Assembly (NCBI GenBank): GCA_049999805.1
Contig: JBNGIO010006336.1
Location: 283,347 to 331,480 of the forward strand
DNA length: 48,134 nucleotides
Reading direction: 5' to 3'
Origin: Folioceros fuciformis
Lineage: Eukaryota
The translations under genes and the position numbers were made by a program. The first letter of the stretch is position 1. Each line of letters begins with the position of its first letter. The notes beneath the pieces were generated by a model, which searched no databases, was not told the DNA's origin, and saw nothing but the letters and a program-made list of their open reading frames with translations. Shown here one piece after another: positions 1 through 48,134 of this stretch.

Positions 1-76
1 CGCATGGGTCTTGGCAAACGCTTCCTATCTGTTTACTGTATAGCCCCTTGAATGCATGGAAACTCGGCTTTTGCAG

Positions 77-715
77 GAGTTGAACATCCTCAACACGATC
101 TTCCTGAGGTAGCTTCTCCAAACCATGTCTTTACCTTTCAGTCAGCTGCTGAGAGTACCGATTTCATGAGCATGAAGTGGAGAGGGTCTGCTGTGTGACC
201 TGCAGCGGGACCAACGAGAAGATATACTATCCCAACGCGGTACTCTCCACCAAGGCAATTTCCAATTTTTACCGAAGCCCTGACCAGTGGGACGCCATTG
301 ACTTTCAAATTCACATATCGACGCCAGTGGAAAAACTTGGCATCCTACGGGAAAGGATGGCAAGGTACATTGAGAGCCTTCCGCAATTCTGGTATCCAGT
401 CTTCAGAATTGTATGCAAAGACATCCAGGACTCCAACAAAATGATCATGTCCTTATGGATGCAACATCACCTAAACTACCAGGTACATACTTACATGCAA
501 AAAGTCCCACAGTGACCATGCTGTTGACAGCTGCTGATGATGCCAATCTGGTTGGTATGTAGGAAGCAGGAGAACGGTGGCAGCGGCGGAGTAACATGAT
601 CCTTCACATGAAGCAACAAATGGAGGAACTGGGCATCGGATACCGTCTGCCTATGGCAGATGTCACGGTCACTGGTGTGCCCGTTCTGGACGTTCCTCCA
701 GTAGTAATGCGTTGA
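77..715 (+). CDS. MSL: Mechanosensitive channel of small conductance-like protein (MSL4-10 type), last three exons; 5' part lies outside the window
   Basis: Spliced translation ELNILNTIFLS|GTNEKIYYPNAVLSTKAISNFYRSPDQWDAIDF...WMQHHLNYQ|EAGERWQRRSNMILHMKQQMEELGIGYRLP...VMR*. The KIYYPN...ISNFYRSPD motif is typical of plant MSL C-termini. Introns are GT-AG; TGA at 713-715. Confidence 0.9.
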
Positions 716-906
716 GTGTTGAGTTGGCCCAAAGTCCCAGAGCAACTCCACCCTAATCTTGTGCCAGCATCACTTGGCACACAGCGGGGAGATGTGTGAA
801 ACCGGCTCCCAGCATCGCGAAATGCACTAGATTGAAATGACCGACGTCCTCATCCAGGGCAGCTTGGCAGATAGATCTTGGGAAATGAAAAGCGAGGCAG
901 AATAAA

Positions 907-1575
907 TCACATGCCGATTGTCTGCCACATGGACAAATAACTGGTCATCTCTCTTGTTTTACACATCAAATCCGTCACCACCCTATTCTTCCTCTCAACT
1001 TCCTGCACATATGAAATATCCACGGAGTCGCACATGAGTAATTCCATACACCCTGGGCCGGAGCCACAACAAGCTGGAGAAGCATAGACCCATACCTCAC
1101 GCAACTCTTGTGCTCTATACTCAAGCTGATCCAACTCCGCTGCATCCATCTTCACCCCCCCATCATCTCCATCCGCTTCCTGCATCTGCACATGTGCACA
1201 AGTCTGAGCAGGCCGCAGAAGGAGCTTTTTTCAGTGACAGCAGTATAACCTACAACACACCTGCGGACAGGCAAAGATGTTCACAATCACAGCTCGGAGC
1301 GCTGCAGTGGCGGCCTTATACTGCGTCCGCGCAGCTTCTACGGCGGGCTCCGACCCGAGCCCGGGCCCGGGCCCGGGCCCGGACCCTGGCACGCTGGCTT
1401 CGTTGGAGGCCGCGAGAGCAGCACCAGCTGGAGCAGTCCATGTGGCCGGGTCGCAAAGCGCCTCGTCCAGGGAGGCCAGCATCTGATGTGCAGCGTTCAC
1501 CGCGGCCTCCAGATGCTTCAGCCCTTCCAGCCCTAGCTCCTCTAACGTCCCCTCCGTGGTCGACACGAGCGCCAT
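907..1575 (-). CDS. MED30: Mediator subunit 30, three exons
   Basis: MALVSTTEGTLEELGLEGLKHLEAAVNAAHQMLASLDEALCDPATW...ARTQYKAATAALRAVI...|...ELDQLEYRAQELRE|EVERKNRVVTDLMCKTREMTSYLSMWQ matches recalled plant MED30 (ELAMEGQKHLE...ELCNPSLW...RYK...LRAVL...KKN...ISTWQ). Confidence 0.85.
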
Positions 1576-1790
1576 CGCAGACTCCCAACGGCAGGTTAGG
1601 TCTGCCCTATTATGAATCCATACATCTCATCTCGACAGAAGCAGATACTGTATATGAATGTTCGCAATCCGGTTGTGTCCATGGCAGGTTAGGGCTCTCC
1701 TATTATCGATCCTTAATCCATGTCGCAAGAGATGCACACATAACAACTTTCTCCATCGGCTTCGGTCCTGTCCTGGCAGGCCCTGTGGCG

Positions 1791-2646
1791 ATGGCGGTGG
1801 CCATGGCCAAGGAAATGAAGATCATCGAGCTGCGGCCGTCTGTGTCCACCAACGTGAACACCACCTTCATCATTCTGGAGAAAGGTGCGTTTTCAAGCAT
1901 CCATATCCGCAACCCCTCGTACTTGTATCGCATCCAACACTTGGCCAAGTGCCTGGGCTCACATGTCGGTCGGATCCTCTGGCTATGGCAGGCCAGCCGT
2001 CCCGCCTGCCCGAAGGCGGGGCTAACGTGTGCGTGGCTCTGGTGGCGGATGCAACAGCATCCGTGCACCTCCAGCTTTGGGGCCCCGAGTGCGACGCTTT
2101 CCAGCCCAGCGACATTGTCCGCCTCACCAACGGGTGTGCCTACCGGCCTCCTCCTTTCCTTCCTTCAGGCCCCCAGCTGCCTGACTTTACGCTGTTGCTT
2201 GCCTGACTGCAGAATTTTCACCTTCCACAAGCCCAACGCGGTGCTGCGAGCAGGGAAGAAAGGCGCCCTGGAGAAAACCGGAGAGTGAGCGAGCAAGCAA
2301 GATGCATCCCGCTCTGCCATGCTGCTTCCGTTGAAAAGTCCTTCGTAACTCCCCTCCATGTTCCTTCGTCTGTGTCAGATTCTGCCAGGTTTTCGTGGAA
2401 TCGCCGAATATGAGCCGAGTGACGTGGATTACGGACCCATCCAATACCAAGCAATATGTATGGTTTACTTTTATTTTCATCTTCTTGTACATGCTTCTCT
2501 GCAGTTGAATTCCATTCATGAATGTGATCGGTTTTATCTTTCAGCAGATCCCTCAGTTGCAGATGGGGGTGCCTGTACCAGTACCTGGAGTCCACTTTCC
2601 TCATGGAGTTCAGCTGAATGCGCCTCGAGGTCATCACCAGTACTAA
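1791..2646 (+). CDS. SOSS complex subunit B / SSB1-like OB-fold ssDNA-binding protein, five exons
   Basis: MKIIELRPSVSTNVNTTFIILEK|GQP...VALVADATASVHLQLWGPECDAFQPSDIVRLTNG|IFTFHKPNAVLRAGKKGALEKTGE|FCQVFVESPNMS...|QIPQ...HQY*. This follows the hSSB1/NABP pattern (FIVLE...VAD.TGS...W...QPGDIIRLT.G...GEF...E.PN.S). Confidence 0.85.
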
Positions 2647-3063
2647 GATACACCACACCAAGTTGTGAATAGGTTAGGTTAGCTAGCGAATGTTATGTAG
2701 GTATTATAGAAACTCTATATGTATTCACTGGTTCCAGCAAACTGAGCAACCAAGTACATTACCTATCGCTTCTTAGGTCGAGACTAATCTACTACTGTTA
2801 CAAGTTCCCCTGGTCTAACAGTGTTACGAGTTTACAATTACACAGGGACATGACTACTTCATAGGTAGTTATGTCCTGGACCTTTGTCCTGGCAAGTTCA
2901 GAATAATTTTCCGAAACTTGCCTCACACCAGCTGCTGTAACACGTTGTCACACCCACTCTTGTGTTCACACCACCACATCTGCTTACCAAACAGCGACCT
3001 GGTCACTTTAACGTGATTTGAGAAGCGACAGCTACGTAGCGCTCAGCGATAAACTTCAAGCTC

Positions 3064-3894
3064 TCAGACGGCCGATGCCGCCGGAGTTCCCTTGTGGTGG
3101 TCACCCAAGCCGTGGTGGCCTGTGGTGGTGGTATGGTTGTTGGTCCCGTACTTATCACCCACAGTGTGCAACGCCAAGACCTTAAAGAGCTTCAGAACGG
3201 CAAGCATGATGACGAACGCCTCAAGAGCTCTCTGCAGTGGAGAGAAATATGTACATATGTATCTCACAATCTGAACGAAGAAGATTAGGAAACCAATGTG
3301 AGAAGAGAAAAGGAGCGCAGACTCACCAGCCTCCTGTCCCGCCCTCCAATGTGGATCTCCTTCGCCGCAACTCTGCAGCAGTAAAATGCGAAAAGAATCA
3401 TCAAGCTGCCCTTCAGGTGGCTTACAAAGCAGCACCAAAGGCTGTTTCTTGTTCTGGACGGAATACGCGGGAAACAATTACCCCAAGAGAAGGAGGGAAA
3501 GCATCAAGTCGATGAGTGCTGTGCCGCTAGCGGCGCTCATGCTGTCCGGGCGCCACACCCTCAGGTGGTGACTTGAGGCAAACAGAGACGCCATCCCCAC
3601 GACTCCAGAAATGAGCGCCAGGACGACAAAGGTTGGAGTGGCGGCATTTCCTGCATCCAAGGCAGAGACAAACATGAGCGACAATCTCTGTGAAGCCCAA
3701 AGGAAGAGGGAAGAATTAGAACTTGCGACTGGAGCAGTAGAAAATGAAAAATGTGAGGGTCCCAAACCGTAGACGTTGTTGCCGTTGATATTTCGGTTCC
3801 AGGCCCAACCAGCCAAGGCCAGCTCGATGACGGTCAAGAGAAAAATCAGGAGCACCAGGGGAGTCAGGAGGCCCCTTCCCAAACCGAAAGCCAT
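3064..3894 (-). CDS. AWPM-19-like ABA-induced membrane protein, four coding exons
   Basis: MAFGLGRGLLTPLVLLIFLLTVIELALAGWAWNRNING...|NAATPTFVVLALISGVVGMAS...HHLRVWRPDSMSAA...|VAAKEIHIGGRDRRL|RALEAFVIML...H. The GNxAT, HLRxWRxDS and KEIHIG..R..RLR.LEAF motifs are diagnostic. Confidence 0.9.
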
Positions 3895-4525
3895 CGCTGC
3901 TTGCCTCTTGATTGGAGCTAGCACGTTCAAGATACCGGACGTTCGCAGGCACTCTGAAAGACGATAAATGTAGCTTCAGTACACGACCTTGAATGCCAGA
4001 CAAGCGAGCAAGTCCACAGAAGAAATTAACAAGCTCACGACAGCCATTCTCAAGAGTCAAACAACTGGCAATGGTCCGCAAGCACAGTATTTCTGTTTCT
4101 TTGGTTCTTTGTTGTTCAAGAACAACAACAATGGCAGACAGAAGGTGCTCACTTCCAGACACAATCGTAAGCTCGCAGGAAAGAAGGACAATTTGCAGCA
4201 CATCTCATCAAAAAGTGCGCGGAGCAAGAAGACAGGCGGCAAGTACGAGAGCTTCAAAATTCTCACGCTCCCCCCTCCCCGACCAAAGCAAAAAGGCGCA
4301 GGAAGGGAGGGGAATGAAAACGGGACGAGATGAGACGACTCACAAGAGAGAACCTGCCTTGTAGCTCGTGTAGCTCGGGGGAACGAAGGGTGAACTTGCT
4401 GGCAGGCGCCTGCAAGAAATACTGAAATGCTACTTGGTGCCTCACCACTCTGCCGCGCGGGCGTTTTAAAGGCCAGCACGGAAGGCTTGGGTCCCGTTGG
4501 GGGCACAACTGTCGGGATTTAATTG

Positions 4526-4532
4526 ACGTGGC
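4526..4532. promoter_or_regulatory. ABRE (ACGTGGC) upstream of AWPM-19
   Basis: Exact ACGTGGC about 60 nt upstream (minus orientation) of a TATA-like TTTAAAA at ~4464-4470. A probable 5'UTR intron spans ~3955-4353. The AWPM-19 family is ABA-induced. Confidence 0.45.
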
Positions 4533-4945
4533 GAGTCACCAACGGGTTGCGTGCAAGCACTTCTAACTGGGAATTTAAATGCTGTCGGTATCCAGTGTCT
4601 TTCGGTGCACACCTGCACCAAACTCCTGCTCTCGTTCGAGCTGCGACTTACAAACGTGATGAATGTACAGAACGCCGGTGCCTCCCACGGACAAGTGCCG
4701 GTCACTCAGGCCTGGCCACTTGGCAGACAGTCTTACCCGAGGGCACAGGCGTGAAGCTCTCCAGGCGTCGCCAAGAGACGTCACGCCGCCTTGAATCGTG
4801 GCTGCTCCAGCAAAATTTCTGCCTTGCGGCTTGTAGGCCAATCTGAACTCTACACTTGCGGACATTTTTCACAGCAGTCGTGGCAGCTGCCTGGCAGTGA
4901 GCTGTCACTGTGTCAGAAACACGCAGGCCTGTCATCGGTCTGCCT

Positions 4946-13144
<8,199 letters not shown>

Positions 13145-14087
13145 TCTACAAAGCGAAGGAGCGACCAATTCGGGCTGGCGGCAATCGAGCCCTTCCAATG
13201 CTCTACTTCATCATGCCAATCTCTGCACCGGTCATGGCAAGAAAACGCAAAGCCGCCTGTGGCCGGCACTGGAGAGCTTCCAATGCTGGGCGCCGGCGCC
13301 AATTGAACGTGCCCGCGTGCGCATCGAACCCAGGAAGACAATGCATAGCTGCCCGGAGCTGCGGGTGTGCGTATCCAGGACGCGTCCTCCATCCGGAACA
13401 GGAGGCAATGGCGAAGGTGCCGACCCACAAGGACATCGCCGGCCCACAGGCCCAGCACGCCCCCGGGATTGCAGGTAACGGGAGGGGAAATCCCATGTCA
13501 GCTGGTGGCAATGGGGGCAGCAGGTGTCGGTAGGATCGTCGGAAAGGACACCTCAACCGCACATGGAAAATGAGACACCCTGCGCAGGAGGGCTGCATGG
13601 CGTGAGGGTGGGTACAAACCTCCAAACCCGACAACGCCATCTCCTCCGTCGTCTCACGCCCGGAGCGCTCTGCTCTCTTGTGCTTCCCGCTGCACACGCC
13701 TCGCCCTTTTCTGTTCGTCCTTCTCCCTTGCACTCGTCTGGCTTGCTGCCTGCTCCCTGCTCGTCTCGCCTGTTCCCTCTCCTGGCGTATGCTTTGCATC
13801 CGTCACGATTCCGTTGCGTCCCGACAATTCCGTTACGTTCGAGGTGAATCTCTCATCCACTCTGCATTATTTGTTCCCACAGTACTGAGTGTATGTGCAT
13901 CCACGCAAATGTACATCCATATGTACCTGGATTCGAGGCATCTTTATGTCCGGTATGATATAATTATAATGATGGATGCAAGATGATCTATCCATATACA
14001 TCTTCTCCTCCAGAACTGATTCTTAAGAGGAGAGAAAAACCAGTATAACTAGTCTTGGAGAGAGAAGGACTTTTCAATGCATAGCTA

Positions 14088-14372
14088 ATAGAGTTAAGGT
14101 TAAGGCAATCTTGCATAGAGTTAAAGTTAAGGCAATCTTGCATAGGGTAGAGATCATCCTGTACTGATACTAATTAGGGTTAGGGCCTCCTATATTAATA
14201 GTTGTCCAAAGAACAATTAGTAGATTGTTCTAATTCTATAACCACAAAGAAGTGAGCTCTAATTCTACAACCACAAGGAAGTGAGCTCTAATTCTACAAC
14301 CACAAGGAAGTGAACTCTTGAAAAGGAAGTGAGCTCTTGAGAAGGAAGCAAACTCTTGAGAAGGAAGTGGGC
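14088..14372. repeat. Short tandem repeat cluster, probably a TE/LTR remnant
   Basis: 2 x 27 bp (ATAGAGTTAAGGTTAAGGCAATCTTGC), 3 x 29 bp (CTAATTCTACAACCACAAGGAAGTGAGCT) and 3 x 19 bp (CTTGAGAAGGAAGTGAGCT) in an AT-richer block. Confidence 0.7.
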
Positions 14373-15223
14373 TAATTATGGCTTAAAATCTAGCATAGAA
14401 GGAAGAAAGTTTCAGATGGTTATTGTTGATGTTGAAGTCACACCCATGGCACCCATGTTGGTTCCTGGAAATGAGATTCATGCTTGAATGAAGTTTTCCC
14501 ATATCAAGTTGCTTTGCAGAAGGCCTTACACCACCAACATTACAATCTTGTGGGCCCCTTTCAATTTTCAGTAGCATGCTATCCAATCTGACACTGAATT
14601 ACAATGTAGCCAGAATGACAACTTTCCTTTGGGAGTTTGACCTCAGCTGCTGAATGCAACACAGGCTCAAGGAATCATTTCGTGTGCCGTTCCGTCTGCA
14701 CAGATTGCTTGCTGATTGCTATGAACCAACGTGGGTTTTCATACATATGCGTAGCATGCATTTATGAGGGCCACGGACAGTGGCGGCCATGCGATAGGAC
14801 GAGTGGCAGGTTTTGATGGCATTTGGCGATCGATGGGAATCCACTGAAGGATGGCGTTTGGAGGAATTGAGTGCGGCTACATGCATGGGAGATGGGACAG
14901 ATTGCCCTCTATCCCTTTCAGCCAGTTGCAGTCTCGCGTCTGGGAAGGAAGAATGATCGAAACTCGTTCACAGCAGCGACGTTCACGTCGCTTCATTATG
15001 TTGACGGAGCTTTAAATGAACAGCTTCGTCTCCGCCACGCCAGTTTCCCTTTCCTGGAGAAAGCTTCAGGACCCACCTTCTACTCTGCGGAGAGTGTGCT
15101 TTCTTCTATCCCACAGACATGGAGGGCAGCACTTCTGAAACGTACAGCGCTAAATTAAAATATGGGGATGGCAAGCGATTGAAAGAGTAATCTACGCAGC
15201 TGCCGTGGGCTGCCGGGATTGCC

Positions 15224-16412
15224 ATGGCGGATCCTGCTGGGCGGAGGTGGAGGAGGGTGAAGCGGCTGAAGCAGTCGATGAAAGCGTTTCTGGAACTTCG
15301 CCAGCATGACATGAAGGAGGAAGAAAGGAAGATGTTCGTGGCTGCTTTGAACGTTGTTCGACGCCTGGAGGATGAGAACTCGTCGATGCGGTCGGATGTA
15401 TCTGACGACGCCACGGTGCCCAGAACTGTTGGTGAAGGTGAGGGTAGGTGTTTCGGTAGGCAAGTGTTGGGTTTTGGTGGAGGTAACCTAATTGGATCAT
15501 GCTGTGCTCATGTTGTGTGTGGCGTTGCAAGGTGCCATTCAGTCATCACCGAGGGACGCTGCCCCTGGGGCTGCTGCTCCTGATGTGGCCCTCCCCAAAA
15601 CCCAAAAGGGAACCCGAGTTGCAGGCAAGCCAGCTCGTGAGCTGGTGACGGAAGGGGATAAGAATCCATGGGAGGTTTTGAGGGGGCAGGAGCATCCGAC
15701 ACTGGTTGACAAAGCCTGCAAGGCCTTCAAGGAGCTGGAGAAGGGGAACATGAGTCAGAGCATTCTGGCAGATGCATTCGGGTGGCCCACCACTGGGCAG
15801 GATCCCAAGTGCAAGAAGGAGATGGACGAGAAGGGCATCAGCAATGCGCTGGCAGAGTATGTGCTGGGAGGCAGGGTTCATGACTTCACCTATGTGCTCA
15901 ACAACCTGCAGGACAAGGCGGCCTTCAACTTTGCAGTTGCAATCCGCAGTGCCGTTTTCCTCGGAACTAAGCCGGATGACGCGAAGACAGTGGACGTGCC
16001 TGTGCACCTGGCCAAGGCTATGCTAGCCTTTTTCAGCGGTGTTCAGGTCAACTGGGCCAGTGTGGCGTGGAAGCTTTGCAAAAAGAGGAAGGAAAAATGT
16101 GTGTTCCAACCCATGTGGATCCCGCTTCTCTTCAAGGCATGGAAGGAGAAGAATGCACCCAAGTCCTTTCAGAACCTCGATAGGGTGATGGACCTGCTGT
16201 ATCTCCGCCCCTCTCGACGTCCCATCTCCGAACAAGCATCGGTGGAGAGAAGAAGAGCCATGGACGCTGGGGGGCACGTGCCCAAAGGATGGATAGACGC
16301 AGGTGCGGACGCAACCATAGCTGATGTCATCCGCTCCTTTCCGCGCACGAAGCAGGTCACGACTTCCTTCCTTATGGCTTCTGAGAGGAACACTGGACTC
16401 ACACGGAGCTAA
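15224..16412 (+). CDS. Hypothetical protein, probably two exons; possibly TE-derived
   Basis: Exon 1 MADPAGRRWRRVKRLKQSMK... with a probable intron (GTGAGG...TTGCAAG, ~15438-15530), then a ~290-codon open frame with coding-like GC3. No family recognised; the 3' end may splice further. Confidence 0.5.
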
Positions 16413-17161
16413 ATCATGCCATCAGTGGGATCTCAAAAGATGATCCCACAAAAGCCCACACTGTCCTCCTTGCTGCACTTCCTCACTATGTAGTACTTGG
16501 GGTTCATGCCTCCACAACTGCTACCCGTACAGTCCATCTGCGAACAGTCCACAGGGAGTAGCAACAGCGAAGGCAGAGCAACATAAATTCCTGTCCCGCA
16601 CCTTTCTTCTCTTACTAAGAGGTCGAAGACATCAGCATCCAGTTCTTCCTGGGTCAGGTGTCAGTCGCCCCAGCCATCCATGTTGTGGGTTTGCTCGATT
16701 GTACTCTTGTTGATCACACCATGCTGTTGTATGGTGGTACAGTAATTGTTCAGACACTTCAGCTCTAGCCGTTCTTTTTCTCTTCTTCGGTGACACTCTC
16801 GAGCGAATGGAATAAAATCGGATAGGTCTGACATCCCATCCATCATGTGTCAATCGGATGTGCCATCTGGGCTGTCTCGTTCCAGCAAAATTCCATGTCC
16901 GTCATTCTAGGATCCCAGGAAAGCAAGCCTAATATTTTTTCAAACGTCAGCCAGCGGTTTTGGCGACATCTAGGTATTTATAGCTTGAAGCGATTGTTCA
17001 AGTAGAGGTGACAGCGCCAGATTTTATGGGTTCCTGCCTGCCTGTCTGCTTGCTTTCTGGTGATGGAGGTCAGGGCAATTTGAAGGGAAGGAAGAGCAAA
17101 ATTGTAGTTGGGAGAAGTTGCAGTTTGGAGAAGCAGGAGCGAAGGCAGCGAAAGAGGTACC

Positions 17162-19049
17162 ATGGCGGATGTGGATGTGGATGTCGCTGAGGTGTATGTC
17201 CGAGGACACGTGGGTGCAGTAGAGGAGGGCGGCGATGGGGCAGGAGCAAAGAGCCTGTTGGGTTCCTTCCCTCCCAGCATCAAGTACGTGGTGTGGAACG
17301 AGTTCTGCGAGAGATTTTGCTACTATGGGATGAAATCGGTGCTGGCGCTCTTCTGCCTGCAGAACGTGCGGTTAAGCGAGAATGGGTCCACCGAGCTGGT
17401 GCACATGTTCATGGTGGCTTGCTACGCGACCCCGCTGCTTGGGGCCGTTCTCAGCGATGGGTTTTGGGTACGTTCGGGATTTGAATTCTTGTTGGAGCGT
17501 GTTGGAGGTTGTGGGCGGTGGGAGTGAATTTGATGGGCGCTTCCTTGTTTGCATCCATCTTGTCAGGGCAAGTACCGGACGATACTTTATCTCTCCATGG
17601 TGTATGTTGTGGGGAATTGGGCGATGGCTCTGGCTGCATGGCCGGATCCTGATTACACCAGCACCACAGTCATCCTTTGGGCCACCGTTTTTGCTCTGTC
17701 GTTGATCGCCCTTGGCACCGGCGGGATCAAGCCTTGTGTCTCTTCCTTTGGAGGAGATCAGGTCGAGTACAGCGTTGAAGAGGGTCCTGAGAAGGCCAGG
17801 ATTTCTCGCACTTTTTTCTCCTTGTATTATTTTGCCATCAATGCTGGGTCTGTCATTTCCACCCTGCTGTCACCAGTGCTCAGAACCCAAGTGTCCTACT
17901 CTCTGGCCTTCGCGGTTCCGGCATTTCTCATGGTTGTGGCCATCGTGGTGTTCTGGCTCGGCCGGAAGACTTACGTGATGAGGGCACCGGAGGGGAATGT
18001 CTTCTCCACCGTGGGTAGCATTCTTGTAGACGCAGTAAGGTTGAGAAAGCCCAGTGATGAGAGTGAAGTGAACCCCGTCGAGAAGAGGCTGATTGCAGGT
18101 TCCCGGGGAGACCATTGGCTGGATGCTGCCAAAGCCAAGCACCCTGCTTCGGATGTGGAAGATGTCAAGTCTGTTCTCCGGGTTCTGTTGGTCCTCTTGC
18201 CCACTCCACTTTTCTGGTCCCTTTCCGACCAGTCGTCCTCGACGTGGATATTCCAAGGGGCCTCTATGGATGGAAGAATAATAGATGGCCTGGTGGTGGA
18301 AGCTGATCAAATGCAGGTGAGTGCTGCTGCTGCTGCATGAAGTCCGTCTCGCACGTTTCATGCTCAACTAGTTGTGTGACAAACCCTCTCCCTCCTTGCT
18401 GCAGGCTCTGAATCCTGTCCTGGTTCTGATCCTCATACCTATATTCAACAAGTGGATATATCCCTCCTTCGAAGGACGGGGGAGGCCATTAAAGCCCTTG
18501 ACCAGGATGACCATTGGTTTGTTCTTCAGTGCCTTCGCATTTGTCATCTCGGGGATCATTCAGTTAGTCATGGATTCTTATGCAGCAGCAGGCTACGAGA
18601 AGATATCCATCTTGTGGCAGACACTACCCTATCTCGTTGTCACCATCGGCGAGGTCCTGTTCTCCATCAGTGGGTTAGAGTTTGCATACGAGGAAGCTCC
18701 TGACTCCATGAAGTCCATCGTTCAGTCCGCGTGGCTTTTCGCTGTCGCTGCTGGTACGTAAAAACGACCACCCGAAGCTTGTGCAACCGTGTTGTGGGCT
18801 TGGCTTGGCAGGGAAACCTTTGTCTAACTTCACCACTATGGTCGTGCAGGAAATTTGATAACGGTGATCATCGTAGCCATTCTGGGCGACCGTCTCTCCA
18901 AGGCAAACAATTTTTTCTTCTTCAGCCTCGTCTGTTTTGTTGCCATGTTTCTCATGTCTTGGGCAGGATCCAGCTTCTCGTATAAGCAGAAGGGGTCCGG
19001 CAGCGAGGCCAAGGAGAGTTCCTCTCTCATCAATGGCTCGGAGTCATAG
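17162..19049 (+). CDS. Proton-dependent oligopeptide transporter (POT/PTR2), SLC15A1/2 (PepT1/PepT2)-like, four exons
   Basis: FPPSIKYVVWNEFCERFCYYGM, LVHMF...CYATPLLGAVLSDGFW|GKYRTI, LIALGTGGIKPCVSSFGGDQ, FFSLYYFAINAGS, HWLDAAK, FWSLSDQ, ADQMQ|ALNPVL, GEVLFSISGLEFAYEEAPDSMKS. Three GT-AG introns; stop at 19047-19049. Confidence 0.92.
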
Positions 19050-20128
19050 ATCATGGGCAGTGTGTCTTATTCTTAGTCCCCATCGTGCACGTATACCATC
19101 TTGGTCGTTGAGGTTGATGCCACTCAGACCAGAGACTTAGGTGCAAAGTGTGGGTGACACATTCTTGAACTTGTAATTATTGAAGCAGCGTCTCTCTTTG
19201 GACACCTGATGCCGAGATGAACCCTGTATTCATGCTTTGATTTGTTCCTCTTTCGGCGCTGTCTGCTTTGGGTCTGCCTCTCAAGAGGGTGGCTGCTTTT
19301 GCACCGTCCAGTTGTCCTTAGATCCCATCCTGGCAGCTCACACCAAGCCACGTATGCCTGCCCAACACAGCTCTTCCCAACCCCTCTTGCAAGAATCTGC
19401 ATGCGTGCATGAAGGCTCTGCAGTGCAGTGTGGGGCACCCATAAATTCACCTTGCAACCTACTTCACGGCATTTCCTGCTTCGTGTCTCCATCAGGACAT
19501 GGATGCTCCGAAGTCGGGACAGTCACTGTCCAGTTGGGCAGGTCAAGTATGTCCCTGCGGTACCATGCATGCCACTTCCTTAACTGAGCGCCCACATTGC
19601 GGGTCACCTGATTCCCTGCTAGATGCTACCTATCCCAACAACGACATGTAGTGTCCAACGAAGTCATAGGCAGGATGCACATACTGTACATAGAAAGGGG
19701 AACCACGCAACACATCCACTTTCAGCAGATGCTTGAGTGAACTTCGGTGAAACACCAGACCAATCCAAGTGTGGCGACGACGCCCGGGTGTGATTCAAGG
19801 AGAAAGAATGGTGAAGGCTTTGCGAGGAGGGCAGGTTGAAGAGCCAGTTCACGAGACAAATGTTTCTTTTAATGCAAACGCTCGCATCGGAACTGGCAGC
19901 ACTAAGTACACTTGTGATAGTAAATCAGCGGGAAGGAACGACAATTGCATGAGGGAAAACAGGTAGCCAGTAGGCCACATCGGCCCTTGGGTTTTTGGCC
20001 GCACATGCAACCTGTGTTGCCGGAGTAGCGGGCCAGCCTACGCCCTTCCGCCAGGTTCAGCTAACCTCTATTAAATTTAGCGCAGCAAGTTCCCAGCCGG
20101 GAGAGGCAAGGGCGCTGGCGCGAGCGCA

Positions 20129-21726
20129 ATGGCGATGGCGGGAAGTGCCGTATTGCAGACGCAGGTTGTGGAAGCGAGGCTGCGATCCGCTTCTTCGGCT
20201 GCGTTCGGAACGCGAATCGGAGCCGGCGGCGTGCAACCTGCTCCGCGGCTGAGGCTCAAGGTTGCCCCTTCCCGCTATGGCTGCGGCAAGATTGTGGCCA
20301 CCACGGCCGTACCTCCCGTGTGAGTGCCGCGCGAGTGAGTGAGCGAGTGATTGCAATTTTTGTGCCGGCGCAGACGATGCTGTGCTCATTCCTGGAGCTG
20401 GATTTGCATTTGGAACGCTTGCAGGACGGAGACTGGTGATGTGCCGCGGAAATCGGCCAGGGAGGGACTGGCCCCCGCGGACCGCACGAAGCAAGTGCTG
20501 CATTCCATGCCGCCCGAGAAAGTGGAGCTGTTCCGGTCTTTGGAGCCCTGGGCCGAGGAAGAGCTCCTGCCGCAGCTGAAGCCCGTGGAGAAGAGTTGGC
20601 AGCCGCAAGATTTTCTGCCAGATCCTTCCNNNNNNNNNNNNNNNNNNNNNNNNNNNNNNNNNNNNNNNNNNNNNNNNNNNNNNNNNNNNNNNNNNNNNNN
20701 NNNNNNNNNNNNNNNNNNNNNNNNNNNNNCCTCTGACTCGTTTTTGGAAGAGGTGCGGGAGCTGCGGGCGCGAGCGTCGCATTTGCCCGATGATTACCTG
20801 GTTTGTCTCGTGGGAGACACCATCACGGAGGAGGCCCTACCTACATACCAGACTATGTTGAACACTCTGGACGGGGTAAGAGATGAGACAGGTTCCAGCT
20901 CTACACCTTGGGGACTGTGGACGCGCAGTTGGACTGCGGAGGAGAACAGGCATGGCGACCTGCTCAACAAGTATCTTTATCTCACCGGTCGTGTGAATAT
21001 GAGACAAGTGGAGAAGACGACGCAGTACCTGATTGGATCTGGCATGGTATGTTTGTCGCTTGGATTCTTGCGTGCTGCAAATGCAGAAGCCTAGGTAGCC
21101 ATCACGATTCTTGACTCTGCAAACCCCTTGGTTGTTTTTTGTTTTCGCCTCTGCAGGACCCGCAGACGGAGAACAATCCCTACTTAGGATTCATCTACAC
21201 CTCCTTCCAAGAACGAGCCACCTTCATATCCCATGGCAACACGGCTAGGCATGCTAAAGAGCACGGAGACGCAAAGCTAGCGGTCATTTGCGGAACTATT
21301 GCCGCGGATGAGAGACGACATGAGGTTGCGTACACCAAGATTGTATCCAAGCTTTTTGATTTGGACCCTAGCGGAACCATGCTCGCCTTTCAAGACATGA
21401 TGAAGAAGAAAATCTCCATGCCTGCACATCTTATGTATGACGGAGAGAGCCACACTCTATTCGAAGACTTCTCCTTGGTAGCACAGAGAACAGGGGTTTA
21501 CACGGCCAGGGACTACGCGGACATCATGGAACACCTGGTGAAATCGTGGCGTGTGGAGGAGCGAGTAGGCCTTTCCAGTGATGCACAACGGGCTCAGGAC
21601 TTTCTTTGTAAGCTGCCTCCTCGCATCCGAAAGTTGGCTGAGCGTGATCAAGTGCTGAAGGCCAACAAGGGCTCCAGGACTGCCAAGTTCAGTTGGATCT
21701 TCAACAGGGAAGTGCAATTGGTGTGA
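20129..21726 (+). CDS. SAD: Plastid stearoyl-ACP (delta-9) desaturase, three exons, interrupted by a 100-N gap
   Basis: Transit-peptide-like exon 1; [89 protein letters not shown] di-iron motifs; ends [12 protein letters not shown]. Confidence 0.95.
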
Positions 21727-22676
21727 GAGCTGTGCCAGCGAGCACAGCTTGCGAAATTGGAGGTTGGCAGTTGCATCTTCACACTGTCTTCCTTCGTGGA
21801 CGTACTGAGCTTTCTGAGAGATGTTTGAGAGCTTTCTTTTTGTTTTGAACTTCCAAGGCTGGGCTGCGTAGATTCGAACACTCATCAGGTTTGTTGGTCC
21901 CTTTCAAACCGAAGGTCATAAGAACGCGTGATGCCTATTAGTACGTGAGTAGTATGTAAGCTTCACGTGATTCTGTGAAGCACCCTTGGGGAGCTGCGAC
22001 GAAGCAAGCAAAAGGAGTCTTTGAAAGTGCACCTGCAATCTGAAGCCTTGTGTGCGTGGATATACTTCCCGGATCTCTGTCTTACATGCATTTGTACTTG
22101 ACTCGTGAAAGGACTCTTGGTACTTGGCTACAATGGAAATGAAAGGTTCCAGTCATCTGCATCCGCCTCGGGCGGGGGGCTCGCTTGTGGTCTGTTGATC
22201 GGTGACCCAGGGGCTCCTACTATCGTAAGCTATCATTTAAAACGCACAGACCGTACATGAGTTCACCCTTGCTCATTAAAAAACATGATAGTCCTCGGTT
22301 AGTTGAGCGGGATGCTCGTTTCCCGGGACAAAGGGGCAAAATCCTTTCCGAATGGTTTATCGCTCATGGAATCGAACGTCGTGATTAGGAGGCTTGGATT
22401 GGTACTTCAAATGACGGGGTTGCATTTTATGGTACAGGAGTCCTTGAGTGGAAAAATCCGTCCTATTCATCTATGTATTTATTTATTTCGTTCGGTTAGC
22501 GAGTTCCGAGGAAGACGAGAGGATCTAGCCAACCAGGGCAGCTGTGTAGAACCGAAACAGTAGCGAAAAACCCTGCATGCCCGAAGCACACGTATCCCAT
22601 ACATACGTATAAATAGAACGACTGCGACTTGGCAAACTCCCTTGACGTTCGTTCCCTGGAGACTAGGAAAGCCAAG

Positions 22677-25600
22677 ATGGCGTCTAGAGACGATGACGAG
22701 CATGAGGAGGTGGTAGAGGAGCAAGAAGAGCGGGAAGGGAAAAAGCAAGAGGACCAGGAAGAGGAGGAGGTAGAGGCAGAAGAAACGCCGTCTCGAAAGC
22801 GGAAGAAGCAGAAGGCTCCAGCTTATGTTCACGACGCGGCTGAGGAGGATGACGATGAGGAGGAGGAAGAAGAGCGAGCCAGGAGGAAACGTCGAGTGCG
22901 GCGCGCCTCAGAATTCATCGATGACGCAGCCATTGATGCCAGTGACGAGGAGGAGGAGGAGCTAGACGAAGAAGAAGAAGGTCCCGGGCTGTGACAGCTA
23001 GCGCCCCGCCTTCGCTCGCCCGGAACGGGGCGGCCGCTGCCGTGTCACGGGATGGAAGAAGCGGCCTGATTCCTGCCTCTGCTGCAGGTTTCCTGGACGA
23101 CGGAGGAGCTGAGCTGTCGGGAGACGAGGAGCCTGCCCGACGCAGGCCGCACCGGATGCTGCTGCCTGACGACCAGGAGGAGGAGGAGGACGTCGAGGAT
23201 TTGGAAAATTTCATCAGACAACGGTACCACGGTTGCCAATCCTACGAGGAGGATGAAGAGGAAGTACCCATGGTGTTGGAGCAGCAGGCTCTGCTGCCGT
23301 CGCTCACGGATCCCAAGCTGTGGATGGTCAGATGCAAGGTAAGAGATGGTGGCGTTTGGCTGGGATTTGCGGAGTGAAGGACCAGCCTGAGGGAGTTTCT
23401 GAGAAGTCGTGACGCCCGTTCTGTGTGCAGGCGGGACATGAGCGTGAAGCTGTTGCTTGCCTCATGCAGAAGTCCCTGAATCTGAAACGGCAGGGCGAAC
23501 CACTGGCCATCACGTCTGCCATTGCGCGTGACAATGTCAAGGGATATTTCTACGTGGAGTCGGAAAAAGCGGCTTACGTGAGGCAGGTGTGCGCCTTGCA
23601 AGTCCGGCCAGCTCATGCTCTCGGTCGGTAGGTGGATGCTTGTGTGGAGGGAGTAGGTGATAGTGTTGTGATGTTGTGGATGGCAGGCAATCAAAGGCAT
23701 GAGGATGATTTTGCAGGGCAAAGTCGCGCTCGTTCCCATCAAGGAGATGGTAGACGCGCTGAAAGTGGACAAGAAGACCATCGATACTGCCAACAGTAGC
23801 TGGGTCAGGATAAAGGGTGGCAAGTACAAAGGTGACCTGGCGAAGGTGGGGTGGTTGGTCTCCTTTCCTTATTACGCTGCATTTCAAAACAGCGGGTCAC
23901 AATCAGATTGTGTATTGCTGGAATCAGGTAGTGAATGTGAATCATGCGAAGCAGAGGATGAGGGTTATGCTGATCCCCAGACTTGATCTGCAAGGTCTTG
24001 CTGCTAAGCTCCAGGTAAGGCGTGTGCCTACGAATTGGAGGTATTTTGTATTGCTCTCTTCACTCGAGACAGACCCTTCACTACCCTTACTGCAAATGCT
24101 TCGTTTCAAAATTGCCTTGCAGGATACTGGAGGGCACAGGTACAGAACGAAGACTTTGATACCGGCTCCACGACTCTTGAGCGTTGAGGAGCTGAAGTAG
24201 GCCACCCCACCCTATCTCTGCACTCTCTCTGCCTAACTTGTTCGCGCAGCAGGTTCAAGCCGCTGTGTCAACCTGATTCAAACCTTTGCTGCTGTGCAGA
24301 GATATGAAATTCTCTGTGGAGCGTAGGCGTGATAGATGGACAGGAGAACTCTTTCATGTTTTCAATGGATTGACTTTTAAGGATGGTTACCTCTACAAGA
24401 TGGTCTCTCTGAATTCTGTGGATAGGACTGTGATCCCGACTTTTGATGAGCTGCAGAAATTCCACAAACCTGGAGAAGATATCAGTGTAGATGCCCTGGG
24501 GCTTCCTTCAGCCCTTTCCTCAAAGCGAATGGGCAAGTTGGTCAAAGGCGATCCCGTTGTGATTATCGAAGGAGACTTGAAGAATTTGCTGGGATATGTG
24601 GAAGAGACTCATGGAAACATTTTACACATTCGTCCAAAGGATTTGTCGCTAAAGGTAATTTATGTTCCCGAATTCTATTATATTATTTTGATTTTGGTTT
24701 CCAAGTTTGTGTTCGTTTTTCGAGGAAGCCTAGACGCCTACCGCTGCTGTGACAAATTTTTCAGAATCCAAAAGGTGGTGGACTAGCCACTTAGTCGTCG
24801 TACGATCGACCATCTTTAGTTCGGCCAACAGGGACCGGGGCGTTTCCACTAGTATGCAGGATCCAGCAGATTGGTTGACACGGTATTTCACTCCCCTGTG
24901 ATGTGACAGGAAACAATTGCTGTGAATGAGTCACAAGTGCGTAAATTCATCAATACTGGAGATCATGTGAAGGTGATCAGAGGGGTTCATTTAGGATCTA
25001 CTGGAATGGTGGTAAAGGTGAACCACCCTTCAGTGTTTCTTCTGACTGATACCACAAAGGAGGATGTAAGTGACGCTGTGGACCATTGGGATTTCCGTGT
25101 TCACGGCATGTGGACTTAAGATCTGGATCCAATAATGCTCGTGGAATGCTCCGACAGATTCGAGTTTTCACATCTGATGTACTGAAGAGCTCAGAGGTCA
25201 CAACAGGCCTTTCGAAGTTGGGGGATTATGAGACACATGACCTTGTTCTACTGGAGTAAGATGATGTTTTGCATGCATTCCAGTAATTGCCAAAATTCCG
25301 ATATCCTCTGATGAAGAACTGTTGTTTGGTTTTGTTGGGCAGTCAAGGCACTGTGGGTATCATCATTAATGTAGAGCCAGATGGTTGTCAGGTATCAAGA
25401 AAATGTGAAGCACTGCTTCTTGCTACTTGCCCCTCAAGGTTTTCTGTTGAATCCTATGATTGAGTCTTGTATTGTCATGGACTGACCCTTCGCAGATTCT
25501 GAAGGGCAACACCGAAAAGGCAGAGGTGATAACAGTTAAGGAGAGAAATATCAGGAAGAAAATCTATGACAGACGGGCATATGCTGCCGATAAGGACGGG

Positions 25601-28514
25601 AATATGATCAGTGTGAAAGACATTGTAAGAGTGCGTGATGGCTGCCACAAGGTACTTCTTTGCCTAACGCAAGCTGTGAGTGTTCACTTCTGGTAGACAT
25701 CAGTCTCCAATCTTCTGTCTTGCTTTAGCTGATGCAAGTGATGTACAGGGTAGACAAGGGCCGGTAGTACACATAAACCGTGGCATCTTATTTATATACG
25801 ATCGACATGGTTTAGAGAACGGTGGCTTCTTTTGTGTGCAATCACATAGCTGTGCTGCACTTGGTGGTACGAGAATGGGGAAAGAGCGGCTGGTAAGTCC
25901 TTCGTTATGTGTGTTAAGCGTGCTGAAGATGCTGCGCAAACACTGTTGGCCGTTCTGTTCGGACCCTAATGATGTCTGAACTTGCTTTGTTGATTCCATC
26001 GGGGTTTGGTTTTGACGACGCTGACTGGATCGGATTGGCATTGGGAAAATGTGTCTGCAATTCAACGTGTCTGCAACTCTGGACGGTCTTGAAGAAATCC
26101 GTCACCTCAACCTTCAGCGACCAACATCCTCCATCTTACTGCCTTAATTTGCCGCGACGACCTCCTGTGCCGGATGTTTATCAACCTCTTACCGGTAGGT
26201 TGAGTGGATTTCAACTGGTCTTCTGCAGCCACTTATGATGTGCCTACATGGACCAACTTTTTTGACATAAAAATTGTCTGCACGGTTCGGAGGATGTCAT
26301 GGTGGCCGAAATAGGGGCCATTCTCTAAGGGATGAAGGGCTACTTGGGAGCACAGCCAAAATAAGATCGGGGCCCTTCAAAGGTTGCCGAGGCATTGTAA
26401 AGGATGCCACGAGCACCACTGTTCGAATTGAGTTAGAGTCTCAAATGAAGGTAGTTACAGGTAAGCTTTTGTGTCGTCCTTCGAGTGTTTGTCCAAGAAG
26501 TGTTCAAAACTCTCATCTGCCTAATTCTGAGGTGCTGTTTATGTCGGATTTTGTGTCTGAGCCTGATGTTTGGCAGTGCGTAGAGATCAGGTCTCAAACA
26601 TTGGTGACGTGCCCATGGCTTCGACCACCTTCGGGTATGTGCTACTGTGATGTAGTGCTAGGCAAAAGCTCGGAAGGATCTCTTGTCGGAACCGTTTTCA
26701 TCCTCTAGGTTATACTTGCAGGGACTCACCTAGATATGGACTTGGTAGTGAAACGCCTTGTCACCATTCCAGGACACCCATCCATCCAGGCTCCTTCGTG
26801 ACTCACAAGCGGGATCCATCAGGTGAGCGTGCTCAATTTTGTTGTGTCGACATAGCGTTGCCTATGTATGATCATGGTGTGATATTCCTTATCTCACAGC
26901 AACCCCCATTCACGAGGGTATGCGGACGCCAATGCTGGGTAGAGCTTGGAACCCACATGCGCAACTGACTCCTTTGAGGTTTGTATTCCTAGCATCTTCA
27001 GGGTAATGGACCCATATTTTGTACAGCATTTCCCTCTTGCTGACTGTACACGTCGAGTCTGCGGCTCGTAGCCTGCTGGTCCATCGGCTGGTTTGTGTCA
27101 TCTGTGCATGCCTCTCCTAGGAACTGTAAGGCTGCCTGACTGTAGAGTGTCGTTGAGTCAGATTCTTAACAAGTGCTGATCTCAAGTGTGTATCTCTATC
27201 CTATGTCTGTCCTCTGATGTAAACTCAAAACTGGTGATCTTGGAACATAGAGTGGTGGCAGGCTCCCATGACCCTCCCTTTTGCTCTCGTTGTTTATTTT
27301 CTCTCCCCACCCCCCTATGGTCTTGCGTCTTGTAAGTCAGGGACCACCTGCCACTAACCGCTGATGCTCCAGCTATGAGAGCTGAGGACAAAGTCAGGAT
27401 TAAAACTTGGATTATGCTTTGTTGGCACCTAGGCGGCACCAATTTGTTGAGACCGGGTTTGAGTGTCTGTGTTGGTTTTGAGCAGGGATAATTCTTGGGA
27501 TGATTCCAATTCGAGCACATGGAACGCCTGTACACCACGTAGTCAGGTGCCACACATTACGCTGGGAATCACGTTATCAGGTATAATGTCTGTCTGCGAC
27601 CACCTGGGTGATCATAATTGTACTTGTATTTGCAACAGCCTGGAACACCTGGTGCGAGTATACCTGGACCGAGCTACAAGGGAGCTAATCCTGAAAGTTC
27701 TTTGAGCAGTTACGGTACAGCTCTATTCAGTTTCCTATGCTTCAGCCTGGCGACTTCCTTGCCTGGCAGAGAATGCTTTCTGATGCCTCTACTTAACGTG
27801 CGTGTTTGCATTCAGGAAACGGTCCAAGTGGACACATGTCAGGGCCTGGTGGTCCACCCATGACGTGTGGTGCCCCGACTTTCCACCTCCCTGGTACTTC
27901 TGGTCAGCCAATGACTACAGGCACAGGATCTGTGGAACCTCTATCACCAGTATCAGGTTGGTTTCTCGTCAGTTACGGGAAGTGTGGGAAAATGGGGTTG
28001 GAATGCTGCTGAAGCGTATGCGGTGATTTGTCCAACAGGAATGAGCAGCCACGATGCAGAGGGGAGGTGGGGACTTCCAGACATTATGGTTATGGTTTGC
28101 CCGCATGGTGTCGGAGTCATTCGCGAAGTCTTGACGGTGAGTGACTTGCAGTATTGCACGCACGTTATTCATGCATGTGATCCCTCTTCGGTGGAGAAGA
28201 TGACAGTTTGCACTCTGCGGTACAAACAGGATGGCAACTGCACCGTGCAACTGGGAACGGCTGGTGATGGTGAGATCATCATTGCAAGCCACACGGAAAT
28301 GGTAGGAGTATCACCAGACAGCACAGACACGGTGAAAATTGTCTTGGGCGAACTTCGAGGCAGCGTTGGGAAGTTAATCGGCGTGGATGGCGCTGATGGA
28401 ATTGTGAAGCTAAATTCGTCAGATGTAAAGATCCTTAATATCAGTCAGCTGGGAAAAATGTTGGCTACACCCTGTGACCCATCCACGACTCTTCTGCCGT
28501 GTCAGCGGAAGTAG
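22677..28514 (+). CDS. SPT5: Transcription elongation factor SPT5, divergent tandem copy A
   Basis: Acidic N-terminus, NGN domain (QQALLPSLTDPKLWMVRCK, GYFYVESEK), KOW domains (WVRIKGGKYKGDLAK, LMLIPRLD-type, GDHVKVIRG, KIRSGPFKGCRG), eroded CTR and C-terminal KOW (GKLIGVDGADGIVK). Exon structure is colinear with copy B. One acceptor reads AC instead of AG (26282-26283). Confidence 0.88.
24674..24852 (+). mobile_element. Putative non-autonomous Helitron in an intron of SPT5 copy A
   Basis: Segment absent from the matching copy-B intron. It begins TCTATTATATTAT and ends with an imperfect GC hairpin followed by CTAG|T. Similarity to copy B resumes right after it (GCAGGATCCAGCAGAT vs GTAGGATACAGCAGAT). 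Confidence 0.45.
27208..27390 (+). ncRNA. Intronic box C/D sno/scaRNA (SNORD97/SCARNA97-like), predicted guide for Cm34 of pre-tRNA-Met(e); copy A
   Basis: Terminal stem TGTCC/GGACA; box C CTGATGT (27214-27220); internal hairpin AGTGGTGGCAGGCTCCC...GGGACCACCTGCCACTAACCGCT around a pyrimidine-rich loop; C' CTGATGC; guide AGCTATGAGA(G); box D CTGA (27382-27385). Conserved with copy B. Confidence 0.8.
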
Positions 28515-29008
28515 AGCACCAAGCGGAGAGAGAGGAAGCGTGACGTCCAGCGCCTCATCGACGAAGCCTTCCACTTGGATTCCAGGAAACGATCAGTCAC
28601 TTAACCCACCAAGGTCCGAACCCCACATGGGGTCGGAACCGCACAGCGTGTTCCGAAAATTATAGGAGTTTGCTAAGTAGGCCCCAAAGTAAATTTATTC
28701 TTGACAGCAAGTATCTTTAATTCTTTAAATAAAAAACAAATCAGCGTAGTTGCGAGACTCTTTTCCAGCGGATTGCTATGCGCGATGTTTTCGTTGACGT
28801 GATTTTCCTTTACCAAGGAGAGTGATTTTCCTTGACCAAGGGGACTGGCTTTTTGACTGACACCACGACCTATAGATAGTTATGTCTAAGGACTCACATG
28901 GACACAATTATTGAAGGACTAAAACACACTCTTCTAAACCTAGCTTAGCACATTCTCCCCTTGTACTTGGCTCTCTATTCTGAAAGTTGTAACATCATTC
29001 GAGAGCTA

Positions 29009-29348
29009 AGATGCATACACAATAGCAAGCATAGAAATCTCAATCCTAGAGGTGCATACACAACAACAAGCATAGGAGTCTTAATCTTAGTTGAGGTGCA
29101 TACACAACAACAAGCATAGGCATCCAAAACCTAACCGAGGTGCACACACAACAACAATCACATGCATATGAGATATAAATGAGGTGGATACACGACAATA
29201 AGCTTAGGAATCTCAGACCTAATCGAGATGCATACACAACAACAAGCTCATGCACCTCAACCTAATTGAGGTGGATACACAACAACAAGCCTAGGAATCT
29301 CAAACGTAACTAAGATGCATAGACAACAATAAGCACAAGAATCTCAAT
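29009..29348. repeat. Degenerate ~44-bp minisatellite, about 8 copies
   Basis: Units resembling AGGTGCATACACAACAACAAGCATAGGAATCTCAATCCTAATTG between the SPT5 copies, followed by a very AT-rich tract. Confidence 0.8.
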
Positions 29349-30983
29349 CCAACACACACTACATCGATAGATCATCATAGCTTTGTTGATCCCAAGCTAG
29401 TTGATTGATTACAAATACAAAGAAGAAGAGAGAAATAGCAAGGACTTGTAGCTATGAAGCTTCTTTAGTGGAAAAGAGGCAAGGTCTTGTCCATTCCTTC
29501 ATTCTTGTGTACAGAGCAATGCTCTTTATATTGTAGTTGAAGGAGGTTTCTAAAATTACAAATGTCTTGAGACCATTGTTACCCTTTCACATGCTATATC
29601 CTACTTAGCCTAGAGGACCATATGGCACCAAGCTTCATTAGCTTCATTGCTTGTTGTGAATAGTTCAATTAAAATGAGCTAGCCATGCAATTCACTTCAT
29701 GCACTTGCAACAACTAGTGGACGAGTCTACGATTCAATGGCATTGAACGATCCCCAATTTTAGAAGGCTAGGCCAAACCACAAGAAGATACACCCTCTTG
29801 TTGGATACAATGACTAATTTGAGCTAAAATTGAAACCATATTTATTTAATTATGATAAAAAGAGTAGGTGCAATGTTAGGATTTGAGATCCATGTTCTTT
29901 TCAAAGTTACGTAGCCACAATGAATGACTTCTTTCCATGACTTCTAGTATGACAAAAAGTATTTCACCAAATCATTTGCAAAGAGAATTTTTAACATTCA
30001 TCTTTTCTTTTATGGTTTTGCTGAAAAAAGAAGTAGTATTCAAATAATTAAAATTAATTTTTTTTTTGTCTCACATAATTTCTCTTAACTTAAAATAAAA
30101 CATTTTCAATTCGATAAAAAAAACCAATAATTTTAAGGGTTTAAAATTAATTTACCTTGGAATGCCTTTTAAATCAAGAAGTTCAAATTGTTCACGAGTT
30201 AAAGAAATGATAAAATATTAAGAATCAATTGAAGGAGTTAAAAAAAAAAAAGTGAAATTATAAATATGTAAGGCATGGCTTTTCTTTATACCTTTAAAAA
30301 TTTGCAAACCACTAACTTTACGATTACATCACAATCCACCGCAAACAAATTCACAAATTTTATATTAAAGCATAATGTAAACAAGAGGTATAAGTTATAG
30401 TATAACTTTTAAAAAATGAATGATAAATAATTTATAAATAAAACTATATAAAAGATGAAAATTGGATGAAAATTGTATCTAAATCTACCCCAAGGATGAA
30501 GAGGAACAAGTGAAAGAAAGCCAAAAGCCAGAAAGGGACTTATCAAGGAGTGTTTGCCATTCCCAAAACTACCTAGGGTTTCATGGCTGCAATGCGTGCA
30601 TTACTGAATGCCGATGATCCAGGTGAGGTGAGGGAACTCCAAGGAGAAGAAGGTTTGGTGCAGACTGTGCAACTATGGATGCTGCGACTTCACCCGCCCA
30701 GGACCTAAAACTCCAAGACCAAGCTTCATGGTGGAGCCGACATGGGCAAAAGGCAGCCTCTGTGCAACCATGGATGCTCGCGACTTCCCCGGTCCAGGAC
30801 CTAAAACCCCGAACCAACCTAAGTTGTAACGTGTAGGATAATACCGTCGCAACGTCTGTTTAGGAGCAAGCGGAGCTTAAAATTTCTGCCTCTGGGCGGT
30901 AGGTGCCCGTTGCTGTACATCCGGGCGGCCATGGGGGTAGAAGCTCTTGGTCTCTGAGTGTGCGTGAGTCTGACGGAGCAGGA

Positions 30984-33766
30984 ATGGCGTACAAGGACGA
31001 GGAGGAGGAGGAGGAGGAGGTGGCGGAAGAGGTAGAAGAGGAGGAGGAAGAGGAGGAGGAGGAGGAGGAAGAGGATGAAGAAGAGAGGTCGTCCCGCAAG
31101 AGGAAGAAGCACAAGGCGGCAGCGTACATTGACGATGTGGCCGAAGAGGATGACGACGAGGAGGAGGAAGAAGAGACAGCCAGGAGGAAACGGCGAGTGC
31201 GGCGCGCGTCCGAGTTCATCGATGACGCGGCCATTGATGCCAGTGACGAGGAGGAGGAGGAGGAGGACGAAGAAGAAGAAGGTGCTGGCGGGGAGTTTGA
31301 TTCCTTGTTGCCTTTGCTGTGCTTGCTCTGTGCGGCCGGAAGAGAGCAACCGACCTGATGCGTGACTCTGCTGCAGGGTTCCTGGACGACAGAGGAGCTG
31401 ACCTGCCGGACGAAGTGGTGCCTACCAGCCGCATGCCGCACCGGAATCTGCTACCTGGAGACGACCAGCAGGAGAACGTGGATGATTTGGAAAATTTCAT
31501 CAAGCAACGCTACGGCGGTGGGCACGACTACGGGGAGTACGAGGATGCGGAGACCACGGAGGTGGAGCAGCAGGCTCTGCTGCCGTCGATCAAGGATCCC
31601 AAGCTGTGGATGGTCAGGTGCCAGGTATGAAGTGGTGGCTTTCCGCTCAGATGGCGGCGCCGAAAGGTAAAGTTGCGCAACTCTTCTCAAAAGTTGTCGC
31701 GGCTGTTGAGTGTGCAGGTGGGACATGAGCGTGAAGCTGCTGTCTGCCTAATGCAGAAGTATCTGGATCTGGAGCACCAGGGCCAATCACTGTCCATCAA
31801 GTCCGCCATTGCGCTTGACCACCTCAAAGGACTGTTCTATGTGGAGTCGGAGAAAGAGGCTTACGTGAGGCAGGTGTGTGGCTTGCAATTCTGCTTAGGG
31901 CCAGCCCTCGGTAGTTAGAGAGACTTGAGTATTCACTTCGTGTGGAGCAAGTAGGCGATGGTATTAAGATGTTGTGGATAGCAGGCTATCAAAGGAATGC
32001 GGATGATCTTTCAGAGCAAAGTCACTCTCGTTCCGATCAAGGAGATGACAGATGTGTTGTCAGTGGAGAAGAAGACCATTGACATTGCAAACGAGAGCTG
32101 GGTCAGAATAAAGAGCGGCGTCTACAAAGGTGACTTGGCAAAGGTAGGGTGGTTGGCGCGTTTTGCATACTATTCTTCGTTTCAAGACTTTTCACCAAGA
32201 GGAGCTGAAAATTCCATCGTGTGTTGCTGGAATCAGGTTGTGGACGTGGATCATGTAAAGCAGAGGGTGAGGGTTATGCTGATCCCCAGGCTTGATCTGC
32301 AAGCTCTTGCTGCTAAGCTCCAGGTAAGGTATGTGCCTACTAATTGGAGTTATTATGTGTTGGTCCCTTCATTCAGGGCGGGCATATCACGATCCACACT
32401 GAAAGCGGGTTTTCCTAACTTGACATGCAGGATGATAGAGATGATAGGGACAAAAAGAAGACTTTAAGACCAGCGCCACGATTTTTGAACGTTGAGGAGC
32501 TCAAGTGGGCCATCCCTCTCTCTTCCAGGACGTCTCTTGTTCATGCAGCACGTTCAAGCTGCCGCATCAATCTGAGCCAAATTGTTGCTGCCTTGCAGAG
32601 ATATGAGAATCCCTGTGGACCGTAGGCGTGATGGAGCAACGGGAGAACTCCTCGATGTTTTCAATGGGATGACTTTCAAGGATGGTTACCTCTACAAGAT
32701 GGTCTCTCTTAAGAGTGTGGATACCAACGTGGTCCCAACTTTTGATGAGCTGCAGAAATTCCAGAAACCTGGAGAAGATGGCAGTATAGATGCAATGGGG
32801 CTTCCTTCAGCCTTGTCCTCAAAGCAGAGGGGCAAGCTGATGAAAGGTGATGCTGTTGTGATTATCGAAGGGGACTTGCAGAATTTGATGGGATATGTGG
32901 AAAAGGTGGATGAAAACACAGTATATATCCGTCCAAAGGATTTGTCGCTGAAGGTAATTTTTTATCTCTAGTTGGTTTTTTTATCCACTTCTCTGTAGGA
33001 TACAGCAGATCACTTGACAGTAGGCGATGAACTCTCTGATGAAGACTTTGCTCAATGAACGCTTTGATGTGACAGGAAACAATTGCGGTGAATGAGTCAC
33101 AAGTGCGGAAATTCTTCAAGACCGGGGATCATGTGAAGGTGATCAGAGGGGCTCATTTAGGATCTACGGGAATGGTGGTTAAGGTGAACCACCATTCAGT
33201 GGTTCTTCTGAACGACACCACGAAGGAGGATGTAAGTGGCTTCATGCACCAGTGGGGTTTACATGTTCGTGTCGTGTGGACTTGGATCACGGCCCAACGA
33301 TGCTTGTGCAATGCTGTGACAGATTCAAGTCTTCACAGCGGATGTAGTGGAGAGCTCAGAGGTCACAACAGGTCTTTCGAAGTTGGGGGATTATGAACTA
33401 CATGACCTTGTTCTACTGGAGTAAGATCATGTTTGCCTCCATTCCAGTAATTGCCCAAATTTCAATACTCTCTGATGCGGGAGGGTTGTTTGGTTCTGTT
33501 TGGCAGCCAAGCAACTGTGGGTGTCATCATCAGGGTCGAGCCAGATGGTTGTCAGGTATCAAGAAGATCAAAAGCACTGGTTCCTGTTACTTTCTCCTCA
33601 AGGGTTTGTGGTGAATCAGATGGTTAACTCTTGTTGTGGGTTGGAGTGACCTGTTGCAGATTCTGAAAGGCAACACTGAAAAGGCAGAGGTGATTACTGT
33701 TAAGCAGAGGGACATGAGGAAGAAAATCTTTGACAGGAAGGCATATGCTGCTGACGGGGATGGGAA

Positions 33767-33812
<46 letters not shown>

Positions 33813-36688
33813 AAGGTACTTCTTCTGTACAGTGGAAGGTGTGATTATTCTCTTGTTGACATCAGTCAGCTATCTTCAGTCTTGGTGTAGCTGATGCATG
33901 TGATGTACAGGGAAGACAAGGACCAGTGGAGCATATCAACCGCAGCATCTTATTTATATATGATCGGCATCACTTAGAGAATGGTGGCTTTTTTTGTGTC
34001 CGATCACAGGCCTGTGTTGCTCTTGGTGGTACAAGAAGTGGGAATGAACGAGTGGTACGTCCTCTGTTATATTTGTTGAGCCTGTAGAGGATATTGGTTA
34101 AACAGGAGGGTTGTCTGGTTTTTGGACCCTAACGATGTTTGAGCCTGCCTTGATGATTGCATTGGGGTTCGGGTGTGATGATTGTGTTCGGGAATCTGGA
34201 TGATGTCCTTCCATTTTATCCTGTCTGTAACTGTGAATGATGTTTGGAAATATTGTAGAAAGCTGTCACTTCAAGTTTCAGCGACCTACACCCTCCATCT
34301 CGGTACCTTCAGTCACCACGGCGAACTCCTCTGCGGGATGTTTATCAACCTCAAGGTGGTGGGTCCTGTGCATTTGAGTTGTCTTCTGCAGCCCGCCATC
34401 TGTGATGTGCATGGTTTCCCAGGTGGAGCAGAGTTACTGAAAGGATAGTCTGCAGGCTTTGGAGGAGGTTATGGTGGCCGAAATGGGGGTCATGCCCGAA
34501 GAGATGAGGGGCTCGTTGGGAGGACAGTAAAAATAAGATTGGGACCGTTTAAAGGTTACCGGGGCCGTGTAAAGGATGCTACCAGCACCACTGTTCGAAT
34601 TGAACTAGAGTCTCAAATGAAGGAGGTAACAGGTAAGCCTCTGTTTTGGTGAAAATGTTTGCTCACAACTTCAAACTGCCCGGGAGGTGCGCTCTATGTA
34701 GTATTTTGAGTCTTACCGTGTATCTGATGTGGCAGTACGGCGAGATCAACTCTCAGACATTGGGGACATGCCTATGGCTTCGAGTTCCTTCAGGTGTGTG
34801 CTACTTTCATGTACTCAAGTTAGTAGCAGGGAAAGATGGCTTGTTGGCAGAATTTTCACCTTCTAGTTTCTACTTGCAGGGAATCACCTAGATATGGACT
34901 TGGTAGTGAGACACCTATGCATCCTTCCAGAACTCCCATGCATCCAGGCTCCTTCATGACTCCCATGCGGGATCCATCAGGTTAATATGACTAATTACTC
35001 TGGCCGTGTTGACGTGACCTTGAATTTGTATGATCAATGCCCTGATGGTTCTTGTTTCGCAGCAACTCCTATTCATGAGGGGATGCGGACGCCAATGCGG
35101 GATAGAGCTTGGAACCCACATGCTCAAATGACTCCTTTGAGGTTTGTGTTTCTAGCATCTTGCCCAGGTTGTACACAGGATTCATTTCTTGCCCACTGTC
35201 CACTTCAGTTCTGTTGTTCTGAGCCTGCTGTGCCATTGGCTTCTTAGTATATGTGAATGCATCTATTAGGACTGCTTTGCTGCCTGACTGCAGAGTGTTG
35301 TAGAGCCGGGTGCTTCACAAGCTCCCAATCCTCAGGCCCCTGGAAGTTTTATCTTATGTCTGTCCTCTGATGTAAACTCAAAAACTGATGATCTTTGATC
35401 ACAGAGTGGTGGCAGGCTCCCCTTTCCCCTCGCTTTTTTCCTTTTCGTTCTATTACTTCTCTTCTCGTTCTATTTTCTGTTTCCCCGGTCTTTTGTCTTT
35501 TAAGTCGGGGATCACCTGCCGAGAACCACTGCTGATGTTCTAGCTATGAGAGCTGAGGACAAAGTCTGGATTAAAACTTGGATCATGCTTTGCGGGCGTC
35601 AAGGTGGTAGGACCTTGCTTAGTCTGGGTTCGAGTGTCTGTGTTGGTTGTGGACAGGGATAATTCTTGGGATGATTCCAATCCGAGCACATGGAATGCGT
35701 CTACACCACAGTATCAGGTGCCACATATGATATACGAATCACACTATTAGGTTTATTATTTGTCTGCGAACACCTGGGTGATAATACTTGTACTTCTATG
35801 TGCACCAGCCTGGAACACCTGGTGGGCGGCCGTATGAAGCGGCAACACCTGGTGCTAGCTGGGCGAGCACACCTGGACCTAGCTACAGCGAAGCTACTCC
35901 TGAAAGCTCTGTGCGCAGTTATGGTATGGCGCACACTCCGTTTCCTGTGCTTCAGCGTGTTGAGTTCCTTGCCTGGCAGGGATATGCATTCTGGTCCTAT
36001 TTTTGACGTGTGTGTTCACTCCCAGGAAACGCTCCAAGTCCATACATGTCAGGGCCTGGTGGCCCACCAATGACTCCTGGTGCCCCCGCATTCCTCCTCC
36101 CTGGTACTCCTGGCCAGCCAATGACTCCAGGCACTGGGTCCCTGGAACCTCCGTCACCAGCGTCAGGTTGGTTATTCCTACTTTGAAGCGGATTGTGATA
36201 ATCTGGGTTGGATTTGGCACTGAAGTGTATGCGGTGTTTTTTGTCCGACAGGAGTGAGCAGCCACGACGCAGAGAGCAAATGGGGACTTCCAGACGTTAT
36301 TGTTACGGTTCGAGCTCATGGTATTGGAGTCATTCGCGAGGTTTTAATGGTGAGACACTGCAGTAGTGCTTGCGTGCGGTCGGGCATACATTTGATGCTT
36401 GGTTTTTTGGAAAAGGTAACAATTTTCATTCTGAACAAACAGGATGGCAACTGCACCGTGGCATTAGGAATGGCTGGTGACGGTGAGACTATCATTGCTA
36501 GCCACACGGAAATGGAACTCGTATTACCTAAGAAGACGGACAAGATTAAGATTGTCTTGGGTGAACTTCGTGGCAGCACCGGAAAGTTGATTGGCATCGA
36601 TGGTGCCGATGGAATAGTGAAGATGGACGAGACTCTTGATATTAAGATTCTAGATATGAGTAATCTTGGGAAAATGCTAGCGACGTAG
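30984..36688 (+). CDS. SPT5: Transcription elongation factor SPT5, canonical copy B
   Basis: Acidic N-terminus, NGN (QQALLPSIKDPKLWMVRC, ALDHLKGLFYVESEKEA), KOWs (FKTGDHVKVIRG, KIRLGPFKGYRGRV), plant CTR (SETPMHPSRTPMHP...TPMRD, TPIHEGMRTPMRDRAWNP, PGTPGQPMTPG), C-terminal KOW (PKKTDKIKIVLGELRGSTGKLIGIDGADGIVK). One exon carries a 44-nt poly-A that looks artefactual. Confidence 0.95.
35361..35561 (+). ncRNA. Intronic box C/D sno/scaRNA (SNORD97/SCARNA97-like), predicted guide for Cm34 of pre-tRNA-Met(e); copy B
   Basis: Stem TGTCC/GGACA; box C CTGATGT (35367-35373); D'-like CAGA; hairpin AGTGGT-GGCAGG-CTCCCC / GGGGA-CCTGCC-ACCACT closing a ~80-nt C/T-rich loop; C' CTGATGT; guide TAGCTATGAGA (35541-35551); box D CTGA (35553-35556). 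Confidence 0.82.
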
Positions 36689-37249
36689 AAAGACCACCCG
36701 TTGCCCGTACCTCCATCGGCTGCATCAAGTATGTTGGATGTCTTTCGTGATGGATTACTTTATAATTTTGAGTATGTCCACAGTTTCGTTCGATGTCGTT
36801 CCGCACTGCCGAGTACCATGACGTGGATGTGGTGTAATTTAACAGATGGATGGAGGCTATCAATTAGGGGGTTTCAAATCTAGGCCGTTGCTCAAAACAT
36901 ATCAGCCTCATTTCCAGGCCGCATCGGGTCTGATCCTCTAGCTCAACCCGAATCAGTCCATTCAATCATGAGTTCCCGCTTCGAAATTGTTGTCACATTG
37001 CGTATATGTCTCGCCTGTTGCACACCAGTTTGCGTGACCAGAAAACATTGCACACACACCAGTTCGAGGCAGGTAGCATCGGTACCGCTCAAAATTTGAA
37101 TATGTGGCTGGTGGTGCTTGCGTTGCACACTGAAAACTAGCGGCCTCCTCTAGCTGCATGATGAAAACTTGCAACCTCCTCTCGTTACACGCCAGAAACT
37201 TAAGTGGCCTCGGATCCGCATAGTGATCCGCTCCTCAACTATCACAAAT

Positions 37250-38450
37250 TCAAGGAGAAAGAAAGCTACCATTGCAGTTGGGAAGAAACCAAATTTGCAA
37301 CGAGAAGATTATGAACGGATTCTCACATGGTTGGAGCATCCACCCAATTATGCCATGTGTTTCGGTGCACTTGGCCAAACCAGTATTGGCGAGCCACTCC
37401 GCAATGCTATGAAGGGCGTCAGCATGCTGGCAGAAGTAGTTAGCGAAGGCAGTAAGGGGCGATTATGTCTTGGTGTAAAAAGCATGAAGGAAAGATTTGC
37501 AACTTACAAAGCTAGGTACATGGAAGGCAAGAGAGACAACGGATAGTACAGGTTTTGCTGTTTCTGCAGATGACCTAAAGAGTGGCATTTTTATTGTTGC
37601 ACATAAACTAGACACCATGTGTGCTTGGTTTCATCGAATGGACTCTCTGCTTGGAGCCAAAGCAAATGTGGAGGCCCTATTTGAGCTTGATGGTGGATTG
37701 CATCAGACAACAGGAGTCCAACTGCAAGCTCCTTTGGCTGGAGAATTTCTCCCGCCCTTGAATGAAAGCATTCAGGACTCTAACATAGCCCCTAGTTTGA
37801 ATGAAGGGGACTCCCAATTTCTAGATAAAGATGAATCTAATATTCCTGATGAATGTAAATCTCAACTTCCACATTATGTGAACTTGGATGAGGACAATCC
37901 TCTACCTAGCGAAGTTGCTAATGGTGAAGAGGCTTTCCATATCAGGCTTAGGAAAAAGTATCAGGAACCTAGTTCTTCTCCATTTGTGAAGAAACGTGTA
38001 AGAACAACACCTACAGATGAGCACAAAGCTCCTCCTAAGCTAGGTATTAGATCAAGTGTGGGAGCATCTAAAATGCTTTTGCTGCTACCTACCGAGATGC
38101 AACCATTACAAAAGCTATATGTAAGTTGTTACCAACTTGCAACCACTATGTTCAACACAATTTGTTTTTTTTCTTTTAACTTTGCTTCTAAATGCTCCTA
38201 ACTTTCACAAGCAAGTGTATTATTGATTCAGAGAAAATGGAGCTTTCAAGGGAGGAAAGTCAATCCAAATTGAGGTGGGAGAAGGAAAAGAGAGAGATTG
38301 GATCGAAAAGAGGAGCAAGCACTATTACGGCAACAACGCAAGGAAGAGGTTGATGAACGATTGAAGATGCAAAAAATATTGCTCATTCAAACTACGGTGC
38401 AGAAGGGCTACGACAACCAACAACTCGAGCACATGCTGAAGTTCATTTGA
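37250..38450 (+). pseudogene. PIF/Harbinger accessory (Myb/SANT-like) ORF, frameshifted
   Basis: DYERILTWLEHPPNYAMCFG...MKERFATYKARY / STGFAVSADDLKSGIFIVAHKLDTMCAWFHRMDSLLGAKANV, then an acidic linker and a coiled-coil-like tail. It lies convergent with the transposase, the usual Harbinger layout. Confidence 0.7.
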
Positions 38451-38559
38451 GTAGTGGAAACTTAACTTCTCTTGTAGGTGTTATGTGAAGAAGGATAGAT
38501 AAGGCTTGCAAGGTGTGTGGAAAATGTTGTCTTTATGATTTTGGTGCACGTGACAACAG

Positions 38560-39700
38560 TAGAATTCCTCGGTTGTAATTATTTGAAGAGTTGTTTTCCT
38601 TAAAGACTCTCTGAATGTTTCAGCATGATCACAACCAACCCCAACTACGTCACCAAAAGAATCTACATGGTCAGTTGCCTCCAAGAGCATGTTTGTCCAT
38701 GCATCACCTAGGTGGGCTAACATGTTGTGAAGGACACAACATGCTGCAACCCAATAGACTGCACCTCATGTATCATAGTGACATTTTATTTGTTGTCTCG
38801 TTTCTCACAAAGAGGCTCAACAAGACTTCAAAATTCCTATCAGTGCTCATTCCTAACTCTACTCTTAGCACGGTAGAAATTAAATTCCGCATTTTTTAAC
38901 ACATTTGATGTAGGAGACTTGTATGAGGGTAAGCAGTTAGCAGACAAATGGTAAGCAGAATCTGCAAGTATGTACTTCCTTGGTGAAAAGTGAGCTTGAG
39001 GGTCCTTGTATAGTTTCATGCGAGGGCAGTGATTTGTTTGTCCATCGCAAACAACTTGTATGTTGATGGAATACCTACCAAACATGGTAAGTGCTAATTC
39101 AACACTTGTGTATGCAGGATTAGTCATAATATCAGAAACAGAAACCTCAACATAGTACCTTATCTTTCGATTAAATATACTTCATCGTCTACCCCTAGTT
39201 TCTATGATGATGGTAATGTGCTGCCATCTAGGAAGCCCACACACCGGAAAAACCTTCCTCTTGCATGACATGACCAACTTCACAGCATCGTTTTGCAGTG
39301 AGCCATTTCAGCCATATGCTAAATTGGGCAAGTATAGCTTCTATCACTCTGCTGGTAAACAAGAAAACAGTCCCTGCTCCAACACAAAATACAGCTCGCA
39401 TCTTGCCCACACTTGCTCCAGTGCCATTGGCACCCAACCTACAGAGGGTCAAAGCTAATTGCCAAGCTGGGCTGTTTGGGAAAACCTAGAATCGTTGTTG
39501 AAGACCAAATGCCTCTCAAGGATTATAAATAGTGACAAGAAGCCTTGGCGGGAGGTATGAAATACTTGCCTAAATTCATCATTAGCAATCATGGGGAAAT
39601 AGTTTGAAAAGAAGTGCTCTAAATGATGTCTAGGCTCTCGAGCAGACAGATACCGGGAGGCACAAGTAAGGAAGAGAAGGTAAACAACCTCATCTTCATC
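38560..39700 (-). mobile_element. PIF/Harbinger DDE transposase (DDE_Tnp_4 type), decayed, with an intron
   Basis: LALTLCRLGANGTGASVG...GAGTVFLFTSRVIEAI...VMQEEGF, VGFLDGS, EVYFNRKIR|YSINIQVVCD (intron ~39082-39158), YILADSAY, EFNFYRAKSRVRNEH*IGILK. Contains stops, frameshifts and an internal deletion. Confidence 0.85.
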
Positions 39701-40099
39701 AGACGATTTCTAAGGATAAGTCACGCATAGTAGCCAGAACAATCCACTGGGTAAGGTCGCTTAAAAATTGTCGCTGAATCTCATATTTGTAAAGCATGTA
39801 TGTTGGAAGATAGCGCATCCAAAGGGAGAGAAGCTAGGAACTCGCAGCCATGAGAACGCACTTGTGACTCACGGGTCAGTAAATTTGTGTAGGGCTTTAT
39901 AACTTTAGGCACGCCTGTAAGGTGGTCGCACTACACTCTGAAACCTCGTTGGAGTGAAAACCCTAGTAACTCACACGTGATGGGTTTAGTTAAATAGTCC
40001 TGGTCTGGCAACGGGAGTGCTAGCAAGCGGCCCTTTCGTGGCAGGGCATGCCGATATCGCAACCTGTCATCACCAATTTCAAGGGTACACTTGCCTAAT

Positions 40100-41800
40100 G
40101 TATATTTTGACTACGTATGTAGATATTGGTGCTCATATGGACCAAAAGATTTCAGAAAAGGCACCACACCCAAGAATATATGCATAAAAATTGGATGTAT
40201 GACAAATTTTGTTGTAAAGCAGTTGCTTTTATTTTCAAATGTGGCTCAAATCCTCCTTTGTGAAGGAGCGCATGTACATCGCGGATGTGAGGCTTGTCAT
40301 GGCCCGCAATATGTGGGTCATTCTAAAATGTTTAGAGCTCCTTGGCTTTCGAGAGAGAAGAAAAACTGAGTGAAACATTGTCTTTATTGCAAGGTTTTTG
40401 TGTCGAAGATTATGCATTGACAAATTGTAGTTGTGTATGAGAAGATGGGGCGCTATACAGGACATGGACCTGGAGGTGACATTCAAGATGACTACTTACA
40501 ATACATGAAATGGTAGGAGGAAGTAGGTGGGTGAAAACTCCATGCGATGATGCCAGTCCACCGAGATGTGGTTGAAAGTGAATGCTAATCTTATCTTCCA
40601 TAGGTCAGAACCTGGTCAACCATTCGTTTTAGGATTGAAAACTTTTTTAATGTGGCAAATGTTGGTGAAGCATGGGATTACTAGTGTTTTAGCCATGAAT
40701 GCCACATTTGGTATGAAAAAGTATCGATACCACTTGTTCACTGTAATGGTTTTTGATCAACACCTAAATGGTATTCTAGTTGCTTGGGCACTAACACAGG
40801 AGGCTACTATCATTTCTCTAGTGTCATGGTTGAAGCTACTTCAACAAATAGCTCTCCACACGTTTGCAACATGGGTTCCTAGTTATTTTTTAGTTTATGA
40901 TTGTTTGGTAGAGATAGGTGCATTCAAGTAGGTATGAAGGGCACATATACATGTTGTTTTATGCTTAGGGCATGTTAGGAAAGCATAGCAACATAACCTT
41001 TTAAGGAAGGTGAAATGTAGTATTACAAGGAAGAAAATTTGGGCTACTCTTATAGAGATTATGTATGTGAAAGGCCGTGGTACATATGAAGATGCATGAG
41101 GTAGTGTATTATTAGAGTTCTTTTATAAGGAGTGGTATGGACGCTATTCGGCGTTTGTTGATTACTTCAAGAAATAGTGGGGTGAATCTATAGGTATCTT
41201 GCTCTTGTGAAGCTATGGGTATCTTGGTCTTGTGAATCTATAGGTATCTTGCTCTTATGTTGTAATTTTGTTTTGGTTATGTAAGGGTTGTATTCTTGGA
41301 CGTATGTTGTGTGAGGGGTATTATGGTATGTGTTTAGTTTTTTTTTTTTTACCAGGTTCGTGATTGAAGAATTACAAGTTGTATCCTCATTCCAGACAAG
41401 ATACCACATTTTATCGCTTTTGGAAAGAGTCTCTTTTACTAGAGGAGCGTGGCTAGGAAGGCGTATGGATTGGCTTTTGCATCAACTAGTGAATGAAAGA
41501 GGACGCCATTATTTGTACCTTAATTTCACTAAGGCTGGGGATTATAGACCAAATTTGAAGCCAGAGAAGATATATGAACATGATCTATTTGCAGCGAGAA
41601 CCATTCCAAACACAGTTGTCACATTTCTGATGGATGATGGGCCTATTATTACATATTGTATGTCCTCTAAAAATAGCGAGAGAATATATGTTATTGAGGC
41701 AACACACTCACCGTGGGTGTTTTGTAGTTGTGTGATGGGGCAAAAAGGTTTCTATGCAAACATGTTGTGAAGGTGCAACAGGTTTGTGGTGTATTTAAAC
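40100..41800 (+). mobile_element. Mutator-like (MULE) transposase remnant with SWIM zinc finger
   Basis: RYWCSYGPKD...KIGC; PFVLG...AMNATFGMKKYRYHLFTVMVFDQHLNGILVAW...WVPSYFLVYD...EIGA; GRRMDWLLHQL; CSC...G.LCKH across a frameshift. Many stops. Confidence 0.8.
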
Positions 41801-42853
41801 ATACTTCTCATGTTTTGCGCCTTGCATGATGTACCGATGGATATCATGGTGGAGCACAGGAAGGAGGGAGTGCGTTACCTGACCTGAATGTTGTTGACTC
41901 TAATGTTGTTGTTCAGACTGATGTGCTAGAAATGCCTAACCTATAGGATGTAATGGTGCAAAGCACGACTTGCAGTGTGACACCTAGCTTAAGGCACTCT
42001 AGAAATGTGAAAGAGTTCAAGCTGAAAAGACGTTGAGACTTGGATGTAATATGTAGGAATATTCTAAGCATGGTGAAAGCAAAGCCTGATATTTTTTTTG
42101 AGGTTTGTGCAATAATGCCCTTGTCATGTTGCTTTAGGCCTCGTCTATCCAAGCCACAACCTTCCTTATATCATGGAATTGGTCCCAAACAATGGAACGA
42201 ACAGGTTGGTACGATTTGGAGTCGTTGAAGAATGGTCATGGCCAAGGAAGAAGAAAGGCACTCGGCAATTGTAGAGGATACCACTACGTCATGATACTTG
42301 TAGTGGTTTTATTTAAACTACTAGGTTGGGGAGGAGATTGTTTTGCTCATTCTGTGTTTCAATTTTTGTTTGTTGGATATAAGTTTTTGGTTGATGTGTA
42401 GCTGGGCTACATTGATGTTTAATGTGGTTGTGATATTGGTCAGCTGGTGTGGTGTTTAGCCGGATTGCTTTGGTGTTCAATCAGGATATGATGGTGTCCA
42501 GCTGATTTAGTGTTCAGCTCGGCTGATTTTATGTTCAGTCGGGCTGTGCTTATCAAGCCGGCTATTTTCTCTTTTCATTAATAGAAAATAGATTTATGTT
42601 ATTAAGATAATAATCTTCAAACTCATTCTATTCTTCCCATGTGCCCAATCCATGGAATGCCGACGCTGTACGACAGCACACATTTGAATTAGGTCGATAC
42701 ACAATTTGAATATCTTGCGGGACGAGGGTGGGATGACCTACTTGAGCTCCTCAACGTTGGAGAGATCGTCGAGTTGATCTCCAAGTCTTGGGAGAAAGCA
42801 TTGAGTCCGTCCTGTCTCCAAAACAACAGTAGCTCCCTACTAGGCTGTTGAAA

Positions 42854-45800
42854 TCAGAGATGTTGCATCTCCATTTCAGGGTAGGATGCACTAGAACTAA
42901 ACTTCCATGAGGAGTGGGAACTTGAAGTACCAACATCACACCAAGCATTCCGTGGCTGATCCTTTCGGTGGGTATGATCCGATTGAGAGAAGCTCGAAGT
43001 GTCTGGGTCCCAGTGAAGACAAAGGGTTTGCAACTCGTTCCGAACCTCTTTCATTTCCGGACGACCTCGGGATCGGGGGGCCAAGCACCGCACAGCCAAA
43101 GCGGCCAAACTGGCTATCGATGCCCTCCCATCCGCTGAACTGTACGTGTCCGCCAACACAGGGTCGATGAGTTCTTGCCACTCCTCGCTGTCCACGGCAG
43201 ACAGTGCCAGGCTCGCCAAGGTGGTCACTTCATGCCCTCTCCCGAAAACAATGGCAGGCTTTGAAGAGATTAGTTCCATCAGCACAACTCCGAAGCTGTA
43301 CACATCGCTCCTGGGAGTCAGCTTCAACGTGGTGTAATACTCTGGATCAATGTAGCCCGCGGTGCCTTGAATTGCCACTGTGGAAACATGAGTAGCTGCC
43401 CTGCTGGGAGCCAGCTTGGAGATGCCGAAATCTGCCACCTTAGCATTGAAGCCGTCGTCGAGGAGAATGTTGCAAGACTTGATGTCGCGATGAATGATGG
43501 GATGGTCAGCAGCCGAATGAAGGTAGGCCAGAGCATCCGCAGTTTGTTGCGCTATGAGAAGGCGTTGCCTCCACGTGAGGGGAGAGAATCCTTGTATGGT
43601 TCCTTGAAGGTGCTCCTTGAGTGTGCCGTTGGGCACAAACTCGAAGACGAGGAGAGGAATTTTGTTCTCCATGGAACAGCCCAGCAGCTTCACCAAGTGT
43701 CTGTGACTCACTCCCGACAGAATCCTGACCTCGTTCAGAAACTGGGACTTGTACTGAGGGGAGCCTTCACGCTTGCCCTTCTTGATGGCCACCGGGGTGC
43801 CATCGGCCAGGTTGCCACCGTAGACTGTGCCGAAGCCGCCGGCCCCGATCTGGGCCGAGTCCGAGAAGTTGGAGGTAGCTTTGCGGAGTTCCCGAAGAGG
43901 CATCACCGTCACCGTTTCCCTGTCCAGCAAGGTGGCAATCAAGTCCGCATCTTGCTGGTGCTTTTTGGAATACACTCTCCATCTCCACACGGAGAACAAA
44001 CAACTGGCTGCGCAAACCAATAGGGCGGGAACAACCACAGCCACAAGCACCCACGGTTTGACGCCAGCAGCAGCTTTCGTCCTGCAAGGCGGAAGAGGGT
44101 CGCCGCAGAGGCCCGGATTGTCGGCGAAGAAGCTGGCATGACTGAGTTGCGGGCTCAGGCCACCTGGAATGGGTCCTGACAGATTGTTGCTCGACAGATT
44201 GATGATCCTCAGGTTAGGCAATGCAAAGAAAAGCGTACCAGGAATTTCGCCAGACAGGGAGTTGTGGCTGAGGTCCAAAACTTGGAGACCCAGAGGAAAG
44301 CTGTATGGGATGGGGCCGGACAGCTTGCTGTGAGATGCGTTGAAGTGCACCAGGCCGGGCATACCGGTGAAAAGCTCAGCCGGCATTGTTCCCTCCATGT
44401 TGGTGTAGCTCAGATCCAAGTCTTGGAGAGTGACGGGTAGCCGTGGAGGAATGGGGCCAGATAATCTGTTGTTGGACAAGTTGAGGAAGGTCAATCTGGG
44501 CATTGAAAGGTCGAACAGGTTGTCCGGCACTTTTCCGGTCAGGTTGCAAGATGCCAGATCCAAGATGTGCAAGGAGTCCAGACTGGTCCCGGTACAATTG
44601 AGGCCGTCCGGCAATGGTATACCCAAGAGATCGGTGCCCGCTAGCCGAAATTCGAGCAGTGCGGGTTGATTTTTGGAACATCTTTTCTCCAGCATACTCT
44701 GCAAGGGATTGGGGAACCTCTCGGAAGGTGTCATGATAAAATTGTTGTGGCTCAAGTCCCAAACTTCCCCAAAGAACGGGCCGTCCATCCGGAGCAAGTT
44801 GGTGAGGTCTCCAGTGAATTGGTTGCCTTGCAGTCGGACGCTGGTGGCGGATCGCGCTGAATCGGTGAGATGGCCAATCAAGTCACCAGACAAATGGTTG
44901 TTCTGAAGGCATAGATCTTTGAAGAAGAATTGGGGGCCGGGGAAGGAGAAAGGAAAAGTACCATTGAGCAGATTGTCACTCAGATCCAGACTATACCTTG
45001 TAGAGAATCCATGATACAAGAGGCTGCTCGAGGGATTCTCGGGTATGCTGCCCACCAGAGAATTTCTGGAGAGATTCACCATCTTCCCCCCAGGTGCAGC
45101 AGTATATAACAAAGAGGCAGGAATACTGCCAGTTAGCTCATTTCCAGAGAGATCCAACCATCCGCTATCATGAATCCGAAAGTCCGCAGGGATGGGCCCC
45201 GACAAGTTGTTGTGGGACAAGTCCAGGTGCATCAGATTTGGCAACGCCGACAAGAGAGGGCCATGCAGATGGTTCCGTGACAGGTCCAACTCCTTAAGAT
45301 TTGGAAAGTGGAGGCCTGAGAAATCCGGTACATTTCCCCTGAGTTGGTTCCGGGAAAGGTTCACCCGCTGTAGAGTAGATGTAGAATTCATGAGGAAGAA
45401 CGAGTCGGGGAAGTCTGTGAAATTGTTCAGGGCGGCATCCAGGGAGAGCAGAGCTGGGGCAGCGGGGACCTCCCCGCTAAGACTGTTGTTGGTGAGAGAG
45501 AAATGAGTCAGGCGTGTAAACCGTTCCAAATTGGGGACGCTTCCGTTCAACAGGTTGTGAGACAGATCAAGGCTCACGAGTTTGGTGAGGTTCATCAATT
45601 TCTCAGAGATGCCTCCTGAGAGGGCATTGTTAGAAAGAGACAAAACAACAAGATCCAAGGACTCCGCCAAGCTCGGGAAGGAATTCCGGTCTCCTCCATT
45701 ACTGCAGCCCCCATCCGAGTATAGGTATTGGAGGTGGGGTAGTGCGACCGAACTGAGAAGGCTGGGCGAGCACCAACTTCCGGACAAATCCAGCCACGTC

Positions 45801-46270
45801 AAGTCAAGCAACGAGAGTGAGAATTCAGCACAGGGATTGGAGGACAGGTCCACCTCTCGGAGGCTTGCTAGACCGCTCAACATGTTAAGCCTCCTTTCAC
45901 AAGCAAGATTGCAACTGGAAAAGTCGAGCCTGTGCACAGCAAAATCGGCATTGCAAGACACCCGAGGCCAACCACACGGGGTATCGTCTCTAGCATTCCA
46001 GCTTGCGACGTCCTCCTCGCACTTCCCCAGGTCATGAGTGGTGTTCTTCGCAAATTGCAACAAGAGCTGTGCATCGTCGGAGAGCTGGGCACGGACGTTG
46101 TATCCAAAACGGCATAACATCAAACTGCGCATCAAGAGTGCGACGCATATCCACAAGCTGAGGCCTGCATGCCTACCACCCCGGCCAGAACTGCAATAAT
46201 CAAGCCGCCCTACCCTAACCTGCGCATGCGTTGCTATAGCAATGCCCGTCATCCCTACTTCCAAAAGCAT
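42854..46270 (-). CDS. Intronless LRR receptor-like kinase with a WAK/WAKL-type RD kinase domain
   Basis: Signal-like segment, LRRNT (SWN...PCGWPRVSC), about 20 plant-type LxxLDLSxNxLSGxIP repeats with an island-like insert, C-cap FADNPGLCG, TM helix, and kinase GAGGFGTVY, VAIKK, HRDIKSCNILLD, DFG, GTAGYIDPEY. First ATG at 46270; the true start may lie downstream. Confidence 0.93.
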   Translation of the reverse strand: MLLEVGMTGIAIATHAQVRVGRLDYCSSGRGGRHAGLSLWICVALLMRSLMLCRFGYNVRAQLSDDAQLLLQFAKNTTHDLGKCEEDVASWNARDDTPCGWPRVSCNADFAVHRLDFSSCNLACERRLNMLSGLASLREVDLSSNPCAEFSLSLLDLTWLDLSGSWCSPSLLSSVALPHLQYLYSDGGCSNGGDRNSFPSLAESLDLVVLSLSNNALSGGISEKLMNLTKLVSLDLSHNLLNGSVPNLERFTRLTHFSLTNNSLSGEVPAAPALLSLDAALNNFTDFPDSFFLMNSTSTLQRVNLSRNQLRGNVPDFSGLHFPNLKELDLSRNHLHGPLLSALPNLMHLDLSHNNLSGPIPADFRIHDSGWLDLSGNELTGSIPASLLYTAAPGGKMVNLSRNSLVGSIPENPSSSLLYHGFSTRYSLDLSDNLLNGTFPFSFPGPQFFFKDLCLQNNHLSGDLIGHLTDSARSATSVRLQGNQFTGDLTNLLRMDGPFFGEVWDLSHNNFIMTPSERFPNPLQSMLEKRCSKNQPALLEFRLAGTDLLGIPLPDGLNCTGTSLDSLHILDLASCNLTGKVPDNLFDLSMPRLTFLNLSNNRLSGPIPPRLPVTLQDLDLSYTNMEGTMPAELFTGMPGLVHFNASHSKLSGPIPYSFPLGLQVLDLSHNSLSGEIPGTLFFALPNLRIINLSSNNLSGPIPGGLSPQLSHASFFADNPGLCGDPLPPCRTKAAAGVKPWVLVAVVVPALLVCAASCLFSVWRWRVYSKKHQQDADLIATLLDRETVTVMPLRELRKATSNFSDSAQIGAGGFGTVYGGNLADGTPVAIKKGKREGSPQYKSQFLNEVRILSGVSHRHLVKLLGCSMENKIPLLVFEFVPNGTLKEHLQGTIQGFSPLTWRQRLLIAQQTADALAYLHSAADHPIIHRDIKSCNILLDDGFNAKVADFGISKLAPSRAATHVSTVAIQGTAGYIDPEYYTTLKLTPRSDVYSFGVVLMELISSKPAIVFGRGHEVTTLASLALSAVDSEEWQELIDPVLADTYSSADGRASIASLAALAVRCLAPRSRGRPEMKEVRNELQTLCLHWDPDTSSFSQSDHTHRKDQPRNAWCDVGTSSSHSSWKFSSSASYPEMEMQHL

Positions 46271-46607
46271 GCAACCAACAAATTCTCTTGTGTCGAGCAA
46301 CTGCAATGAACCAAGGTTGAGGGCACCCGATCCGGTCCCTCACACACCTCATGCAATGAAAACTGAAGAGTAAAGATGAACTACAGACTTGCAGACTGTG
46401 GCAACCATCCCGAGGAAGTGGATCCCCCCGAGGGCGGGAGAAGACTTGTGTCAATTGTTCTTCTAAAAGACGCAGCCAGGCATCCACTTTCCAACCACCA
46501 CATGCTTCACGTCGAGGCCCTGAGCTGGAAGCAGCCAACGGAACGTCTTGTCTTGACGTCACCAGGAACTTATGAGGTCCCATTTTCGGATTCCCGACCA
46601 TCGGACC

Positions 46608-47772
46608 TGTAATACCATGTATAGTAGAATCTAATGAATAAGGGTCATCCCTAACTTTGCTTAGTGTGAAGGCTATATATATAGAGTCTACCTATGTGTG
46701 GGAGTGAAAGTAGTAAGCTTTGTGAGTAAACAGATTGAATCCGAGTAATGAGAGTTGAGCTTGGGATTTGCCCATGACTTTGTGTTTGTCTCCCTCCTCT
46801 CTTTTTTTCTGATAACGGGTAGATGCGCATAGACCGTGCTAGCTTTTAGGGATAGGCAAAGCTTCCTCTCACTCTCTTCTCCCGTTTTGCTTCCTTGACG
46901 CCTAGGCTGTCTCTCTTCTCCCGTTTTGCATCCTTGATAGGGTTGTTCTCTCTTCTCCGCTTTCCATCCTTGACAAGGCTGTGCTCTCTTCTCCCTCTTT
47001 CCATCCTTGATAGGGTTGTGCTCTCCTCTCCCTCTTTCCATCCTTGATAGGGTTGTGCTCTCCTGTCCCTCTTTCCATCCTTGATAGGGCTATTCTCTCT
47101 TCTCCCGCTTTCCATCCTTGACAAGGTTGTGCTCTTTTCTCCCTCTTTCCATCCTTGATAAGGCTATGCTCTCTTCTCCCGCTTTCCATCCTTAACAAGG
47201 CTATGCTCTCTTCTCCCACTTTCCATCCTTAACAGGGCTGTGCTCTCTTCTCCCGCTTTCCATCCTTGATAGGGCTGTGCTCTCTTCTTCCTCTTTCCAT
47301 CCTTGATAGGGTTGTGCTCTCTTCTCCCGCTTTCCATCCTTGACAAGGATATGCTTTCTTCTCCCGCTTTCCATCCTTGATAGGGATGTGCTCTCTTCTC
47401 TGGCTTTCCATCCTTGATAGGCCTGTTCTCTCTTCTTCAGCTTTCCATCCTGGACATGGCTGTGCTCTCTTCTCCGGCTTTCCATCCTTGATAGGCCTAT
47501 TCTCTCTTCTTCAGCTTTCTATCCTGGACATGGCTGTCCTCTCTTCTCCTGCTTTCCATCCTGGACATGGCTGTGCCCTCTTCTCCCTCTTTCCGTCCTT
47601 GACAAGGCTGTCCAACCCTACCCTACTCATAAAACAAATAAAAGGGGTAAAATAGTGGGACTGGGGAAAACAGAAACAACCATACGAAAGTAAATGCAGC
47701 GGTAACCGTACTAGCCATATGAAACAGGGACTAAAAAAACTCCGGGACATGGTCATGGCATGGGAGGTACTA
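46608..47772. mobile_element. LTR-like sequence (possible solo LTR) containing a tandem array
   Basis: Starts TGTAATACC; the other end reads GGTACTA(CA), an 8/9 inverted match. Contains CTATATATATAG near 46673-46684. No target-site duplication is visible within the window. Confidence 0.45.
46905..47610. repeat. 37-bp tandem repeat, about 19 copies
   Basis: Consensus approximately TTTCCATCCTTGATAGGGCTGTGCTCTCTTCTCCCGC. It generates the repetitive minus-strand ORFs in the track. Confidence 0.92.
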
Positions 47773-48134
47773 CAGTCGACCCTCTGTAAATGTGACCTTC
47801 CTAAATGTTATACCTCTATAAATGTTAGAGGTTTGGATACTCCCTAGTTGGAGAGTAAGGCTAAATGTTATATGTTACTTGTTTTATGAAAATAGACACT
47901 CCCAACCACTATAATCCAATTCTATAAATGTTATTATGCTTAAAATAGCATGGATAATATAGATATCTAACTTATCCAATCACAATGCAAGACTTGGATG
48001 GGCACAAAGCAAGAAAAGGAGTAGGGAGTAAGGGGGCCCAAAGCAAGGGTGGAAGGAGAGAGCAAGGAGCAAGAAGAAGCAAGGGAGGAAGGGTGGAAGG
48101 AGAGAGCAAGCAGCAAGAAGAAACAAGGGAGGAA
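47773..48134. mobile_element. Left end of a pogo/Tc1-mariner-like element or MITE, truncated by the window
   Basis: TA|CAGTCGACCCTCTGTAAATGT followed by repeated (CTCTA)TAAATGTTA motifs, resembling recalled plant pogo-type TIRs (TA|CAGTAAAACCTCTATAAAT). Confidence 0.55.

Follow-up and report, generated by a model that had tools for sequence, protein, structure and literature searches.

Two human box C/D RNAs, SNORD97 and SCARNA97 (SNORD133; Vitali and Kiss 2019, PMC6601510), are the closest described relatives of the RNA considered here. They guide the formation of Cm34 in tRNA-Met in human cells and are described in that paper as intron-encoded and sense-oriented, with a D-box guide that places C34 of elongator tRNA-Met(CAU) at its fifth position. 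SCARNA97 is 216 nt long and carries a 93-nt pyrimidine-rich insert which is needed for its location in the Cajal body, and this module is described there as unique to vertebrate SCARNA97. One SNORD97/SCARNA97 candidate each has also been named in Arabidopsis and rape (PMC6601510), which agrees with the initial annotation of our locus, where similar guides were said to have been predicted in angiosperms; the account of the human pair in that annotation, including the polypyrimidine element of SCARNA97, likewise agrees with this source.

A guide for the same nucleotide is described in archaea. Haloarchaeal sR-tMet, according to the title of its description (Joardar et al. 2011, cited in PMC6601510 and PMC4033218), directs 2'-O-methylation of C34 in elongator pre-tRNA(Met) as a box C/D RNA, and Pyrococcus sRNAs are also listed as aimed at position 34 of tRNA-Met (PMC7994747, PMC4033218). 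Methylation of wobble position 34 is tied to an intron-bearing precursor in archaeal pre-tRNA-Trp as well, where the intron is reported as a guide for Cm34/Um39 (PMC7994747, PMC4033218). As an archaeal sRNA, sR-tMet has no pyrimidine-rich module and works with the proteins aFib, Nop5 and L7Ae. It is said to be about 75 nt long and to come from a free-standing gene, and its target precursor reportedly carries its intron.

To our knowledge, a short intron is kept in just two nuclear tRNA families in all land plants and many algae. The reason for the tRNA-Tyr intron is known, and it is pseudouridine 35. Both this modification and m5C34, made by Trm4, need the unspliced precursor and so give a tRNA intron a function (PMC6850298, PMC13578239). 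In flowering plants and Physcomitrella, the genes for elongator tRNA-Met are described as having an intron between positions 37 and 38 (PMC3531208), and streptophyte algae also have one in these genes (PMC13578239). In rice the tRNA-Met introns are described as opening with a conserved G-C-T-A and following an A (PMC5492330), in line with the initial annotation, which had the plant intron begin with GCU after position 37. A review of 2026 calls both plant Cm34 and the role of the tRNA-Met intron unknown (PMC13578239).

Results

The window, as we call the whole 48,134-nt stretch of DNA analysed here, contains a box C/D RNA unit (unit B, Table 1) which lies in the sense orientation in an intron of a protein-coding gene. 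The host was identified as SPT5 by the Pfam domains NGN, KOW1, KOW2, KOW6 and KOW7, and SPT5 domains are encoded in the flanking exons. The boundaries of the intron were set by spliced RNA contigs of run X1, which break at 35142 and resume with GATAATTCTTGGGATG, and its ends read GT..AG; we take run X1 to be RNA because its contigs skip GT..AG introns. The size first estimated for this intron (~510 nt, with most others at ~80-250 nt) was close to the measured 515 nt, against 82-204 nt skipped at the gene's 12 further GT..AG introns visible in X1 contigs, and the unit does end 95 nt before the acceptor, as had been proposed. A single 572-nt X1 contig covers 35113-35684 with no difference from the window at a depth of 27, while the adjacent bins, which include exon, have depths of 112 and 166. 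As this contig crosses both exon junctions, it shows unspliced pre-mRNA and not a mature RNA of ~200 nt, and the contigs are of poly(A) type, from which the ends and level of a small RNA are not readable. Run X5 covers exon parts only, and nothing in run X6 matched.

The boxes of unit B follow the canonical order C, guide, D', C', guide, D, and a conserved long-range stem joins D' and C'. The anatomy given in the initial annotation, with these four boxes and a stem-closed polypyrimidine loop, is thus present in the sequence; its terminal stem is there too, with five pairs (UGUCC/GGACA), the seven pairs first counted having been reached by including GA of box D. Box C (cUGAUGU) departs from the RUGAUGA consensus at the first (R) and last positions. 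A UGAUGA at 35386-35391 was rejected as the real C' box, since it overlaps D'. The longest stretch with at least 80% pyrimidines is 104 nt long (35417-35520, 81% pyrimidine) and overruns both ends of the loop; stretches of at least 60 nt at this threshold occur in 25 of the 960 200-nt tiles that cover both strands of the whole window.

Table 1. Positions in the window of the two box C/D units, their elements and their host introns
Feature	Position	Strand	Remarks
Box C/D RNA unit B, 201 nt	35361-35561	+	in intron of SPT5 gene B
Terminal stem, 5 bp	TGTCC 35361-35365 with GGACA 35557-35561	+	from sequence
Box C, UGAUGU	35368-35373	+	invariant in alignment A1, as is the AAAC after it
D' guide, AAACUCAAAAA	35374-35384	+	from sequence
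Box D', CUGA	35385-35388	+	from sequence
Small hairpin, GAUC-UUU-GAUC	35390-35400	+	after D'; from sequence
Long-range stem, 5' strand (AGUGGU GGCAGG .. CCCC)	35405-35422	+	pairs with 35507-35530
Pyrimidine-rich loop	35423-35506	+	closed by the long-range stem
Long-range stem, 3' strand (GGGG .. CCUGCC GAGA ACCACU)	35507-35530	+	RNAalifold and pairing test
Box C', UGAUGU	35533-35538	+	from sequence and alignment A1
D guide, UCUAGCUAUGAGAG	35539-35552	+	from sequence
Box D, CUGA	35553-35556	+	from sequence
Host intron of SPT5 gene B, 515 nt	35142-35656	+	between exon ending ...MTPLR and exon starting DNSWDD...
Box C/D unit A, 183 nt	27208-27390	+	same intron of tandem SPT5 paralog; guide CUCCAGCUAUGAGAG; degenerate box D' CUGG
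Host intron of SPT5 gene A, 507 nt	26979-27485	+	unit A also ends 95 nt before acceptor

Positions 2-12 of the D guide, counted from box D, are the exact complement of UCUCAUAGCUA, a run of 11 contiguous bases. They complement UCUCAUA (tRNA positions 31-37) followed by GCUA (intron positions 1-4) in a composite target sequence based on papers on other plants, and the first two bases of this sequence are what we take to be U31 and C32 of the target tRNA-Met. Counting upstream from box D, the fifth base, G35548, would by guide arithmetic face C34 of tRNA-Met(CAU), as the initial annotation had claimed; the guide selects the C of a CAU anticodon and continues as the complement of GCUA, in line with the junction-spanning guide which that annotation predicted. 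The pattern TGATG-N(1-10)-AGCTATGAGA-N-CTGA has two matches in the window and none in any of 100 shuffles. As plain text in the literature, the guide or target motif was found only in unrelated primers and siRNAs. ARAGORN found no tRNA gene in the window, and 13 homolog and candidate loci had none either. A scan of viral contigs for GGTCTCATAGCT..GTTCGA gave 12 loci, none of which was a pre-tRNA-Met: nine of the matches share their 5' start with an annotated tRNA (Phe, Arg, Asp, Met, Asn, Pyl) and thus cover its acceptor stem and D arm and no anticodon loop, and three loci have no tRNA at all.

The second match in the window is unit A, which occupies the same intron of a tandem SPT5 paralog and is absent from the initial annotation. 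Between the two paralog introns the terminal stem, box C and AAAC are identical at 22 of 22 positions, and so are the guide core, box D and stem at 25 of 25; elsewhere identity is 63% in the 5' flank, 47% in the loop and 77% in the 3' flank. An X1 RNA contig (depth 6.2) holds the 5' part of unit A with its own flanks.

In metagenomes, 9 of the 45 loci matching the guide pattern proved to be family members. Three of the nine have the architecture of the window unit. One of them, L021, has the unit in the orthologous SPT5 intron, with 16 collinear tblastn matches and flanking exons on both sides; a second long member lies upstream of SPT5 exons and is cut by the contig end. Five members are shorter tandem copies (L003, L014, L028, L030 and L044), four of them with an exon of ribosomal protein eL38 just upstream, and one member comes from an AT-rich eukaryote. 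The eL38-hosted homologs have the terminal stem sequence of unit B and are missing the pyrimidine-rich region. In the five long-form units that were scored (units A and B, L021, L037 and L023) the stretches with at least 80% pyrimidines measure 60-152 nt. The other 36 loci have no box C with terminal stem, and most of those inspected read like coding DNA. L007, with an upstream pyrimidine-rich stretch and no box C, was left out, and L009 and L041 showed a chance-like match of 5 bp only.

The elements that are invariant across lineages are box C, the GUGGUGGCAG stem strand, box C', UAGCUAUGAGAG, box D and the terminal stem, whose five pairs do not vary in any of the four aligned sequences; intron flanks and loop could not be aligned across lineages. 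The small hairpin after D' is kept in unit B, L021 and L037 and broken in unit A. Taken as a whole, the 26-pair structure has pairing in 92% of cells, against 28-46% when the partners are slid by one to three columns, and three of its pairs changed on both sides, a covariation that comes from two to three lineages only. RNAalifold independently predicts the long-range stem, and its helices agree with this structure. It also draws a 5-bp hairpin inside the guide and box D, which in this model could compete with target pairing. Within the guide, AGCUAUGAGAG is invariant in alignment A1, and UAGCUAUGAGA is present in every homolog and in unit B, with C in place of the first U in unit A. The metagenome search pattern fixed AGCUAUGAGA-N-CUGA and left the U preceding AGCUAUGAGA free; this free U is carried by all copies but unit A, where a C opposite intron base 4 leaves ten pairs with a GCUA intron. 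Guide bases farther 5' vary; by complementarity they would call for intron starts of GCUAGA for unit B, GCUG(GAG) for unit A, GCUAAAG for L021, L034 and L037, GCUAUU or GCUAAU for the eL38-hosted copies and GCUAAAC for L023. Constancy opposite the exon and intron bases 1-4 with variation beyond them is what would be expected if a variable tRNA intron faces that part. The D' guide, in turn, differs in L021 and L037 (AAACAUUUCG) and the box D' of unit A is broken to CUGG, so we rejected it as a second working guide; going by these sequences, it is probably idle.

The initial annotation had proposed a search of Rfam. No family reached its gathering score in the window, nor did any in the 10 homolog and candidate loci that were also searched. 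In E-value mode (E up to 10) there was no SNORD97/SCARNA97 match, and Rfam 15 may lack a SNORD97/SNORD133 model; the only matches, below threshold, were SNORD28 (18.9 bits, E 1.9) and archaeal sR41 (11.5 bits, E 3), whose consensus has the same CUAUGAG-NN-CUGA core as unit B. Since no family matched, membership in the SNORD97 family is based on function-like features and on the description of the published plant candidates.

Discussion

In this work we have studied a conserved unit in an SPT5 intron, and its sequence makes it likely that unit B belongs with SNORD97 and SCARNA97 among the intron-encoded box C/D guide RNAs and has a guide that spans the exon-intron junction of tRNA-Met. Going by the way box C/D RNPs work, the host intron would be spliced from SPT5 pre-mRNA and the unit would be trimmed as far as its terminal stem and assembled with fibrillarin and the other box C/D proteins. 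Bridging the 5' exon-intron junction, the D guide would then base-pair with the elongator tRNA-Met precursor at its anticodon loop, and C34, opposite the fifth guide base, would gain a 2'-O-methyl group. Because the guide would pair across the junction, the first four intron bases would be part of the recognition site. The stem-closed pyrimidine-rich loop may be a separate module which, by analogy with SCARNA97, most likely binds a protein that sets the nuclear location of the RNA, perhaps in the Cajal body.

Could the RNA instead guide methylation of C34 on spliced or mature tRNA-Met, as in human cells, with the match to the intron being incidental? The human target is intronless, and the main text of PMC6601510 pairs the plant anticodon stem-loop with SNORD97/SCARNA97 antisense elements and leaves tRNA introns unmentioned. 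However, the spliced sequence allows only seven contiguous pairs, against 11 with the precursor, from which it follows that methylation would have to precede tRNA splicing. Guide bases 9-12 (AGCU, 35542-35545), which can pair with GCUA only, recur in each of the nine homolog loci as well as in unit B, with positions 9-11 fixed by the search pattern, position 12 (U) free in it and a C at position 12 in unit A. The GCTA start of the rice introns also speaks against an incidental match. We therefore regard action on the mature tRNA as improbable, and the order of events suggested in the initial annotation, with the guide acting before tRNA splicing, is supported by the junction-spanning part of the guide being kept in the homologs found.

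It is likewise improbable that a real box C/D RNA has another target containing UCUCAUAGCUA, such as an rRNA, snRNA or mRNA, or that it is a chaperone which does not methylate. Our target was assigned from complementarity, and orphan snoRNAs are common (PMC7671301). Against this stands the nature of the match: it takes in exactly the anticodon loop of a CAU tRNA, sets C34 where methylation would occur and runs on into the intron start known from the literature. Just past intron base 4 the guide varies, as would suit a variable intron more than a conserved rRNA or snRNA, and the counterparts in humans and archaea also act on C34. Least probable of all is that no stable RNA is made and the conserved blocks are splicing or regulatory elements of the SPT5 intron, such as a polypyrimidine tract or protein sites controlling retention: RNA contigs do contain the intron in unspliced form, with about one eighth of the depth of the exons, some 45 nt on the 3' side of the unit are likewise almost the same in the two paralogs, and the folding energy is no better than that of shuffles (z = -0.87; 39 of 200 fold at least as well), but boxes C, D', C' and D and the terminal stem stand in canonical order and spacing, and units with an equal terminal stem and guide recur as tandem copies in other plants in another host gene, eL38, which is typical of snoRNA genes and unexpected for an SPT5 splicing element.

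How does a junction-spanning guide RNA compare with the known systems? Unit B shares with the human RNAs the sense-oriented intronic origin and the fifth-position C34, and its length and 104-nt stretch resemble those of SCARNA97. The human hosts are EIF4G2 and LARP4 and not SPT5, and the guide of unit B crosses an exon-intron junction which the human target does not have. No sequence or covariance-model match linked the two in the Rfam searches; they are likened by described features, and the human Cajal-body location and Cm34 were shown in cells, whereas unit B is known here from its sequence. The Arabidopsis and rape candidates, predicted to act on C34 of tRNA-Met, presumably belong to the same family as the five shorter tandem members, judging by description only; the main text that names them does not deal with pre-tRNA introns, the long pyrimidine-rich form or an SPT5 host (PMC6601510). 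With tRNA-Trp it is the intron of the tRNA that acts as the guide, while unit B would be a separate guide RNA with the tRNA intron as part of its target. Pseudouridine 35 of tRNA-Tyr and m5C34 are made by stand-alone enzymes which read the structure of the precursor, in contrast to a base-pairing guide RNA. What is new here is the second copy in the window and the metagenome family with its members at SPT5 and eL38, in which the free U of the guide is kept.

Why have plants kept the intron of tRNA-Met? Our tentative answer, which we hold as a possibility and with less than even confidence, is that plants and their algal relatives may keep it because GCUA forms half of the docking site of the guide. 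Cm34 would then be RNA-guided and obligatorily intron-dependent as in haloarchaea, making this the first such eukaryotic tRNA and perhaps an ancestral state which animals lost together with the intron, and the pyrimidine-rich module shared with SCARNA97 would be an ancient localisation device and no vertebrate novelty. A guide that pairs productively only with the unspliced precursor offers a hypothesis for the retention of the intron which can be tested by mutation, and docking on the intron start would explain why the first intron bases are described as conserved in rice (PMC5492330). If true, it would also connect snoRNA action in eukaryotes with the archaeal way of methylating this nucleotide. 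The pyrimidine-rich module occurs in plant-type members of two host lineages and in one other eukaryote, which bears on the sorting of nuclear box C/D RNAs. The guide family can be annotated in plant genomes, in the SPT5 intron in one lineage and beside eL38 exons in another.

Results

Unit B, the 201-nt box C/D candidate in an intron of SPT5 gene B, is judged to be a real and conserved predicted guide RNA, a variant of the SNORD97/SCARNA97 kind. All box C/D parts are present in canonical order, and the description in the initial annotation was right in every checkable detail when the sequence was re-read and the intron and host were examined with RNA contigs and Pfam. The flanking exons encode the NGN, KOW1, KOW2, KOW6 and KOW7 domains of SPT5. 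The host intron, which had been singled out as long, measures 515 nt versus 82-204 nt for the 12 other GT..AG introns visible in spliced RNA contigs, and the unit indeed ends 95 nt before the acceptor.

Features of units A and B and their host genes in the window
Feature	Position	Strand	Basis
SPT5 gene A	~22640-28470	+	
Host intron of unit A	26979-27485		
Unit A, 183 nt	27208-27390	+	
SPT5 gene B	~30900-36690	+	
Host intron of unit B	35142-35656		spliced RNA contigs
Unit B	35361-35561	+	sequence
Terminal stem UGUCC / GGACA	35361-35365 / 35557-35561	+	sequence
Box C UGAUGU	35368-35373	+	sequence
D' guide, 11 nt	35374-35384	+	sequence
Box D' CUGA	35385-35388	+	sequence
Hairpin GAUC-UUU-GAUC	35390-35400	+	sequence
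Long-range stem closing the pyrimidine-rich loop	35405-35422 with 35507-35530	+	sequence
Box C' UGAUGU	35533-35538	+	sequence
D guide UCUAGCUAUGAGAG	35539-35552	+	sequence
Box D CUGA	35553-35556	+	sequence

A search motif in which AGCTATGAGA and one free base lie between a C' box and box D matched twice in the window and in 0 of 100 shuffles. The second match led to unit A, absent from the initial list, in the homologous intron of a second SPT5 gene. The two tandem paralogs, both with SPT5 KOW domains, share 74-76% DNA identity, introns included, and each carries a guide RNA unit in the same intron. When the two introns were aligned, identity was 22/22 in the terminal stem with box C and AAAC, 25/25 in the guide core with box D and stem and 20/21 in the 5' strand of the long stem; it was 47% in the loop and 63% and 77% in the 5' and 3' intron flanks. 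The D' guide varies among homologs and box D' is broken in copy A, and because of this we take the D' guide of unit B to be probably idle.

Sequencing run X1 is RNA, since its contigs skip GT..AG introns. One contig of 572 nt covers 35113-35684 with zero differences at a depth of 27; neighbouring bins that include exons reach 112 and 166, and in the sole other wholly intronic bin (34057-34207) the depth is 0. Another contig, at a depth of 6.2, includes the 5' portion of copy A together with the flanks of that copy. Both contigs extend past the unit and therefore represent unspliced precursor, not mature RNA.

When metagenome contigs were scanned once with the guide pattern, 45 loci matched, roughly as many as chance by itself would produce; 9 of these contain a complete box C/D unit. 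Three (L021, L034 and L037, with L034 cut by the contig end) have the architecture of the window units: box C and the AAAC after it, CUGAUGAUC plus the GAUC hairpin, the stem strand GUGGUGGCAG, a long pyrimidine-rich loop, box C', UUUAGCUAUGAGAG, box D and a CUGUCC/GGACAG stem. In L021, 16 collinear tblastn hits (52-81% identity) mark an SPT5 ortholog, and the comparison of orthologous introns that had been called for places its unit between the same two SPT5 exons as in the window; in L034, SPT5 exons lie downstream of the unit. Five other loci (L003, L014, L028, L030 and L044) contain shorter units of ~165 nt, in two or three tandem copies per locus. Their stem, UGUCCC/GGGACA, is the same; box C is a variant, GUGAAGA or GAUGAAGA, the place of the pyrimidine-rich loop is taken by a long internal hairpin, and the guides end in AAUAGCUAUGAGAU or UUAGCUAUGAGAU. 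An exon of ribosomal protein eL38, recognized from open reading frames, lies just upstream of these units in all but L003, and the three exons tested matched Pfam Ribosomal_L38e (E 1e-33 to 2e-19). Since the short homologs in these four loci follow an eL38 exon, the guide family has switched its host gene between plant lineages. In the homolog at L023:13003-13258 (-), on a eukaryotic contig with a G+C content of 27%, UGCACC/GGUGCA closes the CU-rich loop; its guide, UUUAGCUAUGAGAU, would likewise span a GCUA intron start.

About 45 nt directly 3' of the window units (35557-35600 and 27386-27429), beyond the terminal stem, are near-identical between the paralogs, and L021, L034 and L037 have in common a conserved 3' flank of their own, AAUAAUGAAGG. 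These flanks may be a processing signal, a branch-site signal or part of an RNA longer than drawn.

No Rfam family was matched at gathering score by the window units or the metagenome homologs. Guide and box D at window 35544-35558 weakly match sR41 (11.5 bits, E 3), a family of archaeal sRNAs with which they have the CUAUGAG-NN-CUGA core in common; an sRNA directed at tRNA-Met position 34 has been reported in Pyrococcus (PMC7994747).

The folding energy of unit B was unexceptional against shuffles (z = -0.87). The terminal stem, the small hairpin and the three-part long stem were examined on A1, an alignment of both window units, L021 and L037: 92% of cells pair, versus 28-46% after shifting the 3' partners by 1-3 columns, and both sides changed in three pairs, one example being a G-C pair replaced by A-U at the foot of the stem that closes the loop. 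RNAalifold predicted the same helices independently. This covariation is consistent with the stems, its support being modest because just two lineages contribute. Stretches of 80% pyrimidine or more extend over 104 nt in window copy B, 71 nt in copy A, 121 nt in L021, 152 nt in L037 and 60 nt in L023; stretches of at least 60 nt occur in 25 of 960 window tiles. There is hardly any sequence conservation in these stretches; their conserved feature is composition. RNAalifold also drew a 5-bp hairpin, UAGCU/AGCUG, within the guide and box D (35541-35555); it is invariant, so that covariation is uninformative, and it could compete with target pairing.

Discussion

What would this RNA pair with? Read outwards from box D, the conserved guide consists of one variable base and then AGAGUAUCGAU (written 3' to 5'), complementary to U31-C32-U33-C34-A35-U36-A37 followed by G-C-U-A. 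In unit B, UCUCAUAGCUA is the exact complement of guide positions 2-12, and G35548 is the fifth base upstream of box D. The methionine anticodon is CAU and U33 is universal in tRNAs; U31 and C32 are as given for plant elongator tRNA-Met in the initial annotation. In rice, an A precedes tRNA introns, and the ~17-nt tRNA-Met intron has a conserved G-C-T-A start in 15 genes (PMC5492330). In flowering plants and Physcomitrella, elongator tRNA-Met has its intron between positions 37 and 38 (PMC3531208), in agreement with the initial annotation, and streptophyte, green and red algae have the intron too (PMC13578239). With spliced tRNA-Met, our recount likewise leaves just seven contiguous pairs. Three of the four intron-facing guide bases were fixed by the search pattern; the fourth, opposite intron base 4, was free, and it is U in all nine homolog loci and window copy B and C in copy A. 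Beyond it the guides differ by lineage (UC, UU, AA, AU, GUU), a variation that a variable intron interior would predict and a conserved rRNA or snRNA target would not.

In human cells, where the family and its function are known, the box C/D RNAs SNORD97 and SCARNA97 come from introns, and their D guide directs the formation of Cm34 in elongator tRNA-Met; SCARNA97 has 216 nt and depends for its Cajal-body location on a 93-nt pyrimidine-rich insert, described as without parallel among other small RNAs (PMC6601510). The comparison drawn in the initial annotation agrees with this account. Because unit B resembles SCARNA97 in size, layout and predicted target nucleotide, it is most likely the counterpart in plants. 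Once freed from the SPT5 intron, it would assemble with fibrillarin, perhaps reside in Cajal bodies, and methylate C34 of the tRNA-Met precursor prior to removal of the tRNA intron. RNA-guided Cm34 on a tRNA-Met precursor is known from haloarchaea (Joardar et al. 2011, as cited in PMC6601510); the precursor in that work was reportedly the intron-bearing form. PMC6601510 also gives a candidate in Arabidopsis and another in rape (Supplemental Fig. S3C), in line with the angiosperm predictions mentioned in the initial annotation; its main text uses 'intron' for host genes only. We found in the published literature searched neither a plant guide spanning the tRNA exon-intron junction, a pairing that supplements may show, nor such a guide as the reason for tRNA-Met intron retention. 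The literature examined, as far as its available parts go, mentions neither the long pyrimidine-rich form outside vertebrates nor the SPT5 host and the switch to eL38, and according to a 2026 review it "remains unknown" if plants have a working Cm34 mechanism (PMC13578239). A junction-spanning plant guide could explain why the tRNA-Met intron is retained.

Two minor features of SPT5 gene B were also noted. A long A run at 33756-33821, where repeats were skipped in mapping the reads and contigs appear cut, reads as consecutive lysines in one frame. A 70-nt stretch at 32458-32526 has 79% identity to 42720-42789 on the opposite strand, ~10 kb downstream, and the pair is possibly a small repeat.
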